A stretch of 64,000 nucleotides of DNA from the sequence record OR062945.1, one strand, 5' to 3'. Positions 1 to 64,000 of this stretch are shown piece by piece. This stretch comes from Escherichia phage 308Ecol101PP. Position numbers and translations under genes: made by a program. Position 1 is the first letter of the stretch. Each line of letters starts with the position of its first letter. The notes beneath the pieces were generated by a model. That model ran no database searches, was not told where the DNA came from, and was given only the letters and a program-made list of their open reading frames with translations.

Positions 1-417
1 TCAACTAATGTATATACCGTTGATACCTCATCTATTGGAAGTCAAACTATTGAAGTTACTGCAACTATTACTGCAACTGATTACGATAGCAAAACTGTTA
101 CAGCAGAAGGTCAAGTTCAGATAACTGATAAAGTTGCTCCAGAACCAGAAGGTGAACTACCTTATGTTCATCCTCTTCCACATCGTACTTCAGCTTACAT
201 CTGGTGCGGTTGGTGGGTTATGGATGAAATCCAAAAAATGACTGAAGAAGGTAAAGATTGGAAAACTGAAGATCCAGATAGTAAATATTACTTGCATCGT
301 TACACTCTTCAGAAGATGATGCAAGATTATCCGGAAGTTGATGTTCAAGAATCACGCAATGGATACATCATTCATAAAACTGCTTTAGAAACTGGTATCA
401 TCTATACATATCCATAA
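1..417 (+). CDS. hoc: Hoc outer capsid protein, C-terminal part (5' end outside window)
   Basis: Frame-1 ORF open from position 1 to TAA at 415-417; C-terminus ...WWVMDEIQKMTEEGKDWK...TGIIYTYP matches recalled T4 Hoc capsid-binding tail. Confidence 0.85.
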   Translation, partial: STNVYTVDTSSIGSQTIEVTATITATDYDSKTVTAEGQVQITDKVAPEPEGELPYVHPLPHRTSAYIWCGWWVMDEIQKMTEEGKDWKTEDPDSKYYLHRYTLQKMMQDYPEVDVQESRNGYIIHKTALETGIIYTYP

Positions 418-422
418 TCGTA

Positions 423-450
423 AGGGGCTTCGGCCCCTTTCTTCGTTTTT
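423..450 (+). terminator. rho-independent terminator after hoc
   Basis: AGGGGC-ttcg-GCCCCT hairpin followed by T-rich run. Confidence 0.6.
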
Positions 451-506
451 AAAGCATACAAAACACAACTTGAGATTGATGTGTATAATGGCACAAACCA
501 AATAAT

Positions 507-713
507 ATGGGATTGATTATGAGAGCTGAAGTTGAAGTTTATACATTACATGAGGCGGGATTTTCATTCGTAGAAATTGCTCAAAAAATCGGTTTACAAC
601 CTAAAGAAGTTGGATTACTATGGACTAAAGCCGAGACAGCTCGGTCAAAGTTTAAAGCAAAAGAAAAAGTTGTATACCGTAAACGTTTGATTAACAAAAA
701 GGTGAAGAAATGA
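507..713 (+). CDS. small basic protein with helix-turn-helix-like segment (position of T4 24.3)
   Basis: 68-aa ORF; EIAQKIGLQPKEV resembles an HTH; alternative ATG at 519. Confidence 0.5.
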   Translation: MGLIMRAEVEVYTLHEAGFSFVEIAQKIGLQPKEVGLLWTKAETARSKFKAKEKVVYRKRLINKKVKK

Positions 714-961
714 GTTTTGCACAGGAATTAAGAGAAAGGGCTCTGGCCACTAAAGCCAATTTGTTGAAAGATTTTATTACTAACTTCTCTGTGATGGCAG
801 AGAAAGCCGCTGACAAAGGCCAGACACAATTTACATACTATCCGTCAAAGAATGATTTAACTATCACCGAGCAAATCGGGCAGTGGTTCCGTGATAACGG
901 CTTTCAGTACAAAATTAATCACGACCAGCGTGATGGGCACTGGATAGAAATCAAGTTCTAG
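710..961 (+). CDS. hypothetical protein (position of T4 24.2)
   Basis: 83-aa ORF with ATGA overlap to upstream ORF. Confidence 0.5.
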   Translation: MSFAQELRERALATKANLLKDFITNFSVMAEKAADKGQTQFTYYPSKNDLTITEQIGQWFRDNGFQYKINHDQRDGHWIEIKF

Positions 962-989
962 TATGCTTTACATTTTTTGATGGTATAAT
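962..989 (+). promoter_or_regulatory. candidate T4 middle-mode promoter (MotA box plus -10)
   Basis: taTGCTTTA at 962-970 and TATAAT at 984-989, 13-nt spacer, upstream of rnlB. Confidence 0.4.
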
Positions 990-1080
990 GAATCTAGGTT
1001 CTATCCATTCAAATTAAACATTGGGCCGGAGATAGAGTCTCTGCTAATTATTTTGATATTATTATTTATAATGGTGATTT

Positions 1081-2079
1081 ATGTTTAAGAAATACAGCAG
1101 TCTTGAAAACCACTACAACTCTAAGTTTATTGAAAAACTCTACACTAATGGTTTGACTACTGGTGTTTGGGTAGCACGTGAGAAAATCCATGGGACCAAC
1201 TTCTCGTTAATAATTGAACGTGACAACGTCACATGCGCCAAGCGCACAGGCCCTATTCTTCCAGCAGAAGATTTTTACGGCTATGAAATCGTACTCAAGA
1301 AGTACGATAAAGCTATTAAAGCCGTTCAGGAATTAATGCACGAAGCTCGAGCAGTATCATATCAAGTATTCGGTGAATTCGCTGGTGGTGGAATCCAGAA
1401 AGGTGTTGACTACGGTGAAAAAGATTTTTATGTGTTCGATATCCTTATCAATACAGAAAGTGGTGATAATACGTATTTGACCGATTACGAAATGCAAGAT
1501 TTCTGTAATGAATTCGGTTTTAAAATGGCACCAATGCTTGGTCGTGGAACATTTGATGCTCTTATCATGATTCCAAATGACCTTGATTCCGTCTTAGCCG
1601 CTTATAATGCTACTGCGTCAGAAGACCTTGTAGAAGCAAATAATTGTGTATTTGATGCTAATGTTATTGGCGATAATACAGCAGAAGGTTATGTTCTGAA
1701 GCCGTGTTTCCCTAAATGGCTGCCAAACGGTACTCGTGTAGCTATTAAGTGCAAGAACTCTAAATTCAGTGAAAAGAAAAAGTCTGATAAGCCTATTAAA
1801 ACTCAGGTTCCATTAACAGAAATTGACAAAAACTTGCTTGATGTTCTAGCTTGTTATGTTACATTAAATCGTGTTAATAATGTGATTTCTAAGATTGGGA
1901 CTGTAACGCCAAAAGATTTTGGCAAAGTGATGGGATTGACTGTTCAAGATATTTTGGAAGAAACTTCTCGTGAAGGTATTGTATTAACATCATCTGATAA
2001 TCCAAATCTTGTTAAGAAAGAATTAGTCCGAATGGTGCAAGATGTTCTGCGTCCTGCATGGATTGAATTAGTATCATAA
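1081..2079 (+). CDS. rnlB: RNA ligase 2
   Basis: 332 aa; N-terminus [21 protein letters not shown] and motif EKIHGTN match recalled T4 Rnl2 almost along full length. Confidence 0.95.
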
Positions 2080-2083
2080 CGAA

Positions 2084-2105
2084 AAAGGGACCGTAAGGTC
2101 CCTTT
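2084..2105. terminator. bidirectional hairpin terminator between convergent rnlB and gene 24
   Basis: AAAGGGACC-gtaa-GGTCCCTTT, T-run on plus side and A-run (T-run on minus) flanking. Confidence 0.6.
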
Positions 2106-2109
2106 TGTT

Positions 2110-3393
2110 TTATTCATCAATGATAATTTTTGGTAGCTTAACACCGAGTAAAACAGACAAGTCTGAACGTCCTGCCATTTTATCCATGTCCCCACCATCG
2201 ATTATTCTCGCTTCTTTTTCGTCTTTTGCTACTGTGTAAGGATTTGCTGATAAAGCATATCTAACCAATAATCCAATAGACGGTTGCAAGCTTTCTGGAT
2301 CAACTACAACTTTAAAAGCACCGACATGTTCCGGGTCATCTAAATCTACTCCTTCAGTGTATGGAGCATAAAAGATGGACCCTACAATTTCTTTTTCGCC
2401 GATATTTTCTACAACACCTACAATAACATAATCTAACGGACTGTTGGTATCGCAGTAAAGAGGTAATCCATTTGCCAAGAATCCATAAGCATTTTGTGAA
2501 AGATACTTGTCATCTTCTGGCTTATGTTTTAACCAACCGGAAGCAGCAAGAATAGCAGCCGCACGAGCTGAGGCTACACAAAACGTTGCAGTATAAGTCG
2601 TCTCTTTTTGAATGTGCGATACCATTTCACACACCATTCGATATAATGAACGACCTGCTTCTGGAGCGGATGCATAGCTCAAGTCAATAAATCCGGTATC
2701 GGTAATTCCAGTAACTTTATAACGTTTCGATACAGTAATTAAAGACTGAAGAATATCTTTATTAATTTCATCAGCCATTTCAGTAGCAAGCAAATCTTCT
2801 AAGAAGTTAGGGGCATCAAATCCATTCGCTTCCAAATCTTGCGCTAATTCGACCGTGAGGCCAGTTTTAAGTTTACGTGATTTGACTGAAGTTTGCCATT
2901 TATTAATCTGGAATCTTGCATCAGAAATTTCGCTATCGGAGCTTTCAAATTTGCTTGTTACCGCTGCATCTGAAAATAACCGTACCTTTAAATGAACGAC
3001 TGCAATCTGAAGAGCTAGTTCTAGATCACTTTCTTGAATATCTGCAAATGGTGTATCTTCTAACACTTTATAGACGATATTATTATATTTGAAAAAATCA
3101 CCTTTATTTAGTGTGACTTTTGATTCTTCTGTTAGCTCAGTAATTTTTTCTCGGTCTACATATCCAACTTCACCCGCATAAGTAGCGCCAGTTTTAAATG
3201 TGAATTCGTTATCTGGGTTAAGATATTTGATACCATAAAAAGCAGCAACAGGTTGATTAGTTCTTTGTGTTGCTACAATGTCAGAATATATTAATTTAGT
3301 CGTAGCGCGAGTCAAAGCAACGAGATTTGGGCGACCAATTGAGTTGCTAGTAGACGTTGTAGATTCACGCAATAATTTTTGGATTTTACTCAT
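2110..3393 (-). CDS. 24: capsid vertex protein gp24
   Basis: 427 aa, same length as T4 gp24, directly downstream of gene 23 on same strand; capsid-fold paralog of gp23. Confidence 0.9.
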   Translation of the reverse strand: MSKIQKLLRESTTSTSNSIGRPNLVALTRATTKLIYSDIVATQRTNQPVAAFYGIKYLNPDNEFTFKTGATYAGEVGYVDREKITELTEESKVTLNKGDFFKYNNIVYKVLEDTPFADIQESDLELALQIAVVHLKVRLFSDAAVTSKFESSDSEISDARFQINKWQTSVKSRKLKTGLTVELAQDLEANGFDAPNFLEDLLATEMADEINKDILQSLITVSKRYKVTGITDTGFIDLSYASAPEAGRSLYRMVCEMVSHIQKETTYTATFCVASARAAAILAASGWLKHKPEDDKYLSQNAYGFLANGLPLYCDTNSPLDYVIVGVVENIGEKEIVGSIFYAPYTEGVDLDDPEHVGAFKVVVDPESLQPSIGLLVRYALSANPYTVAKDEKEARIIDGGDMDKMAGRSDLSVLLGVKLPKIIIDE

Positions 3394-3420
3394 TGCATTT
3401 TTTCCTTATGTGATATAGAT

Positions 3421-3428
3421 TATTTATA
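3421..3428 (-). promoter_or_regulatory. late promoter for gene 24
   Basis: TATAAATA on minus strand 28 nt upstream of ATG at 3393. Confidence 0.6.
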
Positions 3429-3434
3429 AAGATT

Positions 3435-3470
3435 GTTTACAACGTATTTGGTATGTGATACTATAGACTT
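3435..3470 (+). promoter_or_regulatory. early-type promoter for the 89-aa ORF
   Basis: GTTTACA at 3435-3441, TACTAT -10 about 17 nt downstream, then GAGGAG RBS. Confidence 0.45.
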
Positions 3471-3494
3471 ATCAACTACAGAGGAGTAAACAAA

Positions 3495-3764
3495 ATGACT
3501 AAAGCACGTTTCTTACGAGATACTTTAAAAGTTCTAGAAGCTGAAGCAGTTAAGTTAGTAGAAAAATATGGTGCAAAAGTTAATGGTAATGCCTTCAACA
3601 AAGTATGGATGAAAGTTGATTCTGAAGCTCGAGCTAAAGGTTATTGGGCCACTGATAAACTTGCATCATTCAAAAACAAAGACGGTTCTCTAGCATATGT
3701 CCAAGAAGGTATGCCTAATTGGCAAAATATTTTGAAAACTTACATCGAAATTGCACAGAAATAA
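3495..3764 (+). CDS. hypothetical 89-aa protein, antisense between genes 23 and 24
   Basis: ORF with GAGGAG RBS 8 nt upstream; own early-type promoter. Confidence 0.6.
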   Translation: MTKARFLRDTLKVLEAEAVKLVEKYGAKVNGNAFNKVWMKVDSEARAKGYWATDKLASFKNKDGSLAYVQEGMPNWQNILKTYIEIAQK

Positions 3765-3774
3765 AACCAAAAAT

Positions 3775-3792
3775 GGGAGACCGAAGTCTCCC
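3775..3792 (-). terminator. terminator downstream of gene 23
   Basis: GGGAGAC-cgaa-GTCTCCC hairpin followed by T-run on minus strand. Confidence 0.65.
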
Positions 3793-3816
3793 AAAATAAG
3801 ATTTAATCAATTAAGA

Positions 3817-5385
3817 TTAGATGCCTTTTACATATACACGGCGGAAGTAAGCGTTCTTACCAAGGCTGTTCAGGATAGACGGCATACCGGACTGGATGCG
3901 AGCACCTGGAGCCTGCAGGGAACTTTCAGCAAACGGGTTAACACCGATACCGTAACGAGTTTTAAAGCCCATTACCGGCTGGAAGTTCTTAGGATCGGAA
4001 CCACGCAGTGGGGTAAGTGCAACGTAAGGAGCATAGTAAATACCTGCATCCATTTCGTTAGCGCCTTTGTAACCAACGGTGAAGTAATCCTGTTTAGCAT
4101 ACTGGTCGATGTATACGCGGTATTTACCACCAAGTACACCGGCAAATACGGACTTAGTAGTGTCGGTATTAAAACCAGAAGCCAGACCCTGTGCAGCATA
4201 AGAAATACCAGTATCAACTGAAGCCAGTACGTTAACTACGTTACGGGAAGCGATAATGAAGTTACCTTCACCACGACCGGTTTGACGAGCAATTTCAACT
4301 GCTTCTTTATCAATCTGGAACAACAGAGATTTAAAGCTTTCACCGGCCCAACGAGCACCACGGATATCAATCGGGTCCTGGAAGTCAAATACACCAGCTT
4401 TAGAACCCGGAGTCAGGGTCATACCAGATTTACCAACCTGTGCTGAGTAGTTAATCCAATCAACAACTTCACGGTTGATTTCTAGCATAATTTCTGTAGC
4501 CAGAATACCGCTCAGTTCAGCATCAGCATCCATACCGTGTACTGCACGGAGGTCTTGTGCTAATTCGATAGAGTAAGCAGCTTTCAGCTGGCGAGATTTA
4601 GCTTCAATAACTTGTTTATCGATACGGAAGCCCATTTCATTCCATGGGTTATCGGTAGAACCGTTGAAACCTTCCTGGAGTTCAGCGATAGAAGTAGCCA
4701 TACCTTCAGCGATTTCTACCAGTGCACCAGCTTCCATTTGTTTCTTAACTTCTGCATCTAATTTAGCTGCATCAGTTGCACCAGAATCAAGTGTTACGAT
4801 AGCAGAAGCTTGCAGATATACAGTACCAGTTTCTTGGAAGAAGTGAGTATAGATATCACCTACAACAGTAGTAGTGTCAGCAGCCAGAGCTGGGAATTTC
4901 TTAGCAGCACCCTGACCAGAGAACATCGCGTCTGGGGCATACATCGGATGGAAAGCTTCTTTAGCGCCAGCAGCGATAGGGTCTTTACCATATACTGCAC
5001 GGAGAGCAAATACCTGACCGGTCGGGCTGTTCATAGGCTGAACACCACAAATATCAAAAGCGATCAGATTAGGAATAGCACGTCGAACCATACCCATAAC
5101 TGCCGGCCCAATTTGGGTTACTGCACCAGAGGTTTGACCCGCTGCGATGTTCTGAGCATTATAACCATGGTCACCGCCAATTTCAGCTTCGGTCAAGAAA
5201 GAACCAAACGCCTGAGCGATTTTCTCGTCTTTATATTCAGGGGATACTTCGAAATCTTTTTCCTGGTTTTCGAAGATTTTAGCGATAATAGCCTGCTTGC
5301 TATTAGCGATTTCCGGCAGGCCTTCACCTTCCAGCAGTTCTTTCCATTTGTCTACGAGCTGAGCTTTAGTTTTGATAGTAGTCAT
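3817..5385 (-). CDS. 23: major capsid protein gp23
   Basis: 522 aa; near-identical along full length to recalled T4 gp23 (MTTIKTKAQL...FRRVYVKGI). Confidence 0.97.
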   Translation of the reverse strand: MTTIKTKAQLVDKWKELLEGEGLPEIANSKQAIIAKIFENQEKDFEVSPEYKDEKIAQAFGSFLTEAEIGGDHGYNAQNIAAGQTSGAVTQIGPAVMGMVRRAIPNLIAFDICGVQPMNSPTGQVFALRAVYGKDPIAAGAKEAFHPMYAPDAMFSGQGAAKKFPALAADTTTVVGDIYTHFFQETGTVYLQASAIVTLDSGATDAAKLDAEVKKQMEAGALVEIAEGMATSIAELQEGFNGSTDNPWNEMGFRIDKQVIEAKSRQLKAAYSIELAQDLRAVHGMDADAELSGILATEIMLEINREVVDWINYSAQVGKSGMTLTPGSKAGVFDFQDPIDIRGARWAGESFKSLLFQIDKEAVEIARQTGRGEGNFIIASRNVVNVLASVDTGISYAAQGLASGFNTDTTKSVFAGVLGGKYRVYIDQYAKQDYFTVGYKGANEMDAGIYYAPYVALTPLRGSDPKNFQPVMGFKTRYGIGVNPFAESSLQAPGARIQSGMPSILNSLGKNAYFRRVYVKGI

Positions 5386-5402
5386 TTGTGTTAACCTTTA
5401 AA

Positions 5403-6215
5403 TTAGAAACGAGATGCGACTTTCGCATATAAACTTACATTAGAATTCTGTTCTACCTGAGTTGTGGTAGTGTCAACTGCTTCGGCAACAAAATTAAGAC
5501 CGGCAGCGTCATTGTCAACTGTATTTATACTTTCGGTAATAGCGGCTTCTTCTTTAGTAGAACCTTTAACCATTTCTACAATAGCAGTTAACTTAGTACC
5601 AAATGCGTCAGAATAATCCATACCTTCAACCAGGCCAATAACTTTTTCTTTCTGAGATTCAGTCAGGTCTTTTACGCTTTCATTAATAGCGGTTTCACGC
5701 TGAACGTAATTGATATATGCATCACGTTTGGTAACTTCTTCGAACAAACGAGCGGTTTCTTCTTTATGTTCGGCCAGCTCTTCTTCCATTTCTGCTACAA
5801 CATCTACAGATTCTTCTGGAACAACAACGTTATGTTCAACAAACAGTTCTTTCAGACCACCAAGCATGGATTCGAACAAATCAGCTTTAATGCCTTTATC
5901 AACTGCGATTTGGTTTTCTGCGAGCCATTCTTTTGCAAGATGGTCTAGGAATTTAGAAGCTTGTTCAGCCAATTTTTTATCAGCTTTCTCTTCAGCATCT
6001 TCTTTAGCCTTTTCAACTTCTTCTTCGGCCTTTTCGGCGATGGCTTTGATATGAGATTCAGCCAGTTTGACTGCTTCCTGCTTAACGGTGGCTTCGAATA
6101 CAGTGCTGAAATTAGCTTTAACGTCCGGAGACAGTTCTACTGATTCGAAAACACTATTAAGAGCAACTGAAGTCTCGATGTTCTGAGCTTCTTTCAAAAG
6201 TTGTTCTTTGATCAT
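5403..6215 (-). CDS. 22: prohead scaffold core protein gp22
   Basis: 270 aa acidic coiled-coil protein; matches T4 gp22 in sequence and position. Confidence 0.9.
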   Translation of the reverse strand: MIKEQLLKEAQNIETSVALNSVFESVELSPDVKANFSTVFEATVKQEAVKLAESHIKAIAEKAEEEVEKAKEDAEEKADKKLAEQASKFLDHLAKEWLAENQIAVDKGIKADLFESMLGGLKELFVEHNVVVPEESVDVVAEMEEELAEHKEETARLFEEVTKRDAYINYVQRETAINESVKDLTESQKEKVIGLVEGMDYSDAFGTKLTAIVEMVKGSTKEEAAITESINTVDNDAAGLNFVAEAVDTTTTQVEQNSNVSLYAKVASRF

Positions 6216-6245
6216 TTTAGTGTCCTGTGGTTTAGATTACATTAT

Positions 6246-6253
6246 TATTTATA
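6246..6253 (-). promoter_or_regulatory. late promoter for gene 22
   Basis: TATAAATA on minus strand 31 nt upstream of ATG at 6215, inside 3' end of gene 21. Confidence 0.5.
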
Positions 6254-6890
6254 ATGCTTTTAAACTCTCTGCGAGAGCTTTAAATGCTTCGTCAGCACTG
6301 TTTTTGGTGATTTCCACCGAATTTTCTGATTCTGATATTTGTTTAGGAGTAACCCAAGCATCTGGAGCAGAAGGTCCCCATACGGCATCTACGCCGACGG
6401 TTAATTTAAATCCTTCGTTCACGATACGGTACCCTTTATTGGTGTCGGTTAAAGAACCAAGACCACGAGAGGAAACACCTGGAATCCAACCAGCTCGTAT
6501 ATTAGCAGCTAATTTATCGCCGGGACCATGGTCGCCTTCAATAATTCTAGCACGTCCATATACATCGTTTCCTTTCCACCACATATCTTCAATAATGATA
6601 GCGGCTTGCATAGGGTCAACATTTGCACGAGGTGGATGGTTTAATTCTCCAAGGGCTTGTTTGGTTGCGACTTGTTCTTTAATATAGTCACTTACTGCTT
6701 TTTCCAAAACGCGTTTAGGATATAAACGTTTATTTCGGTTAACAACCTCTGCCTGAAGAAAAATACCTTCTATATAAAGCCCTGGTTTTAAGCCAGAATC
6801 TTTTCCATCATGAGATTCCAACATTGGAACGCCATCAATAATCTCACCGGGTTGACCCCAAGTTTCAATAAGTAACTCGGGTTTATTCAT
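6249..6890 (-). CDS. 21: prohead protease gp21
   Basis: 213 aa; [22 protein letters not shown]... matches T4 gp21. Confidence 0.92.
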   Translation of the reverse strand: MNKPELLIETWGQPGEIIDGVPMLESHDGKDSGLKPGLYIEGIFLQAEVVNRNKRLYPKRVLEKAVSDYIKEQVATKQALGELNHPPRANVDPMQAAIIIEDMWWKGNDVYGRARIIEGDHGPGDKLAANIRAGWIPGVSSRGLGSLTDTNKGYRIVNEGFKLTVGVDAVWGPSAPDAWVTPKQISESENSVEITKNSADEAFKALAESLKAL

Positions 6891-7315
6891 TAGCTTAATC
6901 CTAATGCTTTACGACGTTTAAGAGCTTTTTTACGCTTACGCAAGCCTTTAACTTGGCCTGAAGGGTTAGCTTTTTTAGCTTTAACGACCTTACGAGCGAT
7001 TTGTCTACGTTTTGCTTTAGAAAGACCGGTTGTTTGGAACGCGTTACGTTCACGAGTTTTACGGTCTTTAGTGCGAGTGACTTCACCACGAGAAGAAACA
7101 TGTTTAACGATAAACTCATTTAACTGTTCTTCATTAATAATGGAAGCCATTGCAACAGCTAAATCCGTTTCAGTTTCAAGCATGTTCTCGATAATAGTAT
7201 TTATATCGTCAATATCGAGAGCAGAAGACAATACATCGATTCGGCCCTGTGCTTCAGGAATAAGTGCTTCGACATTTTCGAGTACCAATTCATAAGATTC
7301 AGGGATAAGATACAT
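6890..7315 (-). CDS. 68: prohead core protein gp68
   Basis: 141 aa, basic C-terminus, synteny between 67 and 21. Confidence 0.8.
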
Positions 7316-7551
7316 TATTCATCGTCCTCATCATCTTCGTCTTCGTCGTCATCGCCTTCATCAGCGTCGTCTTCCGAAGCTTTAGCTTTCTTTTCTTCTT
7401 CAGGTTCTTCGCCTTCAATTAAAAATTGAGAAGCGATTTCTGCTTTGCGTGCTTCAATCAAACGAACCGTTTTTTCTGCCATTGCACTTTCAAAAAACTT
7501 TCGAGTAGCAACGAGGTCGTTTGATTTAATAGCTTGAATTAAATCGTCCAT
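7315..7551 (-). CDS. 67: prohead core protein gp67
   Basis: 78 aa with poly-acidic C-tail ([18 protein letters not shown]), synteny after gene 20. Confidence 0.8.
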
Positions 7552-9122
7552 TAAAAATCCTCTTGTTCTTGGTCGGGGTCTTGGAAACGAGCCTCTTTCG
7601 ACTCTTCTTCAATTTGCTTAGCCTCTTGTTCAATTTCCTCGTCAGACATCTGAAGAATATCTTTCATAGCTGTTCTGTGAGAAATATATTTACCAATAAA
7701 TGGTTCGGCCATCTGAAGCATATTAATGCGGCGCTCCAGAATCTCAGCATCCTTTAATTCCGAGAAATAACTATCCCGATGAAATTTTATCTTAATATTA
7801 TTTATTTCATCATTCCACTCATCTTCTGTAATAATTCCTTTAAGAATTAAATTAGTTTTAAGCGGGTCTAGGAATATCTCTTCAAATTTATGTTGCAGCT
7901 CACGAATAAATTTACCAAACGACAATTCATCTCGTGTAATAGAAGTACCAGCATCAAACTGTATACCACCTTGGTCACTTGGAATACGGGTAATAGGAAT
8001 ACGTAAAGCCATATAAAGCGCATTACGGAACCAACGTACATCTTCCATATTTCCAGTATTATCTGCACCTGGTAATGTATCAACTTCTGTTACTGCTTTA
8101 CCATCACGTCGTTGTAACCAATAATCTTCGGTCATCGACATAATATGCTGCTGGTTTTTAATCTTGCCTGTAGTAGCATCATATGCAATACGGTTTTTCA
8201 TCGTATTCATAACATGTTGCATATGTTCTGCTGCTTTTCTTGAAGGCATATTACCTGTATCAACGTACCATACACGACGATCGGGAGCACGAGTAATACG
8301 ATAAATTACGACGGCATCTTCAAGAAGTTTTAATTGGTTCGCTGGCTTAATAGCCCGATGCAAATAACCGATTATATTTTTACCACAACAATCAACTAAA
8401 CCAGAATGGGCATAAACAATCGCGGCTTTAGGGATTTTTATTTTTGTGCCAGCTTCATATATGCGACCATCACAAGCATAAGATTCGTGTGACGTGTCAT
8501 AAATGAAATATTCTTTATAACCCTTGACTATTTTAACACCGGCTTCAGTGGTTGTAATAACTTCACGGACATATTGAACTTGACGTGGGTCTAAACGACG
8601 AAGCTCTTTAATACCTTCTTTAGGGCGTTTAGGGTCAATAATTTTATGGAAGAAAATTCGAGAATCCACATACCAACGTCTAAAATGATCTGAACCTTTA
8701 CGTTGGAAAGATAAATGATTTAACACTTCATTAAATTCATCCAACATCATTGATTTGATATTTGGACTAAATTTTGTGTTGTCTAAATTTATAGAAACGA
8801 CTTCTGTATCATCTTCATACACGATAGCATCGGAAACTATTTCAGAGACTGCATTATCCACTTCATAGTTCGTCATCAAATTTCGATACGTATCGATTAA
8901 TTCACGGGTTGATTTGAGCCCTGGTTCTTGACTACCGAACATTCTCTGAAACATAGCATTATATGTTTGCTGTGCTTCATTTTCAGATACTTCATATTCT
9001 TTAGCGCCGTCGTCCAATTTTGGTGCGGTGATAGATTCTAAATTTTCTTTTTCTTGGTCTTTGTAATCACGTTCGTCCATTTTTGCCCATGGAGCAAACA
9101 AACTTAAGATATTAAATTTCAT
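7551..9122 (-). CDS. 20: portal protein gp20
   Basis: 523 aa; [18 protein letters not shown]... matches T4 gp20. Confidence 0.95.
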
Positions 9123-9150
9123 TGTATTCTCCGAATGGGAATTATAGTTA

Positions 9151-9158
9151 TATTTATA
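9151..9158 (-). promoter_or_regulatory. late promoter for gene 20
   Basis: TATAAATA on minus strand about 30 nt upstream of ATG at 9122; GGGGA-tttc-TCCCC hairpin just upstream. Confidence 0.6.
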
Positions 9159-9206
9159 TGGACTTCTCCGTCATCACGGGAAGCTGGGGATTTCTCCCCA
9201 ACCAGA

Positions 9207-9698
9207 TTATTCCCACCAATCAAGAGCAAGAGTTACTTCGAACGTTTCAATCTCGTTATTGCTGTCCCAGTCAAGAGATACTTCACCGACGTTAGTAGGC
9301 CACAAGCCAACAATTTCAACTTCTTTAGTGACCGTTTTAGCATCACGAGCAAATTGACGAACGATAGCAGTCTTTTTATATTCAGCAGGTTTACCACCGG
9401 TAATTTCATTACCTTGTCCTGCTGCAATACCTTGCCAATCAACAAATTTCTGACGAATGCTATGAGCATCATCGTTCATTACTGTAATAGTCCAATCATC
9501 GAATGTACGATCACCAGCCACGTTAATTTTACGGTTCATATAAGAAACAGGAACCTTTTCAACGATCGCAGCAGGAAGAGCCGTAGCACGACACTGGAAG
9601 CTAAAGTTTTGCCCAAGATAAGAGATTTCTACTTCGAACAGGTTAGGGCGAGCGAAATCACCAGATTCGAAGGCACGAGTTACGTCATCTACAAACAT
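9207..9698 (-). CDS. 19: tail tube protein gp19
   Basis: 163 aa; MFVDDVTRAFESGDFARPNLF... matches T4 gp19. Confidence 0.95.
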   Translation of the reverse strand: MFVDDVTRAFESGDFARPNLFEVEISYLGQNFSFQCRATALPAAIVEKVPVSYMNRKINVAGDRTFDDWTITVMNDDAHSIRQKFVDWQGIAAGQGNEITGGKPAEYKKTAIVRQFARDAKTVTKEVEIVGLWPTNVGEVSLDWDSNNEIETFEVTLALDWWE

Positions 9699-9770
9699 AT
9701 TAGCCTCTGTAGTAATATGGGCTTAGGATTAACCGGATGCCCATAGAATTAATTTTTAAACGATATAGTA

Positions 9771-9778
9771 TATTTATA
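9771..9778 (-). promoter_or_regulatory. late promoter between genes 18 and 19
   Basis: TATAAATA on minus strand; GGGCTA-ccgaaa-TAGCCC hairpin immediately upstream. Confidence 0.5.
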
Positions 9779-9810
9779 TGGGCTACCGAAATAGCCCATC
9801 AGACGTCTTA

Positions 9811-11793
9811 TTAACCACCTACAGCACCAATCAGTTCGTCGAAATCGGCACCAGTTGCTGTTGCTACAAAGTTCAACGTAATATAATTTATCGAGCGGGC
9901 AGGTTGTAAGTAGAAAGTAGCTACAAATTCATTACGGTCGATAACTGCTGGGGTGTTATTGGTAGTATCACAAACAACTTTAAAGTTATATACACCACCG
10001 AGAGCTTTAATACCCTGTAGATATTGAGAAGTCTCTGTACGGAAAGAAGAACGGGTGAATGCGTTGTTCAATTCAAACAGGCGATATTTGGATGCTGAAC
10101 CAATGTTCGTTTTAACCATATTGAACAAACGACGAACGTTAATACGGTCAAATGGTGAAGGAACAGAAGTGGCAGTTTTATCACCGTACAGAACATACCC
10201 ATCACCACCGGTACCAGTAACAGGGTTAATAGCTTCTTGATACAAACGATCACGCTGTGGTTGGCGAGTTTCAATTGCAAGCTTAATAACGTTAAGAATT
10301 TGACCACGGTTATAACCAGCAGGAGACATCCAAGGCTGAGAAATATTGTCTGTGCGAGCACAAAGACCAGCAATATCAGCAGCTAACGGAACCCAACGAT
10401 TCACATCATTATATTTGTCATATTGATATTTATAGTTACCGTCAATAGCCGCGTAAGTAGAACTTACATTAAAGTTATTATCAGTGTAAGTTCCTGACGC
10501 AGTACGCCAATCAACCAGATTATCAACTGCACGATTAACAGGAATACCGACTATAGTTGCACGTGGCGGCGAGCAAAGAACCAAGCAATCTTGGCGAGAA
10601 TCACCAATTGCTACAACATGTTTCTGAACTGTAGAAGCAACTTCTAAAGATTCACCTGCACAAGAACCGGCAATAAACAACTGCGCATTAACAGATTCGC
10701 GGTCAGCAAACAAATCCCAAGCTTCCATTAAATCACCAGCGTCAACCGTTTCATTAGATGATAAGCCGCCACCCAGTTTGATTACGCCAGAGAAACCTTT
10801 TGGCCAACCTTGTGCAGTAGCGAAAATATAATTGCTTGCGCCTTTAGCAAAGAAATCATCAATAAAGATATTACTACCATAAATATCGCGTTCACCACGT
10901 TTAGTAGAAAGAATTACGCTCTGAACTACAGCATCGTTACGACGAACGATAATTGCATATTGGTCATCAGTTTGTGGGCCATACCCAAAGATTGCTTTAG
11001 CAGTAGATGCACGAGTACCACCATCAGGATAAATTTTTAACTGGGCTGAAGCACCTTTGTCATAGTCTGCTTTAGATACGATTTCAATTTCGAGCTGGTT
11101 GCCAAGTTCACCAGGATAAAGAGCAACTACGCCTGGGACACCATATTTTTTAATAGATTCTTGGAAAGTTAGAGAAGTAATAGCTTCTTCAGAAGTTTCA
11201 ACTTCAGTTAACAGAATACCTGAATCGGTTACGATAGAACCAATTGTAATAACGCCAGAGAGTCCAGAAGAAGAACTGGCAACTTCGGCGGTCCAGTTAG
11301 AACCCAATGCCGGATATTCATTAATTTCTTTTGCACGAGCAATAATTTTACCGGTTGGGATATAAATGTTAAGAATTTTACCATCGACATCAACTGAAGT
11401 GACATAACCATCTGCTTCAACAGTTTCGGTCAAATACTTAACGATAATTTTATCACCAACTGCATAGTTACTACCAGCAGCAGAGATTGTGAATTCAATA
11501 TTGCCTGCTACAGGAGATGAGTTCTTAGCAGTATCACGATCAACTGCGCGTACAACACGAAGGTCATTACCATATTGAAGGAAGTTCATAGCAGACATGA
11601 AATAATCTGCTGTATCTGTATTAGGAGTACCAAACATATCAACCAATGCAACTTCATCAGTGATTTGTTTAATCTGGAATGCAGGTCCCCATTGGAATTT
11701 TCCAGCCAGGGCAGCAGTACCAGTGGAGTTATTAACTACAGTACTCTGTACGGTAGTTTCTTTGAGCTCAACGCCCGGAGAGAGAAGTGCCAT
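9811..11793 (-). CDS. 18: tail sheath protein gp18
   Basis: 660 aa; size and synteny of T4 gp18. Confidence 0.95.
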   Translation of the reverse strand: MALLSPGVELKETTVQSTVVNNSTGTAALAGKFQWGPAFQIKQITDEVALVDMFGTPNTDTADYFMSAMNFLQYGNDLRVVRAVDRDTAKNSSPVAGNIEFTISAAGSNYAVGDKIIVKYLTETVEADGYVTSVDVDGKILNIYIPTGKIIARAKEINEYPALGSNWTAEVASSSSGLSGVITIGSIVTDSGILLTEVETSEEAITSLTFQESIKKYGVPGVVALYPGELGNQLEIEIVSKADYDKGASAQLKIYPDGGTRASTAKAIFGYGPQTDDQYAIIVRRNDAVVQSVILSTKRGERDIYGSNIFIDDFFAKGASNYIFATAQGWPKGFSGVIKLGGGLSSNETVDAGDLMEAWDLFADRESVNAQLFIAGSCAGESLEVASTVQKHVVAIGDSRQDCLVLCSPPRATIVGIPVNRAVDNLVDWRTASGTYTDNNFNVSSTYAAIDGNYKYQYDKYNDVNRWVPLAADIAGLCARTDNISQPWMSPAGYNRGQILNVIKLAIETRQPQRDRLYQEAINPVTGTGGDGYVLYGDKTATSVPSPFDRINVRRLFNMVKTNIGSASKYRLFELNNAFTRSSFRTETSQYLQGIKALGGVYNFKVVCDTTNNTPAVIDRNEFVATFYLQPARSINYITLNFVATATGADFDELIGAVGG

Positions 11794-11820
11794 TTTAATT
11801 CCTCTTAATTTGCTTTATTT

Positions 11821-14137
<2,317 letters not shown>

Positions 14138-14146
14138 ATTTACCTC

Positions 14147-14968
14147 TTATTGTTTTCTAGGACCAGGAGGGGTTGGTGGAGTCGGGATTGGAATATCATG
14201 AGTATAAGTTTGTTCAACTTCGCCATTCCAATCTTGTGCTTCAACGTCTCTCGGTTTAATTTCTGTATCAACTGATTCAAAAACACTGGCGGCTGTTTGA
14301 AGGTCTCGTTCATTAGCATGAAAATCAAGATAAGTCGTTTTAATAAGGCCTTCAGCTGCGCCTACCGGAGGATACATCCATCCATTTACTTCAAATGTTA
14401 ATGACCACTCTAAACGTCGACGAGATAAATTATCACCGTCTATTTGTTCATCCATTGCTGCTGCCATCCATACGACTTTAATATCCCTTTCAAATGGAAT
14501 ATCCTGCCCATATTGCTCAATCATAGTCGTATTAAAATGCGGCTGAAAATATGGAATAATTTGCTCAACGATTTGGAACATATCATCTTCATAACGAGTA
14601 AAGATGCTCAGTTCAAAAATCATTTTAATTGGTGATGGGTTGTATTGGTCTACAATATCCTTAGTCGATTTACTCAAAAGAGAGTTATTCAATATATTCG
14701 TTTTAAACGTTGGGTTATAAACGAAATCTACCATTTGGAGATTTATACGTGGTAGAATAGTTTCGACTTTAGCCACATCTTCTTGTGAGTTTATAGAGGT
14801 CCATTTATTAAGTTTCATCATAAAGTGCTCTTTAGATGCATACGTAATAGGAACTCTAATTAATTTATTGCCTGTAGACAATTGACGGTTAACTTGGATA
14901 TTTGAAAACAAATCGCCCATCATTGTGATATATCGCCTGAACGACGAGTTGTAAAAATAACCAAACAT
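14147..14968 (-). CDS. 15: tail sheath stabilizer / connector gp15
   Basis: MFGYFYNSSFRRY... matches T4 gp15; start taken at second Met. Confidence 0.9.
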   Translation of the reverse strand: MFGYFYNSSFRRYITMMGDLFSNIQVNRQLSTGNKLIRVPITYASKEHFMMKLNKWTSINSQEDVAKVETILPRINLQMVDFVYNPTFKTNILNNSLLSKSTKDIVDQYNPSPIKMIFELSIFTRYEDDMFQIVEQIIPYFQPHFNTTMIEQYGQDIPFERDIKVVWMAAAMDEQIDGDNLSRRRLEWSLTFEVNGWMYPPVGAAEGLIKTTYLDFHANERDLQTAASVFESVDTEIKPRDVEAQDWNGEVEQTYTHDIPIPTPPTPPGPRKQ

Positions 14969-15020
14969 CATTTCTCCTAACCGGCCTTTCGACCGGTGTT
15001 TGCTTTATCTTATCTATTTA

Positions 15021-15785
15021 TTAATTCATAAACCCATCGTCAAATGGTGAATTTTGTCTACCACGGTTGTTAACTACTACATACGGCTCAACGTATTCAC
15101 TTGCCTCTGAATTGATTTGCTCAACTTCAGAATATTCATCGATATTAATGTCATGGATACCGTCAAGATTTCTAACAGGGTTAAGTTCCAAGTCACTAAA
15201 TTCAGGTATATTGATACCTTCATTTTTCTGAAGCACCGGATTGATTTCTTCGCCAGAGTAAATAAACTTGCCTGCAGTAATTTTACGAATCGCATTTTTA
15301 CCTACTTGATAGAATGGGTCATATGGTTCAACCCAGTTAATCTCAAACAAACTGTTGTCCATTGGGAAGTATATTAAATCACCTTCCTTAGGCTCCTGAT
15401 TGTTGACCTGGTGTTTGAAAAGACCCGGGTTAATAGATAATGTAACCTCGTCTTGAACTTGCATTCCGAAGTTGCTGAAGAACGATTTCGCTCCTTCATA
15501 ACCTTCAAAAGAGTTCAGATATGCAGCAAATTTCCATGCTTTAGTAAATTTATTTTTAAGGTCCTCACCAAAGATAAGGTCCACGGCAACATATTCACGT
15601 GGAACATAAAAACATTCAATACCGCGCATCTGTATGCTTTCTGCTACTAACACATCAGCTAGGGTTTGACTATTTTCGTATTTGTTGAAGTTCACGTATT
15701 TGTTTAAAATCTCGGTTTCATTAGTTTTAGAATAGCCTTCTCGGTTTTCTAACTTTGCAAATAAATTTGAATTATACGTCGACAT
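15021..15785 (-). CDS. 14: neck protein gp14
   Basis: 254 aa; size and synteny of T4 gp14. Confidence 0.9.
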
Positions 15786-16407
15786 AATTCCATCCTGCCC
15801 ATTTAGGTTTGTTGTTTTTGCATCGGCCTATAACCGCGCTTGATGTGATATTAAATTCTTCACCACATTCTTTGCAGGTGTTAAATATTTTACCATTTAC
15901 ACTAACTTTTCGAGCTGCTGGATTTTTTGAACCAGAAAAATCAGGATGTCTATGTTTGAAATCTTTCCACATTCTTGCTGTAGATTCTTTACGTTTTCTT
16001 AACCCTTCTTCAGTCCATTTTCTTGATTTTGCGGCGTCAGACATTTTCTTTTTAGATTGGACTGAACGTTTTTGTCCTATAGATGGATTATCTTCTGGGT
16101 TAATATATGACCTTCCGCCTGCACCACCTTTAACAAGATTTGCGCAATTTTCTAAAATGGATAATTCATCTACCAGTAACTCTTCAGCTTCATCCATTAG
16201 AGCTTTAGATTCAAATGGCTTAGACCATATAATTTCTTTTATACAAGACGGACCGTATTTTCTTTTGGCCCTTCGTATAAAGGTACCAGACCCAGTATAA
16301 GGGTCTTTTGAAGGGTCTTCGTAAACTGATTTGTGTTTACCGCCATAAATCTTTATACCGGTGGATGTTTCAAATGTTGTAATATACAATCTGTAGTATG
16401 TTGCCAT
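15772..16407 (-). CDS. putative freestanding homing endonuclease (GIY-YIG-like N-terminus, basic CxxC-containing C-terminus) between genes 13 and 14
   Basis: 211-aa ORF; [20 protein letters not shown] resembles the GIY...YIG motif pair; C-terminal [10 protein letters not shown]; no counterpart between T4 genes 13 and 14. Confidence 0.45.
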
Positions 16408-16408
16408 A

Positions 16409-17335
16409 TTAACCTACCAAAATACCTGCAGGAGGGTCCAGTAAATATAACTCTTCTCGTAAAGCTTCTTTCTCTAAACGAGCTTCTTCAATTAATCGAA
16501 CACCATCAACAGTGACGCCACCCGGTAACATCATACCTTGATGTTTAGCAAGAATTTGTCCATTAAGCTCTTTAGCTAATGCAGTTGCATAATCTTTAAC
16601 CCAGCGGTTGTTGTATGCGCCTTGTTTAGTTGCAGGATCTTCACCAACTCGTCGTCCGACCAAATTATGGTCTGGATTATCATAACGTTCAGAAATAGAC
16701 CATGAATCACGAGGACCTACTTGACCGTACCCTACTGTATTTCCTACCATCTTATGGGTCTCGATATAAGAGCGAACATACGATTCAACGATAATGACAT
16801 CTTTCTGTCTAAAGTTACCCATTACTTTTAATTGCTCGTTTGCAGAGTTAAACCAAAAATCTGGAAGAGGAGCAATCATATCTTGAAGCATACCCATATA
16901 AGATACTAATTGAGAATAATACCCGAGGTCAGCGCCAAAAGCGTTCGGACCGTAGAATTTACCACAATTACTACCCATACCACCTGAAACACCTGCCATT
17001 CCTAAAAGGAAATCAGTGAACCATGGATAAGTTGCATTACCATCCATTGAAGTAATAGAGCCAACATTTGTTCTTATAATTCTTGTTACAGCAAATACGT
17101 TAGAACCGCGCATATCAAATACGCCGTGACGGTATTTTTCTTCGTCATCAACAAAAAATACATGGAAACCTTTATTCAACCCGTCAAAATGGTATTCGCC
17201 ATAAAGTTCTAACGCTCGTGAAATACAATCATAAATTTGGTCTGTAGTTAATTCAACATTTACAATAGGAGCGCCTAAACGACGTAATATTACGTCCTTT
17301 AATTCTTTAGGGTTTTGTGCATTATAACCTGACAT
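16409..17335 (-). CDS. 13: neck protein gp13
   Basis: 308 aa; [24 protein letters not shown]... matches T4 gp13. Confidence 0.93.
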
Positions 17336-17347
17336 ATAAATCCTTTA

Positions 17348-17361
17348 GGGCCCGAAGGCCC
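17348..17361. other. GC hairpin between wac and gene 13
   Basis: GGGCC-cgaa-GGCCC; T-run on plus side, so strand of action unclear. Confidence 0.4.
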
Positions 17362-17367
17362 TTTTCA

Positions 17368-18816
17368 TTAAGCTGTAGGAAGTTCAACCCATGCACCGTC
17401 TTTGCGAACATAGAATTTACCGTCTGAAGGAGCATCTTCAATATATCCAGCGTCCTTAAGAGTTTGGATTTCAGCTTCTGCAGCGGCCAAATCAGTTTCA
17501 AGAGTAGCAATTCTAGAAGTTAAACCATTAATTGTCGTATCGTGACTTTTAACTGTAGGCAATATACCACGTTCTTCAACAGTCGAACCATTTGGGTTGG
17601 TGCCGTTTATAAGAGTATTTAATGTGTTTACAGAACCCTTAATCCCTGTGGTATTAGTCCCAACATCAGTTTGAATGTTCTGAATGTCATTACTCATCTC
17701 ACCGATAGACCCTTCAAGCGCTCGAGTACGATAAAGCAAAGAGCCGTCTGGTTCCGGTTTCCCACCTGAAGCGTCAACACCAACTACGTTATTTAACCAT
17801 GACACATTAAAACGCAATCCTGACGAAGAATCAGAGCCGACAACAGTGTTCAATGCTCCGATAGCATCAGTATTGAGTTTAATACGTCCTTGGATTGTAG
17901 TAGGCAAATCATCGGCGCCAATGGCAGTTTCTACTGTAGTCAAACGAGGTTTAATACCACCCGATTGATTGAGCTCAAGATTAATGTCGTTTATTGCTGA
18001 ACTATTCGCATTAGTTGTAGTAATAATAGAAGTCGTATTAGGATACCCAATAGACTGTTTAATGCCATCTAAGTCAGCATTTTGTCGCGACAAAGTTAAA
18101 TCAATACCGGAAAGACGACTAAATACTGGAGTAGTGAAAGAAGTGCGAGGTCCCATTTCTTCGCGTAAGTGTTCGACTTCATTAGTTAAAGAGCCGACGT
18201 CAGAATCAGCAAATTTAGTTTCTAAATCAGTTAATCGAACACCGTGGTCAACAATCACGGAGCTATTAGTCATAATACGGCGTTTCATACCAGTGCTATC
18301 ATTTCCTGGAGTAGGAACCCCATTAATATCTTGACCGGTATATTGTCCTAATTCATTTTTAATCCAAAGCAGGTCGTTACGAACAGTTCTATAAACTGAA
18401 TCTGTTTCCTGATTATAAACACCAATATCATCAGTATTCGCATCAATATGTTCATTCAAATCATTCAATTCACTAGCATGGGTTTGAACTGTGACTTTAA
18501 TGACATCGATATCTTGGGTGTTCTGGCCTATCTGTGCAAGAGCATCAACATCCCCAGAAACATCTAAAATACCTTGAATAACTTTGATATCTTCATTGGC
18601 CGTATTCAAAGAAGATGCTATAGTTTTAATATTAACATCTAACGCTTCTACGTTACGTTGAACTTCAACAATAGGACGGTTCATTACACCTTCAGAACCG
18701 TATTTTGTGTCAGCACCTGTTATTTCTTCATCGTTTTTAATCCATTCAATACGACTCTGACCCGCGTCTGGCGGGCCGTCAACATATGGTAAATCTACCA
18801 GAGTTATATCAGTCAT
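17368..18816 (-). CDS. wac: fibritin (whisker antigen control)
   Basis: 482 aa; [16 protein letters not shown]... and C-terminal foldon GYIEDAPSDGKFYVRKDGAWVELPTA match T4 Wac. Confidence 0.95.
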   Translation of the reverse strand: MTDITLVDLPYVDGPPDAGQSRIEWIKNDEEITGADTKYGSEGVMNRPIVEVQRNVEALDVNIKTIASSLNTANEDIKVIQGILDVSGDVDALAQIGQNTQDIDVIKVTVQTHASELNDLNEHIDANTDDIGVYNQETDSVYRTVRNDLLWIKNELGQYTGQDINGVPTPGNDSTGMKRRIMTNSSVIVDHGVRLTDLETKFADSDVGSLTNEVEHLREEMGPRTSFTTPVFSRLSGIDLTLSRQNADLDGIKQSIGYPNTTSIITTTNANSSAINDINLELNQSGGIKPRLTTVETAIGADDLPTTIQGRIKLNTDAIGALNTVVGSDSSSGLRFNVSWLNNVVGVDASGGKPEPDGSLLYRTRALEGSIGEMSNDIQNIQTDVGTNTTGIKGSVNTLNTLINGTNPNGSTVEERGILPTVKSHDTTINGLTSRIATLETDLAAAEAEIQTLKDAGYIEDAPSDGKFYVRKDGAWVELPTA

Positions 18817-20399
18817 TATTTTACCTTAATGATATAGTTTAAAGAAATATTCCATGGGCGAGTTTCATTTCCAATTAATTCTGGACGATTCATGGTATAT
18901 TTAGAGTTACGCTGAGACGCTGGATCAATTTCATATCCCTCGTTAGTAAAATACGAACGGTTATCCCAGTCAAGTCCTTTACGAGTACCAACAAAGTTTG
19001 AACGACGAGTATTACCAAATGCACCGGAATCGTCATGTTCACCAAAACCACCGGCATGCTTATGATATGACATCTGTTGTTTTTGCACTTCACCAACATA
19101 TCCACCGGTACAACCTACCGCCAGACGAGGCTTACCGAATTGGTCATTACCATTAACATTAGGGTTAGTTAAATGGTTACCACGACCTGAGCCGCGAACA
19201 AATAATCCACGCATATCAGGCAAGCCTGGGTTAGAAGAACTACCACCATATCGTGTCCCAATTCTGGAAGCATATACCGGACATTCCGAAGCAGAAACGG
19301 TCCCACCGTGACAGAAGCGCCAGTCAGAACTCGGTAAACTATCTGCAGCCCACATTGTAATAGCGCCAACTGGAAGAATTCGGTCTAATTCATTTTGAGT
19401 CACAATACGATTGCCTTGAATATAACCACCAGTCATATTGACATTACCAGTTATATTAGCGCCACCAGAACCGACCGTCAACGTATTATTAATGCGAAGC
19501 GTGCCATTAATAGTTTGTCCGCCTCGTTGGTGGATAACATCAGCATTCCAAGCAAGGGCAGAAGAACCATCACCACCTGATTGGCTACCCGCTTGTGTAG
19601 TTAAACGAACAACTCCACGTAAAGAAGTTGTAGCCCCACGTCCGTTTAATGTTGCGCCGGTCACTACAACTGAAGAGTTGTTACTATTTACTTCAGTCTG
19701 TGTCCCTAGTTTAACGACACCTTTATTAGTTTCTGATGCTACTGAATTCATAAAGGTATAAGGTGAAATTGCATAGCCTTCACGCAGGGTGCCTTGTTGT
19801 GCTTGAGCAACTGTAGCCAAACGAACAACACCGGTAATAGATTCGGTGGCGTCGCTATTATTTGGAGCAATTTGTGAAATAAGTTTAATTGCTAATTGTT
19901 GCGTTTTTAACGGAGTCATTGCTGTTGTATCGTCAGAACCAGCTAATGCCGCAGCAGAAGTTGAAATTTTAATTACACCATTTGTTGCTTCTGTTGACAC
20001 TTTTGTCTGAAATACATTGTCTATTTTTTGATTCAATTTAAGCGGAGTAATTGATGCATCGTCAATAGCTCCGGTTACTGCTTCATCTTCAGTAGCATAA
20101 CGAGTTAAGCCATATTGAGTTTCGGTTGCATTAGGATATTGTAGACGAGCATTCAGTGTTGCCGGAGTAACAGCTTTACTATTATCTAATCCATCAATAA
20201 CTTCTTGTGGAGTAGCTATTTGAATAATTCCTGGTGTAGTAGTTGTTGCTTCCGGTACGCCGTTAACACCTGAAGGAGAAATAGCAGCTAATGCGGCTTG
20301 GACATTAGTGACTGTATCTGGAAAATTCGACCCCGTAGGGTCGAATTCAACGTAAATGGATTCGTTTGAAACGTGTTGGTATGTATTGTTATTACTCAT
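18816..20399 (-). CDS. 12: short tail fiber gp12
   Basis: 527 aa; [14 protein letters not shown]... and C-terminus [10 protein letters not shown] match T4 gp12. Confidence 0.95.
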
Positions 20400-21055
20400 G
20401 AGGCTCTCACAAAGTGGTAGAAAACGGTAGGAGTGCTATGGTTATCAAGAGTAACCGTTTGGGCACCCAATAAATTCCATGTTCCGTATCCGGATTTTGC
20501 TTCAGACAAAATTTCTTGCGAAATTGTTACACCAAACGAAGCATATGTTGGCAACACATGACGTTGGTTATCTAAATATGTCACCTGAAGTTTATTACCT
20601 TCGGTCGGATGGTCTTTATAAGAAGAAATAGCGATTTGATTAGCAATGGCTTCTTGTAAAGCTATACGAACTTGTGCCGTTAATTCGTTATCAGTCATAC
20701 CGATTGTTGCTTTAACAGCAAGTCCAAATACGTTAATAACGACCGGCGTTCCAGGGGTCAAAGTATCGTCGAGAACATCACCAGAAAAAGTCCAATAATC
20801 AACTTGTGCTGTACCTTCAGGTGATATGCCTGAAGTGTTTGTGACAACAGTACCAATATCAGCTCGTGCCATATTATGGACATCATTTATTGCAGATTCT
20901 ACGTTAGCATCATAAAAACCGCGAGCTAACTGAGAAATAGTCACAGAACCTACAGCTTGGTTGTTTAAAACATCGATTTGAGCCGGATTTTTTCTGTAAT
21001 TCAAAAAATCAGCATGACGGGAAATAACTCCCGCCTTTGTATTAAGTACAGTCAT
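20396..21055 (-). CDS. 11: baseplate wedge / short tail fiber attachment protein gp11
   Basis: 219 aa from Met aligned to T4 gp11 N-terminus; TAATG overlap with gene 10 stop. Confidence 0.9.
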
Positions 21056-22860
21056 TATGCAATCCTTACCCAACGGTATACAGTTATAGATGGCTGAATA
21101 TTAGTTATAGAACGCGCTGGAACATGAGATCCATTAGTCTTTGCATGGTCTTCACGATATTTAGTGTAAATAGGACCTTCTTCATCTGGGTCATATTGGC
21201 AACCGCCTATAATTACTGTACCATTATCATCAGAAATAAGAACCTTTTCATCGGTTTGTGTAGCTGGTAAATCAGCATTTTCTAATGTGATGGTTGTTAC
21301 ACCGACGGTCCCACCTGCGGTATGAGTAGGGTTACCATTGACGTCAAGGTCATTATTATTTAATGCAAAATTAGGATCCGACGCGTCATCATTCCAACCT
21401 GCTAATACTTTGCCTTGTCCCCAAATTTTCCACGAACCAAAACCTAAATAAGTTGCCGGATTATTAGGGTTAACCGCATTTTCGTAAATAGTCCCGACAG
21501 GATAAATTGTATCAAATATTGCTGAGATAGTCGAGAATTCACGTTCATATTTAGGAACAGGTTCTACATTAGGCCATCCAATTTTATCGAAATCGGTTAA
21601 TGCAACGTCACCAGTAATTTCAATGTTAGACCCTTGAGAAACATATTTCTCATCAGCGACATCAAGGATTTCTTCCATTTCAAGAAGAGTTCCTAAATCG
21701 TTATTAAACCATGTGATGGTAATAATGTCTTGGTCTTCAAATTGACGGTCAAACAGAATTGCGCTAGGGATATTATCAGTATATTCAATCGCATAATCTG
21801 TATACGATTGGGTCCATGTCCCGCCGAGGTTTGTGCATGACTCTTCAGAATCAGCATCCACACCTTCACAACGGAAAATAGGAGTACCAACAGTACCAGC
21901 TAATTCTTGGAGAATACCATTGAAGCGAACTTCTAATGAATTCGGGTTAGGTGGTTCTGTAGGATTAATACCAAATGCTGTAAATGGAATAGACCGGAAC
22001 GTACTCAAATCAGTGACGTAAATACTTCCGTCAATAGACTTTTTAGCAGTCAATTTACTATCTAAAATGCGAACTTGACGACGAGTATATGAACTACGCC
22101 ACTGAGAAACACCATCTAGAAATGTCTCAATTTGTACGGTGTCGCCAACATTACATGGTTGGCGTAATCTAATATTAAATCCATCGAGTGCAACCAGTTC
22201 ACCAGGATTAGCGCCTGGAGAACCAAAATCACTATTATCACTGAATACATCACCATAATACAATTCGTTGCCACGATGTTTTACGCGAATGTTGTTAACG
22301 TTATAAGAGGTCCCGTTAAAAACATCCATGAAATCGGTCTGACCTTGGGTTTCAACCAGATATTCTCTACGAGCAACATTACTAATGTCAGAGCTAACTA
22401 TTTTATCAATTTGTTTGTTCTTGATGTATTCCCAACGTCCAGGAGCACAATAAACTAATTCTAAATCAGAGAACTGAACGTTAATTTCTACCGGAGATGA
22501 AGAACCTTTAATCGTGTCTCCGTTTGCCGGAATTAAAGTAACAGGGTTAATGTTCCAAGTTGCAAATACGTCACGAGCACGAATAACTTTATTATAGTCT
22601 GCAATTGTCCCTTTAGGAAGATTTACCGAAACTCGTCCAGAAGTAGTATTAATTGCATAAGATTTACCCCAAGCGGCATTAAGATTAAGACCATCAGCCG
22701 CATCATAAGTCTTCCATGCGCCAGCTGAATAAGGAACTTCACCATCACCTAATTCATAATAGATTTCGTCAAAGTTCTCATTTATTTTTTCACCACCTCG
22801 ACGAAGGTAATCGCCTTGTCCGTCATCAACGACGTTACCAATTTTAATATTTTGTTTCAT
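21055..22860 (-). CDS. 10: baseplate wedge protein gp10
   Basis: 601 aa, size and synteny. Confidence 0.9.
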
Positions 22861-23732
22861 TATTGAGCGACCCCAATTTTCTGAGTTGAGATAATTTTAA
22901 CTGCTGAACGTAATCCAATAATATCAGATGTAATCGTCATAGTAACAAAGTTGTTAATAATACTAAAGCTAATATTAGCAATCTCGTCGGTTTCATCTAC
23001 ATTACCAACTCGCATTACTGCAAATTCGGTAGAAAGAACTTCTGAGTTAATTGTATCTATTAGAATATTTATTTCGCATGTTTTTATTTTTCTACCGTCG
23101 GCGGATTGGCATGTAACAAGCAATTTAGCCATGTTATAATCTGTGCGATAAAACAGAGGAATAGAAACTGTGTTTCCTGTAAGACTCCAAGTCCCATCGA
23201 CAGGAGATTCTTTCTGCCCAAACATGCTATCAGTAGAATAATTCCATACTGAAGTCGGCCCATTAAGTTCAATACAACGAAGAACAACATGGGTATAAGG
23301 GGTGGAAATAACAAGATTATTAAGAACGCCTTTAATTGAACCATCGGTTACTTGGATACTTAAAGGATTGTTAACAGAAATAGACCCATTAGAGTTTATG
23401 AATTCTACAGAGTCACCTAATTCAGGACGGTCAATAATAACAATCACACCGCCATCAGAAGCATCAATATCATGCATGGTGCCGGGTTTAATAGGAGTTT
23501 GATAATCGACCGCCTTTCCTTTTTGATAATAACCTGTGGCATGAATAGTTTGACCTGTAGGTCCGGTTCCATCTGCTACGGCCATTTTACGTTGATCGCC
23601 AAATGCATTGTAAATAGCGTTGATATCGTCATTTATTTTATTACCACCGTCGAATAAGATATCACCTGTTGAGGCATTACCAATTTCGCCGGTATCGATT
23701 AATTGTTTAGGAGTTTGCTTAAAAAATGCCAT
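22860..23732 (-). CDS. 9: baseplate wedge protein gp9 (long tail fiber socket)
   Basis: 290 aa; ...QLIDTGEIGNASTGDILFDGGNKIN... matches T4 gp9. Confidence 0.95.
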   Translation of the reverse strand: MAFFKQTPKQLIDTGEIGNASTGDILFDGGNKINDDINAIYNAFGDQRKMAVADGTGPTGQTIHATGYYQKGKAVDYQTPIKPGTMHDIDASDGGVIVIIDRPELGDSVEFINSNGSISVNNPLSIQVTDGSIKGVLNNLVISTPYTHVVLRCIELNGPTSVWNYSTDSMFGQKESPVDGTWSLTGNTVSIPLFYRTDYNMAKLLVTCQSADGRKIKTCEINILIDTINSEVLSTEFAVMRVGNVDETDEIANISFSIINNFVTMTITSDIIGLRSAVKIISTQKIGVAQ

Positions 23733-23764
23733 AATTCTGCCTTTTGTTGTCCGATATTATATTC

Positions 23765-23772
23765 TATTTATA
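23765..23772 (-). promoter_or_regulatory. late promoter for gene 9
   Basis: TATAAATA on minus strand about 33 nt upstream of ATG at 23732. Confidence 0.55.
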
Positions 23773-23774
23773 GA

Positions 23775-23795
23775 TACAAAAATGGGAGCCCGAAG
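23775..23795 (-). terminator. terminator downstream of gene 8
   Basis: GGGAGCC-cgaa-GGCTCCC hairpin followed by T-run on minus strand. Confidence 0.6.
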
Positions 23796-23804
23796 GCTCC
23801 CTAA

Positions 23805-24809
23805 TTAAAACATAAACAAAATGTTAATTTCTTCTGTTTGGTCCATTGCCATAATAACAGGTGGTCGGTTTTCCATATAAATCATTTCACCAGAATGACG
23901 CTGCAGGTCTCTAGGGTCGTAATAATCCTTTTCTGCTTTAACATTAGGGTCATTTGGATTTTTCTTAGCTTCTAACGGGTTTGCGATAATTGATATCTGT
24001 CTAAAACCCTTGTTACCAGGCAAAGCTGCCTCAGGGAAATAAACAGAATCAAAATATGCTTTAAACCGCATCGTATTGGCTTTAACACGGTAAATCAAGC
24101 CGTAGTCATCTTGTTGCCAAGTTAAGTTATTTTCATATCCCCAACGGGTTGGGTCTTCTTTAATTTCTTCCGGCCATGGAACTACAAGATATTCATTAGT
24201 GCAACGGTTAATTGACACATCGGCAGGAATCTCATAAAGGTATTCCCAAATATACCCATCACCGGTTTCGATAACCCCATTAGCATCGCCTCTGCCTTCA
24301 GGAGGAGACATAGAACGAACAGACGGAGTCCATTTACCACCTAATTTAAGACATTCATCTTTATTATCTAAAGATTCTATTGAACAGAGCCCTACGTCAG
24401 GGACATCTAAACAACGGTAAATTAACCAACCAGCTCCAACTTCTGTCGCGTTGTACGGAGCAGTATTACATGCGACTATATCGTTAATTCTAAACGTGTA
24501 AGGGTCTGGATATCGCACATCTCCCCAATCACGTCTAGGAATAACAGAATCTAACATTGAAGGTAAAACTTTAACGATACCCATCATATGGGTCCACATA
24601 TCAGTAACACCAAGAACAGAATCTGTAGGATAAGGTGGGGCGAAGCCCACCTCATTTTCATTTGACGCCCAAGGCTCTGAACGTCCAAACGTAATATAAA
24701 TGGAGTTCTTATAATCTCCATCCCCAACTGAATTATAAAAATTCAGCATTTTCTCTGTTCTAAATTTTGATGTAACTATTGCACGATAGATAACACTTGA
24801 ATCATTCAT
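23805..24809 (-). CDS. 8: baseplate wedge protein gp8
   Basis: 334 aa; MNDSSVIYRAIVTSKFRTEKMLNFYNS... matches T4 gp8. Confidence 0.95.
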   Translation of the reverse strand: MNDSSVIYRAIVTSKFRTEKMLNFYNSVGDGDYKNSIYITFGRSEPWASNENEVGFAPPYPTDSVLGVTDMWTHMMGIVKVLPSMLDSVIPRRDWGDVRYPDPYTFRINDIVACNTAPYNATEVGAGWLIYRCLDVPDVGLCSIESLDNKDECLKLGGKWTPSVRSMSPPEGRGDANGVIETGDGYIWEYLYEIPADVSINRCTNEYLVVPWPEEIKEDPTRWGYENNLTWQQDDYGLIYRVKANTMRFKAYFDSVYFPEAALPGNKGFRQISIIANPLEAKKNPNDPNVKAEKDYYDPRDLQRHSGEMIYMENRPPVIMAMDQTEEINILFMF

Positions 24810-27800
24810 CTAATTTAACCTGTGGTGGATTCACGGGGTCTCTTGGATTTCCTACATTATCGATTAACCGCTGTTCAACCAAATCTCTAAATCTAGAGAA
24901 TGTTGTTCCGGACGCATCAAATAATGGGCTCATCAGTTTACGTCGTTCCGATGGAAGTTGACCTTGAAATATGGAGTTATTGTTTTCAGCGTTATAATCT
25001 TCAGGCAATGGATAATCTTGACCAGCCATAGGGCCTATTTCATATATCGCTTCACCTGTAATAGGGTCAAACTCAACATTTCCTTGTGGGTCTAATTTAG
25101 CCACTCGGTCTGCATATTTAGTCGGTAATCCAGAATCCCACTTATAGTTTTTGTATTTATTAATAATGGTTTCAACATGTTTAAGTGTTAATCCGGTGTT
25201 AATAAACATTGTGAGAAGGGTAATTGCGATAAATCCAAATCCAACCGGATGAACAAAACGTAATACGTCTGATTTCCAACGAGATGATGGAAGTTTAGAT
25301 TTAATCTTCATTACGTAGTATGCTCTACCACGATTTATGTAATCGATGTTGTTCTGAGAAAGCTCTTTACCTTTAATACCACGAACAATTTCACCTTCAA
25401 AACCAGGGAGTCTTTCAGCTTTAACTTCCTGTCCTTGGATTAAACGACCTAAGAGGTTGTGAATTGTTACAGCCCATTGTAATTTACCTTTAGAGTAACT
25501 TCTCTCGATATACGTCACATTACAACGTCCTGTAGCGGTGTATATGGTTTGTCCGACCAAATCTTCTGTCAACGAATCAGATTCAATGATGATATCATAT
25601 TCGGTCCCGGAACTAGATTCAATTTCAATTTCAACATCTTCATTATAAAGCACTTTAAACAAGAATTTATATGATGCTTCAGTTCCTTTAGTTGAATAGA
25701 AGTCATAACTTCTTGATTCAAAGAAACGAGACACTAAATCGCGTTTTTCGGCGTTTAAGTAAATGTTTCGTTTATAAATCTCAGACCATAAATATTCCCA
25801 CGCATGTTCTTCTCGCGGATATTGATTTTTAATAAGATTTAAAAGGTTGTTATAATGGGTCCCATAGCCGTCAGAAAGATACTGAATATAAGCCTCGCAG
25901 AATGCTTCGAAGTTTGTATTATCTAAAAGATAAGACTCCGGCATCATTGTAGTGAGCAATGGTCGTAAATCTGGGTCCGCAATACCGTTCTCTTCCACAG
26001 GAGACCATGTGGTATCTTTTTCTTGGTTTTGTAACGATGCTGTTAAGAATACATTAGTAGGCTTCCAAATTATAGAAACATTATCTCTAACACGGTAACT
26101 AAAATCATAATAAGAAATAATCTCACCTGATGCTTTATAGAAAATCATGCCGGATGCATATTTTTTAAATCCGGTGAAATCTACGTTAGGCATCACTATT
26201 GTACAGTCACCGTCCTTCCAATATTCATGAACTTCACGGTCTGGAGAACTAAGTGGATGACTCTCAATAACCTTAGTGTAAAGTAAATCAGAATAAATTA
26301 CAACGACCTTGTCTGAGTTATTAATCCAACAACGAGTACCAGACTTTCTAGAATAACTAAAGAATGGCTCAGCATAGTATTCCATCGGTTGAGGAGTAAA
26401 CGATTCCCATTGAGAGTCTTCGGTTGAAATAAATGACATCATATGATAATGTTTATCAGCCAACCATTCGCGAGGATACTCGTATTTAACAGCACCGATT
26501 AAACCGTACTTGGCTTGTGTTTTTGGGTCATCAACAATATCTGATTCTAAAAATTTAAAATTACTAGATGAAATAGATAACTCAACACCATCAGTAGACA
26601 TACTGGTGTACCCAGGTTCAATACGACGGCGTTCTTCTTCAGTATTACCAAACACACGTTTAAATGTGCCAGCATCATGGTCTAGAACGTAAACACCCTT
26701 ATCAACAGAATCAACAATAGGAGTGGTCCTCGGGTCGTCATTAAGATTAACAACTTCACCGATAATCAGTGCAAATATTTTACCACCAACAGAATCCATT
26801 TTATAGCAAACTGCCTTAGGGTTACCTGTGATGTTAAATGTTTCTTGTTCAAACAAACGTTCGGAATATGTCGGAGATAATGGGTCCGAATCAATAGGGG
26901 CATTACTAGTTTTAATAAAACGAACTTTATCTCGAGCAGCAACGTATACATAATCGTCATTGCAAACGATAGCTTCTGCAATACGCGATACGTTAGCAGG
27001 TAATGATGCGTAGTTACCAAATATTTCTACATCAAATCCTAAATTTAATTGGTCGCCAATTTTAGCAAATGTTATATCTTGAGAACTAAATCTCACATCA
27101 TCAGCAGACCAACGAACGTCAGTTGATTTACGGCCGTAAAATAATTTATCATACCCAAGAACATACGTGGTGTGATCTGTCTGGTAATACACTGTTCTTG
27201 ATACAGGGTACCCTACACGGTCATTAAACAATTTAACCGATTTCCAGGTTTGTCCCTTATCATTAGAGACTTTAACCACAGGCTGATATCGTTCAAACAA
27301 ATAAAGAATTCCTTCGGATTCCATCAAATAAACACGGTTTATATCATGACACACCTGTTGAATCGAACCTTGAATTTCATGATACTCATTTTCGCCAATA
27401 ATGAAATTTTTAATAGATGAAATATCAGCATAAGCAGGGCTAAATTGGAACGATTCATTCATTAGAGCTGCCATTATAGTGTCGTTATTAAAATCGACAT
27501 AAGCCATGTTGTTATTTGTAAATTTTTCTCTAATAAAAGTGTTAGCCAATTGCATTTCAATCATATGTTGAAATGTATACGCGTTAGTCTGAAATGATTC
27601 AAATATTTCGGTATATACCCAATCAGATCTCTCGAAGCCTTCGGCGGCAGTTGATACACGAATAATATAAGAAGTTAATGGGTCTAAGCTACTTTCGAAC
27701 CAGTTGCTATTAGGAGTATATCCTAAATTTATCCATCTGTAGCTGGCAGGGGGAATTATTTCCCCGTCTGCCGTTTTAGTCTCAGCGATTTCTACGAAAT

Positions 27801-27900
27801 AGTAGAAATTAGCACCAACGTCATCCCAGCGTATTTGAACTTGGTTAGCGGACAACTTGGATATTCTGAGACTTGTGACTGCTGGCGCTTTTACTGTCAT
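24802..27900 (-). CDS. 7: baseplate wedge protein gp7
   Basis: 1032 aa, same length as T4 gp7, synteny. Confidence 0.9.
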   Translation of the reverse strand: MTVKAPAVTSLRISKLSANQVQIRWDDVGANFYYFVEIAETKTADGEIIPPASYRWINLGYTPNSNWFESSLDPLTSYIIRVSTAAEGFERSDWVYTEIFESFQTNAYTFQHMIEMQLANTFIREKFTNNNMAYVDFNNDTIMAALMNESFQFSPAYADISSIKNFIIGENEYHEIQGSIQQVCHDINRVYLMESEGILYLFERYQPVVKVSNDKGQTWKSVKLFNDRVGYPVSRTVYYQTDHTTYVLGYDKLFYGRKSTDVRWSADDVRFSSQDITFAKIGDQLNLGFDVEIFGNYASLPANVSRIAEAIVCNDDYVYVAARDKVRFIKTSNAPIDSDPLSPTYSERLFEQETFNITGNPKAVCYKMDSVGGKIFALIIGEVVNLNDDPRTTPIVDSVDKGVYVLDHDAGTFKRVFGNTEEERRRIEPGYTSMSTDGVELSISSSNFKFLESDIVDDPKTQAKYGLIGAVKYEYPREWLADKHYHMMSFISTEDSQWESFTPQPMEYYAEPFFSYSRKSGTRCWINNSDKVVVIYSDLLYTKVIESHPLSSPDREVHEYWKDGDCTIVMPNVDFTGFKKYASGMIFYKASGEIISYYDFSYRVRDNVSIIWKPTNVFLTASLQNQEKDTTWSPVEENGIADPDLRPLLTTMMPESYLLDNTNFEAFCEAYIQYLSDGYGTHYNNLLNLIKNQYPREEHAWEYLWSEIYKRNIYLNAEKRDLVSRFFESRSYDFYSTKGTEASYKFLFKVLYNEDVEIEIESSSGTEYDIIIESDSLTEDLVGQTIYTATGRCNVTYIERSYSKGKLQWAVTIHNLLGRLIQGQEVKAERLPGFEGEIVRGIKGKELSQNNIDYINRGRAYYVMKIKSKLPSSRWKSDVLRFVHPVGFGFIAITLLTMFINTGLTLKHVETIINKYKNYKWDSGLPTKYADRVAKLDPQGNVEFDPITGEAIYEIGPMAGQDYPLPEDYNAENNNSIFQGQLPSERRKLMSPLFDASGTTFSRFRDLVEQRLIDNVGNPRDPVNPPQVKLDE

Positions 27901-29870
27901 TGTGAAATAGGCTCCAAATCTATAGTTAAGTACTGAGGACGTAAGTCATTTTCGAATACGATTAAAGAACCATCCTTTGTAAAAATAATATCATCTGCAG
28001 GGTCGGAATAAAGTTCAATTGTTTGAACTTCAAAACGGTCTGAAGTGAGGTCAATTTTAGCAATGTTCCAATAAATCGAATCGGCAGGATAATTCACTTC
28101 ACCAATTGAATAGTATTTGTTTCGTCCGTCAGTAACAGTAAGTTTATTAAAATCATTACCTGTATAAGGTTGTATATTTTCGTTTTCAACAACATCGCCG
28201 TCTGCAAATGGACCAATAATAACTTGACCTATGCCACGGTCATTACGGTCAGAAGATACTATGCGAACACCGTATTTAATAGTTTCGTTTGCATTTTCTG
28301 GATTAGGTCTGTGCGAATCAAACGAGAATATATTAGATTCCATCGATCTATCTTTAATCTGATTATTGTATTTAATACCGGCCTCAGGCGTTTTATAGAA
28401 GTTTTGTACTTCGCGAACCATTTGAATAGTAGCTGAAGAACCAATAATAGAAATATCTGCATCATCGACATAAGTTAGCATTTTAGATTTTGCAAACGAT
28501 GAGTTAAAAATTTCTACATCTTCAATATAATAACGGTCAATTTTATTAATAATCTGCCCTTCAAGATATTGCTCTGATTCTTGGAGTTTATTCAACGCGT
28601 ATGTAACTTTGATATTCATTTTGATAAACAAATAATCAGGCGAAATAACAACAGGTGTAATAGTCCCTAAGTTATAATCATTCAAATAGTTTTTGATATC
28701 ATCTCGTTGGACAGAAGTCAAATACAATCCAGATTTAGGCTTAGCAGCAATATATGCGTACCCTGGTTTAGATGAATCTGTGAATGTTTGAACCGCTTGA
28801 ATAATAGAACCAAACCGCTCAGAAACGAATGTGTCATAGTCGGAAGCGGTTACACAACGTTGTTGAGTTTCGCGTTTAATTGTGCCTAATTCGCGGATAC
28901 GTTCAATATCTTCAGGGTCACCACCGCCGTCGGCCCCAACAAAGTCTGGGTTATTGCTAGGGTTCTCGTTAATACCGATTACCGTGATATTAGCTAATGT
29001 ATCAGCATAAGAAAATCCTACAGCACCGTTAGCATCTGCGCCATTAGTAGAAATATACTCAATTACGATTTTAGAACCCTGAACAGGTTTAAGGCCACCA
29101 ATATAGTTAGATGTTAACGCGCCTTCTGATGTGTTAATAGAGATTTCGCCTTCACCAAAATAAAATTCGGTGTTCCCATCAACTGTTTCACGCATATAAT
29201 AGATTGTTGACGTAGAACCAGCGTGAACCATCGACTTACGAGTCCAGTTAATCCATTCTGCTCCGTCAACATACAACTTAACCAAATTACGGTCAATATT
29301 CTTATCACGAATAATGATAGGTTTTAATCTATCAAATGTTAATTCAGTGCGAACAATACGTCCTTGAGCTAATCGAAGACGTGGAAAATATTGGTTATTT
29401 TTGTCTTTAACTACAATGACATCTTCAGTAGAAACAAAGTTATACGGGTTAACAGAAGTATCTTTGGCGTATGCTAAGAAACGAGTGCCACGTGGAATGG
29501 TGATATAGTTTCTATTTAATGCATCCGTACATGTGAGCATAATTTCTGTTTGTGCTGCTGATTTAGATGAAGGCAGATATCCGTTATCTTGAGCCGCTTG
29601 TACAACAGAACTACGCAAGTTTGCAGTACGCATAAAACTTTCATACACTGCACTATTACTGAACTGTTGGATGTAAAGAGTGTTATATGCTAAAAGGTCA
29701 CACAATACGTTTAAACGCGAACCTTCAAAATCATAATCAAGAAATTCATTCTGTCCATTGAGCCATTCGATAATGTTCTGTTTGATTTCGGCAAATGTGC
29801 CCCCGATAAAAATCTCGGGAATAGCATTCGCTGTTCGTGTTAATTGATAATTTACAGGAGTGTTTGCCAT
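27897..29870 (-). CDS. 6: baseplate wedge protein gp6
   Basis: Start set at MANTPVNYQLTRTANAIPEIF (T4 gp6 N-terminus), 19 codons inside the longest ORF. Confidence 0.9.
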   Translation of the reverse strand: MANTPVNYQLTRTANAIPEIFIGGTFAEIKQNIIEWLNGQNEFLDYDFEGSRLNVLCDLLAYNTLYIQQFSNSAVYESFMRTANLRSSVVQAAQDNGYLPSSKSAAQTEIMLTCTDALNRNYITIPRGTRFLAYAKDTSVNPYNFVSTEDVIVVKDKNNQYFPRLRLAQGRIVRTELTFDRLKPIIIRDKNIDRNLVKLYVDGAEWINWTRKSMVHAGSTSTIYYMRETVDGNTEFYFGEGEISINTSEGALTSNYIGGLKPVQGSKIVIEYISTNGADANGAVGFSYADTLANITVIGINENPSNNPDFVGADGGGDPEDIERIRELGTIKRETQQRCVTASDYDTFVSERFGSIIQAVQTFTDSSKPGYAYIAAKPKSGLYLTSVQRDDIKNYLNDYNLGTITPVVISPDYLFIKMNIKVTYALNKLQESEQYLEGQIINKIDRYYIEDVEIFNSSFAKSKMLTYVDDADISIIGSSATIQMVREVQNFYKTPEAGIKYNNQIKDRSMESNIFSFDSHRPNPENANETIKYGVRIVSSDRNDRGIGQVIIGPFADGDVVENENIQPYTGNDFNKLTVTDGRNKYYSIGEVNYPADSIYWNIAKIDLTSDRFEVQTIELYSDPADDIIFTKDGSLIVFENDLRPQYLTIDLEPISQ

Positions 29871-29878
29871 TTTAATTC

Positions 29879-30172
29879 CTATTTTATAAAGACTTTTGAC
29901 GAGGCCTGAGAAACAGTATCCCCGCATGAAATTGAGTCAGCCATTTGAACGGCCTTTTTACCGGTGACGTATACTTTAGATGTACGAGGTTCAGTAACAC
30001 CCCCATGAGTCTCGTATGGTTTTTTAATTTCTGTATGAGGTGTTATTTGGTCTCCTGCCACAAGAACAGGAATACCGCCGGTGAATACTTTAGATTGGGA
30101 AGCATTTATTACAGTAGGAGGCCATGCTTCATGACCTGTTGTAACGCACTTGTCGTAACTTAAGCCAGACAT
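29879..30172 (-). CDS. 5.4: PAAR-repeat spike tip protein gp5.4
   Basis: 97 aa from [21 protein letters not shown]..., matches T4 gp5.4. Confidence 0.9.
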
Positions 30173-30174
30173 TT

Positions 30175-30690
30175 TCACGGCCTCACATAAACATAGTTTC
30201 GTAATTGTTGAGCCCATTTGCTCCAATTTCCTACTATAGTTTTTGTATAAACCTTAGTAAGAGTTTTTTGTACTGGAGCCGGTGGAGGTTCTGTACCAGA
30301 GTCACTTCTAGAACCGCCTGATGAACTTTCTTCTTGGTGGTTATAAATCATTTCAACCGTATAACTAAACACTTTACGAAGATTCTGAGGAGCTCTCCAC
30401 AAATATAACTGTGTGGATTCATCTTTTGGTAAATCATCCCATGAAGATGCGGTTTCAAAATCATCATTTAATCGGTATTTCAATGCATCCGAAGAAAAGC
30501 TAAACACACTTTCATATGTTCCATATAAACGATTACCATCCACCGTAATGCCTTGTGTCGGTTCATAATCTGTTATATTTATTGACACTAAAGTTTCGGT
30601 TGTTTCTAACTGTGGAGTAAAAAGGACGTCAATAGACGCCCCTTCCATGTCTTCTCCTAAGTCGGTATTTAAAGGAAGTATTTGTGCCAT
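30175..30690 (-). CDS. 5.1: gp5.1-like conserved hypothetical protein
   Basis: 171 aa between gene 5 and 5.4, synteny. Confidence 0.75.
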
Positions 30691-30693
30691 ATA

Positions 30694-32427
30694 TTACCCA
30701 ATATCAATACGAGATCCGTCAACAGTGTATTGTCCTGAAGCTACTGAGCTCATTGTAGACATTGTTTCTGCCCAATCCCCGGCAACAGTCATATCAACAT
30801 TACCATTAACAGTCCATTTAACGTTTCCGTTGACGGTGTAATCATGATTCCCTTCGACCTGAGTTTTAGCATCACCTTTAACAAGAATATCTGCATTTCC
30901 GTCAACGACTATTTTGATATTACCCTTAACGTAAAGAGTTCCATCGCCTTCAACAGTTTTATATTGGTTACCACGAATAAAGATTGTGTCATTGCCGTCT
31001 ATTTGATGGAGGCGGTCTGCCATGTTATAATATATTTCATTAGCACCAACGTTAACAAGTTTATCACCAGAAATCAAGAAGTTCCCATCGCCATTAGTGA
31101 TGTCAAAAAGGTCTTCTACAGTTTTACGAGTACGACGCCCAGACGGAGAAACTTCCTCATATGACCCTGTTGGATGAACTAAGCGATAACGTTCATTACC
31201 TGGAGTATCGTCAAATTCTTGGATATGACCGCTTTCTGTTTCCATAGCATGAACGTATGGATACTCACCACGATAACTTGATTCCGGTTCTTTAAAAAGG
31301 ATGCGTGAATCTAACGGAACAGGAGGACCAGCTGGGTCTTCTGGATCGGTATTTCTAGTAACTAAATCGGCACCAACTCCCGGTGAAGGTGGTGTTTTAA
31401 CAGGAACACCGTATGATTCCATGTTACCAGTTAAAATAATTGTTGTTACACGTGAAGCACGCCCTTTAGTCTGTTGGAACCATAACGAATCACGCCCAGA
31501 TTTGTATGCGGTTTTCCAATCACCTGTGGCCATTGCTTTAAGCATAGTATTGAATTTTGCTACACCGCCAACGCCCATCTGGAAGCACATGTTTTCTAAT
31601 GCCATTTGGCGAGATCTGTTCATTTTGGCATAAACAGGACCTACTTTAGAATTAGAACGAATGTCTTTCTGCATCTTAGCAAGGTCCTTCTCAAATAATG
31701 CTGTTGCTTCTTCTAATGTAATAGTTCCGGGATTTCCTGTTACTTCACGCCCTACTTGATCAGATAACAATTTATTAATTCGAGACATATCTCGGGTCTT
31801 TTCCATTACGATAAGGTGTCCAATACCTACTGTAGGATATCCGAGATGGTCCCAATACACTTTATCACGAAGACCTTCGTCACGACGTAACATTTCTGTT
31901 ATTGTAAAATTAGGGTCATCATCTTCTGGAATATTTGCTAAATCTGTATCATCTGGGTTTATACCATAATCCAAGTTGTTATCTTGAATTACGTTAGAGT
32001 TCGAATAATAACCAGCTTCACCACCTTGGTTTAATACGTTCGTATCACTACCTAAACGTCGCGGATACTGACCTGTCGGATCTGAAAAACCTTCAAGTTT
32101 ATTAGGCTTTTCACGTACAATTCCGCCATATGTACCAAGTACAATCCCGTTTGTTTTCCATTTGTCTAAGAAATGACCATATACTCGAGTTCCTTCAACA
32201 GGACCTGTAACAGAACCACCAATACCTGACATTGATGCAGACGTAATAGGTTGAATAACAGTCATCCATGGAAGTTTTTCTGTAGGAATACCTTGTACAT
32301 CACCTTGTGCTCTCTGTGCCGGATGAAGACCAACGACTCGAACTCGAACTCGCCCTTGTTTTAATGGGTCCATTCTGTCCTCGACAACACCCACGAACCA
32401 ATTAAGGCTGCTGCTAATCATTTCCAT
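30694..32427 (-). CDS. 5: baseplate hub / tail-associated lysozyme gp5
   Basis: 577 aa; N-terminus MEMISSSLNWFVGVVEDRMDPLKQGRVRVRVVG matches T4 gp5. Confidence 0.95.
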   Translation of the reverse strand: MEMISSSLNWFVGVVEDRMDPLKQGRVRVRVVGLHPAQRAQGDVQGIPTEKLPWMTVIQPITSASMSGIGGSVTGPVEGTRVYGHFLDKWKTNGIVLGTYGGIVREKPNKLEGFSDPTGQYPRRLGSDTNVLNQGGEAGYYSNSNVIQDNNLDYGINPDDTDLANIPEDDDPNFTITEMLRRDEGLRDKVYWDHLGYPTVGIGHLIVMEKTRDMSRINKLLSDQVGREVTGNPGTITLEEATALFEKDLAKMQKDIRSNSKVGPVYAKMNRSRQMALENMCFQMGVGGVAKFNTMLKAMATGDWKTAYKSGRDSLWFQQTKGRASRVTTIILTGNMESYGVPVKTPPSPGVGADLVTRNTDPEDPAGPPVPLDSRILFKEPESSYRGEYPYVHAMETESGHIQEFDDTPGNERYRLVHPTGSYEEVSPSGRRTRKTVEDLFDITNGDGNFLISGDKLVNVGANEIYYNMADRLHQIDGNDTIFIRGNQYKTVEGDGTLYVKGNIKIVVDGNADILVKGDAKTQVEGNHDYTVNGNVKWTVNGNVDMTVAGDWAETMSTMSSVASGQYTVDGSRIDIG

Positions 32428-33002
32428 TATGCGATCTCCATCTCACGAATCAAATCTGTGATAAACGAGTTTATATCTTCTTTTGCAACAATTTTTATTT
32501 TACGAAGTTTTTCATTATCTAATACTGCCGCTTCATAAGTATCTACTGCGGCTAAAGGTCCTTTATATTGCGGATACTTACGTGCTTCATCACCTTTATC
32601 GTACCACACTAAAGGCTCGTCCGGATATGAAACCAAATTGTAAAATTTCTCACGATTTTCATTAATATGATAAAGAACTTGGTCACCGCCAGCATTAGCA
32701 TATTTCTGAATAGAAGCTTGATACGCTGCTTCCTGAGATGTAATCCAACCATAATACGGATCATAGTTGTCATTACACATCAAAAGGACCCAGTATAATT
32801 GAGGGTTGCCATAAATTATGTTTGCTAGTTCTTCAGGACGCGGAGAGCCTTTAATATAATAAGAACGTAATCTATAATTGGCAGCAACACGCTTAAAGTA
32901 CTCTTTATAGTTACGAAATATGTCTGTCATAGGAATAGTAGGTGCATTCTTATTAACTGTTTTAGCACTATATCCTATTGGGTCGAAGAATGTAAATAAC
33001 AA
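32427..33002 (-). CDS. 53: baseplate wedge protein gp53
   Basis: 191 aa; MLFTFFDPIGYSAKTVNKNAPTIPMTDIFRNYK... matches T4 gp53. Confidence 0.92.
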   Translation of the reverse strand: MLFTFFDPIGYSAKTVNKNAPTIPMTDIFRNYKEYFKRVAANYRLRSYYIKGSPRPEELANIIYGNPQLYWVLLMCNDNYDPYYGWITSQEAAYQASIQKYANAGGDQVLYHINENREKFYNLVSYPDEPLVWYDKGDEARKYPQYKGPLAAVDTYEAAVLDNEKLRKIKIVAKEDINSFITDLIREMEIA

Positions 33003-33029
33003 GATAGTCTCCTTCCAATATGAAATTGG

Positions 33030-33037
33030 TATAAATA
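33030..33037 (+). promoter_or_regulatory. late promoter for gene 4
   Basis: TATAAATA 27 nt upstream of ATG at 33064. Confidence 0.55.
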
Positions 33038-33044
33038 ATAATAC

Positions 33045-33052
33045 TATTTATA
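33045..33052 (-). promoter_or_regulatory. late promoter for gene 53 (divergent from gene 4 promoter)
   Basis: TATAAATA on minus strand upstream of ATG at 33002. Confidence 0.5.
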
Positions 33053-33063
33053 AGGAGGACAAC

Positions 33064-33513
33064 ATGGCCTACTCTGGTAAATGGGTCCCAAAAAATTTAA
33101 AAAAATACCGTGGAGACCATACCAAAATAACGTATCGTTCAAACTGGGAAAAATTCTTTTTCGAATGGTTGGATAAAAATCCAGAAATTATTGCATGGGG
33201 TAGTGAAACGGCAGTAATTCCATATTTTTGTAATGCTGAAGGTAAGAAACGTCGATACTACATGGACATATGGATGAAAGATGCATCAGGTCAAGAGTTC
33301 TTTGTAGAAATAAAACCAAAGAAAGAAACTCAACCACCTATTAAGCCTGCAAATCTTACAACTGCAGCAAAGAAACGTTATATGAATGAAATATATACCT
33401 GGTCTGTGAACTGTGACAAATGGAAAGCCGCCTCAGCTGTTGCTGAAAAGAGAAATATAAAATTTCGAGTTCTAACCGAAGATGGTCTTAGAAAACTCGG
33501 ATACAAGGGGTAA
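33064..33513 (+). CDS. 4: head completion protein gp4
   Basis: [18 protein letters not shown]...; AAGGAGG RBS at 33052-33058; 149 aa. Confidence 0.9.
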
Positions 33514-33515
33514 TT

Positions 33516-34337
33516 ATGAGCATATTCCAAATTATATCTGAAGGCGTACAAGCCCCTAAGATTGCTCAGTCTATGAATGAAAGAAAATGGATTGAGATAG
33601 GATTAGAATACAAGAAAGCTAAAGAGAAAGGAATCACTGCAAAAGCATTTGCAGAATCAAAAGGAATAAAATACTCGTCATTTACATCTGCAATGTCTAG
33701 ATATGCATCATCTATTAAGACTGCACAGAAAATTGAAACGCTTGAATCTAAACCTAAAAATAAACTCAATAAGCAAGAACGTCAACTTCTGATGATAAAC
33801 TCGTTTCGCAGTTCAATACGAGAAAAGATTAGAAATGAAGGCGCAGCAGTAAACAACAAATCATCTAAGTGGTTTGTTGAAACAATTAAGAAAAGTGTAA
33901 AAGGTCATAAAGTAGTCAAGCCTACGCCAGGCAAAATTTATACTTACGTGTATGATGCTAAACATAAAGATACTCTGCCGTATTGGGACCGATATCCTTT
34001 GATTATTTATTTAGGATTAGGTAAACATAATTTGATGTATGGGTTAAACTTGCACTATATCCCACCTAAAGCGCGACAACAGTTTCTTGAAGAATTGCTG
34101 AAGCAATATGCTAGCACAACTACTATTACTAATAACACAAAGTTGAAGATAGACTGGAGCAAGGTGAAAGGATTTCAAGGTGCTGACAAAATGATTAAAG
34201 CATACCTACCAGGCCACATTAGAGGAACAATAACAGAAATCGCTCCTAAAGACTGGGCTAACATAATCATGTTACCTACTCAACAGTTTATGTCAAAAGG
34301 AAAACGTTTCTCTGCGAATACTGTTTGGAAATCTTAA
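33516..34337 (+). CDS. 2: DNA end protector protein gp2
   Basis: 273 aa; [19 protein letters not shown]... matches T4 gp2. Confidence 0.9.
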
Positions 34338-34439
34338 TTCTATTCTCTTCCGTTCTTCTGATATTCTGTTGAACCGGATTAATGGAAGAGACCTAAAACC
34401 ATTATACTGCATTTTTATTAAAGCGTTTTTGAGGTGCTT

Positions 34440-35024
34440 ATGACTCGTCCAGCGAGACAGATTTTTAACCAAACAAATATAACAAACTTTGTTGTGGATA
34501 TCCCGGATAGTACACGAACGTCAGGTTTTGTGCTCAATGCCCAAACGGCTCCATTGCCAGGTGTGAGAATTCCTGTTGTTGAAACTGTGACAGGCACAAT
34601 GGGGTTAGGACGTGCAATGCGTGCAGGCACCACATTTGAATACGACCCTTTTGTTGTACGATTTATAGTTGATGAAGACATGACGTCCTGGATGAACATG
34701 TATAAATGGATGCTCAGCACTAATAACTATATAACCGGACATAATACGGCCCACTCCGATGGTCCTGAGTTTGTTACTTTGCACATTTTAAACAACAATA
34801 AGACAGAAGTAGTTTTGACGGCGAATTTCTATAAACCATGGATTTCTGATTTGAGTGAAATCGAATTTAGTTACACCGAAGACTCTGACCCTGCCGTTAC
34901 GTGCGTAGCAACTATTCACTACGCGTATATGACGATAGAAAAGGATGGTGAAGTCATTGTATCTCAACAACCACGTCAAGCGGTCGAATCTAAATCCATT
35001 TCTAGACACCCTTCCTTGCGTTAA
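34440..35024 (+). CDS. 3: tail completion / sheath stabilizer gp3
   Basis: Synteny between genes 2 and 1; ATG at 34440 preceded by GAGG; tail-terminator-like sequence. Confidence 0.7.
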   Translation: MTRPARQIFNQTNITNFVVDIPDSTRTSGFVLNAQTAPLPGVRIPVVETVTGTMGLGRAMRAGTTFEYDPFVVRFIVDEDMTSWMNMYKWMLSTNNYITGHNTAHSDGPEFVTLHILNNNKTEVVLTANFYKPWISDLSEIEFSYTEDSDPAVTCVATIHYAYMTIEKDGEVIVSQQPRQAVESKSISRHPSLR

Positions 35025-35077
35025 TCGCTTCTAGCTCCGTATGTTATAATCACTCATAAATTATATGAGGAAAACCT

Positions 35078-35812
35078 ATGGAGCTAATCTTTTTAAGTGG
35101 CATCAAACGTAGTGGTAAAGACACTACTGCTGATTACATCAATTCAAACTTTAAATCCGTAAAATACCAATTAGCATATCCAATTAAAGACGCTCTAGCA
35201 ATAGCCTGGGGACGTAGGCATGCTGAAAATCCTGATGTATTCACAGAGTTGAAATACGAATACTTTGAAGGCATTGGATACGACCGTGAAACGCCATTAA
35301 ATCTCAATAAGTTGGATGTTATTGAATTATTGGAAGAAGCGCTAATTTATTTACAAAGTCAATATTTACCAATTAATAATGTTAAAGTATTATCATCGTT
35401 AGAAGGTGGATATTCATATCTAGATATTAAACCATACGAAGCCCTGCGTGAAGCTATAAATAATATCAACGACACATGGTCAATCCGCCGTCTTATGCAA
35501 GCCCTCGGTACGGATGTTGTCGTTAATTTATTTGACCGTATGTATTGGGTTAAACTTTTTGCATTAAATTATATGGATTATATTGGAAGTGATTTCGATT
35601 ACTATGTTGTAACCGATACACGCCAAGTCCATGAAATGGAAACCGCTAGAGCGATGGGTGCTACAGTTATTCATGTGGTTCGCTCTGGTACGGAATCCAC
35701 TGATAAACATATTACAGAAGCTGGGTTGCCTATTGAAGAAGGCGATTTAGTTATTACAAACGACGGCTCTTTAGAAGAGCTTTATTCTAAAATTGAAACA
35801 ATCTTAAGGTAA
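35078..35812 (+). CDS. 1: deoxynucleoside monophosphate kinase gp1
   Basis: 244 aa; MELIFLSGIKRSGKDTTADYI (P-loop) matches T4 gp1. Confidence 0.95.
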   Translation: MELIFLSGIKRSGKDTTADYINSNFKSVKYQLAYPIKDALAIAWGRRHAENPDVFTELKYEYFEGIGYDRETPLNLNKLDVIELLEEALIYLQSQYLPINNVKVLSSLEGGYSYLDIKPYEALREAINNINDTWSIRRLMQALGTDVVVNLFDRMYWVKLFALNYMDYIGSDFDYYVVTDTRQVHEMETARAMGATVIHVVRSGTESTDKHITEAGLPIEEGDLVITNDGSLEELYSKIETILR

Positions 35813-35816
35813 TAAA

Positions 35817-36502
<686 letters not shown>

Positions 36503-36514
36503 TTTAACAAAACA

Positions 36515-36550
36515 GTTTACATAAGGATGATGGCGTGTTACTATCATCCT
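36515..36550 (+). promoter_or_regulatory. early promoter with stem-loop (PeSL-type)
   Basis: GTTTACA, TGTTACTAT -10, inverted repeat AGGATGAT/ATCATCCT. Confidence 0.5.
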
Positions 36551-36578
36551 ATCAAATAAACGACCTCAAGGAAATAAA

Positions 36579-36866
36579 ATGAAAACCTATAAAGAATTTA
36601 TATCACCTGTTGCTAACGTTTCTACTCTGACCGAAGCAACCCTTACTTCCGAAGTTATTAAAGCAAATAAAGGACGTGAGGGTAAACCAATGATTAGTCT
36701 GGTTGACGGCGAAGAAGTAAAAGGTACTGTTTACTTAGGGGATGGATGGTCTGCTAAGAAAGATGGCGCTACTATTGTTATCTCTCCGGCTGAAGAGACT
36801 GCACTGTTTAAAGCTAAGCATATTTCTGTAGCTCAGCTTAAAATTATTGCAAAAACTCTTCTGTAA
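36579..36866 (+). CDS. internal-protein-like protein with capsid-targeting N-terminus
   Basis: 95 aa starting MKTYKEFI...; gp21-type L-x-E site at STLTE. Confidence 0.6.
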   Translation: MKTYKEFISPVANVSTLTEATLTSEVIKANKGREGKPMISLVDGEEVKGTVYLGDGWSAKKDGATIVISPAEETALFKAKHISVAQLKIIAKTLL

Positions 36867-36869
36867 GTA

Positions 36870-36906
36870 GTTTACATGCTGATAGGACTATGTTATAGTA
36901 GTCCTA
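36870..36906 (+). promoter_or_regulatory. early promoter with stem-loop (PeSL-type)
   Basis: GTTTACA, TGTTATAGT, inverted repeat ATAGGACTA/TAGTCCTAT. Confidence 0.5.
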
Positions 36907-36935
36907 TCAAATCAACAACCAAACGGAAAAAACAA

Positions 36936-37199
36936 ATGAAAACGTATAAAGAATTTATCGCTGAATCTCAATCTTCTACTCTGTCAGAGAACTACGAATC
37001 ATTCTCTTACAACAACGACCATGCAATGTTCTACGACCGAAACATCGGTACTTATGTCCATGTATGGGGTGTTAAAGATGGTAACGTAGTTGTTAAGAAA
37101 AACTCTAAAGAAGGCAATGGTCGTGGCCAGGTAAAAATTACCAGCAAGAAAGCTATCCAAGCTTACGTCGATTATGTTAAACGCGAAGCTGGTATTTAA
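36936..37199 (+). CDS. internal-protein-like protein with capsid-targeting N-terminus
   Basis: 87 aa starting MKTYKEFIAE. Confidence 0.6.
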   Translation: MKTYKEFIAESQSSTLSENYESFSYNNDHAMFYDRNIGTYVHVWGVKDGNVVVKKNSKEGNGRGQVKITSKKAIQAYVDYVKREAGI

Positions 37200-37201
37200 T
37201 A

Positions 37202-37239
37202 GTTTACATGATGATAGGACTATGTTATAGTAGTCCTAT
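37202..37239 (+). promoter_or_regulatory. early promoter with stem-loop (PeSL-type)
   Basis: Near-identical copy of the 36870 element. Confidence 0.5.
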
Positions 37240-37261
37240 CAAAACATGAGAGGATAATAAA

Positions 37262-37447
37262 ATGAAACGCGCTGAACTGATTCGTAATGTTGCTGTAGTA
37301 ATTGCTTCAATGGCTTTTAGTTTTTCGATGTTTGTAGGATTCATTTGTGGACTACTGACGACAACTGAAAATTCTATCTCATTGGTAGTAGCATTTCTAA
37401 TCGGCTTAATCGCTATCGTTATGGATAAAATTGCAAAAGGTGAGTAA
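37262..37447 (+). CDS. small hydrophobic membrane protein
   Basis: 61 aa, two hydrophobic segments. Confidence 0.5.
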   Translation: MKRAELIRNVAVVIASMAFSFSMFVGFICGLLTTTENSISLVVAFLIGLIAIVMDKIAKGE

Positions 37448-37448
37448 A

Positions 37449-37811
37449 ATGAAATATCACGTATATGCTGATTTTGAAGCAAATCCTTCTAAAGACCCTG
37501 ATTGTCGTTTGATACGCAGACCATTTGATTCAGCAGCTCAAGCATGGGCTTGGATTAAAACTTGTACTCCTTCTTACACTTTCTTTGAAGTGGTAGACGA
37601 TAACGGAGTTCTGCATCCAGAACCTACAGAAACTATTAATTTCCTTCTGTTTGCTGGTTATGACTGTTATCCTCTTGGTGGTATTGACGACCTTGTTGCT
37701 ACAGGAAAAACTGTTGAGGCTCTTCGCGAAATTTATAAAAACGCAGAAGAAAATTTTGACTGGTATCATATTGTTGATGCTCATACCTTTGAAATGGTGG
37801 AACATTCATGA
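37449..37811 (+). CDS. hypothetical protein
   Basis: 120 aa from ATG after AAGGTGA RBS; ATGA coupling to next ORF. Confidence 0.55.
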   Translation: MKYHVYADFEANPSKDPDCRLIRRPFDSAAQAWAWIKTCTPSYTFFEVVDDNGVLHPEPTETINFLLFAGYDCYPLGGIDDLVATGKTVEALREIYKNAEENFDWYHIVDAHTFEMVEHS

Positions 37812-38098
37812 TTCTTTATGCTAAAGTATCGTCCATTGAGAATGGATATGAAAGCGATCAACGTGCAGCTAAAGCACTAGTTGATGACTACGGTATTCTG
37901 ACTAACTTTGAGGTTGAAAAGGTTTATATCGACCGTTCATCTTCGCAAGTTAAATTACTCTGTGAAGACGATAAATTTAACACAGTTAACTTTGATTTCT
38001 TTATTGAAACAGAAAAAGGCCCTCTTGAATATGATATTTTCAAGAATCCTTTGAAATTACGTTGCATTGAATATAATTACATTAATATGGTACGGTGA
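37808..38098 (+). CDS. hypothetical protein
   Basis: 96-aa ORF. Confidence 0.5.
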   Translation: MILYAKVSSIENGYESDQRAAKALVDDYGILTNFEVEKVYIDRSSSQVKLLCEDDKFNTVNFDFFIETEKGPLEYDIFKNPLKLRCIEYNYINMVR

Positions 38099-38102
38099 GT
38101 AA

Positions 38103-38618
38103 ATGAATATTTGTTTAGGCAGTACAATTCCTAAGGGTTACGTAATTGATGTCACTACTTGGGAAAATGACGGCGACAACTATAAAACCAAAACATTATT
38201 TGGTGTAGAAGAGCATGAGCTCCAACAGTTTAAATATCTCTTAAAGAAATTTAAGAGCCGTCATTCCAGCACTAAAGCTGAACGTTACTGTGGTAATACA
38301 CTATTCAGTGATTGTTCGCTTTTAATCTATGAATACTTGGTTGAAGGACTGTTCTCAGACCAGCTTTATCCAGAATTCATTAAAAAGGTCTTTGGTATCG
38401 AAGTTGACCTTGGTGACAAATCCGAAGAAGATGAAACACGTGTATTCGACCTATTCTTTGAGAGCGGAGATGAGATATCTCAAGGACTTATTGATATTCT
38501 TGGCTATGCTTCCGAATACTATGATTACGATTTCTTGCGTGTAGTTGAACGTGTTGAATTCGCTTATATTGAAGAAGAAATTGTTTTGCCGACTGTTAAA
38601 ATGATTGATTTGCTTTAA
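38103..38618 (+). CDS. hypothetical protein
   Basis: 171-aa ORF. Confidence 0.55.
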   Translation: MNICLGSTIPKGYVIDVTTWENDGDNYKTKTLFGVEEHELQQFKYLLKKFKSRHSSTKAERYCGNTLFSDCSLLIYEYLVEGLFSDQLYPEFIKKVFGIEVDLGDKSEEDETRVFDLFFESGDEISQGLIDILGYASEYYDYDFLRVVERVEFAYIEEEIVLPTVKMIDLL

Positions 38619-38697
38619 GAATTATGTGTTATTATTAATTCATACCCTCTATTACCAAAGGTGCTCTAAAGTGCCTTTCATAATAGAAAGTTATTAA

Positions 38698-38772
38698 GGC
38701 CCTGTAGCTCAATGGGAGAGCTGTCAGCTCATAACTGATAGGTAGCTGGATCGAAACCAGCCAGGGTCACCA
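38698..38772 (+). tRNA. tRNA with CAT anticodon (Met or lysidine-type Ile), encoded CCA
   Basis: Hand-folded cloverleaf: acceptor GGCCCTG/CAGGGTC, D stem GCTC/GAGC, anticodon stem GTCAG/CTGAT with loop CTCATAA, T stem GCTGG/CCAGC. Confidence 0.85.
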
Positions 38773-38775
38773 ATT

Positions 38776-38852
<77 letters not shown>

Positions 38853-38870
38853 ACTTCAAGTGAGGAAAAT

Positions 38871-39215
38871 ATGAAAGGCAATATTTATTTGGTAGTTCAT
38901 GATTTAACGTTTTATTTTAACGAACAGGATACAGTTATTTCCGACCGGTTGATTAATTCGTTATATCAACACGCTGATTACGTTTATTTTCAAAATGAAT
39001 TCGGACATTGGAAGTTTCTTAAAAACCGTTCCGGGTTAACTAGTTTTGAATACTTTGACCGTAAAGACCTTTTAAACGAAATTCCATTACAACATCGGTT
39101 CCAGAAACGCGAATCACTATACTATTGTCGCCATATACCAAATGCTGAATGTGTTTATGAAGCGATTAATCTATGGCGTAGACGTAGAGAGCAAATTGAT
39201 GATATGCCAAAATAA
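38871..39215 (+). CDS. hypothetical protein
   Basis: 114 aa from ATG after GAGGAAA RBS. Confidence 0.55.
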   Translation: MKGNIYLVVHDLTFYFNEQDTVISDRLINSLYQHADYVYFQNEFGHWKFLKNRSGLTSFEYFDRKDLLNEIPLQHRFQKRESLYYCRHIPNAECVYEAINLWRRRREQIDDMPK

Positions 39216-39518
39216 GAAGCCGGGTCGCTACCGGCAAGTCGTCGGACTGATGTTCCCTGAGTAAGGACTGGTCTTAATAAATCTTTATGATTTGTTAATA
39301 TCCCCTTACATCACAGCAGAAACGGCGCAAAGAATTATCGATTCGAGGAAATATCTTTGCCGTAAGCCGAGTAGCGTTTTTGACGGAACGTTCGGATATG
39401 GTCGAGATATGGCCTTTTAAAAATATTGAGTAGCGTCAACTGCTTAATAACCGGGTTCGAATCCCGGCGTTTCGTACAAACACTTGCCTTAGTAGGTGGA
39501 AACCCCGACAAGGTATAT

Positions 39519-39548
39519 AGCCCCTTCCGAAAGGTTGGGGCTTTTTTG
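39519..39548 (+). terminator. rho-independent terminator (module A)
   Basis: AGCCCCTTCC-gaaa-GGTTGGGGCT followed by TTTTT. Confidence 0.6.
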
Positions 39549-39556
39549 TATAAATA
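39549..39556 (+). promoter_or_regulatory. late promoter
   Basis: TATAAATA 36 nt upstream of ATG at 39592. Confidence 0.45.
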
Positions 39557-39591
39557 TAGTAAACAATAAACCTACTTTCTAAGGACCATCA

Positions 39592-40218
39592 ATGTATACT
39601 TTTAATGAATTTTTAGCCGAAACGGAAGTAATCACCGAAGCCGGTGTACGTATGACAAAAGAGAAATGGCAAGCTGCTTACGATGCTATTTCTGGTACAA
39701 AAACTAGTACAGAGTTTTTCAAAAACGTTCAAGCCATGTATGGTATCGACACTTCCAGCCAAAAAGAATATTACAGAGCTTCTAAAGCATTCAAAGATAT
39801 TGTTAGTGGCGGTGTTTCTGCTAAATCGGGTTCGCCTAAAGTAAAACCTGCTCCTACCGTTCCTAAACCTGCGACCCCTAAAGCAATAGCAAAACCTGAG
39901 CCTAAGCCGGAAGTAAAAGCAACTCCTAAAGCTCCTGCTCTTAAGTTTGATACTTCTAGCCTGGAAAAAAAATATAAACAACTATCTTCGCTTGTTCGTG
40001 ATATTGAATCCGATACATCTTCACTCGTTCGTGAATTCAACAGTCTTCGTAATGGCCAACATATCAACAACCTTGATACCCCAGACCTTTATCGTCTTTA
40101 TTTGACTATTGAAGGTTTGAAGTACACTCAACCACTTCATGATGAGATTAAAGAAAAACTTCGTCAGGCAGGTCGTTTGGCTGCTGACGCTGCTCAGTAT
40201 GCAAAAACTCGTAAGTAA
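39592..40218 (+). CDS. internal-protein-like protein, Pro/Lys-rich central repeat
   Basis: 208 aa starting MYTFNEFLAE; KPAPTVPKPATPKAIAKPEPKPEVKATPKAP. Confidence 0.5.
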   Translation: MYTFNEFLAETEVITEAGVRMTKEKWQAAYDAISGTKTSTEFFKNVQAMYGIDTSSQKEYYRASKAFKDIVSGGVSAKSGSPKVKPAPTVPKPATPKAIAKPEPKPEVKATPKAPALKFDTSSLEKKYKQLSSLVRDIESDTSSLVREFNSLRNGQHINNLDTPDLYRLYLTIEGLKYTQPLHDEIKEKLRQAGRLAADAAQYAKTRK

Positions 40219-40223
40219 AGAAT

Positions 40224-40245
40224 GGGGACTTCGGTCCCCTTTAGG
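40224..40245 (+). terminator. rho-independent terminator (module B)
   Basis: GGGGAC-ttcg-GTCCCC followed by TTTAGGGGG. Confidence 0.55.
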
Positions 40246-40270
40246 GGGTCTATAACTTACTGAAAAAGTT

Positions 40271-40307
40271 GTTTACTTCTTCCCTAGATGTGTTACTATA
40301 GTCCTAT
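40271..40307 (+). promoter_or_regulatory. early promoter (PeSL-type)
   Basis: GTTTACTTCT...TGTTACTATAGTCCTAT...GAGGAG. Confidence 0.5.
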
Positions 40308-40327
40308 TAAAACATGAGGAGAATATT

Positions 40328-40831
40328 ATGAGTCTTTACACTGAACTGAATAAAAAATCTGAAGAATCCGCTGAAACTATTTTTAAAAACGTGCAAAAGC
40401 GTATTTTAGAAAAGATGTATAACACTGCAGCTAAAGGTGAAAAATCTTGCCGGTTTCCGATGAGGTGTTCTTCCGATTTATGCGCAAATACTATTGAATG
40501 GCTGGAAAGTGAAGGTCTTACGGTAGAGAAAAACCCGGCGTCTTCTATTGACAGTGAATCATATATTAGTATTTCTTGGGATAAATCAAGGGTAGAAGAG
40601 AAAGATGGTGATTGGGTTGTAGATGTTAAAACTTCTGATGGCGGACGTTCTGTTGAAGTTTCAGCTGTAGTTAAAGGTACCCACGAACAAAGGACTTGGG
40701 GATGGGGTGGTGAAGAAAAAGAAATTGTTCTTAGTGTGATTGCCAGGTCAACTAGTAATAAAATTGCACAAAGCATCATTGACGCTGCAATTGCTGAAGC
40801 AGAAAAAATTTGCAAAATTAAAAATAAATGA
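40328..40831 (+). CDS. hypothetical protein
   Basis: 167-aa ORF. Confidence 0.55.
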   Translation: MSLYTELNKKSEESAETIFKNVQKRILEKMYNTAAKGEKSCRFPMRCSSDLCANTIEWLESEGLTVEKNPASSIDSESYISISWDKSRVEEKDGDWVVDVKTSDGGRSVEVSAVVKGTHEQRTWGWGGEEKEIVLSVIARSTSNKIAQSIIDAAIAEAEKICKIKNK

Positions 40832-40889
40832 TGTACAAACGCCAAGGACGGTGTTACTATAGACCTATCAACTACAGAGGAGAAACAAA

Positions 40890-41117
40890 ATGGCTACAGT
40901 TAGTATTGATGTCGTTGATTATGAATACACCGAAGAAGTTATTCGCAGCCGTCACCCTGAAGTTCGTATCGATTCAGTCCAAGATTCCAAGTTTTGGACA
41001 ACCGAGCTTAATCTGAGTGGTCCTTATGAAGCTGTTAAGAAGTTCATGGTTGAAGAATACTGCGAAGGCATGCACCCCGAAGACGCCGAGTTTTATGTCA
41101 ATTTGATTAAAAAATAA
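40890..41117 (+). CDS. hypothetical protein
   Basis: 75-aa ORF after promoter-like TGTACAAAC...TACTAT and AGAGGAG RBS. Confidence 0.5.
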   Translation: MATVSIDVVDYEYTEEVIRSRHPEVRIDSVQDSKFWTTELNLSGPYEAVKKFMVEEYCEGMHPEDAEFYVNLIKK

Positions 41118-41152
41118 TTTACAAACTCTTGAGAGCAGAGTATAATGCTCTC
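41117..41152 (+). promoter_or_regulatory. early promoter with stem-loop
   Basis: ATTTACA, 17-nt spacer, TATAAT inside inverted repeat GAGAGCA/TGCTCTC. Confidence 0.5.
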
Positions 41153-41187
41153 GTTGGATAATAAACCACCAATTGAAAGGTAATAAT

Positions 41188-41781
41188 ATGAACACACTGA
41201 AGAAACTTGTTGAATTCATCCGCACTAAACTTGGTACTGCTATGGCTAAAAATCTGACTGTCGAAGAACAGTATAACGCAGCTGCAGATAAGTTGATTAC
41301 CCAAATCAAAGAACTAAAAACGGCTTCTGTTAAATCTATTAATGAAGAAAAACGTATTCGCGAACTTGTTATTGAAAAGAATAAGCAAGCCGCTTCTAAG
41401 GAACGTGAAATTCGTAAGCTCTTGGCTGAAGGACAAGATGTTACCATGCATGCCAAGCTTGGTCTTCTGTATCGTCGAACTGCCGAACAACTTAATACAA
41501 AAGCTGACGGGTACGCTGCTATGCGAATTGAAATTGCTCGTAAGGTGGTTGAACTTGATGATGCTCGTCAGAACCTGGCAATCAAACTCGAATACATTCG
41601 TGAAACTCGAGCAGCCAATGCCCTTGGTATCTCTACGGCTGATGATGTAATTGAAATCGCTGCACTGACTAAGGTTGATATCGAAGACACTCTGACTCGT
41701 GTTGAAACGTTCAATGGCACTCCAGCTGGTGTCGAAACCACTTCTGCTGATGTACAAGAATATATTAACTCTTTGAAATAA
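41188..41781 (+). CDS. coiled-coil protein
   Basis: 197 aa, heptad-rich. Confidence 0.5.
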
Positions 41782-41789
41782 AATAATAC

Positions 41790-41812
41790 GGAGGACTCCG
41801 GTCCTCCTTTTG
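41790..41812 (+). terminator. rho-independent terminator
   Basis: GGAGGAC-tccg-GTCCTCC followed by TTTT. Confidence 0.6.
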
Positions 41813-41830
41813 GATAATAAAGGAGTTAAC

Positions 41831-42427
41831 ATGCGAAACCAAAATAATGATATTGACTCAATGTTCGAAGAGTTCCGAGATAAGGTAAATCCACCTACGT
41901 CTTTAGTTGATTCATTACGATATGTTGCAACTGGACGTAAATGGTACTGGTCGTCTTCTTATGAGACAACTGAATATGCAAATAACCGAAAATCTTTATT
42001 AGCCCCAGGTATTATGATTCATGATATCGGAGCTATTGCTAAACTAGTTGCAGACCATGATATTAGATTCACTGATTTCATTGCTCCTACGTGGTCTGTT
42101 TGTTGTTTAAACACTGAATGGGACTACATCAGTGAACGTTCAGATGATTACGTAGGCTTTAGAGATAAGCTCTTAAGGTCTAACATGTTTTATATCGATA
42201 CAGAAGTTCTAGTCGATAATAAAAAATATTACTTTACGTTAATCGTCGATTCTGAAACTATGTATGAAGGCAAGCCTTTGCTTAAAAGAGTTGATGCTTT
42301 AAGTGCTATTGATGCGCTTTATGAAACTATGGTTGTTAGTCCTAATTTCACTAACAATTTAATCCTTGAGCAATTTATTATGGAATGTAGAGAATATGTC
42401 AAAGCCAACCCTATACATGCCAATTAA
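41831..42427 (+). CDS. hypothetical protein carrying FIMECRE junction motif near C-terminus
   Basis: 198 aa from ATG after AAGGAG RBS. Confidence 0.55.
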   Translation: MRNQNNDIDSMFEEFRDKVNPPTSLVDSLRYVATGRKWYWSSSYETTEYANNRKSLLAPGIMIHDIGAIAKLVADHDIRFTDFIAPTWSVCCLNTEWDYISERSDDYVGFRDKLLRSNMFYIDTEVLVDNKKYYFTLIVDSETMYEGKPLLKRVDALSAIDALYETMVVSPNFTNNLILEQFIMECREYVKANPIHAN

Positions 42428-42791
42428 GCCCTGGGCATACGAATACAAACGTAAATTAATTCCTAATGAAGTGTTGTTTGGTCCTATTTTAGCTTTAGCA
42501 TTTTTAATCTTTATGATTATAGGAGCTATTTTAGATTCCAATAAAGTTATATCGTCTGATGCAGCATTTTCATTAATGTTCGTCGCACCACTTATTGTAC
42601 CGTTTTTATTAATGCCTATTAATTGGGTAGGATATTGGCACCAAGGCCGTCATCACAGAGCCCGATTAAGAGAATGGAAAGTTCAGTGCGCAAAAGCCCA
42701 AGCTCAATATGATGAAGCTGTTAAAAAGTATGAATATGAAGAAGCTATGGAATTCGTTAAGGAAATAAGATGCAAAAGCCTCAACTCTTAA
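42396..42791 (+). CDS. small membrane protein with conserved C-terminal tail
   Basis: 131 aa, hydrophobic segments, ends EFVKEIRCKSLNS. Confidence 0.5.
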   Translation: MSKPTLYMPIKPWAYEYKRKLIPNEVLFGPILALAFLIFMIIGAILDSNKVISSDAAFSLMFVAPLIVPFLLMPINWVGYWHQGRHHRARLREWKVQCAKAQAQYDEAVKKYEYEEAMEFVKEIRCKSLNS

Positions 42792-43129
42792 CCGTATGGC
42801 CGTCTCTTGGTGAGAACATTCTAATTTTTATTATGAGTATTGGCATGGGATTTGCCTTTGGATTAGTTGGATTTCTTATTGACGGAGTTGTGTTAGGATT
42901 TATAGGGAATACAGGTGGATTCACAGACCAATGGCAGGACCTAAGATACACCCAAGCTTTTGCATCTATCGCATCATTTTGTACTGTAGTCTATTTTTAC
43001 TACGATTTTATAAACCATAACAAGAAAAATAAAAAGGTTTACGCTTCTCAAATGATTAGTTATAATGAACTCCTAGCTAGACGTGAAAATGAAACAATAG
43101 AAAACTTTATTAAGGAATGTAGAAAATGA
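42770..43129 (+). CDS. small membrane protein with conserved C-terminal tail
   Basis: 119 aa, ends ENFIKECRK. Confidence 0.55.
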   Translation: MQKPQLLTVWPSLGENILIFIMSIGMGFAFGLVGFLIDGVVLGFIGNTGGFTDQWQDLRYTQAFASIASFCTVVYFYYDFINHNKKNKKVYASQMISYNELLARRENETIENFIKECRK

Positions 43130-43431
43130 GTAAGATTATTGAAATTAAAGTACCAGAGTTTAATGATGCTAAATCCGCTTCAGATGCAATTTATAAACTT
43201 CTGAATCAAGCTGAACGTATCGAAGAAGAAGCAACAAAGATCGCGGACCAATATGCTGTATCATTTTCTGTAGGTGATTATGGTAGCGGTCGTACTTATT
43301 ATCCTAAGGGTGAAATTGTATCCCAGTGGATGAAAGATGAAATTGAAAATAATGGTGGTGATGTTAAACGTGAAGGTAATGGTTACGTTATTACTGAAGG
43401 TGCTTGGGTTTCGTCTTCTGCGATGTGCTAA
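43126..43431 (+). CDS. hypothetical protein, member 1 of tandem trio
   Basis: 101 aa, C-terminus GAWVSSSAMC. Confidence 0.55.
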   Translation: MSKIIEIKVPEFNDAKSASDAIYKLLNQAERIEEEATKIADQYAVSFSVGDYGSGRTYYPKGEIVSQWMKDEIENNGGDVKREGNGYVITEGAWVSSSAMC

Positions 43432-43440
43432 GGAATCATT

Positions 43441-43713
43441 ATGTCTAAAGAACAAACCGAACTGGCTGAAGCCGTAGCAAAAATCTATGCAGCTATTGAG
43501 GCTGCCAAAGAAATTGCTGATAAACAAAACACAACATTCAACTTGTATCCAGCTTATGGTATGGGTGGAACCTATCATTCACCCGGACAACTTAAAGCCG
43601 ATCTTGAACGTTGTACAAAAAACGGCTATGCCGAATGGGCTGACGTTTACCAATACGACTACAACCTGAGCCTCGAAACTGGTGGTTGGATTGCATCTTC
43701 TCACACTTGCTAA
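43441..43713 (+). CDS. hypothetical protein, member 2 of tandem trio
   Basis: 90 aa, C-terminus GGWIASSHTC. Confidence 0.55.
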   Translation: MSKEQTELAEAVAKIYAAIEAAKEIADKQNTTFNLYPAYGMGGTYHSPGQLKADLERCTKNGYAEWADVYQYDYNLSLETGGWIASSHTC

Positions 43714-43722
43714 GGAAACCAT

Positions 43723-43920
43723 ATGTCTCGTGAATTAGATTGTGCTGTACGTACGGCAGTAGCTGCTCTGGAAAACCTGTTCCAAATTGCAACAGAAGAA
43801 CGCGAAGAAGTTACATTGTGGATTGAAGATAACGCAGGTCTGAATCTCCAGGACGCGATCTCATTATCCAATAATAGCATTACTGTTCAAGGCTGGGTAT
43901 CATCTAGTTATTCTTGCTAA
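43723..43920 (+). CDS. hypothetical protein, member 3 of tandem trio
   Basis: 65 aa, C-terminus QGWVSSSYSC. Confidence 0.55.
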   Translation: MSRELDCAVRTAVAALENLFQIATEEREEVTLWIEDNAGLNLQDAISLSNNSITVQGWVSSSYSC

Positions 43921-43924
43921 AACA

Positions 43925-43962
43925 GTTTACAACAAGATAGGGCTATGTTATAGTAGTCCTAT
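43925..43962 (+). promoter_or_regulatory. early promoter with stem-loop (PeSL-type)
   Basis: GTTTACA, TGTTATAGT, ATAGGGCTA/TAGTCCTAT. Confidence 0.5.
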
Positions 43963-43982
43963 CAAATTAAATGGAGTCCACA

Positions 43983-44222
43983 ATGATTTATTACGAAAGT
44001 ATCGGAACCAAAGTGGTTGGTAAAACCATTACTCGCGAAAAGTTTGCAAAGATATTCGATATGCGTTATAAAAAATCTGAACACAAAGGCATCCGATTCG
44101 AAGATGCGCACTGTACAATTTGTCCTTATAATGAAGACATAAACGGTACAATCGTTCCATTGGTAGAGGCTTCACATGATGACCTCTGGGATGAATATAA
44201 TATCGCATGTCGTGAAATTTAA
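43983..44222 (+). CDS. hypothetical protein
   Basis: 79 aa from ATG after TGGAG RBS. Confidence 0.5.
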   Translation: MIYYESIGTKVVGKTITREKFAKIFDMRYKKSEHKGIRFEDAHCTICPYNEDINGTIVPLVEASHDDLWDEYNIACREI

Positions 44223-44246
44223 GTTAATTAATCCGAGGAAAATATT

Positions 44247-45203
44247 ATGATGTTAGTTATTGGTTCTCGTGCACTTCACTATCATGGTCTTATTGATTCT
44301 AACGCTATCAAAAATAGTGATTGGGACTTTATTGCAGACCAAGGTTCTTGGAATGCATTCAAAAATCAAATGATGGGTGTATATGTTCATCAAGATAACC
44401 CTGATGTCCAAGTTTTCAAATGCTTCCATAATGGACGCGAAACTCATTTTGAAGCATATATTGTTCCGGCAATCACTAATGTCCGTGAATTAGTCGGTGA
44501 ACTCACTCCTGAAGATTTCACGTCTTCTTATGACCTTTTAAAATACGCCAAGAAAAATTTGACTAAAGACCGTTTGAACGGGTTTTACTGGGCAACTCCT
44601 GAGATATGTCTTGCAATTAAGATGTCTCATCGTTTCAAGAAAAATAATCCATTCTTTTTAAAGACTATGAACCATATTCAGTATCTTCGTGGTAAAGGTG
44701 TTACACTGAACGATGAACTTACTGAAATTATGCTGAAACGCCAGAAAGAAACCTTGAACTATGCTCACCCGATTCTTGACACTTCTAAAAGTGCGTTCTT
44801 TAAAGATGACATCTATACATATGACCATGATACTATTCATGAAGCCATTGCACTAACAGACCGTCCGGCTTATACGTTTTATATGAAAGACGGTTCTGAA
44901 GTAATGACCTCACGCGAGAAGTTTGAATCACTTCCGGAAATGGTCAAATTGGCCGGTGTATATGAAGAAACATGTGTACTAGCGTTAGAACGTTCTCAGA
45001 TTCCTAATGGCTTTGAAATCCATCCTCGTGATAGTTTTATGATGGCATTAGAAAAGGTCTGTACTTCAATCACATCAGGCTGGTTCCGTGAGTATGCCTG
45101 GGAGAACTATGGCAAAGTAGTAAGTATGTATCAAAGCTTAGGACACGACGATTACGTCAAGCGTTTCAAACAAAATTTTCATATGGTAAAACCTTTCAAA
45201 TAA
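44247..45203 (+). CDS. hypothetical protein with possible nucleotidyltransferase-fold signature
   Basis: 318 aa; VIGSRALHYHGLIDSNAIKNSDWDF resembles G-S ... D-x-D. Confidence 0.4.
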   Translation: MMLVIGSRALHYHGLIDSNAIKNSDWDFIADQGSWNAFKNQMMGVYVHQDNPDVQVFKCFHNGRETHFEAYIVPAITNVRELVGELTPEDFTSSYDLLKYAKKNLTKDRLNGFYWATPEICLAIKMSHRFKKNNPFFLKTMNHIQYLRGKGVTLNDELTEIMLKRQKETLNYAHPILDTSKSAFFKDDIYTYDHDTIHEAIALTDRPAYTFYMKDGSEVMTSREKFESLPEMVKLAGVYEETCVLALERSQIPNGFEIHPRDSFMMALEKVCTSITSGWFREYAWENYGKVVSMYQSLGHDDYVKRFKQNFHMVKPFK

Positions 45204-45215
45204 TTTCACCAAACT

Positions 45216-45250
45216 GTTTACAAGGTCTGTAGTTGTTGATACTATAGACC
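45216..45250 (+). promoter_or_regulatory. early promoter with stem-loop
   Basis: GTTTACA, TACTAT, AGGTCT/AGACCT. Confidence 0.5.
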
Positions 45251-45282
45251 TATCAAAACAAATGAGTGAATGGAGATACAAA

Positions 45283-45483
45283 ATGACTACTTTGAATAAA
45301 CGTTTCGGTAAAGCTAAACCTGGCTGTGCAGCAGAACGTCGTTACATTTTCGCTCAGTTAGAAGATGTAGAGTATCAGATTAATCAAGTTCACATTACTG
45401 GCATCGAGCCTATGTGTGGCCTTGAAGCTCTTCGTGAAGTTCGTGACGGGTATCGTCGTGATATCGAAGAAATGTCAAAATAA
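45283..45483 (+). CDS. hypothetical protein
   Basis: 66 aa from ATG after TGGAGA RBS. Confidence 0.5.
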   Translation: MTTLNKRFGKAKPGCAAERRYIFAQLEDVEYQINQVHITGIEPMCGLEALREVRDGYRRDIEEMSK

Positions 45484-45521
45484 GTGTACAAACTGATAGG
45501 GCTATGTTATAGTAGTCCTAT
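45484..45521 (+). promoter_or_regulatory. early promoter with stem-loop (PeSL-type)
   Basis: GTGTACA, TGTTATAGT, ATAGGGCTA/TAGTCCTAT. Confidence 0.5.
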
Positions 45522-45541
45522 TAAAACATGAGGAGAATAAT

Positions 45542-45847
45542 ATGAAATTAACAGAAACCAACCGAATTGGTCTTTTAACAATACTTGCATCACCTTTTTA
45601 CGCAGCTCTTTCTGTTGCAGTATTACAAAAGGCTTACGATATGGATGGTGTTCCTGGTTTTGTATTCTTATCACCGTTTTTGCTATTCGTTGGAGCATTG
45701 TTATTATACGCCACGACTAGTTTCGACCATAATGTCTGGGTCAATTATAAATGTAAATTGTCTGAAGAAGAACACGCAGAAGCTCGTAAAAAAGCTATTG
45801 AATCTACCAATCTAGAAAATTTCATTAAAGAATGTCGAGGAAAATAA
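45542..45847 (+). CDS. small membrane protein with conserved C-terminal tail
   Basis: 101 aa, ends ENFIKECRGK. Confidence 0.55.
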   Translation: MKLTETNRIGLLTILASPFYAALSVAVLQKAYDMDGVPGFVFLSPFLLFVGALLLYATTSFDHNVWVNYKCKLSEEEHAEARKKAIESTNLENFIKECRGK

Positions 45848-45848
45848 T

Positions 45849-46535
45849 ATGAATAGTTCTAAAGTGTTTAATAGTCAAGCTCGTGCAGTAGGTGGTTTTG
45901 CTCATGCGATTAAAAACGACCAGATTAAAAACGAGCCTATGTTCTTTAACTGCGATTTGAATTTTGCTTTTGATAATGGCGGCCCGATTACTCGTAGCTT
46001 TATCCAAAATCTTCCTGATGATTGGAAAGACTCGGATGTAGTATTTGATTCACGAGTCCACATGCTGATGCCTGGTTGGTATCCTGCTATTCCTGGATAT
46101 CACCATGATGACGTACCACGCCCAGATATTCCAACAGGACAACATTTTATTACTGCAGGACAACCTGATTATGACAACCCTCGTTACCATTCTGAACATA
46201 TTCTTGGTCTTGTTAACGCTGATGTGTGTCCTACTCATTTTGCAACAGGAACTGCAGAGTTCAGTCAGATTCCTGATGGCGAACTTATCTATCGCCAGTG
46301 GCACAAAGAAGTCCTCGAAAAAATTGAAAAAGGTGAACTAGAGAAATGGGAAGCTCCAGATCGTACTCTTCTTCAGTTTGATTGGCAAACATGGCACACT
46401 GGTTCTCGTGCAATTAGTAATGGATGGCGTTGGTTCGGACGTGTATCTCGTAATACAGACCGAGTTAAAAAGATTACCAATGAAATTCGTGTCAACGCTC
46501 AAGTTTATCTAGAATTCCCTATGGAAGGCTGGTAA
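45849..46535 (+). CDS. hypothetical protein, possible 2OG-Fe(II) oxygenase-like
   Basis: 228 aa; YHHDD and distal WHTGSRAIS...GRVS loosely fit HxD...H...RxS. Confidence 0.3.
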   Translation: MNSSKVFNSQARAVGGFAHAIKNDQIKNEPMFFNCDLNFAFDNGGPITRSFIQNLPDDWKDSDVVFDSRVHMLMPGWYPAIPGYHHDDVPRPDIPTGQHFITAGQPDYDNPRYHSEHILGLVNADVCPTHFATGTAEFSQIPDGELIYRQWHKEVLEKIEKGELEKWEAPDRTLLQFDWQTWHTGSRAISNGWRWFGRVSRNTDRVKKITNEIRVNAQVYLEFPMEGW

Positions 46536-47026
46536 TGATTAACAAAACATATTGGTCTAATATAGACGATGACAACGAAGGTATTTCATACTATTCAGTA
46601 GATTGGACGGGATGTCCATCCTACTTAGTGAAACATATTTGCCAAGAATTTAAAATCGACCAGCCAGCAGGTATTATTGTGAACAGATACATTAATGGAT
46701 ATCAACCTATCGATGAAGTAATACGAACAACTCAAGCTGATCTTGAAAAGTTTTTCAATAAGTGCCAATGGATAACAGGATGGATTATATTTGTACCGTC
46801 GGTATGGTTTTTTAGTACTAAAGTAAGTGCCTTTGCTGTACTAGATATTATCGCTATCTTATTAGCATCTACTATTGTAAGTATTATTGGTGGTATTATT
46901 GGTGGAGGTACTGTAGGCATCATTATTAATCTTGTTAAAAGTAGTTTACAGGAACGTAAAGACAAGATAAAGGCCAAGAATAATGAAGTTGAACGTTTTA
47001 TTACCGAATGCAGGAATTTGAGATGA
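46535..47026 (+). CDS. membrane protein with conserved C-terminal tail
   Basis: 163 aa, Gly/Ile-rich TM segment, ends ERFITECRNLR. Confidence 0.55.
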   Translation: MINKTYWSNIDDDNEGISYYSVDWTGCPSYLVKHICQEFKIDQPAGIIVNRYINGYQPIDEVIRTTQADLEKFFNKCQWITGWIIFVPSVWFFSTKVSAFAVLDIIAILLASTIVSIIGGIIGGGTVGIIINLVKSSLQERKDKIKAKNNEVERFITECRNLR

Positions 47027-47259
47027 GTATAGCAATTTACATTAAATCAGAATCATGTGATAGTTATCTGTACACATACGATAAAGACGTGTCAGAAGAA
47101 AAAATCAAAGACGATCTTAATATGGACCTTGATATGTTCTGTCCTATTGCAGATTACAAACTTGCGGTCTCTAATAGTGAAAGTCCATCTAAAGAAACGC
47201 GCATTGAAGAATTTATGTCCGAATTAATGGCTAAATCATGGGACCGAGATGATGAGTAA
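47023..47259 (+). CDS. hypothetical protein
   Basis: 78 aa; ATGA-coupled start. Confidence 0.5.
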   Translation: MSIAIYIKSESCDSYLYTYDKDVSEEKIKDDLNMDLDMFCPIADYKLAVSNSESPSKETRIEEFMSELMAKSWDRDDE

Positions 47260-47707
47260 GAAAAATAAAGTGAAAGAACTATCAGCCGGTATTATTTTCC
47301 TTACCGAAGATAAAGAATTATTCATGGGGCGTGTAACTGGTTCTCGTCCTAAAGGTTCTTTAGCTCATCGGTGGGATATTCCTAAAGGTCGTGTCGAGCC
47401 CGGTGAATCTCCTATCGAAGCCGCTATTCGTGAATGCGAAGAAGAAACTGGGTTTACACAATATGACCCTGCCTTCCTGAAAGACCTAGGTGAACATCAT
47501 TACTCAGACAATAAGAATATTCATCTGTTCCTATATACCATCCCTGTAGAGCACGAGCAATTCAGAAACAGTGTTTGTAATTCCTATCATACGTTCCCAG
47601 ACGGACGACAGATTCCTGAATTTGATGCATTCGCTTTAATTAAACCTTCTCAGTGGGAATATGTAATGGGCAAATCATTATATAAGGTGCTCACTACCAT
47701 CCTATAA
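47249..47707 (+). CDS. nudE: Nudix hydrolase
   Basis: 152 aa; Nudix box GRVEPGESPIEAAIRECEEETGF; adjacent to e as T4 e.1. Confidence 0.9.
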   Translation: MMSKKNKVKELSAGIIFLTEDKELFMGRVTGSRPKGSLAHRWDIPKGRVEPGESPIEAAIRECEEETGFTQYDPAFLKDLGEHHYSDNKNIHLFLYTIPVEHEQFRNSVCNSYHTFPDGRQIPEFDAFALIKPSQWEYVMGKSLYKVLTTIL

Positions 47708-47741
47708 GTAATAAATACCTCCTATAAACGTGGGAGGTATT

Positions 47742-48230
47742 ATGAATATATTTGAAATGCTTCGTAATGACGAAGGTCTTAGACTGACTTTATACAAAGA
47801 CACTGAAGGCTTTTGGACAATTGGCATAGGTCATTTAGTAACAAAGAACCCGTCTTTAGCTGTAGCTAAAGCTGAACTTGACAGAATGATCGGGCGTAAA
47901 TGCAACGGTACAATTACCCTTGATGAGGCTGAAAAGTTATTTAATGAAGACGTTGATAAAGCTGTTCGCGGAATCTTGGGTAATGTTAAACTTAAACCGG
48001 TATATGATTCTTTAGATGCGGTTCGTCGATGTGCATTGGTCAATATGGTCTTCCAAATGGGTGTAGCAGGCGTCGCTGGTTTTACTAATTCTCTTCGTAT
48101 GCTTCAACAGAAACGTTGGGATGAAGCGGCAGTAAATCTAGCACAATCTAAATGGTATCGTCAGACACCTAATCGCGCGAAACGCGTAATCTCAACATTT
48201 AAAACAGGAACTTGGAAAGCGTATATATGA
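47742..48230 (+). CDS. e: lysozyme (endolysin)
   Basis: 162 aa [31 protein letters not shown]..., near-identical to T4 lysozyme; GGGAGG RBS. Confidence 0.96.
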
Positions 48231-48508
48231 AAACATATAGTGAATTTTTATCAGAATCTATTCTTAACGAAGCTACTGACACATTTGCAACTAAGCTAGG
48301 TGCAGCTTTGGTTGAAGCTGAAAGTCTATTAGCACGTATTTCTGAACTTGCTAGTAAGATAGATACTCGCAAATTTGAGCGCACCAGTGATATCGTTAAG
48401 CTTGAAGCCTTGTTGCGTATGTGCGATAAACCGGAAGAAATCGCTAAGAACGGCTCGCTGATGAAACAACGTCTTGAAAAATATATTTCAGGCGCTTCAG
48501 AAAAATAG
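48227..48508 (+). CDS. internal-protein-like protein with capsid-targeting N-terminus
   Basis: 93 aa starting [10 protein letters not shown]; ATGA overlap with lysozyme stop. Confidence 0.55.
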
Positions 48509-48509
48509 T

Positions 48510-48545
48510 GTTTACTTCCTCCAAGGGTTTTGATACTATACATTC
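48510..48545 (+). promoter_or_regulatory. early promoter for denV
   Basis: GTTTACTTCCTCC...TGATACTATA. Confidence 0.5.
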
Positions 48546-48566
48546 ATCAACTACTTGGAGGAAATT

Positions 48567-48980
48567 ATGACTCGTATCAATTTAACACTTGTTTCTGAAC
48601 TGACCGACCAACATCTTATGGCTGAGTATCGTGAATTACCACGCGTATTTGGTGCAGTCCGTAAACATGTTCAAAACGGTAAACGTGTAAAGGATTTTAA
48701 AATCTCTCCAACATTTATCTTAGGCACAGGTCACGTAACATTCTTTTACGACAAACTCGAATTTTTACGTTTACGTCAAATCGAGCTAATCGCCGAATGC
48801 TTGAAACGTGGTTTCAAAATCAAGGACACATCTGTCCAAGATATTTCCGACATCCCTGCCGAATTTCGTAATAATTATGTCCCGTCCGAAGCGTCCATTG
48901 CGATAAGTCAAGCACGCTTAGATGAAAAAATTGCTCAGCGCCCGACTTGGTACAAATACTATGGTAAATCAATTTACTAA
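48567..48980 (+). CDS. denV: endonuclease V (pyrimidine dimer DNA glycosylase)
   Basis: 137 aa [31 protein letters not shown]..., near-identical to T4 endo V. Confidence 0.95.
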
Positions 48981-48986
48981 GGAAAA

Positions 48987-49247
48987 ATGAAAATGTATCA
49001 AGAATTTATCGCTGAAGCAGATGCCAAAGGTCCTAAATTTAAAGTTAAAGCTTTCATTGGTGATGCGGAAGACTTTGGCTCATTAAAACGTAATGGGTAT
49101 TCTTTCTTAGGTGGCGATGGTAAAGAAATCAACACCTATGCAAAACGTAGTGAAATTGCTTATGTTGTAGCAAGCCCTAAAGTAGATGTTGACGATATTG
49201 GATACGATTTTAACAACTTTGGAATTATTTCTGGCGGTAAAGCTTAA
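48987..49247 (+). CDS. internal-protein-like protein with capsid-targeting N-terminus
   Basis: 86 aa starting MKMYQEFIAE. Confidence 0.6.
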   Translation: MKMYQEFIAEADAKGPKFKVKAFIGDAEDFGSLKRNGYSFLGGDGKEINTYAKRSEIAYVVASPKVDVDDIGYDFNNFGIISGGKA

Positions 49248-49250
49248 ATT

Positions 49251-49280
49251 GTTTACGCTTAAGTATTAATATGGTATAAT
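49251..49280 (+). promoter_or_regulatory. early promoter
   Basis: GTTTAC, 18-nt spacer, TATAAT. Confidence 0.5.
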
Positions 49281-49310
49281 TACTCTATCAAAACAAATAA
49301 GGAAACAAAA

Positions 49311-49640
49311 ATGAAAACGTATCAAGAGTTTATCACTGAAGTTACATTATCTGCGGAACAGAAAGCTGCTATCGAAGAAGGTAAAAATCCCAAAGTAACA
49401 TATAAAGTAAATGGTAAAGGCGTTTTTGATGGCTTGGTTCAAGACCCTGAATTGAAAAAAGCTCTTTCTAAAACTAATGCGTACTTTGCTCCTAAATTTA
49501 ACGCAGCCGGTGTACTTATTGGATTGGATGTATTCAACTCTAAAGGTGTTCTATCTAATGCCTTTGGTTATGCCGCTAACAAAATTACCAAAGCCGAATG
49601 GGAATCCAATACCAAACAAGCTCAAAAGCCTAGAGTATAA
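49311..49640 (+). CDS. internal-protein-like protein with capsid-targeting N-terminus
   Basis: 109 aa starting MKTYQEFITE. Confidence 0.6.
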   Translation: MKTYQEFITEVTLSAEQKAAIEEGKNPKVTYKVNGKGVFDGLVQDPELKKALSKTNAYFAPKFNAAGVLIGLDVFNSKGVLSNAFGYAANKITKAEWESNTKQAQKPRV

Positions 49641-49812
49641 TTCTTGCCTAATAAAGGGAAACGCAACCTCTCCTTATGAACGTCGAGTCCTCTAAGTGAT
49701 GTACCTTTTCCAACCTGTAATAAGGTCGAGCGCAATGCGGTAATGGGTTTACATAGCGAGTCGAAGGACCTAACATGTGCCACGGAACGGCCCAAACCTT
49801 AAGAGAAATAAT

Positions 49813-50352
49813 ATGAGAACATTTTTAACTGGACCTTATCTATCCCTGATGAATGCTTTTACACACCATTCTGATGCTAGAGTAGAAGAAATTTGTAAGA
49901 ACGGTTATGTCCCACCATTTGAAGACGTACTCAAGCAGTACTGTACACTTCGTTTAGACGGTGGTAGACAATCAGGTAAATCGACCGCAGTAACTAATTT
50001 TGCTGTTAATTGGCTGTATGACGGTGGAACAGTTATTGTTCTTTCTAATACTTCAGCTTACGCTAAAATTTCTGCTGGCAACATTGAAAAAGAATTTTCT
50101 CGTTATTCTAGCGACGATATTCGATTCCGTTTATTTACTGATTCTGTCCGTAGTTTTATTGGCAATGAAGGTTCTAAATTCCGTGGATTAACGCTTTCTC
50201 GTATTCTGTATATAATTGACGAGCCTATTAAAGCTCCTGATATGGATAAGATTTACAACATACATATTAAAACAGTCCAACACTGTTGCAAAAGCAAATA
50301 TTGCATCAGTGGTATTGCTCGTCCTCAATTTTTTGTGATTGGAATGCAATGA
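49813..50352 (+). CDS. small P-loop NTPase
   Basis: 179 aa; Walker A GGRQSGKST and Walker B-like LYIIDE. Confidence 0.5.
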   Translation: MRTFLTGPYLSLMNAFTHHSDARVEEICKNGYVPPFEDVLKQYCTLRLDGGRQSGKSTAVTNFAVNWLYDGGTVIVLSNTSAYAKISAGNIEKEFSRYSSDDIRFRLFTDSVRSFIGNEGSKFRGLTLSRILYIIDEPIKAPDMDKIYNIHIKTVQHCCKSKYCISGIARPQFFVIGMQ

Positions 50353-50657
50353 TGACCACTATTGAAGTTTTTGAGTATTGTTATAACAGCCCAGTATGCA
50401 ATAAAAGGGCTCTTGTAGAAAATTACGAGATTTACCATTTTAAACCTAAACGATATCGTTTGACTAAAGGTCCGTTCGCAGGGCAGCAGGTTCTTTGTAC
50501 TGCTCCTAATGCACGGTTGATGACTAGTATTCCGCATTTCAAAATGGAATTTATTGATGGGCCATTTAAGGGATTAATCACTCAAAGTTTAATGGCGTTT
50601 AATTCCGACCCATTTTTGATTAAAGAAAAATCTTGGATAAATTTATTTTCTAATTGA
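50349..50657 (+). CDS. hypothetical protein
   Basis: 102 aa; ATGATG coupling to upstream stop. Confidence 0.5.
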   Translation: MMTTIEVFEYCYNSPVCNKRALVENYEIYHFKPKRYRLTKGPFAGQQVLCTAPNARLMTSIPHFKMEFIDGPFKGLITQSLMAFNSDPFLIKEKSWINLFSN

Positions 50658-50663
50658 GGTTAT

Positions 50664-51026
50664 ATGAAAGCATATCAAATTCTTGAAGGCACACACAAAG
50701 GCACTATTTATTTTGAAGACGGTACTCAAGCCCGGATTATTGTCTCTAAGACTTTTAAAGAAGACGCTATTGTAGACCCGGAAATTTTCTACGGTTTGAA
50801 TGCCCGTGAAATTGAAATTGAACATCAACCTAAAGTTAAAATTGAAGGTGGTCAACACCTGAACGTTAACGTTCTGCGTCGTGAAACTCTGGAAGATGCA
50901 GTTAAGCATCCGGAAAAATATCCGCAGCTGACCATCCGTGTATCTGGTTATGCAGTTCGCTTTAACTCTCTTACTCCAGAACAGCAGCGCGACGTTATCG
51001 CTCGTACCTTTACTGAGAGTCTATAA
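50664..51026 (+). CDS. grcA: autonomous glycyl radical cofactor (GrcA/YfiD-like)
   Basis: 120 aa; C-terminal half ...[59 protein letters not shown] carries the RVSGY glycyl-radical motif. Confidence 0.9.
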
Positions 51027-51229
51027 TGGCTAAATTGATTATAGAAGGGACTGAAGATGTTTTAAAATGTTTTGCCGCCTGGTTTAGTTGCTCAGGCGAG
51101 CAATCATTCATTGAAGCATTTAGAATGGGTGATATTACTGGAAAATATCCGTCAACCGATATCACTGTACGCGGATATGGTATTAATGAGCCTATCCAAT
51201 TGGTCGAATATGACCCTTGCCACCGATGA
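51026..51229 (+). CDS. hypothetical protein
   Basis: 67-aa ORF, TAATG coupling. Confidence 0.45.
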   Translation: MAKLIIEGTEDVLKCFAAWFSCSGEQSFIEAFRMGDITGKYPSTDITVRGYGINEPIQLVEYDPCHR

Positions 51230-51240
51230 GGAAATTCCTT

Positions 51241-51507
51241 ATGTCGATTGAAGACATCAAAGGCTACAAGCCACATACCAATGATAAAATCAGTAAAGTG
51301 AACGCTATTAAAGACGCAGAAGTCCGTCTTGGATTGATGTTTGATGCTCTGATTGAAGAAGCATATATCTTGAAAGAAAATGAATCAGAGCAACAAACCA
51401 AAGAAGATATGGATGCAGTGCAGGCTCTTAAGTATGCTAAGCAACATCTAAAAGAAGCCAGCATGTGGGCATGTCGTGCAGTATTTCGACCTGAGGAAAA
51501 ATACTAA
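51241..51507 (+). CDS. hypothetical protein
   Basis: 88 aa from ATG after GAGGAAA RBS. Confidence 0.5.
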   Translation: MSIEDIKGYKPHTNDKISKVNAIKDAEVRLGLMFDALIEEAYILKENESEQQTKEDMDAVQALKYAKQHLKEASMWACRAVFRPEEKY

Positions 51508-51722
51508 TGGCTTCTACTATTACTGGGTTATTGGACTTTCAAGAAAAGGTCAACAAAATTTGTAGTGAATACTTAAAGTATCTTGAAGAAGACCTTGAAG
51601 ATTGTAAGGAAGAAGGCGAAGAAGACTATGCTGACCAGCGTCGTCGCCAAATCGAAGAGATGAGGCATTTCGCCGATATGGTATCTAAAGAATCTTGGGC
51701 TTTAACTCCATTTTATCAATAA
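51507..51722 (+). CDS. hypothetical acidic protein
   Basis: 71-aa ORF, TAATG coupling. Confidence 0.5.
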   Translation: MASTITGLLDFQEKVNKICSEYLKYLEEDLEDCKEEGEEDYADQRRRQIEEMRHFADMVSKESWALTPFYQ

Positions 51723-51726
51723 AGTA

Positions 51727-51772
51727 GTTTACTTCTCCTCTAGTTGTGTTACTATAGACCTGTCAACTAGAG
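51727..51772 (+). promoter_or_regulatory. early promoter with stem-loop (PeSL-type)
   Basis: GTTTACTTCTCCTC, TGTTACTATAG, CTAGTTG/CAACTAG. Confidence 0.5.
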
Positions 51773-51783
51773 GAGAAATCAAA

Positions 51784-52242
51784 ATGACTATCAATTCAGA
51801 CGTTTTTATCCGCCGCAATAAACTCCGTCGAATCTTTGAAACGGAGTTCCGCAAAATAAATGCCGGTATAAAAGATGCTGCAAAGTCTCTTGGACTACCA
51901 GGCTTTCATATCAAGTATTCTCAACATCTCTTAGATCGTGCCATCCAGAGAGAAATAGATGAGAACTACGTTTTTGAATTATTTCGTAAAGTAAAAAATC
52001 ATGTTAAAGAAGTTGCAGAATTTTTATCAATGCCGGCACGTCCAGATGTTGATGAAGATTTTGTCGAAGGTGTCGAATACCGTCCAGGCCGTTTAGAAAT
52101 AACTGACGGAAATCTTTGGTTAGGACTTACAGTTTGTCGCGAAAATCCAGCATTCAAAATGAAGACTCTTCAATGCAGAATGGCTATTATTAACAGTAAA
52201 CGACTACCAGGAAAAGCTTCTAAAGCAGTGATTAAAATCTAG
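51784..52242 (+). CDS. regB: endoribonuclease RegB
   Basis: 152 aa; size, position near tk/denV and recalled similarity to T4 RegB. Confidence 0.7.
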   Translation: MTINSDVFIRRNKLRRIFETEFRKINAGIKDAAKSLGLPGFHIKYSQHLLDRAIQREIDENYVFELFRKVKNHVKEVAEFLSMPARPDVDEDFVEGVEYRPGRLEITDGNLWLGLTVCRENPAFKMKTLQCRMAIINSKRLPGKASKAVIKI

Positions 52243-52250
52243 AGGTAAAC

Positions 52251-52793
52251 ATGAGAAAAGCACTACTCGCTGGTCTATTTGCTCTTTCATTATCAGCACA
52301 TAGCTCCGAGCATACTTTTAGTAATGTCCAACTCGATAACTTGAATTATGCTTATCAGTTTGGGGAACAGTTTTCTAAGGACGGAAAATTTAAAACGCAT
52401 GAAAATATGCATAAGAAAGGACTTGGATACATAATGGCCGCAATACTATGGCAGGAATCATCTGCCGGTATTAATCTTAAAGATAAGAAAGGTCACCATG
52501 CGTATGGAATGTTCCAAAATTATCTACCAACAATGAGGGCAAGAATTAACCAGCTTGGTTATAATATGACTGATGCCCAAATTAAGAAAATGCTATCTAA
52601 GCGGTCTAATTCAGCCAGATGGGCTTATATCGAATTTTCTTATTGGTTAAATATACATAATGGGGATATAAGAAAAGCTATATCCTCATATAATGCGGGA
52701 TGGAAGACAAGTGCTGGAAGTAAATATGCTTCTGAAGTCCTAGAAAAGGCTAATTACCTTAAATCAAACAAACTACTGGAAATAAAAGAATGA
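52251..52793 (+). CDS. exported lytic transglycosylase-like protein (SLT/GH23 motifs)
   Basis: 180 aa; signal peptide MRKALLAGLFALSLSAHS; WQESS, AYGMFQ and YNAG motifs. Confidence 0.55.
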   Translation: MRKALLAGLFALSLSAHSSEHTFSNVQLDNLNYAYQFGEQFSKDGKFKTHENMHKKGLGYIMAAILWQESSAGINLKDKKGHHAYGMFQNYLPTMRARINQLGYNMTDAQIKKMLSKRSNSARWAYIEFSYWLNIHNGDIRKAISSYNAGWKTSAGSKYASEVLEKANYLKSNKLLEIKE

Positions 52794-53137
52794 CCAAAAT
52801 GTTGGCTTTAATAGTTGGCTTGGTTTCATTTAACGCTCTTGCTAATACTACATATACTGATGTAACGGAGTATACAAACAGAACAGCGTCTGATTATTGT
52901 GGTAAAAGTCAAGAGTGTAAAGTAGATTTTTCACAAAAATTGTTATATGCGTATAAAGACGGAGAAAAAGATGGGGCGTCTAGTAGGTTCAAGGCGTCTA
53001 CCTTAATTAAAAGATACTATAAAAAATGGCAAATATTAGAATGCTCGGTGGCGGAACCTAAAGATAAGGCAGCATGCAATTCTATGGTGGACCGTCTAGT
53101 TGACTCTTATACTAGAGGACTTGCAGCAAGTGATTAA
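52790..53137 (+). CDS. exported Cys-containing small protein
   Basis: 115 aa; signal peptide MTKMLALIVGLVSFNALA; four Cys. Confidence 0.5.
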   Translation: MTKMLALIVGLVSFNALANTTYTDVTEYTNRTASDYCGKSQECKVDFSQKLLYAYKDGEKDGASSRFKASTLIKRYYKKWQILECSVAEPKDKAACNSMVDRLVDSYTRGLAASD

Positions 53138-53597
53138 AAACTATATCAAGGGCGATATTGTCGCCCTGTTTTCTAAAGGTAATAATATCGCTCATGGGTG
53201 TAATTGTTTTCATACAATGGGCGCCGGCGTGGCAGGACAATTAGCAAAGGCTTATCCAAAAATTCTGGAAGCCGATAAACTTCAAACCGAATTTGGAGAC
53301 GAGTCTAAACTCGGGACTTATTCGGTTTATGAAAAATATTTTAAGACCCATAAAGCTTATTGCTTTAATCTTTATACACAGTTTGAGCCTGGACCTAATT
53401 TTGAGTACTATGCTTTAATGAATTGTATAATAGAATTAAATGAATTCGGAAAGAATAAGATAACAAAGCCTGTACTTTATATGCCAAGAATTGGTGCAGG
53501 TATCGGTGGCGGAAACTGGGATGTCATCGAAGAGATTTTAGATACGTATTCCACTAAACTAGAAATTGTGATTGTTGATTGGGAACCATTATTATGA
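53130..53597 (+). CDS. macro-domain-like protein (start uncertain; longest frame begins at TTG 53100)
   Basis: IAHGCNCFHTMGAGVAGQL and RIGAGIGGGNW resemble macro-domain Gly-rich motifs. Confidence 0.4.
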   Translation: MIKNYIKGDIVALFSKGNNIAHGCNCFHTMGAGVAGQLAKAYPKILEADKLQTEFGDESKLGTYSVYEKYFKTHKAYCFNLYTQFEPGPNFEYYALMNCIIELNEFGKNKITKPVLYMPRIGAGIGGGNWDVIEEILDTYSTKLEIVIVDWEPLL

Positions 53598-53806
53598 ATA
53601 TACATTATCCACATCCATATGACCCAAAGAATAAGGCAGTAATTATTCGTCAATGGGAACGCATTTGTCGTACCAAATGTCCAATTAATAGTCCACATGA
53701 TGTAGATAAAGACTACATCGGAACATTCGTTGAATATACCTTTATTGATAAGAAAGGCCGTAAACAACATGTAGAAGAATATTGCTTAAAGGTGTCATGG
53801 CTATGA
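53594..53806 (+). CDS. hypothetical protein
   Basis: 70 aa; ATGA coupling. Confidence 0.45.
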   Translation: MNIHYPHPYDPKNKAVIIRQWERICRTKCPINSPHDVDKDYIGTFVEYTFIDKKGRKQHVEEYCLKVSWL

Positions 53807-54009
53807 GTCAAACAAAAATTCTTACAGGTGCTAAATGCGAAAAATGCGAATGGCCTGTAGTTTTTGCTTTATGCAATAACGAAATGGCTTGTGATTTTGA
53901 TTATTGGTGTTACTGTTCGAACAAAGGTTGTAGCAATCATAAAGGTGAAGGGTTTTACTCAGGATTTTACCCTTACCCGGATTTCGTTAAAGAAGGTGAA
54001 CCTAAATGA
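53803..54009 (+). CDS. Cys-rich small protein (possible zinc-binding)
   Basis: 68 aa; CEKCEW...CNNEMACDFDYWCYCSNKGC. Confidence 0.45.
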   Translation: MSQTKILTGAKCEKCEWPVVFALCNNEMACDFDYWCYCSNKGCSNHKGEGFYSGFYPYPDFVKEGEPK

Positions 54010-54188
54010 AATTAACTAAAGAAGAGAAAGCTAAACTGTTCGAACTTATCCATGACCTATTGGATGAACAAGCAGCCACCAATGCGTATGATGAATATGC
54101 TCCTTTAACAGATGAAGAATATCAAGCATTGTTGGAATCATTTGACAGGAAAGAACAAGAACTTATTGACTACGTGAATTCACTATAA
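54006..54188 (+). CDS. hypothetical acidic protein
   Basis: 60-aa ORF, ATGA coupling. Confidence 0.45.
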   Translation: MKLTKEEKAKLFELIHDLLDEQAATNAYDEYAPLTDEEYQALLESFDRKEQELIDYVNSL

Positions 54189-54197
54189 GGGACTCTT

Positions 54198-54779
54198 ATG
54201 GCTAGTTTAATTTTTACATATGCCGCTATGAACGCTGGTAAGTCTGCTTCATTACTTACTGCCGCACATAACTATAAAGAACGTGGCATGGGTGTATTAG
54301 TTCTTAAACCGGCTATTGATACTCGCGATTCAAAAGGTGAAATAGTCTCTCGTATTGGTATTCGTCAGGACGCCAATATAATTACAAAAGACATGGATAT
54401 CTTTGAATTCTATAAATGGGCTGCAGCACAAAAGGATATTCATTGTGTATTTGTTGACGAAGCTCAGTTCTTAACTACTGAAAAGGTGTATCAACTTAGT
54501 CGTATTGTTGACGTATACAATGTGCCGGTAATGGCATATGGACTACGAACAGATTTTAAAGGTAATCTATTTGAAGGTTCTCAAGCATTAATGGCTATTG
54601 CCGATAAGCTTGTTGAACTTAAAGGTGTCTGTCATTGTGGTAAAAAGGCCACAATGGTAGCTAGAGTCACGGAAGACGGACTTCCAATTACGGATGGCAG
54701 TCAAATTGAAATTGGTGATACCGATAGATATGTGTCATTATGCCGGAAGCATTGGAATGATTTGACAGGGTTGTTATAA
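54198..54779 (+). CDS. tk: thymidine kinase
   Basis: 193 aa; P-loop AAMNAGKSASL, C-terminal CHCG...C zinc motif; same length as T4 Tk. Confidence 0.92.
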   Translation: MASLIFTYAAMNAGKSASLLTAAHNYKERGMGVLVLKPAIDTRDSKGEIVSRIGIRQDANIITKDMDIFEFYKWAAAQKDIHCVFVDEAQFLTTEKVYQLSRIVDVYNVPVMAYGLRTDFKGNLFEGSQALMAIADKLVELKGVCHCGKKATMVARVTEDGLPITDGSQIEIGDTDRYVSLCRKHWNDLTGLL

Positions 54780-54782
54780 ATA
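54775..54782 (+). promoter_or_regulatory. late promoter
   Basis: TATAAATA 25 nt upstream of ATG at 54807. Confidence 0.45.
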
Positions 54783-54806
54783 CTAATATCTAACCAAGAG
54801 GTATAT

Positions 54807-55019
54807 ATGCAGCAATTAAACGAAAGACAACTTCGTAATCTTACTGTAACCCAATTGGATGAAATCCGAAGAGAATTAGGACATTCTATTTCTCATTTAA
54901 ACGAGGATATCCGTCAAACTGGTTCTAAAGCTGATTATACACGCAAGCGCAAGCTGGAAAAATACCTCACAGATGTTAAGGCCGTCCAAAGGCGAAAAAT
55001 AAATACTGGCCAAAATTAA
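54807..55019 (+). CDS. hypothetical basic protein
   Basis: 70-aa ORF. Confidence 0.5.
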
Positions 55020-55031
55020 CAGGAGGCCTAT

Positions 55032-55334
55032 ATGGCCTTAAGAGCGATAGCTGTCATGGCGATGCTGGGGTTTTTTGCAGCAACAACTCCTATCGTTGGT
55101 ACTGCGTACACTGACCCATATTTTGATAACTTTATGGAATCAGGGATTAAAAACGTATATACTTTGTTTGAAATTCAAAATGTCGAGAATTCTGAAAAAT
55201 TCTATAAGTATATGGCAAAGCATTACAAAAATAGCCCCTGTGATGATGCATTTGAATGTCATGAACAAGGCATAAAAACTGCCAGACAATTTGCCGAGTT
55301 CATGAAAATAAAATTAGAGCCTACATCTATCTAA
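55032..55334 (+). CDS. exported small protein
   Basis: 100 aa with N-terminal hydrophobic signal-like segment. Confidence 0.5.
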   Translation: MALRAIAVMAMLGFFAATTPIVGTAYTDPYFDNFMESGIKNVYTLFEIQNVENSEKFYKYMAKHYKNSPCDDAFECHEQGIKTARQFAEFMKIKLEPTSI

Positions 55335-55340
55335 TTTAAT

Positions 55341-55370
55341 AGCCCCTTCCTTATGGTTGGGGCTTTTTTG
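55341..55370 (+). terminator. rho-independent terminator (module A, second copy)
   Basis: AGCCCCTTCC-ttat-GGTTGGGGCT followed by TTTTTT; same stem as 39519. Confidence 0.6.
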
Positions 55371-55379
55371 CATTTAGCA

Positions 55380-55415
55380 GTTTACTTCTCCTCAGGTTGT
55401 GTTATAGTAGACCTT
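55380..55415 (+). promoter_or_regulatory. early promoter (PeSL-type)
   Basis: GTTTACTTCTCCTC...TGTTATAGTAG...AGAGGAG. Confidence 0.5.
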
Positions 55416-55435
55416 ACTTACTAGAGGAGAACGTT

Positions 55436-55615
55436 ATGTCACGTAAAGAAAAAATTTCTAAGTTAATGTTTTTGATTGAAGAGTACGCTAATGCGGTATC
55501 TGATTGGGAAAATGCTCATGGTTGCGAAGATGGAGACATCGACATTAACAGAGCTATGAAAAAGATGGCAGATGCCCACACCGAATTGCAAATGTATGTT
55601 AACGAGATTATGTGA
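55436..55615 (+). CDS. hypothetical protein
   Basis: 59 aa. Confidence 0.45.
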   Translation: MSRKEKISKLMFLIEEYANAVSDWENAHGCEDGDIDINRAMKKMADAHTELQMYVNEIM

Positions 55616-55622
55616 GGATATT

Positions 55623-55790
55623 ATGCTTTACGATTATACTGGAAAATCTGAAGACGGTGTACTTGAACTTTTACCTGAAAGCGCTGAAGATGATGATATG
55701 GTGGTGATATATTGTGTTGGTTGTCAATCAATGCATGATGAAATTTTTAAACGTGAACCAAGAAACTGTTGGCACAGGAGCATGAGATGA
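55623..55790 (+). CDS. hypothetical protein, MLYD paralog 1
   Basis: 55 aa starting MLYDYTGKSEDGV. Confidence 0.45.
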   Translation: MLYDYTGKSEDGVLELLPESAEDDDMVVIYCVGCQSMHDEIFKREPRNCWHRSMR

Positions 55791-55882
55791 TTTATTATCT
55801 TGAACCTTGGGCTTGGTTAACAATGGCTGTAGGACCTGTTTTAATTGGTTTATTCTTTTCATGGTTGGCGAGGAAACTGTAA
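55787..55882 (+). CDS. possible 31-aa hydrophobic micro-protein
   Basis: ATGA and TAATG coupling on both sides; MIYYLEPWAWLTMAVGPVLIGLFFSWLARKL. Confidence 0.3.
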   Translation: MIYYLEPWAWLTMAVGPVLIGLFFSWLARKL

Positions 55883-56097
55883 TGTTATATGACCCAAGCG
55901 GTTGTTCTGAAGATGGTGTGATTGTTCTGGAGCCTGAGCATCCAGTTGGTGATGTATATCGCACCGTTGAAGTATGTGAATGTAATTTCGTTGAAGGTAA
56001 TACTGGCGGAATTTCCATTGAGCAAGAAGATGATGTTATTTACCTGGATGCAAGCCAAGTAGAAGCTCTTTATAGCATTTTAAAACATAATCGGTAG
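55882..56097 (+). CDS. hypothetical protein, MLYD paralog 2
   Basis: 71 aa starting MLYDPSGCSEDGV. Confidence 0.5.
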   Translation: MLYDPSGCSEDGVIVLEPEHPVGDVYRTVEVCECNFVEGNTGGISIEQEDDVIYLDASQVEALYSILKHNR

Positions 56098-56135
56098 TTT
56101 ACGTCTTGGTAGGACTATGTTATAGTAGTCCTACC
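56097..56135 (+). promoter_or_regulatory. early promoter with stem-loop (PeSL-type)
   Basis: GTTTAC, TGTTATAGT, GGTAGGACTA/TAGTCCTACC. Confidence 0.5.
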
Positions 56136-56154
56136 AAAACAAATGGAGAACAAA

Positions 56155-56265
56155 ATGAAACTTTTGCTTATCGCTTATGTTGTAGTACAATACAATTATC
56201 CGATGTTTACTTATAACATGGTAAACGGCATAGTGAATCTTATTGAAACGAGTATGGTAAAATGA
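56155..56265 (+). CDS. possible 36-aa hydrophobic peptide
   Basis: ATG after TGGAGA RBS, below ORF-track size cutoff. Confidence 0.35.
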   Translation: MKLLLIAYVVVQYNYPMFTYNMVNGIVNLIETSMVK

Positions 56266-56441
56266 CCCGTGAACAAGCTAATAAATTGATGGACCTTATT
56301 CGTGACTTGCGCGAAGCTGATTCAGATTTGAATGATGTAGCTTATCATGCGGTAAATGATAATGTAGACTTTTATGAAAATCAGGTTGATGCTTGTCAGA
56401 ATGCTTTGGTGAATTTTGTTGAAACTTTAATTGGTGAATAA
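56262..56441 (+). CDS. hypothetical 59-aa acidic protein
   Basis: ATGA-coupled, below ORF-track size cutoff. Confidence 0.4.
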   Translation: MTREQANKLMDLIRDLREADSDLNDVAYHAVNDNVDFYENQVDACQNALVNFVETLIGE

Positions 56442-56442
56442 T

Positions 56443-56973
56443 ATGAAAACTGTAATTGAAACAACCGAGTTGTTTGGTGATTTATGTATCGAAAAACGTG
56501 GTTATGTGTATGTTCTGACACAAGAAGATGATGCTGCTACTATTCTTCCTATGGAACTGGACAAGATTTTGAAACTCAATCCACCGGGTCATGCATCTGT
56601 AATTAACATTAATGAAGACCTTCAAGTTCGTTTTTATCATGGACTTTATAGTGGGGTTAATATCGAAACTGAAGACGAATGTTTTTCTATTAATAATTGG
56701 AAAACATTCGTCACTAAGGTGAAAGAATTCGTGGAATCTGAAACAGCCAAAAAGGCCAAACTTCAATGGGCTAAATGCCGTAATGCTTTTATTACAAATC
56801 AGGACCGCCCTGACTATACAACAGTCCTAGGCGTTAATCCTTCTTATGAAGATGGTGATGTCGTAGTTATTCGTCAAATTGATGACCTTCGACAACATAT
56901 CATTACATTAGACAAAGATGAAGCAGTTGCTCTTAAAGCTTATCTTGATTCTATTATCCCGACTTTGAAATAA
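56443..56973 (+). CDS. hypothetical protein
   Basis: 176 aa. Confidence 0.55.
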   Translation: MKTVIETTELFGDLCIEKRGYVYVLTQEDDAATILPMELDKILKLNPPGHASVININEDLQVRFYHGLYSGVNIETEDECFSINNWKTFVTKVKEFVESETAKKAKLQWAKCRNAFITNQDRPDYTTVLGVNPSYEDGDVVVIRQIDDLRQHIITLDKDEAVALKAYLDSIIPTLK

Positions 56974-56982
56974 GGAATTATT

Positions 56983-57456
56983 ATGATTATCAATGAAAAC
57001 TCTTGGCACTTTAAAATTTATGCCGCGTTCAATAGTACATGGAATCGCCCGAAAACATTATGTGCTTATTTTTGGAAAACGTTAATCCCGGTATTGTCTG
57101 TTTCAATTATTGGATTTGCGATTTTAGCAGCAGTCGTAATCATTGGCCAGGAAATTTTAACTAAATTCTTTGTTTTTAGCAGTCTATGGACATTAGTTCC
57201 AGCCTCAATTGGTGTAGGCATTTTAATTGTAGCAGTCATGGCTTTTATTGCTACCGGGTTGGTAATTGGTCCGTCTTGGTTGTTAGACAAATATAACGAC
57301 AGAAAATATTATAAAGAAATTGAGCTCATTGCACAAAACCAAGAACGAATTAAAAATGGACTTGCGCCTATTGAACGTAAGAAATCATTAATAGGCGAAT
57401 ACCTTAAAGCTCGTAAAGAAAAAGTCTGTCCTACTCTTGAATATAAGGCTAAATGA
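56983..57456 (+). CDS. membrane protein
   Basis: 157 aa, two long hydrophobic segments. Confidence 0.55.
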   Translation: MIINENSWHFKIYAAFNSTWNRPKTLCAYFWKTLIPVLSVSIIGFAILAAVVIIGQEILTKFFVFSSLWTLVPASIGVGILIVAVMAFIATGLVIGPSWLLDKYNDRKYYKEIELIAQNQERIKNGLAPIERKKSLIGEYLKARKEKVCPTLEYKAK

Positions 57457-58442
57457 TGAAAACAATTATGAAAGGCTACTTTGGTAGTCACCTTTATGGA
57501 ACGTCTACTCCTGAATCTGACGTCGATTTTAAAGAAATTTATGTCCCTCATGCTCGTGATATCTTGACCGGTAACGTTAAAGAACACATGAGCAAGAACA
57601 CGAATAACACATCTTCTAAGAACACAAAAGACGACGTGGACCATGAGTTGTATAGTCTCAAATATTTCTTTAAACTAGCTGCGGACGGTGAAACTGTCGC
57701 ATTAGATATGCTTCACACTCCACAAAGTTTAGTAGTTAAATCTGATTTGCCTGATGTATGGAAGTATATTCAAGATAACAGGTCTCGTTTCTATACCACT
57801 AACATGAAATCTTATTTAGGGTACGTCCGTAAGCAAGCTTCTAAATATGGTGTCAAGGGTTCTCGACTGGCTGTTCTTCGTCAAGCCCTTAAACGTTCTA
57901 ATGAATGGGGACAATACTTTGATAATGGTGCAGTAATTCGTTTATCACATATGAAGAATGTTCTGCCTGTAGGTGAATTTGCTTCATGGGTTGAAACCGA
58001 AAACGAGAAAACAGGTAAGCAAACATTCTATAATCTGTTAGACCGTAAATTCCAAGACACGTTAACCAATAAAGAGTTCAATGCCATCCTTGTTAAACTA
58101 GAAGAGAACTATGGCGAACGTGCTCGTAAAGCAGAAGCTAACGAAGGTATTGACTGGAAAGCATTGAGTCATGCATGCCGTGGTGGACTTCAATTATTGG
58201 AAATTTACAAAACAGGCGACCTGGTTTACCCACTTCAGGATGCTCCATTTATTCTCGATGTTAAGCTTGGTAAACATACTTTTAAAACTGTACAAGAATT
58301 CCTAGAAGATATCGTTGACCAAGTTGAACATGCGTCAGAACAAGCTGCCAAGAACGGTATGCAACAAAAAGTAGATATGAGTTTCTGGGATGACTTCCTT
58401 GAACAGGTCTATCTCGAAAATCATAATTCTTACTATAAATAA
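57453..58442 (+). CDS. nucleotidyltransferase-fold protein
   Basis: 329 aa; GYFGSHLYGTSTPESDVDF fits the h-G-S-x(9-13)-D-h-D motif. Confidence 0.55.
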   Translation: MMKTIMKGYFGSHLYGTSTPESDVDFKEIYVPHARDILTGNVKEHMSKNTNNTSSKNTKDDVDHELYSLKYFFKLAADGETVALDMLHTPQSLVVKSDLPDVWKYIQDNRSRFYTTNMKSYLGYVRKQASKYGVKGSRLAVLRQALKRSNEWGQYFDNGAVIRLSHMKNVLPVGEFASWVETENEKTGKQTFYNLLDRKFQDTLTNKEFNAILVKLEENYGERARKAEANEGIDWKALSHACRGGLQLLEIYKTGDLVYPLQDAPFILDVKLGKHTFKTVQEFLEDIVDQVEHASEQAAKNGMQQKVDMSFWDDFLEQVYLENHNSYYK

Positions 58443-58473
58443 GTAGATAAATAACCATTAACTTGAGGTAAAT

Positions 58474-58737
58474 ATGAAAAAATTGGTAATTGGTTTATTC
58501 GCAGTAATGATGGCATTCTCTGTTGGTGCTACCACGGGTGCAGCCGGCGGTAACCAGTCTTCTGGGCCTTCTAATGGTTCGGTAAATGCATCACATTCTC
58601 AGGGTATTGAGAACATTAAATCAAGCTATATTAATAGCACGGCCGGACAAGCAACTGAAGCATGGTCAAAGGGACGAGTAGTTACTCGCTCCGTATTCTG
58701 TGATATGCCTAATTATGTTGCTAAGTGCGATAAGTAA
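58474..58737 (+). CDS. exported small protein
   Basis: 87 aa; signal peptide MKKLVIGLFAVMMAFSVGA. Confidence 0.5.
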   Translation: MKKLVIGLFAVMMAFSVGATTGAAGGNQSSGPSNGSVNASHSQGIENIKSSYINSTAGQATEAWSKGRVVTRSVFCDMPNYVAKCDK

Positions 58738-58741
58738 ATGT

Positions 58742-58765
58742 GGGGACCTTCGGGTCCCTTTAGGG
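58742..58765 (+). terminator. rho-independent terminator (module B, second copy)
   Basis: GGGGACC-ttcg-GGTCCC followed by TTTAGGGGG. Confidence 0.55.
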
Positions 58766-58789
58766 GGTTAAAATATTTTTAAAAAAGTA

Positions 58790-58826
58790 GTGTACATGCT
58801 TTTAGGATATGTTATTATAGACCTAT
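58790..58826 (+). promoter_or_regulatory. early promoter (PeSL-type)
   Basis: GTGTACA...TGTTATTATAGACCTATCAAAAC. Confidence 0.5.
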
Positions 58827-58856
58827 CAAAACGAAATGAGTAAATTGGAGAATAAA

Positions 58857-59837
58857 ATGTTCAACGTTCAAATCAAAAAAGGTATCTATCGTAATAACGA
58901 AATCTCTGGTTCTTATGTTGCCACAAAGACCTGGTTCCCAGCAAAGCTTAATCCTGAATGTTCCCACTTAGGTGATGGTAAAATTTTCGTTATGATTGAT
59001 GGTTCTGAACGCGGAGTATGGGTCTTCAAATCAGACATCGTAATGGAAGGAGTTGAGACGTCACCAGTTGCAGTTGTTGAAAGCACTGAAGATATGAAAA
59101 CTCGTATCAACAAACGCTTTAAAGTAATGAACATGATGACGAATGGCATTATCGATGGCAAAATTCGTTCACTCATTATTTCAGGTGCAGCTGGTATTGG
59201 TAAGACGTATTCTCTGGATAAAGCACTTAATAATGCTAATGATAACGGTTTCATCAAATACAAAAGCATTAATGGTAAAATCTCTGGTATTGGCCTTTAC
59301 GAACAACTTTGGCTCAACCGTGATGCGGACAGCGTTCTCTTAATCGACGACGTTGACGTATTCTCAGATATGGACATCTTGAACCTTCTTAAAGCAGCAT
59401 TAGATACTGGAGATAAACGCAAAGTTTGCTGGAGCACTGCGTCATCTTATCTCGATGATAAGGGTATTGATAAAGAATTTGAGTTTGAAGGTACTATCGT
59501 TTTCATTACAAACGTTGATATCGATAAAGAGTTAGAACGCGGTTCGAAACTTGCCCCACACCTTCAAGCTTTAGTATCTCGTTCAGTGTATCTCGACCTT
59601 GGAGTACACTCTAATGAAGAGATTATGGTTCGAGTTGAAGATGTAATATTATCTACTGACATGATGCAGAAACGTGGTCTGACAGATGCAGAAACGTATA
59701 AAGCATTGTCCTGGATGAAGGCTAACGTATCTCGTCTTCGCAATGTATCATTACGTACGGCTCTTTACGTAGCAGATTTTATTTCAACTGATAAAGATGG
59801 TTGGGAAGAAATCTCGGAAGTTACTTTACTGAAATAA
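58857..59837 (+). CDS. P-loop ATPase (AAA-like)
   Basis: 326 aa; Walker A GAAGIGKT, Walker B VLLIDDVD. Confidence 0.55.
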   Translation: MFNVQIKKGIYRNNEISGSYVATKTWFPAKLNPECSHLGDGKIFVMIDGSERGVWVFKSDIVMEGVETSPVAVVESTEDMKTRINKRFKVMNMMTNGIIDGKIRSLIISGAAGIGKTYSLDKALNNANDNGFIKYKSINGKISGIGLYEQLWLNRDADSVLLIDDVDVFSDMDILNLLKAALDTGDKRKVCWSTASSYLDDKGIDKEFEFEGTIVFITNVDIDKELERGSKLAPHLQALVSRSVYLDLGVHSNEEIMVRVEDVILSTDMMQKRGLTDAETYKALSWMKANVSRLRNVSLRTALYVADFISTDKDGWEEISEVTLLK

Positions 59838-59975
59838 GCTTATAGGAAGTTCTGAGGTAACAAAAGCCATAAAGATGAATAATCATATGGCTTACCTCAA
59901 AGAAGGACACCAGGAACCTACTGAGGGCATAGAAATATTTAAAAATAATGATGTACAAATCAAAGAGGATATGTT

Positions 59976-60263
59976 ATGGATTTTATGCAAAAAATTAAAG
60001 CCGCAGTAGAACTCTATGCTCATCGTATGGTTAGTTCTACAATGCAATATAGCGAGGAGGTTCGCCAGGACTCTTCCTTGAAAGGAAAAACTAAAGCCTT
60101 AATTACCTTAGATCGTTTGCAAAAGAATGCCATAGAGATGCTCCAGTACGACAAGGCTGTATATAAGAAAGAACAGGAAGAGAAACTTAAATCTGAAAAA
60201 TTACAGAAAATTCCGAAATCGGTTTGGTTCAGTGGAAAAAATACCGAAAAAAGTTTCTTTTAG
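59976..60263 (+). CDS. hypothetical protein
   Basis: 95 aa. Confidence 0.5.
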   Translation: MDFMQKIKAAVELYAHRMVSSTMQYSEEVRQDSSLKGKTKALITLDRLQKNAIEMLQYDKAVYKKEQEEKLKSEKLQKIPKSVWFSGKNTEKSFF

Positions 60264-60265
60264 TT

Positions 60266-60300
60266 GTTTACAAGGTCTATAGTTATGTTATTATAGACCT
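60266..60300 (+). promoter_or_regulatory. early promoter with stem-loop (PeSL-type)
   Basis: GTTTACA, TGTTATTATAG, AGGTCTATA/TATAGACCT. Confidence 0.5.
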
Positions 60301-60321
60301 ATCAACTACTGGAGGTAAAAC

Positions 60322-60849
60322 ATGAACGCTAAAGATATTTTCAACCTGGTAAATTATAACGACGGTAAATTTAAATCTGAAGCACAAAGCAAGTTCTTTA
60401 ATGACGTTGCTTATGGTAACGAGATTACCGTGGACGGAGGTCAGATTTTCAAATCTCGCTGGAATTGGATTGCTATCATCGATTCAGTTGGAATTGTGGA
60501 AGTCTACAAAAACACTAACAAAAAACGTACATTATTCTGGTCTCGTGAAACTAACGAGCAGTACAAAAAGGATAAAGCATCTCGTTTATCCAAAGTAACC
60601 CAGGAAGATATCGAGTTTATCAAGAAAGATATCGAGATGTACGAAAATTTAATCGCTGAAGACCAGGCAGTACTCGATAAGTTTGATGAAATTAAAGCTT
60701 CTCGTGAAATCCCTGACTTCATGAAAGAAACAGTAAACGAACGATACGCTCTCACTTCAGAACGTATTGCAAACTATACAAAACAGAAAGCAGAACGTAT
60801 TAGTACTCTTCGGAAATTTGAAGAACGTTTAAAGACGGTTCACGCATAA
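60322..60849 (+). CDS. hypothetical protein
   Basis: 175 aa. Confidence 0.55.
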   Translation: MNAKDIFNLVNYNDGKFKSEAQSKFFNDVAYGNEITVDGGQIFKSRWNWIAIIDSVGIVEVYKNTNKKRTLFWSRETNEQYKKDKASRLSKVTQEDIEFIKKDIEMYENLIAEDQAVLDKFDEIKASREIPDFMKETVNERYALTSERIANYTKQKAERISTLRKFEERLKTVHA

Positions 60850-60911
60850 ACGCTTTACCCAAGGACGGGTTATAATGGTTTTGAGTTCCAATTCAATCTG
60901 AGGAAATAGAT

Positions 60912-61907
60912 ATGAGCATTACATCTGATGCGGTAAAACATGAAATTAACGGTTTATGTGCTTCACAGATTAAAGTGTGGTTTAAAGACCATAATGATCG
61001 CAGAGCACTTAATTATGAGCAAATTGCTATCCAAGTTCATCAATTACTGACTAGTAAATTTGATTTTCATATGCCGTCTGAAATTTATACTAATCTACCG
61101 CGAGCGCTTATTAAAGCGTGTAAAGGTTACGGAAAATCAATGGCTGATGGAATCTTCAGCGCGCTGAATAAACTTAACGTTCTGTCGATGATTAACTCTA
61201 ACAACATTCTGCGTAATCTAGGACGTACTGATTTGTTCGGTCGTGAACAGTGTAAAATGCCTTTGAAATGGATTGTTGCTCATCTTAACGAGAACCAAAC
61301 ACGTTTTATGGCCGTATCAGCACGCTTACAAATGGGCCTAGATCGTCAGATGAACTTTAAAACTCATCCACGGTATTCAGGTTCAACAGACTTTTATAAA
61401 TGTGAGCTTCAAAAGGTTGCAGGTAAAACTGTCTTAGTAGTTCGTGTAACGTTTGAAGGACGACGTCAAGGATATTTTGACCTAATCGGCTCTGGTCTTA
61501 AACATTGTGGATTTATTGACGAAGTTGATATTAAGCGAGACGGCATTGGATACCGTATTGGATATGTTTGTACTCTTAAAGAAGAGATTTCAGGACCAGC
61601 ACCAGGACTAAAAGACGTTAGATATAAAGACGAGCTTGTTGAAGAAATAAAAGAAGTTGAATATGATATCAACCAAGAAGATGCTCTTAAAGACCTTATT
61701 GATGAACTAAACCAAGACATTATTCCGGTTCAGAAATTTGAATCAAAACATGCTGAGCAAATCAAATACTTTGAAGCTTTGATTAACGAACTTAATGTAA
61801 CTATTCAACAGACTGATGATGAAATCTCACGATTAGCAGGCTTAAATGGTAAAAATAAAACGGAACGAGCTAATCTTATTCAAGTAGTAAAACTTCTTAA
61901 GGAATGA
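60912..61907 (+). CDS. hypothetical protein with C-terminal coiled coil
   Basis: 331 aa. Confidence 0.55.
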   Translation: MSITSDAVKHEINGLCASQIKVWFKDHNDRRALNYEQIAIQVHQLLTSKFDFHMPSEIYTNLPRALIKACKGYGKSMADGIFSALNKLNVLSMINSNNILRNLGRTDLFGREQCKMPLKWIVAHLNENQTRFMAVSARLQMGLDRQMNFKTHPRYSGSTDFYKCELQKVAGKTVLVVRVTFEGRRQGYFDLIGSGLKHCGFIDEVDIKRDGIGYRIGYVCTLKEEISGPAPGLKDVRYKDELVEEIKEVEYDINQEDALKDLIDELNQDIIPVQKFESKHAEQIKYFEALINELNVTIQQTDDEISRLAGLNGKNKTERANLIQVVKLLKE

Positions 61908-61936
61908 TGTACAACCAGGGATGGTTGGAGTATAAT
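61908..61936 (+). promoter_or_regulatory. early promoter with stem-loop
   Basis: TGTACAACCAGGGATGGTTGGAGTATAAT. Confidence 0.5.
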
Positions 61937-61962
61937 AAATTTTTCAACATGAGGAATATAAA

Positions 61963-62898
61963 ATGGCTTCTATTACACGTAGAGAACTTATCAAAGAATT
62001 TACCTCGAACGCATATACCCCAGGTCCTAATCCTATCCGTATGCCTGTAAAGACTCCTGAAGAGATTGAGGAAATCTGTTCATATTATGGGATTACTTCT
62101 CGTAAGTTTACTCAATTTGAATGCGTTACTAACACACCAGTTAAAGAGTTCATTAAAAATGGCGAGTTCAGTCGTTTATTAGCCAAACAGAAACTTCGTA
62201 ATTTTTGTATTGGCGGTGAAGGACAATATTTTGCTAAACAGTTCAGAAATAACCTTAACAATCTGATGGCCATTGCTTCTCGTATTCGTCCTCAAGCAAT
62301 TAACATGAAACATTTGAAATATACTTACGATAAGTTAGAAATCATGGTTATCAGTGAGAACGAGTTCACTCTTACGTATAAACCTAAGAATGATAACGTT
62401 GCTCGTGTATTCCACCAAGCGTTGGAAGTGTTAGGTGATAATATTTACCAGATTAAAGCAATTTATTCTCGTGAGCTTAATATTATCAACCCTATCAAGA
62501 ATAAGGGCCATATCGCTATCCAGGCTCGTGTATCTATTGGTAAAAAGGTTCCTGCGCCATGGTGGCACAAAGACTCTGAATACTATCAAAATCTTAAAAA
62601 GGAAAATGCAACGTTCGAAGCGTCAATTACTGCAACCCCAATTGGCAACGCTGAAGTTCTAGGTGCATATTCTACTGCTCCATCTATATACACTTCACCG
62701 TCGACTAAACTGGAAATCTCTAACGGTCTTCTTCCTGCCGAAGATTACTATTATAATCAAATCAAAGCCACTGTGGACCAACTGTCTGTTGAACTTGACA
62801 AAGCACAAGCTAAGCTTCGTGATGCTCAACAAGTAGTTACCAAGCTCCAGTTGCAGTACTCTAAACTTTTTAACGCAATGAATGCATTAAAATCATAA
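61963..62898 (+). CDS. hypothetical protein with C-terminal coiled coil
   Basis: 311 aa. Confidence 0.55.
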   Translation: MASITRRELIKEFTSNAYTPGPNPIRMPVKTPEEIEEICSYYGITSRKFTQFECVTNTPVKEFIKNGEFSRLLAKQKLRNFCIGGEGQYFAKQFRNNLNNLMAIASRIRPQAINMKHLKYTYDKLEIMVISENEFTLTYKPKNDNVARVFHQALEVLGDNIYQIKAIYSRELNIINPIKNKGHIAIQARVSIGKKVPAPWWHKDSEYYQNLKKENATFEASITATPIGNAEVLGAYSTAPSIYTSPSTKLEISNGLLPAEDYYYNQIKATVDQLSVELDKAQAKLRDAQQVVTKLQLQYSKLFNAMNALKS

Positions 62899-62901
62899 AT
62901 C

Positions 62902-62931
62902 AGTTTACAACCAAGGATGGTTGGAGTATAA
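62902..62931 (+). promoter_or_regulatory. early promoter with stem-loop
   Basis: GTTTACAACCAAGGATGGTTGGAGTATAAT; near-copy of the 61908 element. Confidence 0.5.
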
Positions 62932-62960
62932 TCTTTCTATCTTAACGAGAGGAAAATATT

Positions 62961-63905
62961 ATGACACGTTCACATTACATTGATTATTTTGCAGGTCTTA
63001 TCGCTAACGTTCATGCCCAACGTGCTTCTGGTTCATTAGGATTTGATGTTCCACACCGAGTTGTAGTAAGTGGTATTCTTCGCGATTTTGGTACATACAC
63101 AGGCCAAGAAAATCATATCTGTAAAGATACTCAGAATGCATATTCTCATTCATTAGGGACACTGCTTCAATGGTTCAAACGTTCTCGTTTATTATCTTCT
63201 ACTGTAGCTCGCGATAACATTAAAAACTTTATGAAGCCGAGCTTTATTAAATCTGTGACATCTAAAACCGATTTGGTTGAATTCACTATTGTTAATGATG
63301 TTAAAAAGACTCATTTGGCTGATTGGTTATCTACCATTCCTGAAACTAAATTTGCTGATAAATTTGCTTGTGAATTCAATAACCAAGTGAATATGCTTTT
63401 TAAACATTCACGTAAATTATTCACAGGTGGCGATGATCGTACAAATACAGTTCATGCTAAAGATTGGGTTACTGCAGTGTTCAAACCAACAGGTAATGGT
63501 ACCGCATCATTATCAATTGATATCCAGGTTCCTTATTACTACTCACGTAATCTCGGTACCATGAAAGCCGAAGAAATTAATAAGCACAACAAAACCATTC
63601 GTTCGCTGTCTTATAAACTTCGCATGATGTTAAGAATCATGGACGTGGTAGAAATGTATGATGAAACCGAAGATAATGGTTCAATGTTATACAGTTCTCG
63701 CATTCAAATTAAGTTGAAGAACCCTAACGAGTATAAGCCTATTAAAGAGCCTAAAGCAGAAAAAGTTGATAACTTAAGAGAAGAACGCGAATATCTCAAA
63801 TCTCGCCTGAAAGAAGTCGAAGCCCAGATTGCAGAACAAACTAAATCATTAAAAGCTCTGAATGCAAAAGCTGATGGTTTACGAAATGCCATTGAGGTTT
63901 TATAA
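62961..63905 (+). CDS. hypothetical protein with C-terminal coiled coil
   Basis: 314 aa. Confidence 0.55.
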   Translation: MTRSHYIDYFAGLIANVHAQRASGSLGFDVPHRVVVSGILRDFGTYTGQENHICKDTQNAYSHSLGTLLQWFKRSRLLSSTVARDNIKNFMKPSFIKSVTSKTDLVEFTIVNDVKKTHLADWLSTIPETKFADKFACEFNNQVNMLFKHSRKLFTGGDDRTNTVHAKDWVTAVFKPTGNGTASLSIDIQVPYYYSRNLGTMKAEEINKHNKTIRSLSYKLRMMLRIMDVVEMYDETEDNGSMLYSSRIQIKLKNPNEYKPIKEPKAEKVDNLREEREYLKSRLKEVEAQIAEQTKSLKALNAKADGLRNAIEVL

Positions 63906-64000
63906 TGAAACTACGTCTTTTAGAGGATATTGATATGAGCACTAATCACGGCTTGGTTAAGTTTATTGACGATAGTTCAAAGATTGAATTTGTTCAGCGA

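Follow-up and report, generated by a model that had tools for sequence, protein, structure and literature searches.

The closest described relative of the gene studied here is tk.4 of phage T4. In a transposon-sequencing screen on a DarTG2 host, tk.4 was the single significant gene depleted, and a clean T4 tk.4 knock-out was DarTG2-sensitive; the evidence, all of it genetic, stems from a preprint, in which tk.4 was named adfM (anti-DarT factor Macrodomain) and enzymatic removal of ADP-ribose from DNA was proposed (10.1101/2025.11.20.689424). The target of DarT2 is thymidine, and T2 and T4 without the NADAR factor AdfN stay DarTG2-resistant (PMC11825919). The name AdfM was given independently to gp104 of PhiKZ, which counters DarTG2 and takes ADP-ribose off DarT2-modified DNA in vitro, with lowered activity in the N23A mutant (Cell Rep 2026, PMC13309987). 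Among cellular proteins, SCO6735 of Streptomyces coelicolor carries Gln85 at the position of the TARG1 and DarG lysine and cleaves thymidine-linked ADP-ribose from DNA; its Q85A and Q85E mutants are inactive and N27S nearly so, and according to its authors' proposal the mechanism is water-mediated, Gln85 serving to position the distal ribose (PMC9411070). Among macrodomain classes, reversal of T-ADPr and U-ADPr falls to the TARG1-like one (PMC13036486), and macrodomains were found in 41% of myoviruses in a survey (PMC9503650).

Here, we analysed a 64,000-nt stretch of Escherichia phage 308Ecol101PP (OR062945.1; hereafter the window), in which an open frame of 165 aa in the ORF list runs on the + strand from TTG 53100 to TGA 53597 and carries both motifs of the original prediction (...NNIAHGCNCFHTMGAGVAGQLAKAY... 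and ...MPRIGAGIGGGNWDV...). By megablast, the interval 52200-54800 matched 657 phage records. The top records were Escherichia phages AV117, TU01 and JS09 and O157 typing phages, at 98.7-99.3% identity, and the best relatives all belonged to the Straboviridae, genus Mosigvirus; the window itself is likewise from a T4-like Mosigvirus. The genes around the macrodomain gene are as follows.

51784..52242: RegB (Pfam REGB_T4, 8.8e-69)
52251..52793: vs.1-like gene
52790..53137: vs homologue
53130..53597, + strand: macrodomain protein coding sequence, T4 tk.4/adfM orthologue, 155 aa, GTG start, TGA stop
53594..53597, + strand: ATGA overlap between the tk.4 stop (TGA 53595-53597) and the tk.3 homologue start (ATG 53594)
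53594..53806: tk.3 homologue (Pfam DUF7202, 1.4e-38)
Between the macrodomain gene and the thymidine kinase gene: three small genes including the tk.3 homologue (DUF7202, Phage_zn_bind, DUF7438)
54198..54779: thymidine kinase

The order regB-vs.1-vs-tk.4-tk.3-tk.2-tk.1-tk in the window is that of phage T4, and the macrodomain protein showed 83% amino-acid identity with T4 Tk.4 (NP_049723) over 155/155 aa. Because of this identity, the 155-aa length of both proteins and the conserved order vs-tk.4-tk.3-tk.2-tk.1-tk, the gene at 53130..53597 is, as judged by sequence and position, the Mosigvirus orthologue of T4 tk.4 (adfM); its full-length identity and its place between vs and tk.3, upstream of tk, put it in the T4 Tk.4/AdfM group. 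The two proteins have all the family-invariant residues in common, but 17% of residues differ, the T4 gene starts with ATG where the window copy has GTG, and the anti-DarTG2 phenotype was established with T4 Tk.4. The ATGA arrangement of tk.4 and tk.3 is identical in T4 and would allow translational coupling of the two genes, and expression of the macrodomain gene is probably that of the compact vs-tk.4-tk.3 cluster. The region contained 15 promoter-like sites, with 16.8 expected from shuffled sequence, so that there was no excess, and Rfam matches in the window consisted of two tRNAs only.

The gene is already known and widely annotated, and a counter-defence role of its T4 orthologue has been published. 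The T4 copy was labelled a macro-domain or "A1pp phosphatase" protein from the publication of the genome onwards, so the identification carries little weight as a discovery; the database label of T4 tk.4 reads 'phosphatase; contains A1pp phosphatase motif', and RefSeq NC_041863 (98.7% identical DNA) labels the same interval 'phosphatase', a term that is probably misleading. That the gene is a long-annotated T4 gene had escaped the original prediction, which was made from the sequence of the window.

The longest frame, from TTG 53100, had been said to overlap the upstream gene and to leave the start ambiguous. This ambiguity is real, as the overlap with the vs homologue at 52790..53137 amounts to 38 nt, while a start at GTG 53130 reduces it to 8 nt (GTGATTAA), the vs homologue terminating at TAA 53135-53137. 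Three features of the start region are considered below.

53100..53129, + strand: ten-codon upstream extension (TTG 53100, second TTG 53121), judged to be untranslated in the macrodomain protein
53115..53119, + strand: GAGGA resembling a Shine-Dalgarno sequence, 10 nt before GTG 53130, with a presumed role in initiation at this codon
53149..53167, + strand: 8-bp hairpin AGGGCGAT-ATT-GTCGCCCT followed by GTTTTCT, inside codons 7-13, of uncertain significance

The extension 53100..53129 is the 3′-end of the vs homologue read in a different frame. We compared the start regions of six genomes by script, including T4, JS10, CC31, Cronus and an Acinetobacter phage. The T4 start region (cGAGGAttgagtactagATGATTGTAAAATATATCAAGGGCGAT) and that of the window (aGAGGActtgcagcaaGTGATTAAAAACTATATCAAGGGCGAT) have the same GAGGA, the same 10-nt spacing and the same second codon, and in both phages the start codon overlaps the end of vs. 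The ATG of T4 and JS10 directly follows an in-frame stop; in CC31, Cronus and the Acinetobacter phage, stops lie 3-8 codons upstream, with zero start codons between. An ATG stands at the position aligned to GTG 53130 in 5/5 orthologues, all of which begin M-I. The coding sequence coordinates in RefSeq NC_041863 equal 53130..53597 of the window, and by tblastn, relatives below 90% identity matched the 165-aa frame only from residue 9-11 onwards in nearly all records listed. Given the aligned ATGs, the upstream stops, the shared GAGGA, the RefSeq coordinates and the starts of the tblastn matches, GTG 53130 is by these comparisons the true start, and the protein has 155 aa. This is the start that had been suggested as plausible; in a codon-by-codon alignment it falls on the ATG of T4, one of the five divergent orthologues, and RefSeq has the same start. 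TTG 53100 and TTG 53121 are ruled out by the orthologue stops or absent start codons and by the aligned ATG in 5/5 cases. In GenBank MZ560701 (TU01), the gene was begun at an internal ATG equivalent to 53217 (Met30); this start would cost the protein its first strand and the greater part of loop 1 and is therefore a mis-annotation. GTG 53130 is thus the correct start for this phage group, and at least one near-identical GenBank record is affected by internal-ATG annotation.

The hairpin just inside the gene was picked up by a terminator scan (RNAfold, -13 kcal/mol). It is identical in T4, one loop base off in JS10, and absent in CC31, Cronus and the Acinetobacter phage. Within it, 6/7, 6/7 and 5/7 codons are identical, compared with 50-60% in the rest of the gene, an excess that was not significant; a claim of selection on 53149-53167 was dropped, the codons being too few.

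The original prediction rested on two glycine-rich loops, and its assignment of the protein to the macrodomains held at the level of both profile and predicted structure. Pfam PF01661 Macro matched over profile positions 2-117 of 118 at E = 1.5e-5, its 25.4 bits exceeding the gathering cut-off of 22, and PHROG 335 matched at 7e-66. A single-sequence search of the PDB returned BT1257 at 2.8e-10, yeast Poa1p at 7.4e-9, SCO6735 at 1.3e-4, TARG1 at about 5e-4 and the DarG macrodomains at 1.2e-3 and 7.9e-3. With a family profile built from 63 relatives, the values were 2.7e-17 for BT1257, 6.4e-17 for TARG1, 1.1e-14 for SCO6735, 1.5e-13 for Poa1p and 8.5e-13 for M. tuberculosis DarG. An AlphaFold2 model from the 63-relative alignment (pLDDT 95.9, pTM 0.91) has 6 strands and 5 helices, and Foldseek matched it to PDB entries with probability 1.00 (TARG1 4.2e-10, Poa1p 1.7e-9, DarG 2e-7, SCO6735 3.8e-6). 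The leading Foldseek matches were all macrodomains, namely TARG1, Poa1p, the BT1257-like 2AFC, DarG and SCO6735, with coronavirus and alphavirus proteins next in rank, and several of them are ADP-ribose complexes. The protein thus passes the Pfam threshold and has the three-layer alpha/beta/alpha fold with two glycine-rich loops in its predicted structure. Both an absent macro match and an unrelated fold were looked for as evidence to the contrary, and neither was seen. The two loops (IAHGCNCFHTMGAGVAGQL and RIGAGIGGGNW) sit where they had been placed in the 53100..53597 frame, and both are conserved. The resemblance to macrodomains is far beyond chance, and the protein is a stand-alone 155-aa macrodomain of the TARG1/ALC1-like class.

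We then compared the residues of the ADP-ribose pocket with those of the characterised enzymes. Three segments carry them.

53193..53228, + strand: loop 1 of the ADP-ribose pocket, H22-G-C-N25-C-F-H-T-M-G-A-G33, recognised by conservation in 63 relatives
53367..53381, + strand: strand end N80-L-Y82-T83-Q84, with Q84 at the position of the catalytic lysine (TARG1 K84 / DarG K80)
53484..53519, + strand: diphosphate-binding loop 2, P119-R-I-G-A-G-I-G-G-G-N-W130, recognised by conservation in 63 relatives

In loop 1, G23, N25 and G33 are invariant in the 63 relatives, and conservation is 90% or more at H22, C24, C26, F27, M30 and G31; in loop 2, P119, I121, G122 and G124 are invariant, with 90% or more at I125, G127, G128 and W130. 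The full set of residues invariant in these 63 phage and metagenome relatives is G23, N25, G33, A35, D49, G62, N80, Y82, Q84, P119, I121, G122 and G124. In 80 bacterial relatives, Q84, N80, Y82, D49 and W130 were invariant too, none of them being in the locus-search patterns, and Q84, N25, N80, Y82 and D49 were invariant across the 63 and the 80 relatives. Loop 2 aligned with PRIGCGLAGGKW of BT1257, PRIGCGLAGGTW of SCO6735 and PRIGCGLDRLQW of TARG1. N25 aligned with an Asn conserved in DarG and in PhiKZ AdfM (the protein weakened by N23A) and, through the same chain of alignments, with SCO6735 N27. In hhalign comparisons with the family profile (TARG1 98.4%, M. tuberculosis DarG 98.0%), Q84 stood opposite TARG1 K84 and DarG K80, and a MAFFT alignment likewise put Q84 at the lysine position; the TARG1 and DarG sequences were verified against PDB entries. 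The Gln and Asn signature of the SCO6735 type is therefore present as Q84 and N25, the equivalence with SCO6735 Q85 and N27 being transitive through the TARG1/DarG alignment and the published comparison (PMC9411070).

Given these residues, the locus could be set against each known system. The macrodomain of DarG (Thermus aquaticus 5M31/5M3E, M. tuberculosis 5M3I) belongs to the same fold class (TM 0.72-0.77), has the conserved Asn and the glycine loops in common with the window protein, and neutralises DarT2, the same toxin as in the T4 genetic experiment, but its catalytic Lys80 (P-T-K motif) is Q84 in the window protein. With the DarG equivalog NCBIfam NF048014, the match covered model positions 4-146 of 338 and reached 28.8 bits where the cut-off is 250, and the PADLOC DarG model scored 30.2 bits over positions 4-145 of 329, the macro part only. 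The C-terminal DarT-binding domain of DarG is absent from the 155-aa protein, and no DarT neighbour was found in the window, where the flanking genes are vs and tk.3. Filing the protein as DarG is ruled out by the score far below cut-off, the missing C-terminal domain, the missing catalytic Lys and the missing DarT neighbour. These differences from DarG as a family do not weaken the proposal that the protein does the same job as the DarG macrodomain.

TARG1/OARD1 (PDB 4J5R), Poa1p (PDB 6LFR) and BT1257 (2FG1/2AFC) are the best structural and sequence matches. The K84/D125 dyad of human TARG1 is replaced by Q84 and G126, the latter standing opposite D125 in the hhalign comparison (98.4%), and the protein is therefore not of the TARG1 type in its catalytic residues. 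Poa1p, a known phosphatase, is 25 residues longer than the window protein. Bacteroides BT1257, for which we know of no function, also has a Gln aligned with Q84 (NMIGQ against NLYTQ in the profile alignment). SCO6735 (PDB 5E3B) is likewise a stand-alone TARG1/ALC1-like protein with Gln at the Lys position, a positioning Asn, a PRIGxGxxGGxW loop and no adjacent DarT. It is about 22% identical to the window protein (profile E = 1.1e-14, Foldseek 3.8e-6, TM 0.71), its mobile-loop lysines K89 and K94, which help DNA binding, have no counterpart in the Q84-FEPGPNFEY segment of the window protein, and it is a cellular, biochemically characterised enzyme whereas Tk.4 is known genetically. PhiKZ gp104 is, like the window protein, a phage-encoded stand-alone macrodomain, but it keeps the F-P-T-K lysine motif, is 35% identical to M. 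tuberculosis DarG (E = 3e-31), and is not orthologous to the window protein, with which BLASTP aligned it over 23 residues only. By these alignments, the T4-type and PhiKZ-type AdfM are different macrodomain lineages under one name, and the T4 type has the glutamine of SCO6735 and not the lysine of DarG; this residue assignment, with the non-orthology to PhiKZ AdfM, is modestly new. Since the catalytic Lys of DarG and PhiKZ AdfM is a Gln in T4-type AdfM, mutants of AdfM should be modelled on SCO6735 (Q84, N25) and not on DarG K80.

The proposal that a phage macrodomain could counter ADP-ribosylating defence toxins holds for the T4 orthologue Tk.4, which is 83% identical to the window protein and needed on DarTG2 E. 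coli. We consider it probable that the phage macrodomain binds the ADP-ribosyl-thymidine made by DarT2 on ssDNA and hydrolyses it in the manner of SCO6735, restoring replication. In this scheme, DarT2 of a host DarTG2 system would ADP-ribosylate thymidines in single-stranded phage DNA and block replication; the macrodomain would hold the ADP-ribose moiety in the cleft between loop 1 (H22..G33) and loop 2 (P119..W130); Q84, held by N25, would position the distal ribose for attack by water with no catalytic lysine taking part; and hydrolysis of the ribose-thymine bond would release free ADP-ribose and restore the DNA. By analogy, the chemistry probably follows the SCO6735 proposal and not DarG. 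The copy in this phage would then have the same anti-DarTG2 role as Tk.4, exert it by removing ADP-ribose from DNA, and depend on a Gln-based mechanism. Several points count against this reading, namely the absence of the catalytic lysine that is essential in DarG and TARG1, the unmatched K89 and K94 of SCO6735, the transitive nature of the Q84-Q85 correspondence, the lack of DarT2 within 6 kb of the relatives at 80 bacterial loci, the 17% of residues that differ from those of T4 and the genetic, preprint nature of the T4 evidence.

A mainly small-molecule enzyme, whether an Appr-1''-p phosphatase, an O-acetyl-ADP-ribose deacetylase or a degrader of an ADP-ribose-derived immune signal, with a secondary or absent role on DNA, would account for the similarity to Poa1p (7.4e-9, TM 0.78-0.81), where in the phmmer alignment H22 stands opposite H23 and T29 opposite S30, the Poa1p residues mutated in PDB 6lfs and 6lft. 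Database names such as 'phosphatase' or 'O-acetyl-ADP-ribose deacetylase' (T4 GenBank, PHROG) point the same way, but they are automatic transfers, and we know of no source of ADP-ribose-1''-phosphate in T4-infected E. coli. The same reading gains from the absence of DarT neighbours at the 80 bacterial loci and from a comparative survey in which phage macrodomains mostly target soluble ADPr derivatives (PMC9503650). However, the sole known phenotype of T4 tk.4 is specific to DarTG2, and the Gln/Asn pair fits the DNA-active SCO6735; we regard a small-molecule role as unlikely. T4-like phages encode ADP-ribosyltransferases of their own, and the original prediction had also raised the processing of the phage's own ADP-ribosylation products, a suggestion that is unsupported so far. 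Alt and Mod modify arginine, a linkage that, to our knowledge, TARG1-like macrodomains do not cleave, and the alt and mod genes are absent from the window. Reversal of other macromolecular ADP-ribosylation, be it U-ADPr on RNA or modified protein including the products of Alt, ModA and ModB, is made conceivable by the removal of U-ADPr from RNA by TARG1, DarG and SCO6735 (PMC13036486) and by the activity of SCO6735 and TARG1 on protein substrates (PMC9411070), but DarTG2 sensitivity is the only tk.4 phenotype reported (10.1101/2025.11.20.689424), and we hold this alternative to be rather improbable.

Catalytically dead SCO6735 Q85A, DarG K80A and TARG1 K84A inhibit DarT in vitro, SCO6735 most strongly (PMC9411070), which favours a reading in which the phage protein neutralises DarT2 by stoichiometric binding and inhibition and not by hydrolysis. 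The pocket residues are, however, strictly invariant in the phage relatives and in the DarT-less bacterial ones, which argues for catalysis, and the C-terminal DarT-binding domain of DarG is missing, so that mere inhibition seems very unlikely. Finally, the frame might be non-functional, or its product might be the longer TTG-53100 form, as TTG 53100 opens the longest frame and has a weak GGTGGA 8 nt upstream. Against this stand the homologues in 2,795 phage records and 18,024 cluster representatives, the confident predicted fold and the orthologue stops within the extension region, which leave it scarcely any probability. Hydrolysis of ADP-ribosyl-thymidine on phage DNA thus stays our preferred reading.

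The distribution of the family bears on its origin. By tblastn, a homologue was found in 2,795/50,697 phage records, with hosts including Escherichia, Klebsiella, Salmonella, Pseudomonas, Vibrio, Acinetobacter and Aeromonas. An exhaustive profile search gave 18,024 cluster representatives at E <= 1e-3, of which 1,210 passed E <= 1e-30, and 341 stretches in a bacterial genome collection carried relatives at 35-45% identity, on chromosomal contigs from many phyla; the family is large and ordinary. At 80 bacterial loci, no tblastn match to DarT2 (E <= 1) lay within 6 kb, in a search with a single DarT2 query and limited sensitivity. An origin as an 'orphan antitoxin' was rejected on the same evidence, no DarT2 standing in the 6-kb flanks of the 80 bacterial relatives. 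Because these relatives are not linked to DarT (80 loci, 6 kb), the ancestral substrate of the Tk.4 family may be something other than the DarT2 product. We put at about even the chance that Tk.4/AdfM is not a captured DarG but a phage branch of a large stand-alone bacterial macrodomain family in which an invariant Asn-Gln pair, working as proposed for SCO6735, takes the place of the DarG/TARG1 lysine. If so, phages acquired anti-DarT2 macrodomains at least two times from different lineages (T4 Tk.4 with Gln, PhiKZ gp104 with Lys), and the Gln-type enzymes may act on more substrates than the single DarTG2 phenotype suggests, uracil-ADP-ribose on RNA being one candidate.

The name AdfM has been given by two groups, to T4 tk.4 (10.1101/2025.11.20.689424) and to PhiKZ gp104 (PMC13309987). 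Both are phage macrodomains, and they are non-orthologous. PhiKZ gp104 is DarG-like, with a P-T-K lysine motif and 35% identity to the M. tuberculosis antitoxin DarG, whereas T4 Tk.4 and the window protein carry an invariant Gln in place of the P-T-K lysine, and their BLASTP match to gp104 covers 23 residues only. Bacteria, too, encode relatives that share 35-45% identity with the phage macrodomain; these are stand-alone genes of about 150 aa, on large, chromosomal contigs from the Roseobacter group (Ruegeria, Shimia), Desulfobacter, Verrucomicrobia, Planctomycetes (Stieleria), Hymenobacter, Vibrio and others (80 loci, L009-L088). The H-G-x-N ... N-x-Y-T-Q signature is present in all of them, and no DarT2 neighbour was detected at any of the 80 loci by tblastn with a single DarT2 query (E <= 1, 6 kb flank).

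In the near-identical GenBank record of phage TU01 (MZ560701.1), the macro gene is annotated at 4018..4398, which equals window 53217..53597. The start chosen there is an internal ATG, the codon for Met30 of the 155-aa protein, and would leave the product without its first strand and without most of loop 1, which binds ADP-ribose. The label of the gene varies among other records: 'hypothetical protein', 'phosphatase' or 'macro domain protein'.

Close to the GTG start, a hairpin carrying a terminator-like flag was found:

53149..53167, + strand: perfect 8-bp hairpin AGGGCGAT-ATT-GTCGCCCT, followed by GTTTTCT

The hairpin lies within codons 7-13, 19 nt past the start, with a folding energy of -13 kcal/mol (RNAfold). 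The T4 copy is identical and the JS10 copy differs at one loop base, the JS10 protein being about 57% identical to the window protein; among the orthologous genes compared, the hairpin is absent from CC31, Cronus and the Acinetobacter phage. Identical synonymous codons amount to 6/7, 6/7 and 5/7 across the hairpin, against 50-60% in the rest of the gene, a surplus in the codon comparison that is only suggestive.

Two upstream genes and, farther away, a Nudix-lysozyme pair were also identified:

52251..52793, + strand: vs.1-like protein, signal-like N-terminus MRKALLAGLFALSLSAHS
52790..53137, + strand: Vs homologue ('valyl-tRNA synthetase modifier'), signal-peptide-like N-terminus MTKMLALIVGLVSFNALANT
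47249..47707, + strand: Nudix hydrolase ORF (Pfam NUDIX, 2e-16)
47730..48230: lysozyme-like ORF, directly downstream of the Nudix ORF

A signal-peptide-like N-terminus is odd in the Vs homologue, since the enzyme on which Vs reportedly acts is cytoplasmic. The SLT transglycosylase match of the vs.1-like protein is weak (18.8 bits, under the cut-off). The Nudix and lysozyme-like ORFs occupy the place of T4 e.1 and e. Hydrolysis of ADP-ribose has been reported for the T4 e.1 enzyme; if that activity holds, the Nudix protein could clear ADP-ribose freed by the macrodomain.

Other features of the window are as follows:

38698..38772, + strand: tRNA-Met (CAT), by ARAGORN and Rfam
38776..38852, + strand: tRNA-Arg (TCT), by ARAGORN and Rfam, adjoining tRNA-Met
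50664..51026, + strand: 120-aa ORF ending in the glycyl-radical motif RVSGYAV (Pfam Gly_radical, 2e-18)

The Rfam search of the 64,000-nt window returned no family beyond the two tRNAs. In relatives, the 120-aa ORF carries the annotation autonomous glycyl radical cofactor GrcA.

Follow-up and report, generated by a model that had tools for sequence, protein, structure and literature searches.

In T4-type phages, PeSL cassettes (Arbiol et al. 2010; Comeau et al. 2014; PMC4122927, PMC2839356) are repeated intergenic elements of hyperplastic regions, in which a sigma-70-like early promoter of consensus TTTACW-N17-TAYWAT (PMC4122927) is combined with a stem-loop lying upstream of it; the elements flank accessory ORFs. 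A terminator role has been shown for the PeSLs of phage RB49. The nrdC region of T4 also contains a mapped MotA-dependent middle promoter, PnrdC.7, with its start site at 53325 (PMC2988021 Table 1; Hinton 2010).

Among the NrdC.3-6 proteins of T4-like phages, only T4 NrdC.5 has a known function: it counteracts Dsr1, a SIR2-type defence (PMC9391042; Srikant, Guegler and Laub 2022). T4 clones that have lost the nrdC region are viable on K-12, and a clone with a deletion there could again infect cells carrying dsr1 once nrdC.5 was expressed from a plasmid (PMC9391042). DSAD1, a phage inhibitor of DSR2, offers a functional analogy only. It likewise blocks a SIR2-type NADase defence, but the defence protein it targets is different and no sequence or structural similarity to NrdC.5 was found.

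Three tandem genes in the nrdC.11-nrdC region

The phage from which the window (the whole 64,000-nt stretch analysed here) derives is a Mosigvirus, i.e. an RB69-like T4-type phage, and its nrdC region is 97-99% identical to those of Mosigviruses. The three genes lie in the hyperplastic nrdC.11-nrdC region, in an order that follows that of T4: nrdC.11, nrdC.10, nrdC.9, nrdC.8, F6, F5, F3, nrdC.2 and onwards, where F3, F4, F5 and F6 denote the NrdC.3, NrdC.4, NrdC.5 and NrdC.6 families. Compared with T4, the Mosigvirus lacks nrdC.4 and nrdC.7. The three ORFs of 310-330 aa proposed in the initial annotation are real genes: they were recovered at exactly the same coordinates, begin with ATG, have a Shine-Dalgarno GAGG 8-9 nt upstream and are under purifying selection (dN/dS 0.05-0.24), with no sign of gene-wide positive selection in any of the three. 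In the synteny comparison suggested there, the order nrdC.8-F6-F5-F3-nrdC.2 matches the T4 plan.

The first gene, w60912 (60912..61907, + strand; 331 aa), directly follows the nrdC.8 homolog. Its product matches the profile of PHROG 2257 over its full length (E 3.9e-127), has close homologs that carry PF26899 according to precomputed annotation, and is 29% identical to T4 NrdC.6 (E 2.6e-18). It differs from the T4 protein in keeping a full C-terminal tail, which is frameshifted in T4, and in having a longer acidic linker (aa 226-275). The third gene, w62961 (62961..63905, + strand; 314 aa), lies upstream of nrdC.2, with the following ORF beginning in a TAATG overlap at 63905. The protein is 57% identical to T4 NrdC.3 (E 2e-122) and matches PHROG 1435 over its full length (E 8e-105); its close homologs carry PF26897, a family common to NrdC.3 and NrdC.4. 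Both genes thus share identity and synteny with T4 ORFs that are themselves uncharacterised.

Between them lies w61963 (61963..62898, + strand; 311 aa; PHROG 2351), which matches Pfam DUF7235 (PF23882) over profile positions 1-307 of 307 with 383 bits (E 1.5e-114; cutoff 30 bits), while T4 NrdC.5 scores 420.6 bits against the same profile (E 5.3e-126). The two proteins further agree in their position after a NrdC.6-type gene, in architecture, in tail type and in prereplicative expression, which is predicted for the gene described here. On these grounds of sequence and position we assign w61963 as the positional ortholog of the anti-Dsr1 gene nrdC.5, even though the proteins are only 24% identical. 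T4 nrdC.5 follows nrdC.6 directly and without a promoter, unlike w61963, which has its own PeSL-type promoter and flanking direct repeats.

Homology and architecture of the proteins

Direct BLASTP among the three proteins returned no match, and profiles were therefore needed for their comparison. With hhalign, F3 aligned to F4 with 98.5% probability (E 3e-15) and F5 to F4 with 95.5% probability (E 1.5e-8), the latter match spanning the body of the protein (residues 63-225) and not the tail. The link of F6 to F4/5 was the weakest among the families (72% probability, E 3.5e-5). Controls consisting of 30 column shuffles and reversed profiles gave E values of at least 0.024. Furthermore, subfamilies bridging these groups were found: cluster P0189 matches both the F4 and F5 HMMs, and clusters P0186, P0187, P0190 and P0192 match both the F5 and F6 HMMs. 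The core motifs also fall in the same order in a collinear alignment of the whole superfamily.

AlphaFold models were available for two of the three proteins, w62961 (pLDDT 79.6, pTM 0.72) and w60912, for which the model was mediocre (pLDDT 69.7, pTM 0.57). Compared by the order of their secondary-structure elements, the two models show the same succession of helices and strands. In Foldseek searches of BFVD they share two targets, the Acinetobacter-phage proteins E5E4A2 and E5EYP0, and the w60912 model also matches nrdC.6 of JS10. Each protein comprises an N-terminal helical bundle followed by a conserved helix pair, whose motifs 'sRlLS..a..iLrNF' and 'F..N...l..AaRL..G..R' occur in all three. 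After the helix pair, a variable alpha/beta region leads via a flexible linker to a C-terminal amphipathic heptad helix with the terminal pattern '[RK]..L..A#..LLK'. Judging from profiles and models, the bodies appear to be diverged versions of one fold. The N-terminal regions, described as unrelated in the initial annotation, are homologous by profile-profile comparison, bridging subfamilies, secondary-structure order and shared Foldseek targets. We conclude from these comparisons that the three genes are diverged tandem copies of one small superfamily, NrdC.3/4/5/6, restricted to T4-like phages.

The family is small, with 23 cluster representatives (50% identity) at E <= 1e-3 among 1.84 billion proteins, and among the new clusters the matches that bear a name and the contigs of about 170 kb are from T4-like phages. 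A homolog search with w61963 alone returned only relatives at 84% identity or above, and searches from mixed alignments missed whole subfamilies to which the same profile gave high scores locally. A search of viral contigs for related loci yielded seven close ones, and no further family member was found elsewhere in the 64-kb window. Searches of Pfam, PDB and NCBIfam revealed neither an enzymatic domain nor a known fold. NCBIfam returned no match for the family proteins, PDB sequence searches gave coiled-coil noise only, and none of the family members has a solved structure or clearly matches a fold in the PDB.

The C-terminal tails comprise aa 276-331 of w60912 (61737..61904, + strand), aa 259-311 of w61963 (62737..62895, + strand) and, in w62961, a terminal 42-residue helix at aa 272-313 (63774..63902, + strand), preceded by a disordered linker at aa 259-271. 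Hydrophobic residues occupy 94% (15/16) of the a/d positions in w61963, 80% in w62961 and 65% in w60912, compared with 23-30% of the other positions. Set against all windows of the 64-kb background, the best 28-residue heptad windows rank in the top 0.06-0.4%, that of w61963 being at 0.06%, and the best PDB matches of the tails are GCN4 coiled coils. Heptad periodicity is therefore present in all three proteins. The proposed heptad-rich C-terminal helix of about 50 residues holds in part: heptads are found in every tail, and AlphaFold supports helices in the two modelled proteins, but that of w60912 is broken, with helices at 281-309 and 313-330 interrupted at Gly310 and Gly313. The tail of w61963, on the other hand, contains neither Pro nor Gly over about eight unbroken heptads.

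Together with the core motif, the tail is the best conserved part of the protein within each orthologous group. Among F6 orthologs the tails are 57-95% identical, as against 10-34% in the preceding linker and 10-23% in the variable parts, and the tail of w62961 is 72-84% identical to those of the T4 and RB14 alleles. Oligomerisation via the tail is plausible.

Promoter cassettes and turnover of the genes

The 25-nt sequence CAACCARGGATGGTTGGAGTATAAT has exactly two copies in the window, at 61912-61936 and 62908-62932, where none would be expected; the two agree at 24 of 25 positions. Each copy belongs to a predicted sigma-70 early promoter. The element before w61963 (61908..61936, + strand; TGTACA-N17-TATAAT) has its -35 hexamer TGTACA at 61908-61913 and its -10 hexamer TATAAT at 61931-61936, with the hairpin CAACC/AGGGAT/GGTTG at 61912-61927 and GGAG at 61927-61930. 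The element before w62961 (62904..62932, + strand; TTTACA-N17-TATAAT) agrees with the sigma-70 consensus at 11 of 12 positions, with TTTACA at 62904-62909, TATAAT at 62927-62932, the hairpin CAACC/AAGGAT/GGTTG at 62908-62923 and GGAG at 62923-62926. Across ten variants of the element the hairpin covaries, with 94% of cells paired and four of five pairs doubly changed, a result equalled by none of 500 shuffles. The near-identical promoter/stem-loop elements reported before the last two genes are confirmed by the 25-nt repeat.

These two elements have the features of PeSL-type cassettes. As in published PeSLs, a repeated intergenic promoter with a stem-loop lies in a hyperplastic region between accessory ORFs, and the cassette coincides with an indel boundary (in phage ESCO47, see below). 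The stem-loop is placed inside the -35/-10 spacer, whereas that of published PeSLs lies upstream of the promoter, and it differs from them in its conserved AAGGAY loop, its stem of 4-7 bp and the absence of a U-tract. A hairpin core CC-AAGGAY-GG within the promoter spacer is common to all three cassettes of the locus. The predicted hairpin energies are -7 to -8 kcal/mol for the two repeated elements and -5 to -8 kcal/mol for the locus hairpins overall. A role as intrinsic terminators is doubtful because the stems are short and weak and no U-tract follows; a consensus terminator scan did not list the hairpins, and a search of Rfam gave no match.

The initial annotation had assigned an early promoter to each gene, which does not hold for the first. 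The element before w60912 (60848..60876, + strand) has no -35 hexamer at 17 bp and departs from the PeSL consensus. It contains instead a MotA-box-like AAACGCTTTA at 60848-60857, a 13-bp spacing and the -10 hexamer TATAAT at 60871-60876, with an embedded hairpin ACCC/AAGGAC/GGGT at 60857-60870. This agrees with the MotA pattern (a/t)(a/t)(a/t)TGCTTtA located 12 +/- 1 bp upstream of TAtaaT, with a single mismatch (T to C) that recurs in the mapped T4 PnrdC.7. The element aligns with a T4 element downstream of nrdC.8, the -10 of which implies a start site at 53325, that of PnrdC.7 itself. It is thus, by sequence, the ortholog of PnrdC.7 and a predicted middle promoter, sharing with the T4 copy the position after the end of nrdC.8, the MotA-like box, the spacing, the TATAAT and the hairpin core. 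While the T4 copy drives nrdC.7, the copy described here precedes the NrdC.6-type gene, nrdC.7 being absent. In being built on a MotA middle promoter, this cassette is like the PmSL of phage nt-1.

The membership of the array varies among relatives. The number of family copies ranges from one in Klebsiella phage F48 up to four in T4, with two to four paralogs occurring together in most enterobacterial T4-like phages examined. Single or adjacent members are missing from ESCO47 (F5), Mosigviruses (F4), Pinarejo (F6) and ACG-C40 (F5-F3), with deletion remnants seen in the latter two. The w61963-type gene is flanked by two copies of the repeat element, and in ESCO47 F5 is missing precisely from the interval between these repeats, the junction being a hybrid of both elements. 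Alleles have also changed: the F6 gene of ESCO47 differs from that of the window with a dS of 1.36, as against 0.12-0.20 for flanking genes, and F3 genes are mosaics. Such patterns support the exchange of alleles by recombination. The repeated cassettes serve as sites of recombination, through which single paralogs are acquired, deleted or replaced.

Possible roles of the array

We consider it somewhat more probable than the alternatives taken together that the three genes are tandem NrdC.3-6 paralogs, each in its own regulatory cassette (a MotA-type middle one for the first, PeSL-type early ones for the other two), forming an array of counter-defence or host-range factors. The products are most likely diversifying oligomeric proteins of this kind: the tail would oligomerise the protein, the variable body would bind a host target, and each paralog may be tuned to a different host protein, by analogy with the action of NrdC.5 on Dsr1. 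Since their T4 relative NrdC.5 disarms Dsr1, the array is of a type already known among phage accessory genes and is nothing out of the ordinary for a hyperplastic region of T4. By the same analogy, w61963 would be the member most likely to have an anti-Dsr1-like activity, the functional link being to one paralog in another phage that shares 24% identity with it. From the earlier idea that the members of a family share an oligomerisation tail and have swapped their effector domains, we retain the single family, the conserved tail and the exchange of alleles; the effectors, however, are not unrelated grafts.

The stronger form of that idea, in which domain shuffling joined unrelated N-terminal effectors to a common coiled-coil module for oligomerisation, would account for the empty BLASTP comparison, for the placement of the proteins in three separate families by Pfam and PHROGs, and for the higher conservation of the tails relative to most of the body. 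It is nevertheless very improbable, as the profile-profile matches fall in the body and not in the tail (F5-F4 residues 63-225), the core motifs are collinear and linked by bridging subfamilies, and the two models agree in the order of their helices and strands and have Foldseek targets in common. It is also unlikely that the paralogs are subunits of one hetero-oligomer, joined through their homologous tails and serving a single shared function. The common ending '..L..A#..LLK', the adjacency of the genes, their expression in the same prereplicative period and the co-occurrence of two to four paralogs in most of the enterobacterial phages examined would agree with such a complex; yet natural phages do without single members (ESCO47, Mosigviruses, Pinarejo, ACG-C40 and F48), the tail of T4 NrdC.6 is frameshifted, and nrdC.5 alone on a plasmid sufficed to restore infection by the region-deleted T4 clone (PMC9391042).

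Accessory proteins of host takeover or metabolism that are unrelated to immunity, such as modulators of nucleotide metabolism or transcription with an indirect effect on Dsr1, are a rather doubtful explanation that deserves some weight. The genes are bounded by nrdC.11, which encodes a nucleotidyltransferase, on one side and by nrdC/nrdD/nrdG on the other, and all three are under purifying selection. Against this stand the failure to detect any enzymatic domain or known fold, the dispensability of the genes, with region-deleted T4 clones viable on K-12 (PMC9391042), and the frequent presence/absence and allele replacement typical of host-range accessory genes.

If NrdC.3-6 belong to a single superfamily in which the tail is conserved and the body changes fast, the paralogs other than NrdC.5 become candidates against other E. 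coli defences, and the allele classes could be tested against differences in host range among therapeutic T4-like phages. The array refines the picture of T4 hyperplastic regions without changing it, and its cassette structure shows a route for the gain or loss of such a gene.

The nrdC locus and the relationship of the three proteins

The three consecutive ORFs w60912 (331 aa), w61963 (311 aa) and w62961 (314 aa; 62961-63905), named by their start in the window, were present as the initial annotation had described them, and purifying selection acts on them (dN/dS 0.05-0.24). A 3.4-kb stretch of the locus shares 96-99% identity with numerous genomes of RB69-like phages (Mosigvirus), among them DCP548, HY126 and APCEc01. 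In the APCEc01 annotation, the counterparts are hypothetical proteins, with a nucleotidyltransferase (T4 nrdC.11) on one side and the phage thioredoxin nrdC on the other. The preceding ORFs w57453, w58836, w59976 and w60322 correspond to T4 nrdC.11, nrdC.10, nrdC.9 and nrdC.8, followed by an nrdC.6-type gene (w60912; 29% identity to T4, E 2.6e-18), an nrdC.5-type gene (w61963; 24% identity) and nrdC.3 (w62961; 57% identity). Compared with T4, nrdC.4 and nrdC.7 are absent. Pfam DUF7235 is matched full-length by w61963 (1.5e-114) and T4 NrdC.5 (5.3e-126), and w60912, w61963 and w62961 fall into PHROGs families 2257, 2351 and 1435, respectively. Between nrdC.11 and nrdC.10, we also observed an 87-aa ORF (58474-58769) with a signal-peptide-like N-terminus, which T4 lacks at the same place, and after it a GC-rich hairpin and T-run resembling an intrinsic terminator (58742-58780).

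To compare the proteins, we built alignments of four families, F3 to F6 (nrdC.3 to nrdC.6), with orthologs from ten annotated phage loci and three protein searches. Using hhalign, F3 matched F4 (98.5%, E 3e-15), F5 matched F4 (95.5%, E 1.5e-8) and F6 matched F4 and F5 combined (72%, E 3.5e-5), while the best E among controls (reversed alignments and 30 column shuffles) was 0.024. The F5-F4 match spans residues 63-225 of w61963, corresponding to the body of the protein and not its tail. An exhaustive HMMER search with the joint profile retrieved only 23 clusters among 1.84 billion representatives. One of these (P0189, Klebsiella phage F48 type) bridges the F4 and F5 HMMs, and four (P0186, P0187, P0190 and P0192) each bridge F5 and F6. 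Eighteen representatives align collinearly, with an N-terminal start 'M(K)TR..' common to F3, F4 and F5, the shared motifs 'sRlLS..a..iLrNF', 'F..N...l..AaRL..G..R' and 'L..AL..m..V', and a common tail ending '[RK]..L..A#..LLK'.

In the AlphaFold models of w62961 and w60912, helices and strands follow one another in the same succession: five helices at the N-terminus, of which the first spans residues 3-23 in both, then the long helix of the second motif, a β-hairpin, a helix, strands, a linker and a terminal helix. In BFVD, both models match the same proteins of Acinetobacter T4-like phages, E5E4A2 (9.9e-6 for w62961, 7.5e-5 for w60912) and E5EYP0 (8.9e-6 and 1.2e-4). Given the profile matches and their controls, the bridging clusters, the collinear motifs, the model order and the common BFVD matches, we conclude that the three genes are diverged paralogs. 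Their N-terminal regions, initially considered unrelated, are thus homologous; the proposed family holds, but as paralogs rather than as unrelated effector domains on a shared tail. Separately, the w62961 model matches both E5E4A1 and E5E4A2, consecutive accessions of Acinetobacter phage Acj61, a sign that these distant T4-like phages may carry tandem paralogs with this fold.

The heptad-rich C-terminal tails were confirmed. Hydrophobic residues occupy 94% (w61963), 80% (w62961) and 65% (w60912) of a/d positions, compared with 23-30% elsewhere, and the best 28-residue heptad windows of the tails rank in the top 0.06-0.4% of all ORF windows in the 64 kb. AlphaFold predicts a disordered linker followed by a 42-residue terminal helix in w62961 (pLDDT 79.6, pTM 0.72), and C-terminal helices at 281-309 and 313-330 in w60912 (pLDDT 69.7). 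The only PDB matches to the superfamily profile are GCN4-type coiled coils, at its tail (E 0.02). Among the orthologs of each group, conservation is highest in the tail and the core motif region, and the N-terminal helices, the α/β region and the linker are most variable.

Literature context and possible function

Experimental data exist for T4 nrdC.5 only: this early gene enables a T4 clone that had lost the region to infect a dsr1-carrying host again (PMC9391042); according to a 2026 preprint, the Dsr1 sensor recognises the phage major capsid protein (PMC12803255). By analogy with T4 NrdC.5, which is only 24% identical to w61963, our best inference is that the array encodes counter-defence or host-range proteins that oligomerise, among which w61963 is the candidate anti-Dsr1-like member. 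The genes, the type of promoter cassette described below and the one known function are already in the literature; the merging of three Pfam/PHROG families in a single superfamily may be new, and so may the spacer hairpin, which is supported by covariation and has a conserved loop.

Promoter elements

Near-identical promoter/stem-loop elements do precede w61963 (61908-61936) and w62961 (62904-62932). They share a 25-nt motif with exactly two copies in the window (0 expected), each containing a sigma-70-type promoter (TGTACA or TTTACA-17 bp-TATAAT) and a small hairpin. The core, CC-AAGGAY-GG with complementary arms on either side, lies between the -35 or MotA box and TATAAT, and elements of this kind precede various paralogs in Mosigvirus, Tequatrovirus, Dhakavirus and one Yersinia phage. 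The arms of ten variants show covariation, with 94% of cells paired, both-side changes in four of five pairs and a covariation score of 0.72 versus 0.16 for shuffles (0 of 500 as high), and the loop is nearly invariant. The spacer hairpin is therefore under selection.

These elements are PeSL-type cassettes (promoter-early stem-loops), first described in RB49/phi1 and later in the T4/PST pair. Their promoter consensus is TTTACW-N17-TAYWAT, and a role in modular shuffling of hyperplastic regions has been proposed for them (PMC2839356, PMC4122927). In contrast to published PeSLs, the stem-loop here lies inside the promoter spacer, is short and lacks a U-tract, which makes a terminator role doubtful. 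Directly 3' of the hairpins (61927-61937 and 62923-62933), GGAGUAUAAU(A/C) resembles the RegB/S1 target consensus GGAGRAYARAA; speculatively, RegB cleavage there would leave the hairpin as the end of the upstream mRNA.

The element before w60912 (60848-60876) lacks a -35 hexamer; its sequence, AAACGCTTTA-13 bp-TATAAT, fits the MotA-box rule of PMC2988021. In T4, the orthologous element follows nrdC.8, and by coordinate conversion its -10 implies a start site at 53325, that of the mapped middle promoter PnrdC.7 (PMC2988021). On these grounds, w60912 is driven by a predicted middle promoter, plus any read-through. Overall, the initial observation is largely real, and its interpretation needs two corrections, paralogy of the proteins and a first promoter that is of the middle class, not early.

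A second promoter module, TATAGACCTATCAA, occurs six times on the plus strand of the window (3462, 40858, 45243, 51753, 58816 and 60292; 0.05 expected). Two copies are in the promoters that precede the homologs of nrdC.10 and nrdC.8, the latter copy being part of a hairpin AGGTCTATA...TATAGACCT. A further hairpin-in-spacer promoter at 40822-40875 (TGTACA, AACGCC-AAGGAC-GGTGTT, then TACTATAGACCTATCAA), upstream of a 75-aa ORF (40890-41117), joins the AAGGAY hairpin with this second module.

Recombination and gene turnover

Two near-identical elements flank w61963, and Mosigvirus ESCO47 has no counterpart of this gene. At the ESCO47 junction, the left flank is that of the first element and the right flank that of the second, and the hairpin between them is a hybrid that has one mismatch. 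The flanking repeats and this junction are evidence that the cassettes serve as recombination points. The ESCO47 nrdC.6-type gene differs from that of the window with a dS of 1.36, compared with 0.12-0.20 for neighbouring genes.

NrdC.3 of T4 and RB14 are 81% identical over aa 1-90 and 42-51% over aa 91-258, while the window protein (62961-63905) and RB14 are 66% identical over aa 1-90 and 90% over aa 91-160. The NrdC.3 alleles are mosaics, a pattern that indicates intragenic recombination. Deletion remnants were found in ACG-C40 (L011 6805-7213), where about 70 nrdC.5 codons are followed by the last 70 nrdC.3 codons, and in Pinarejo (L012 7001-7135), where only an unannotated nrdC.6 tail fragment is left. 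T4 NrdC.6 (L002 10067-10894, minus strand) ends ...ELIFLFNNMMMKFSDYLD, while in RB14-type orthologs the conserved tail goes on as ...ELNISIQQYDDEIFRLSGL...LLKS; the reference T4 protein thus appears to be frameshifted in its tail. The number of family copies per phage ranges from one (Klebsiella phage F48) to four (T4).
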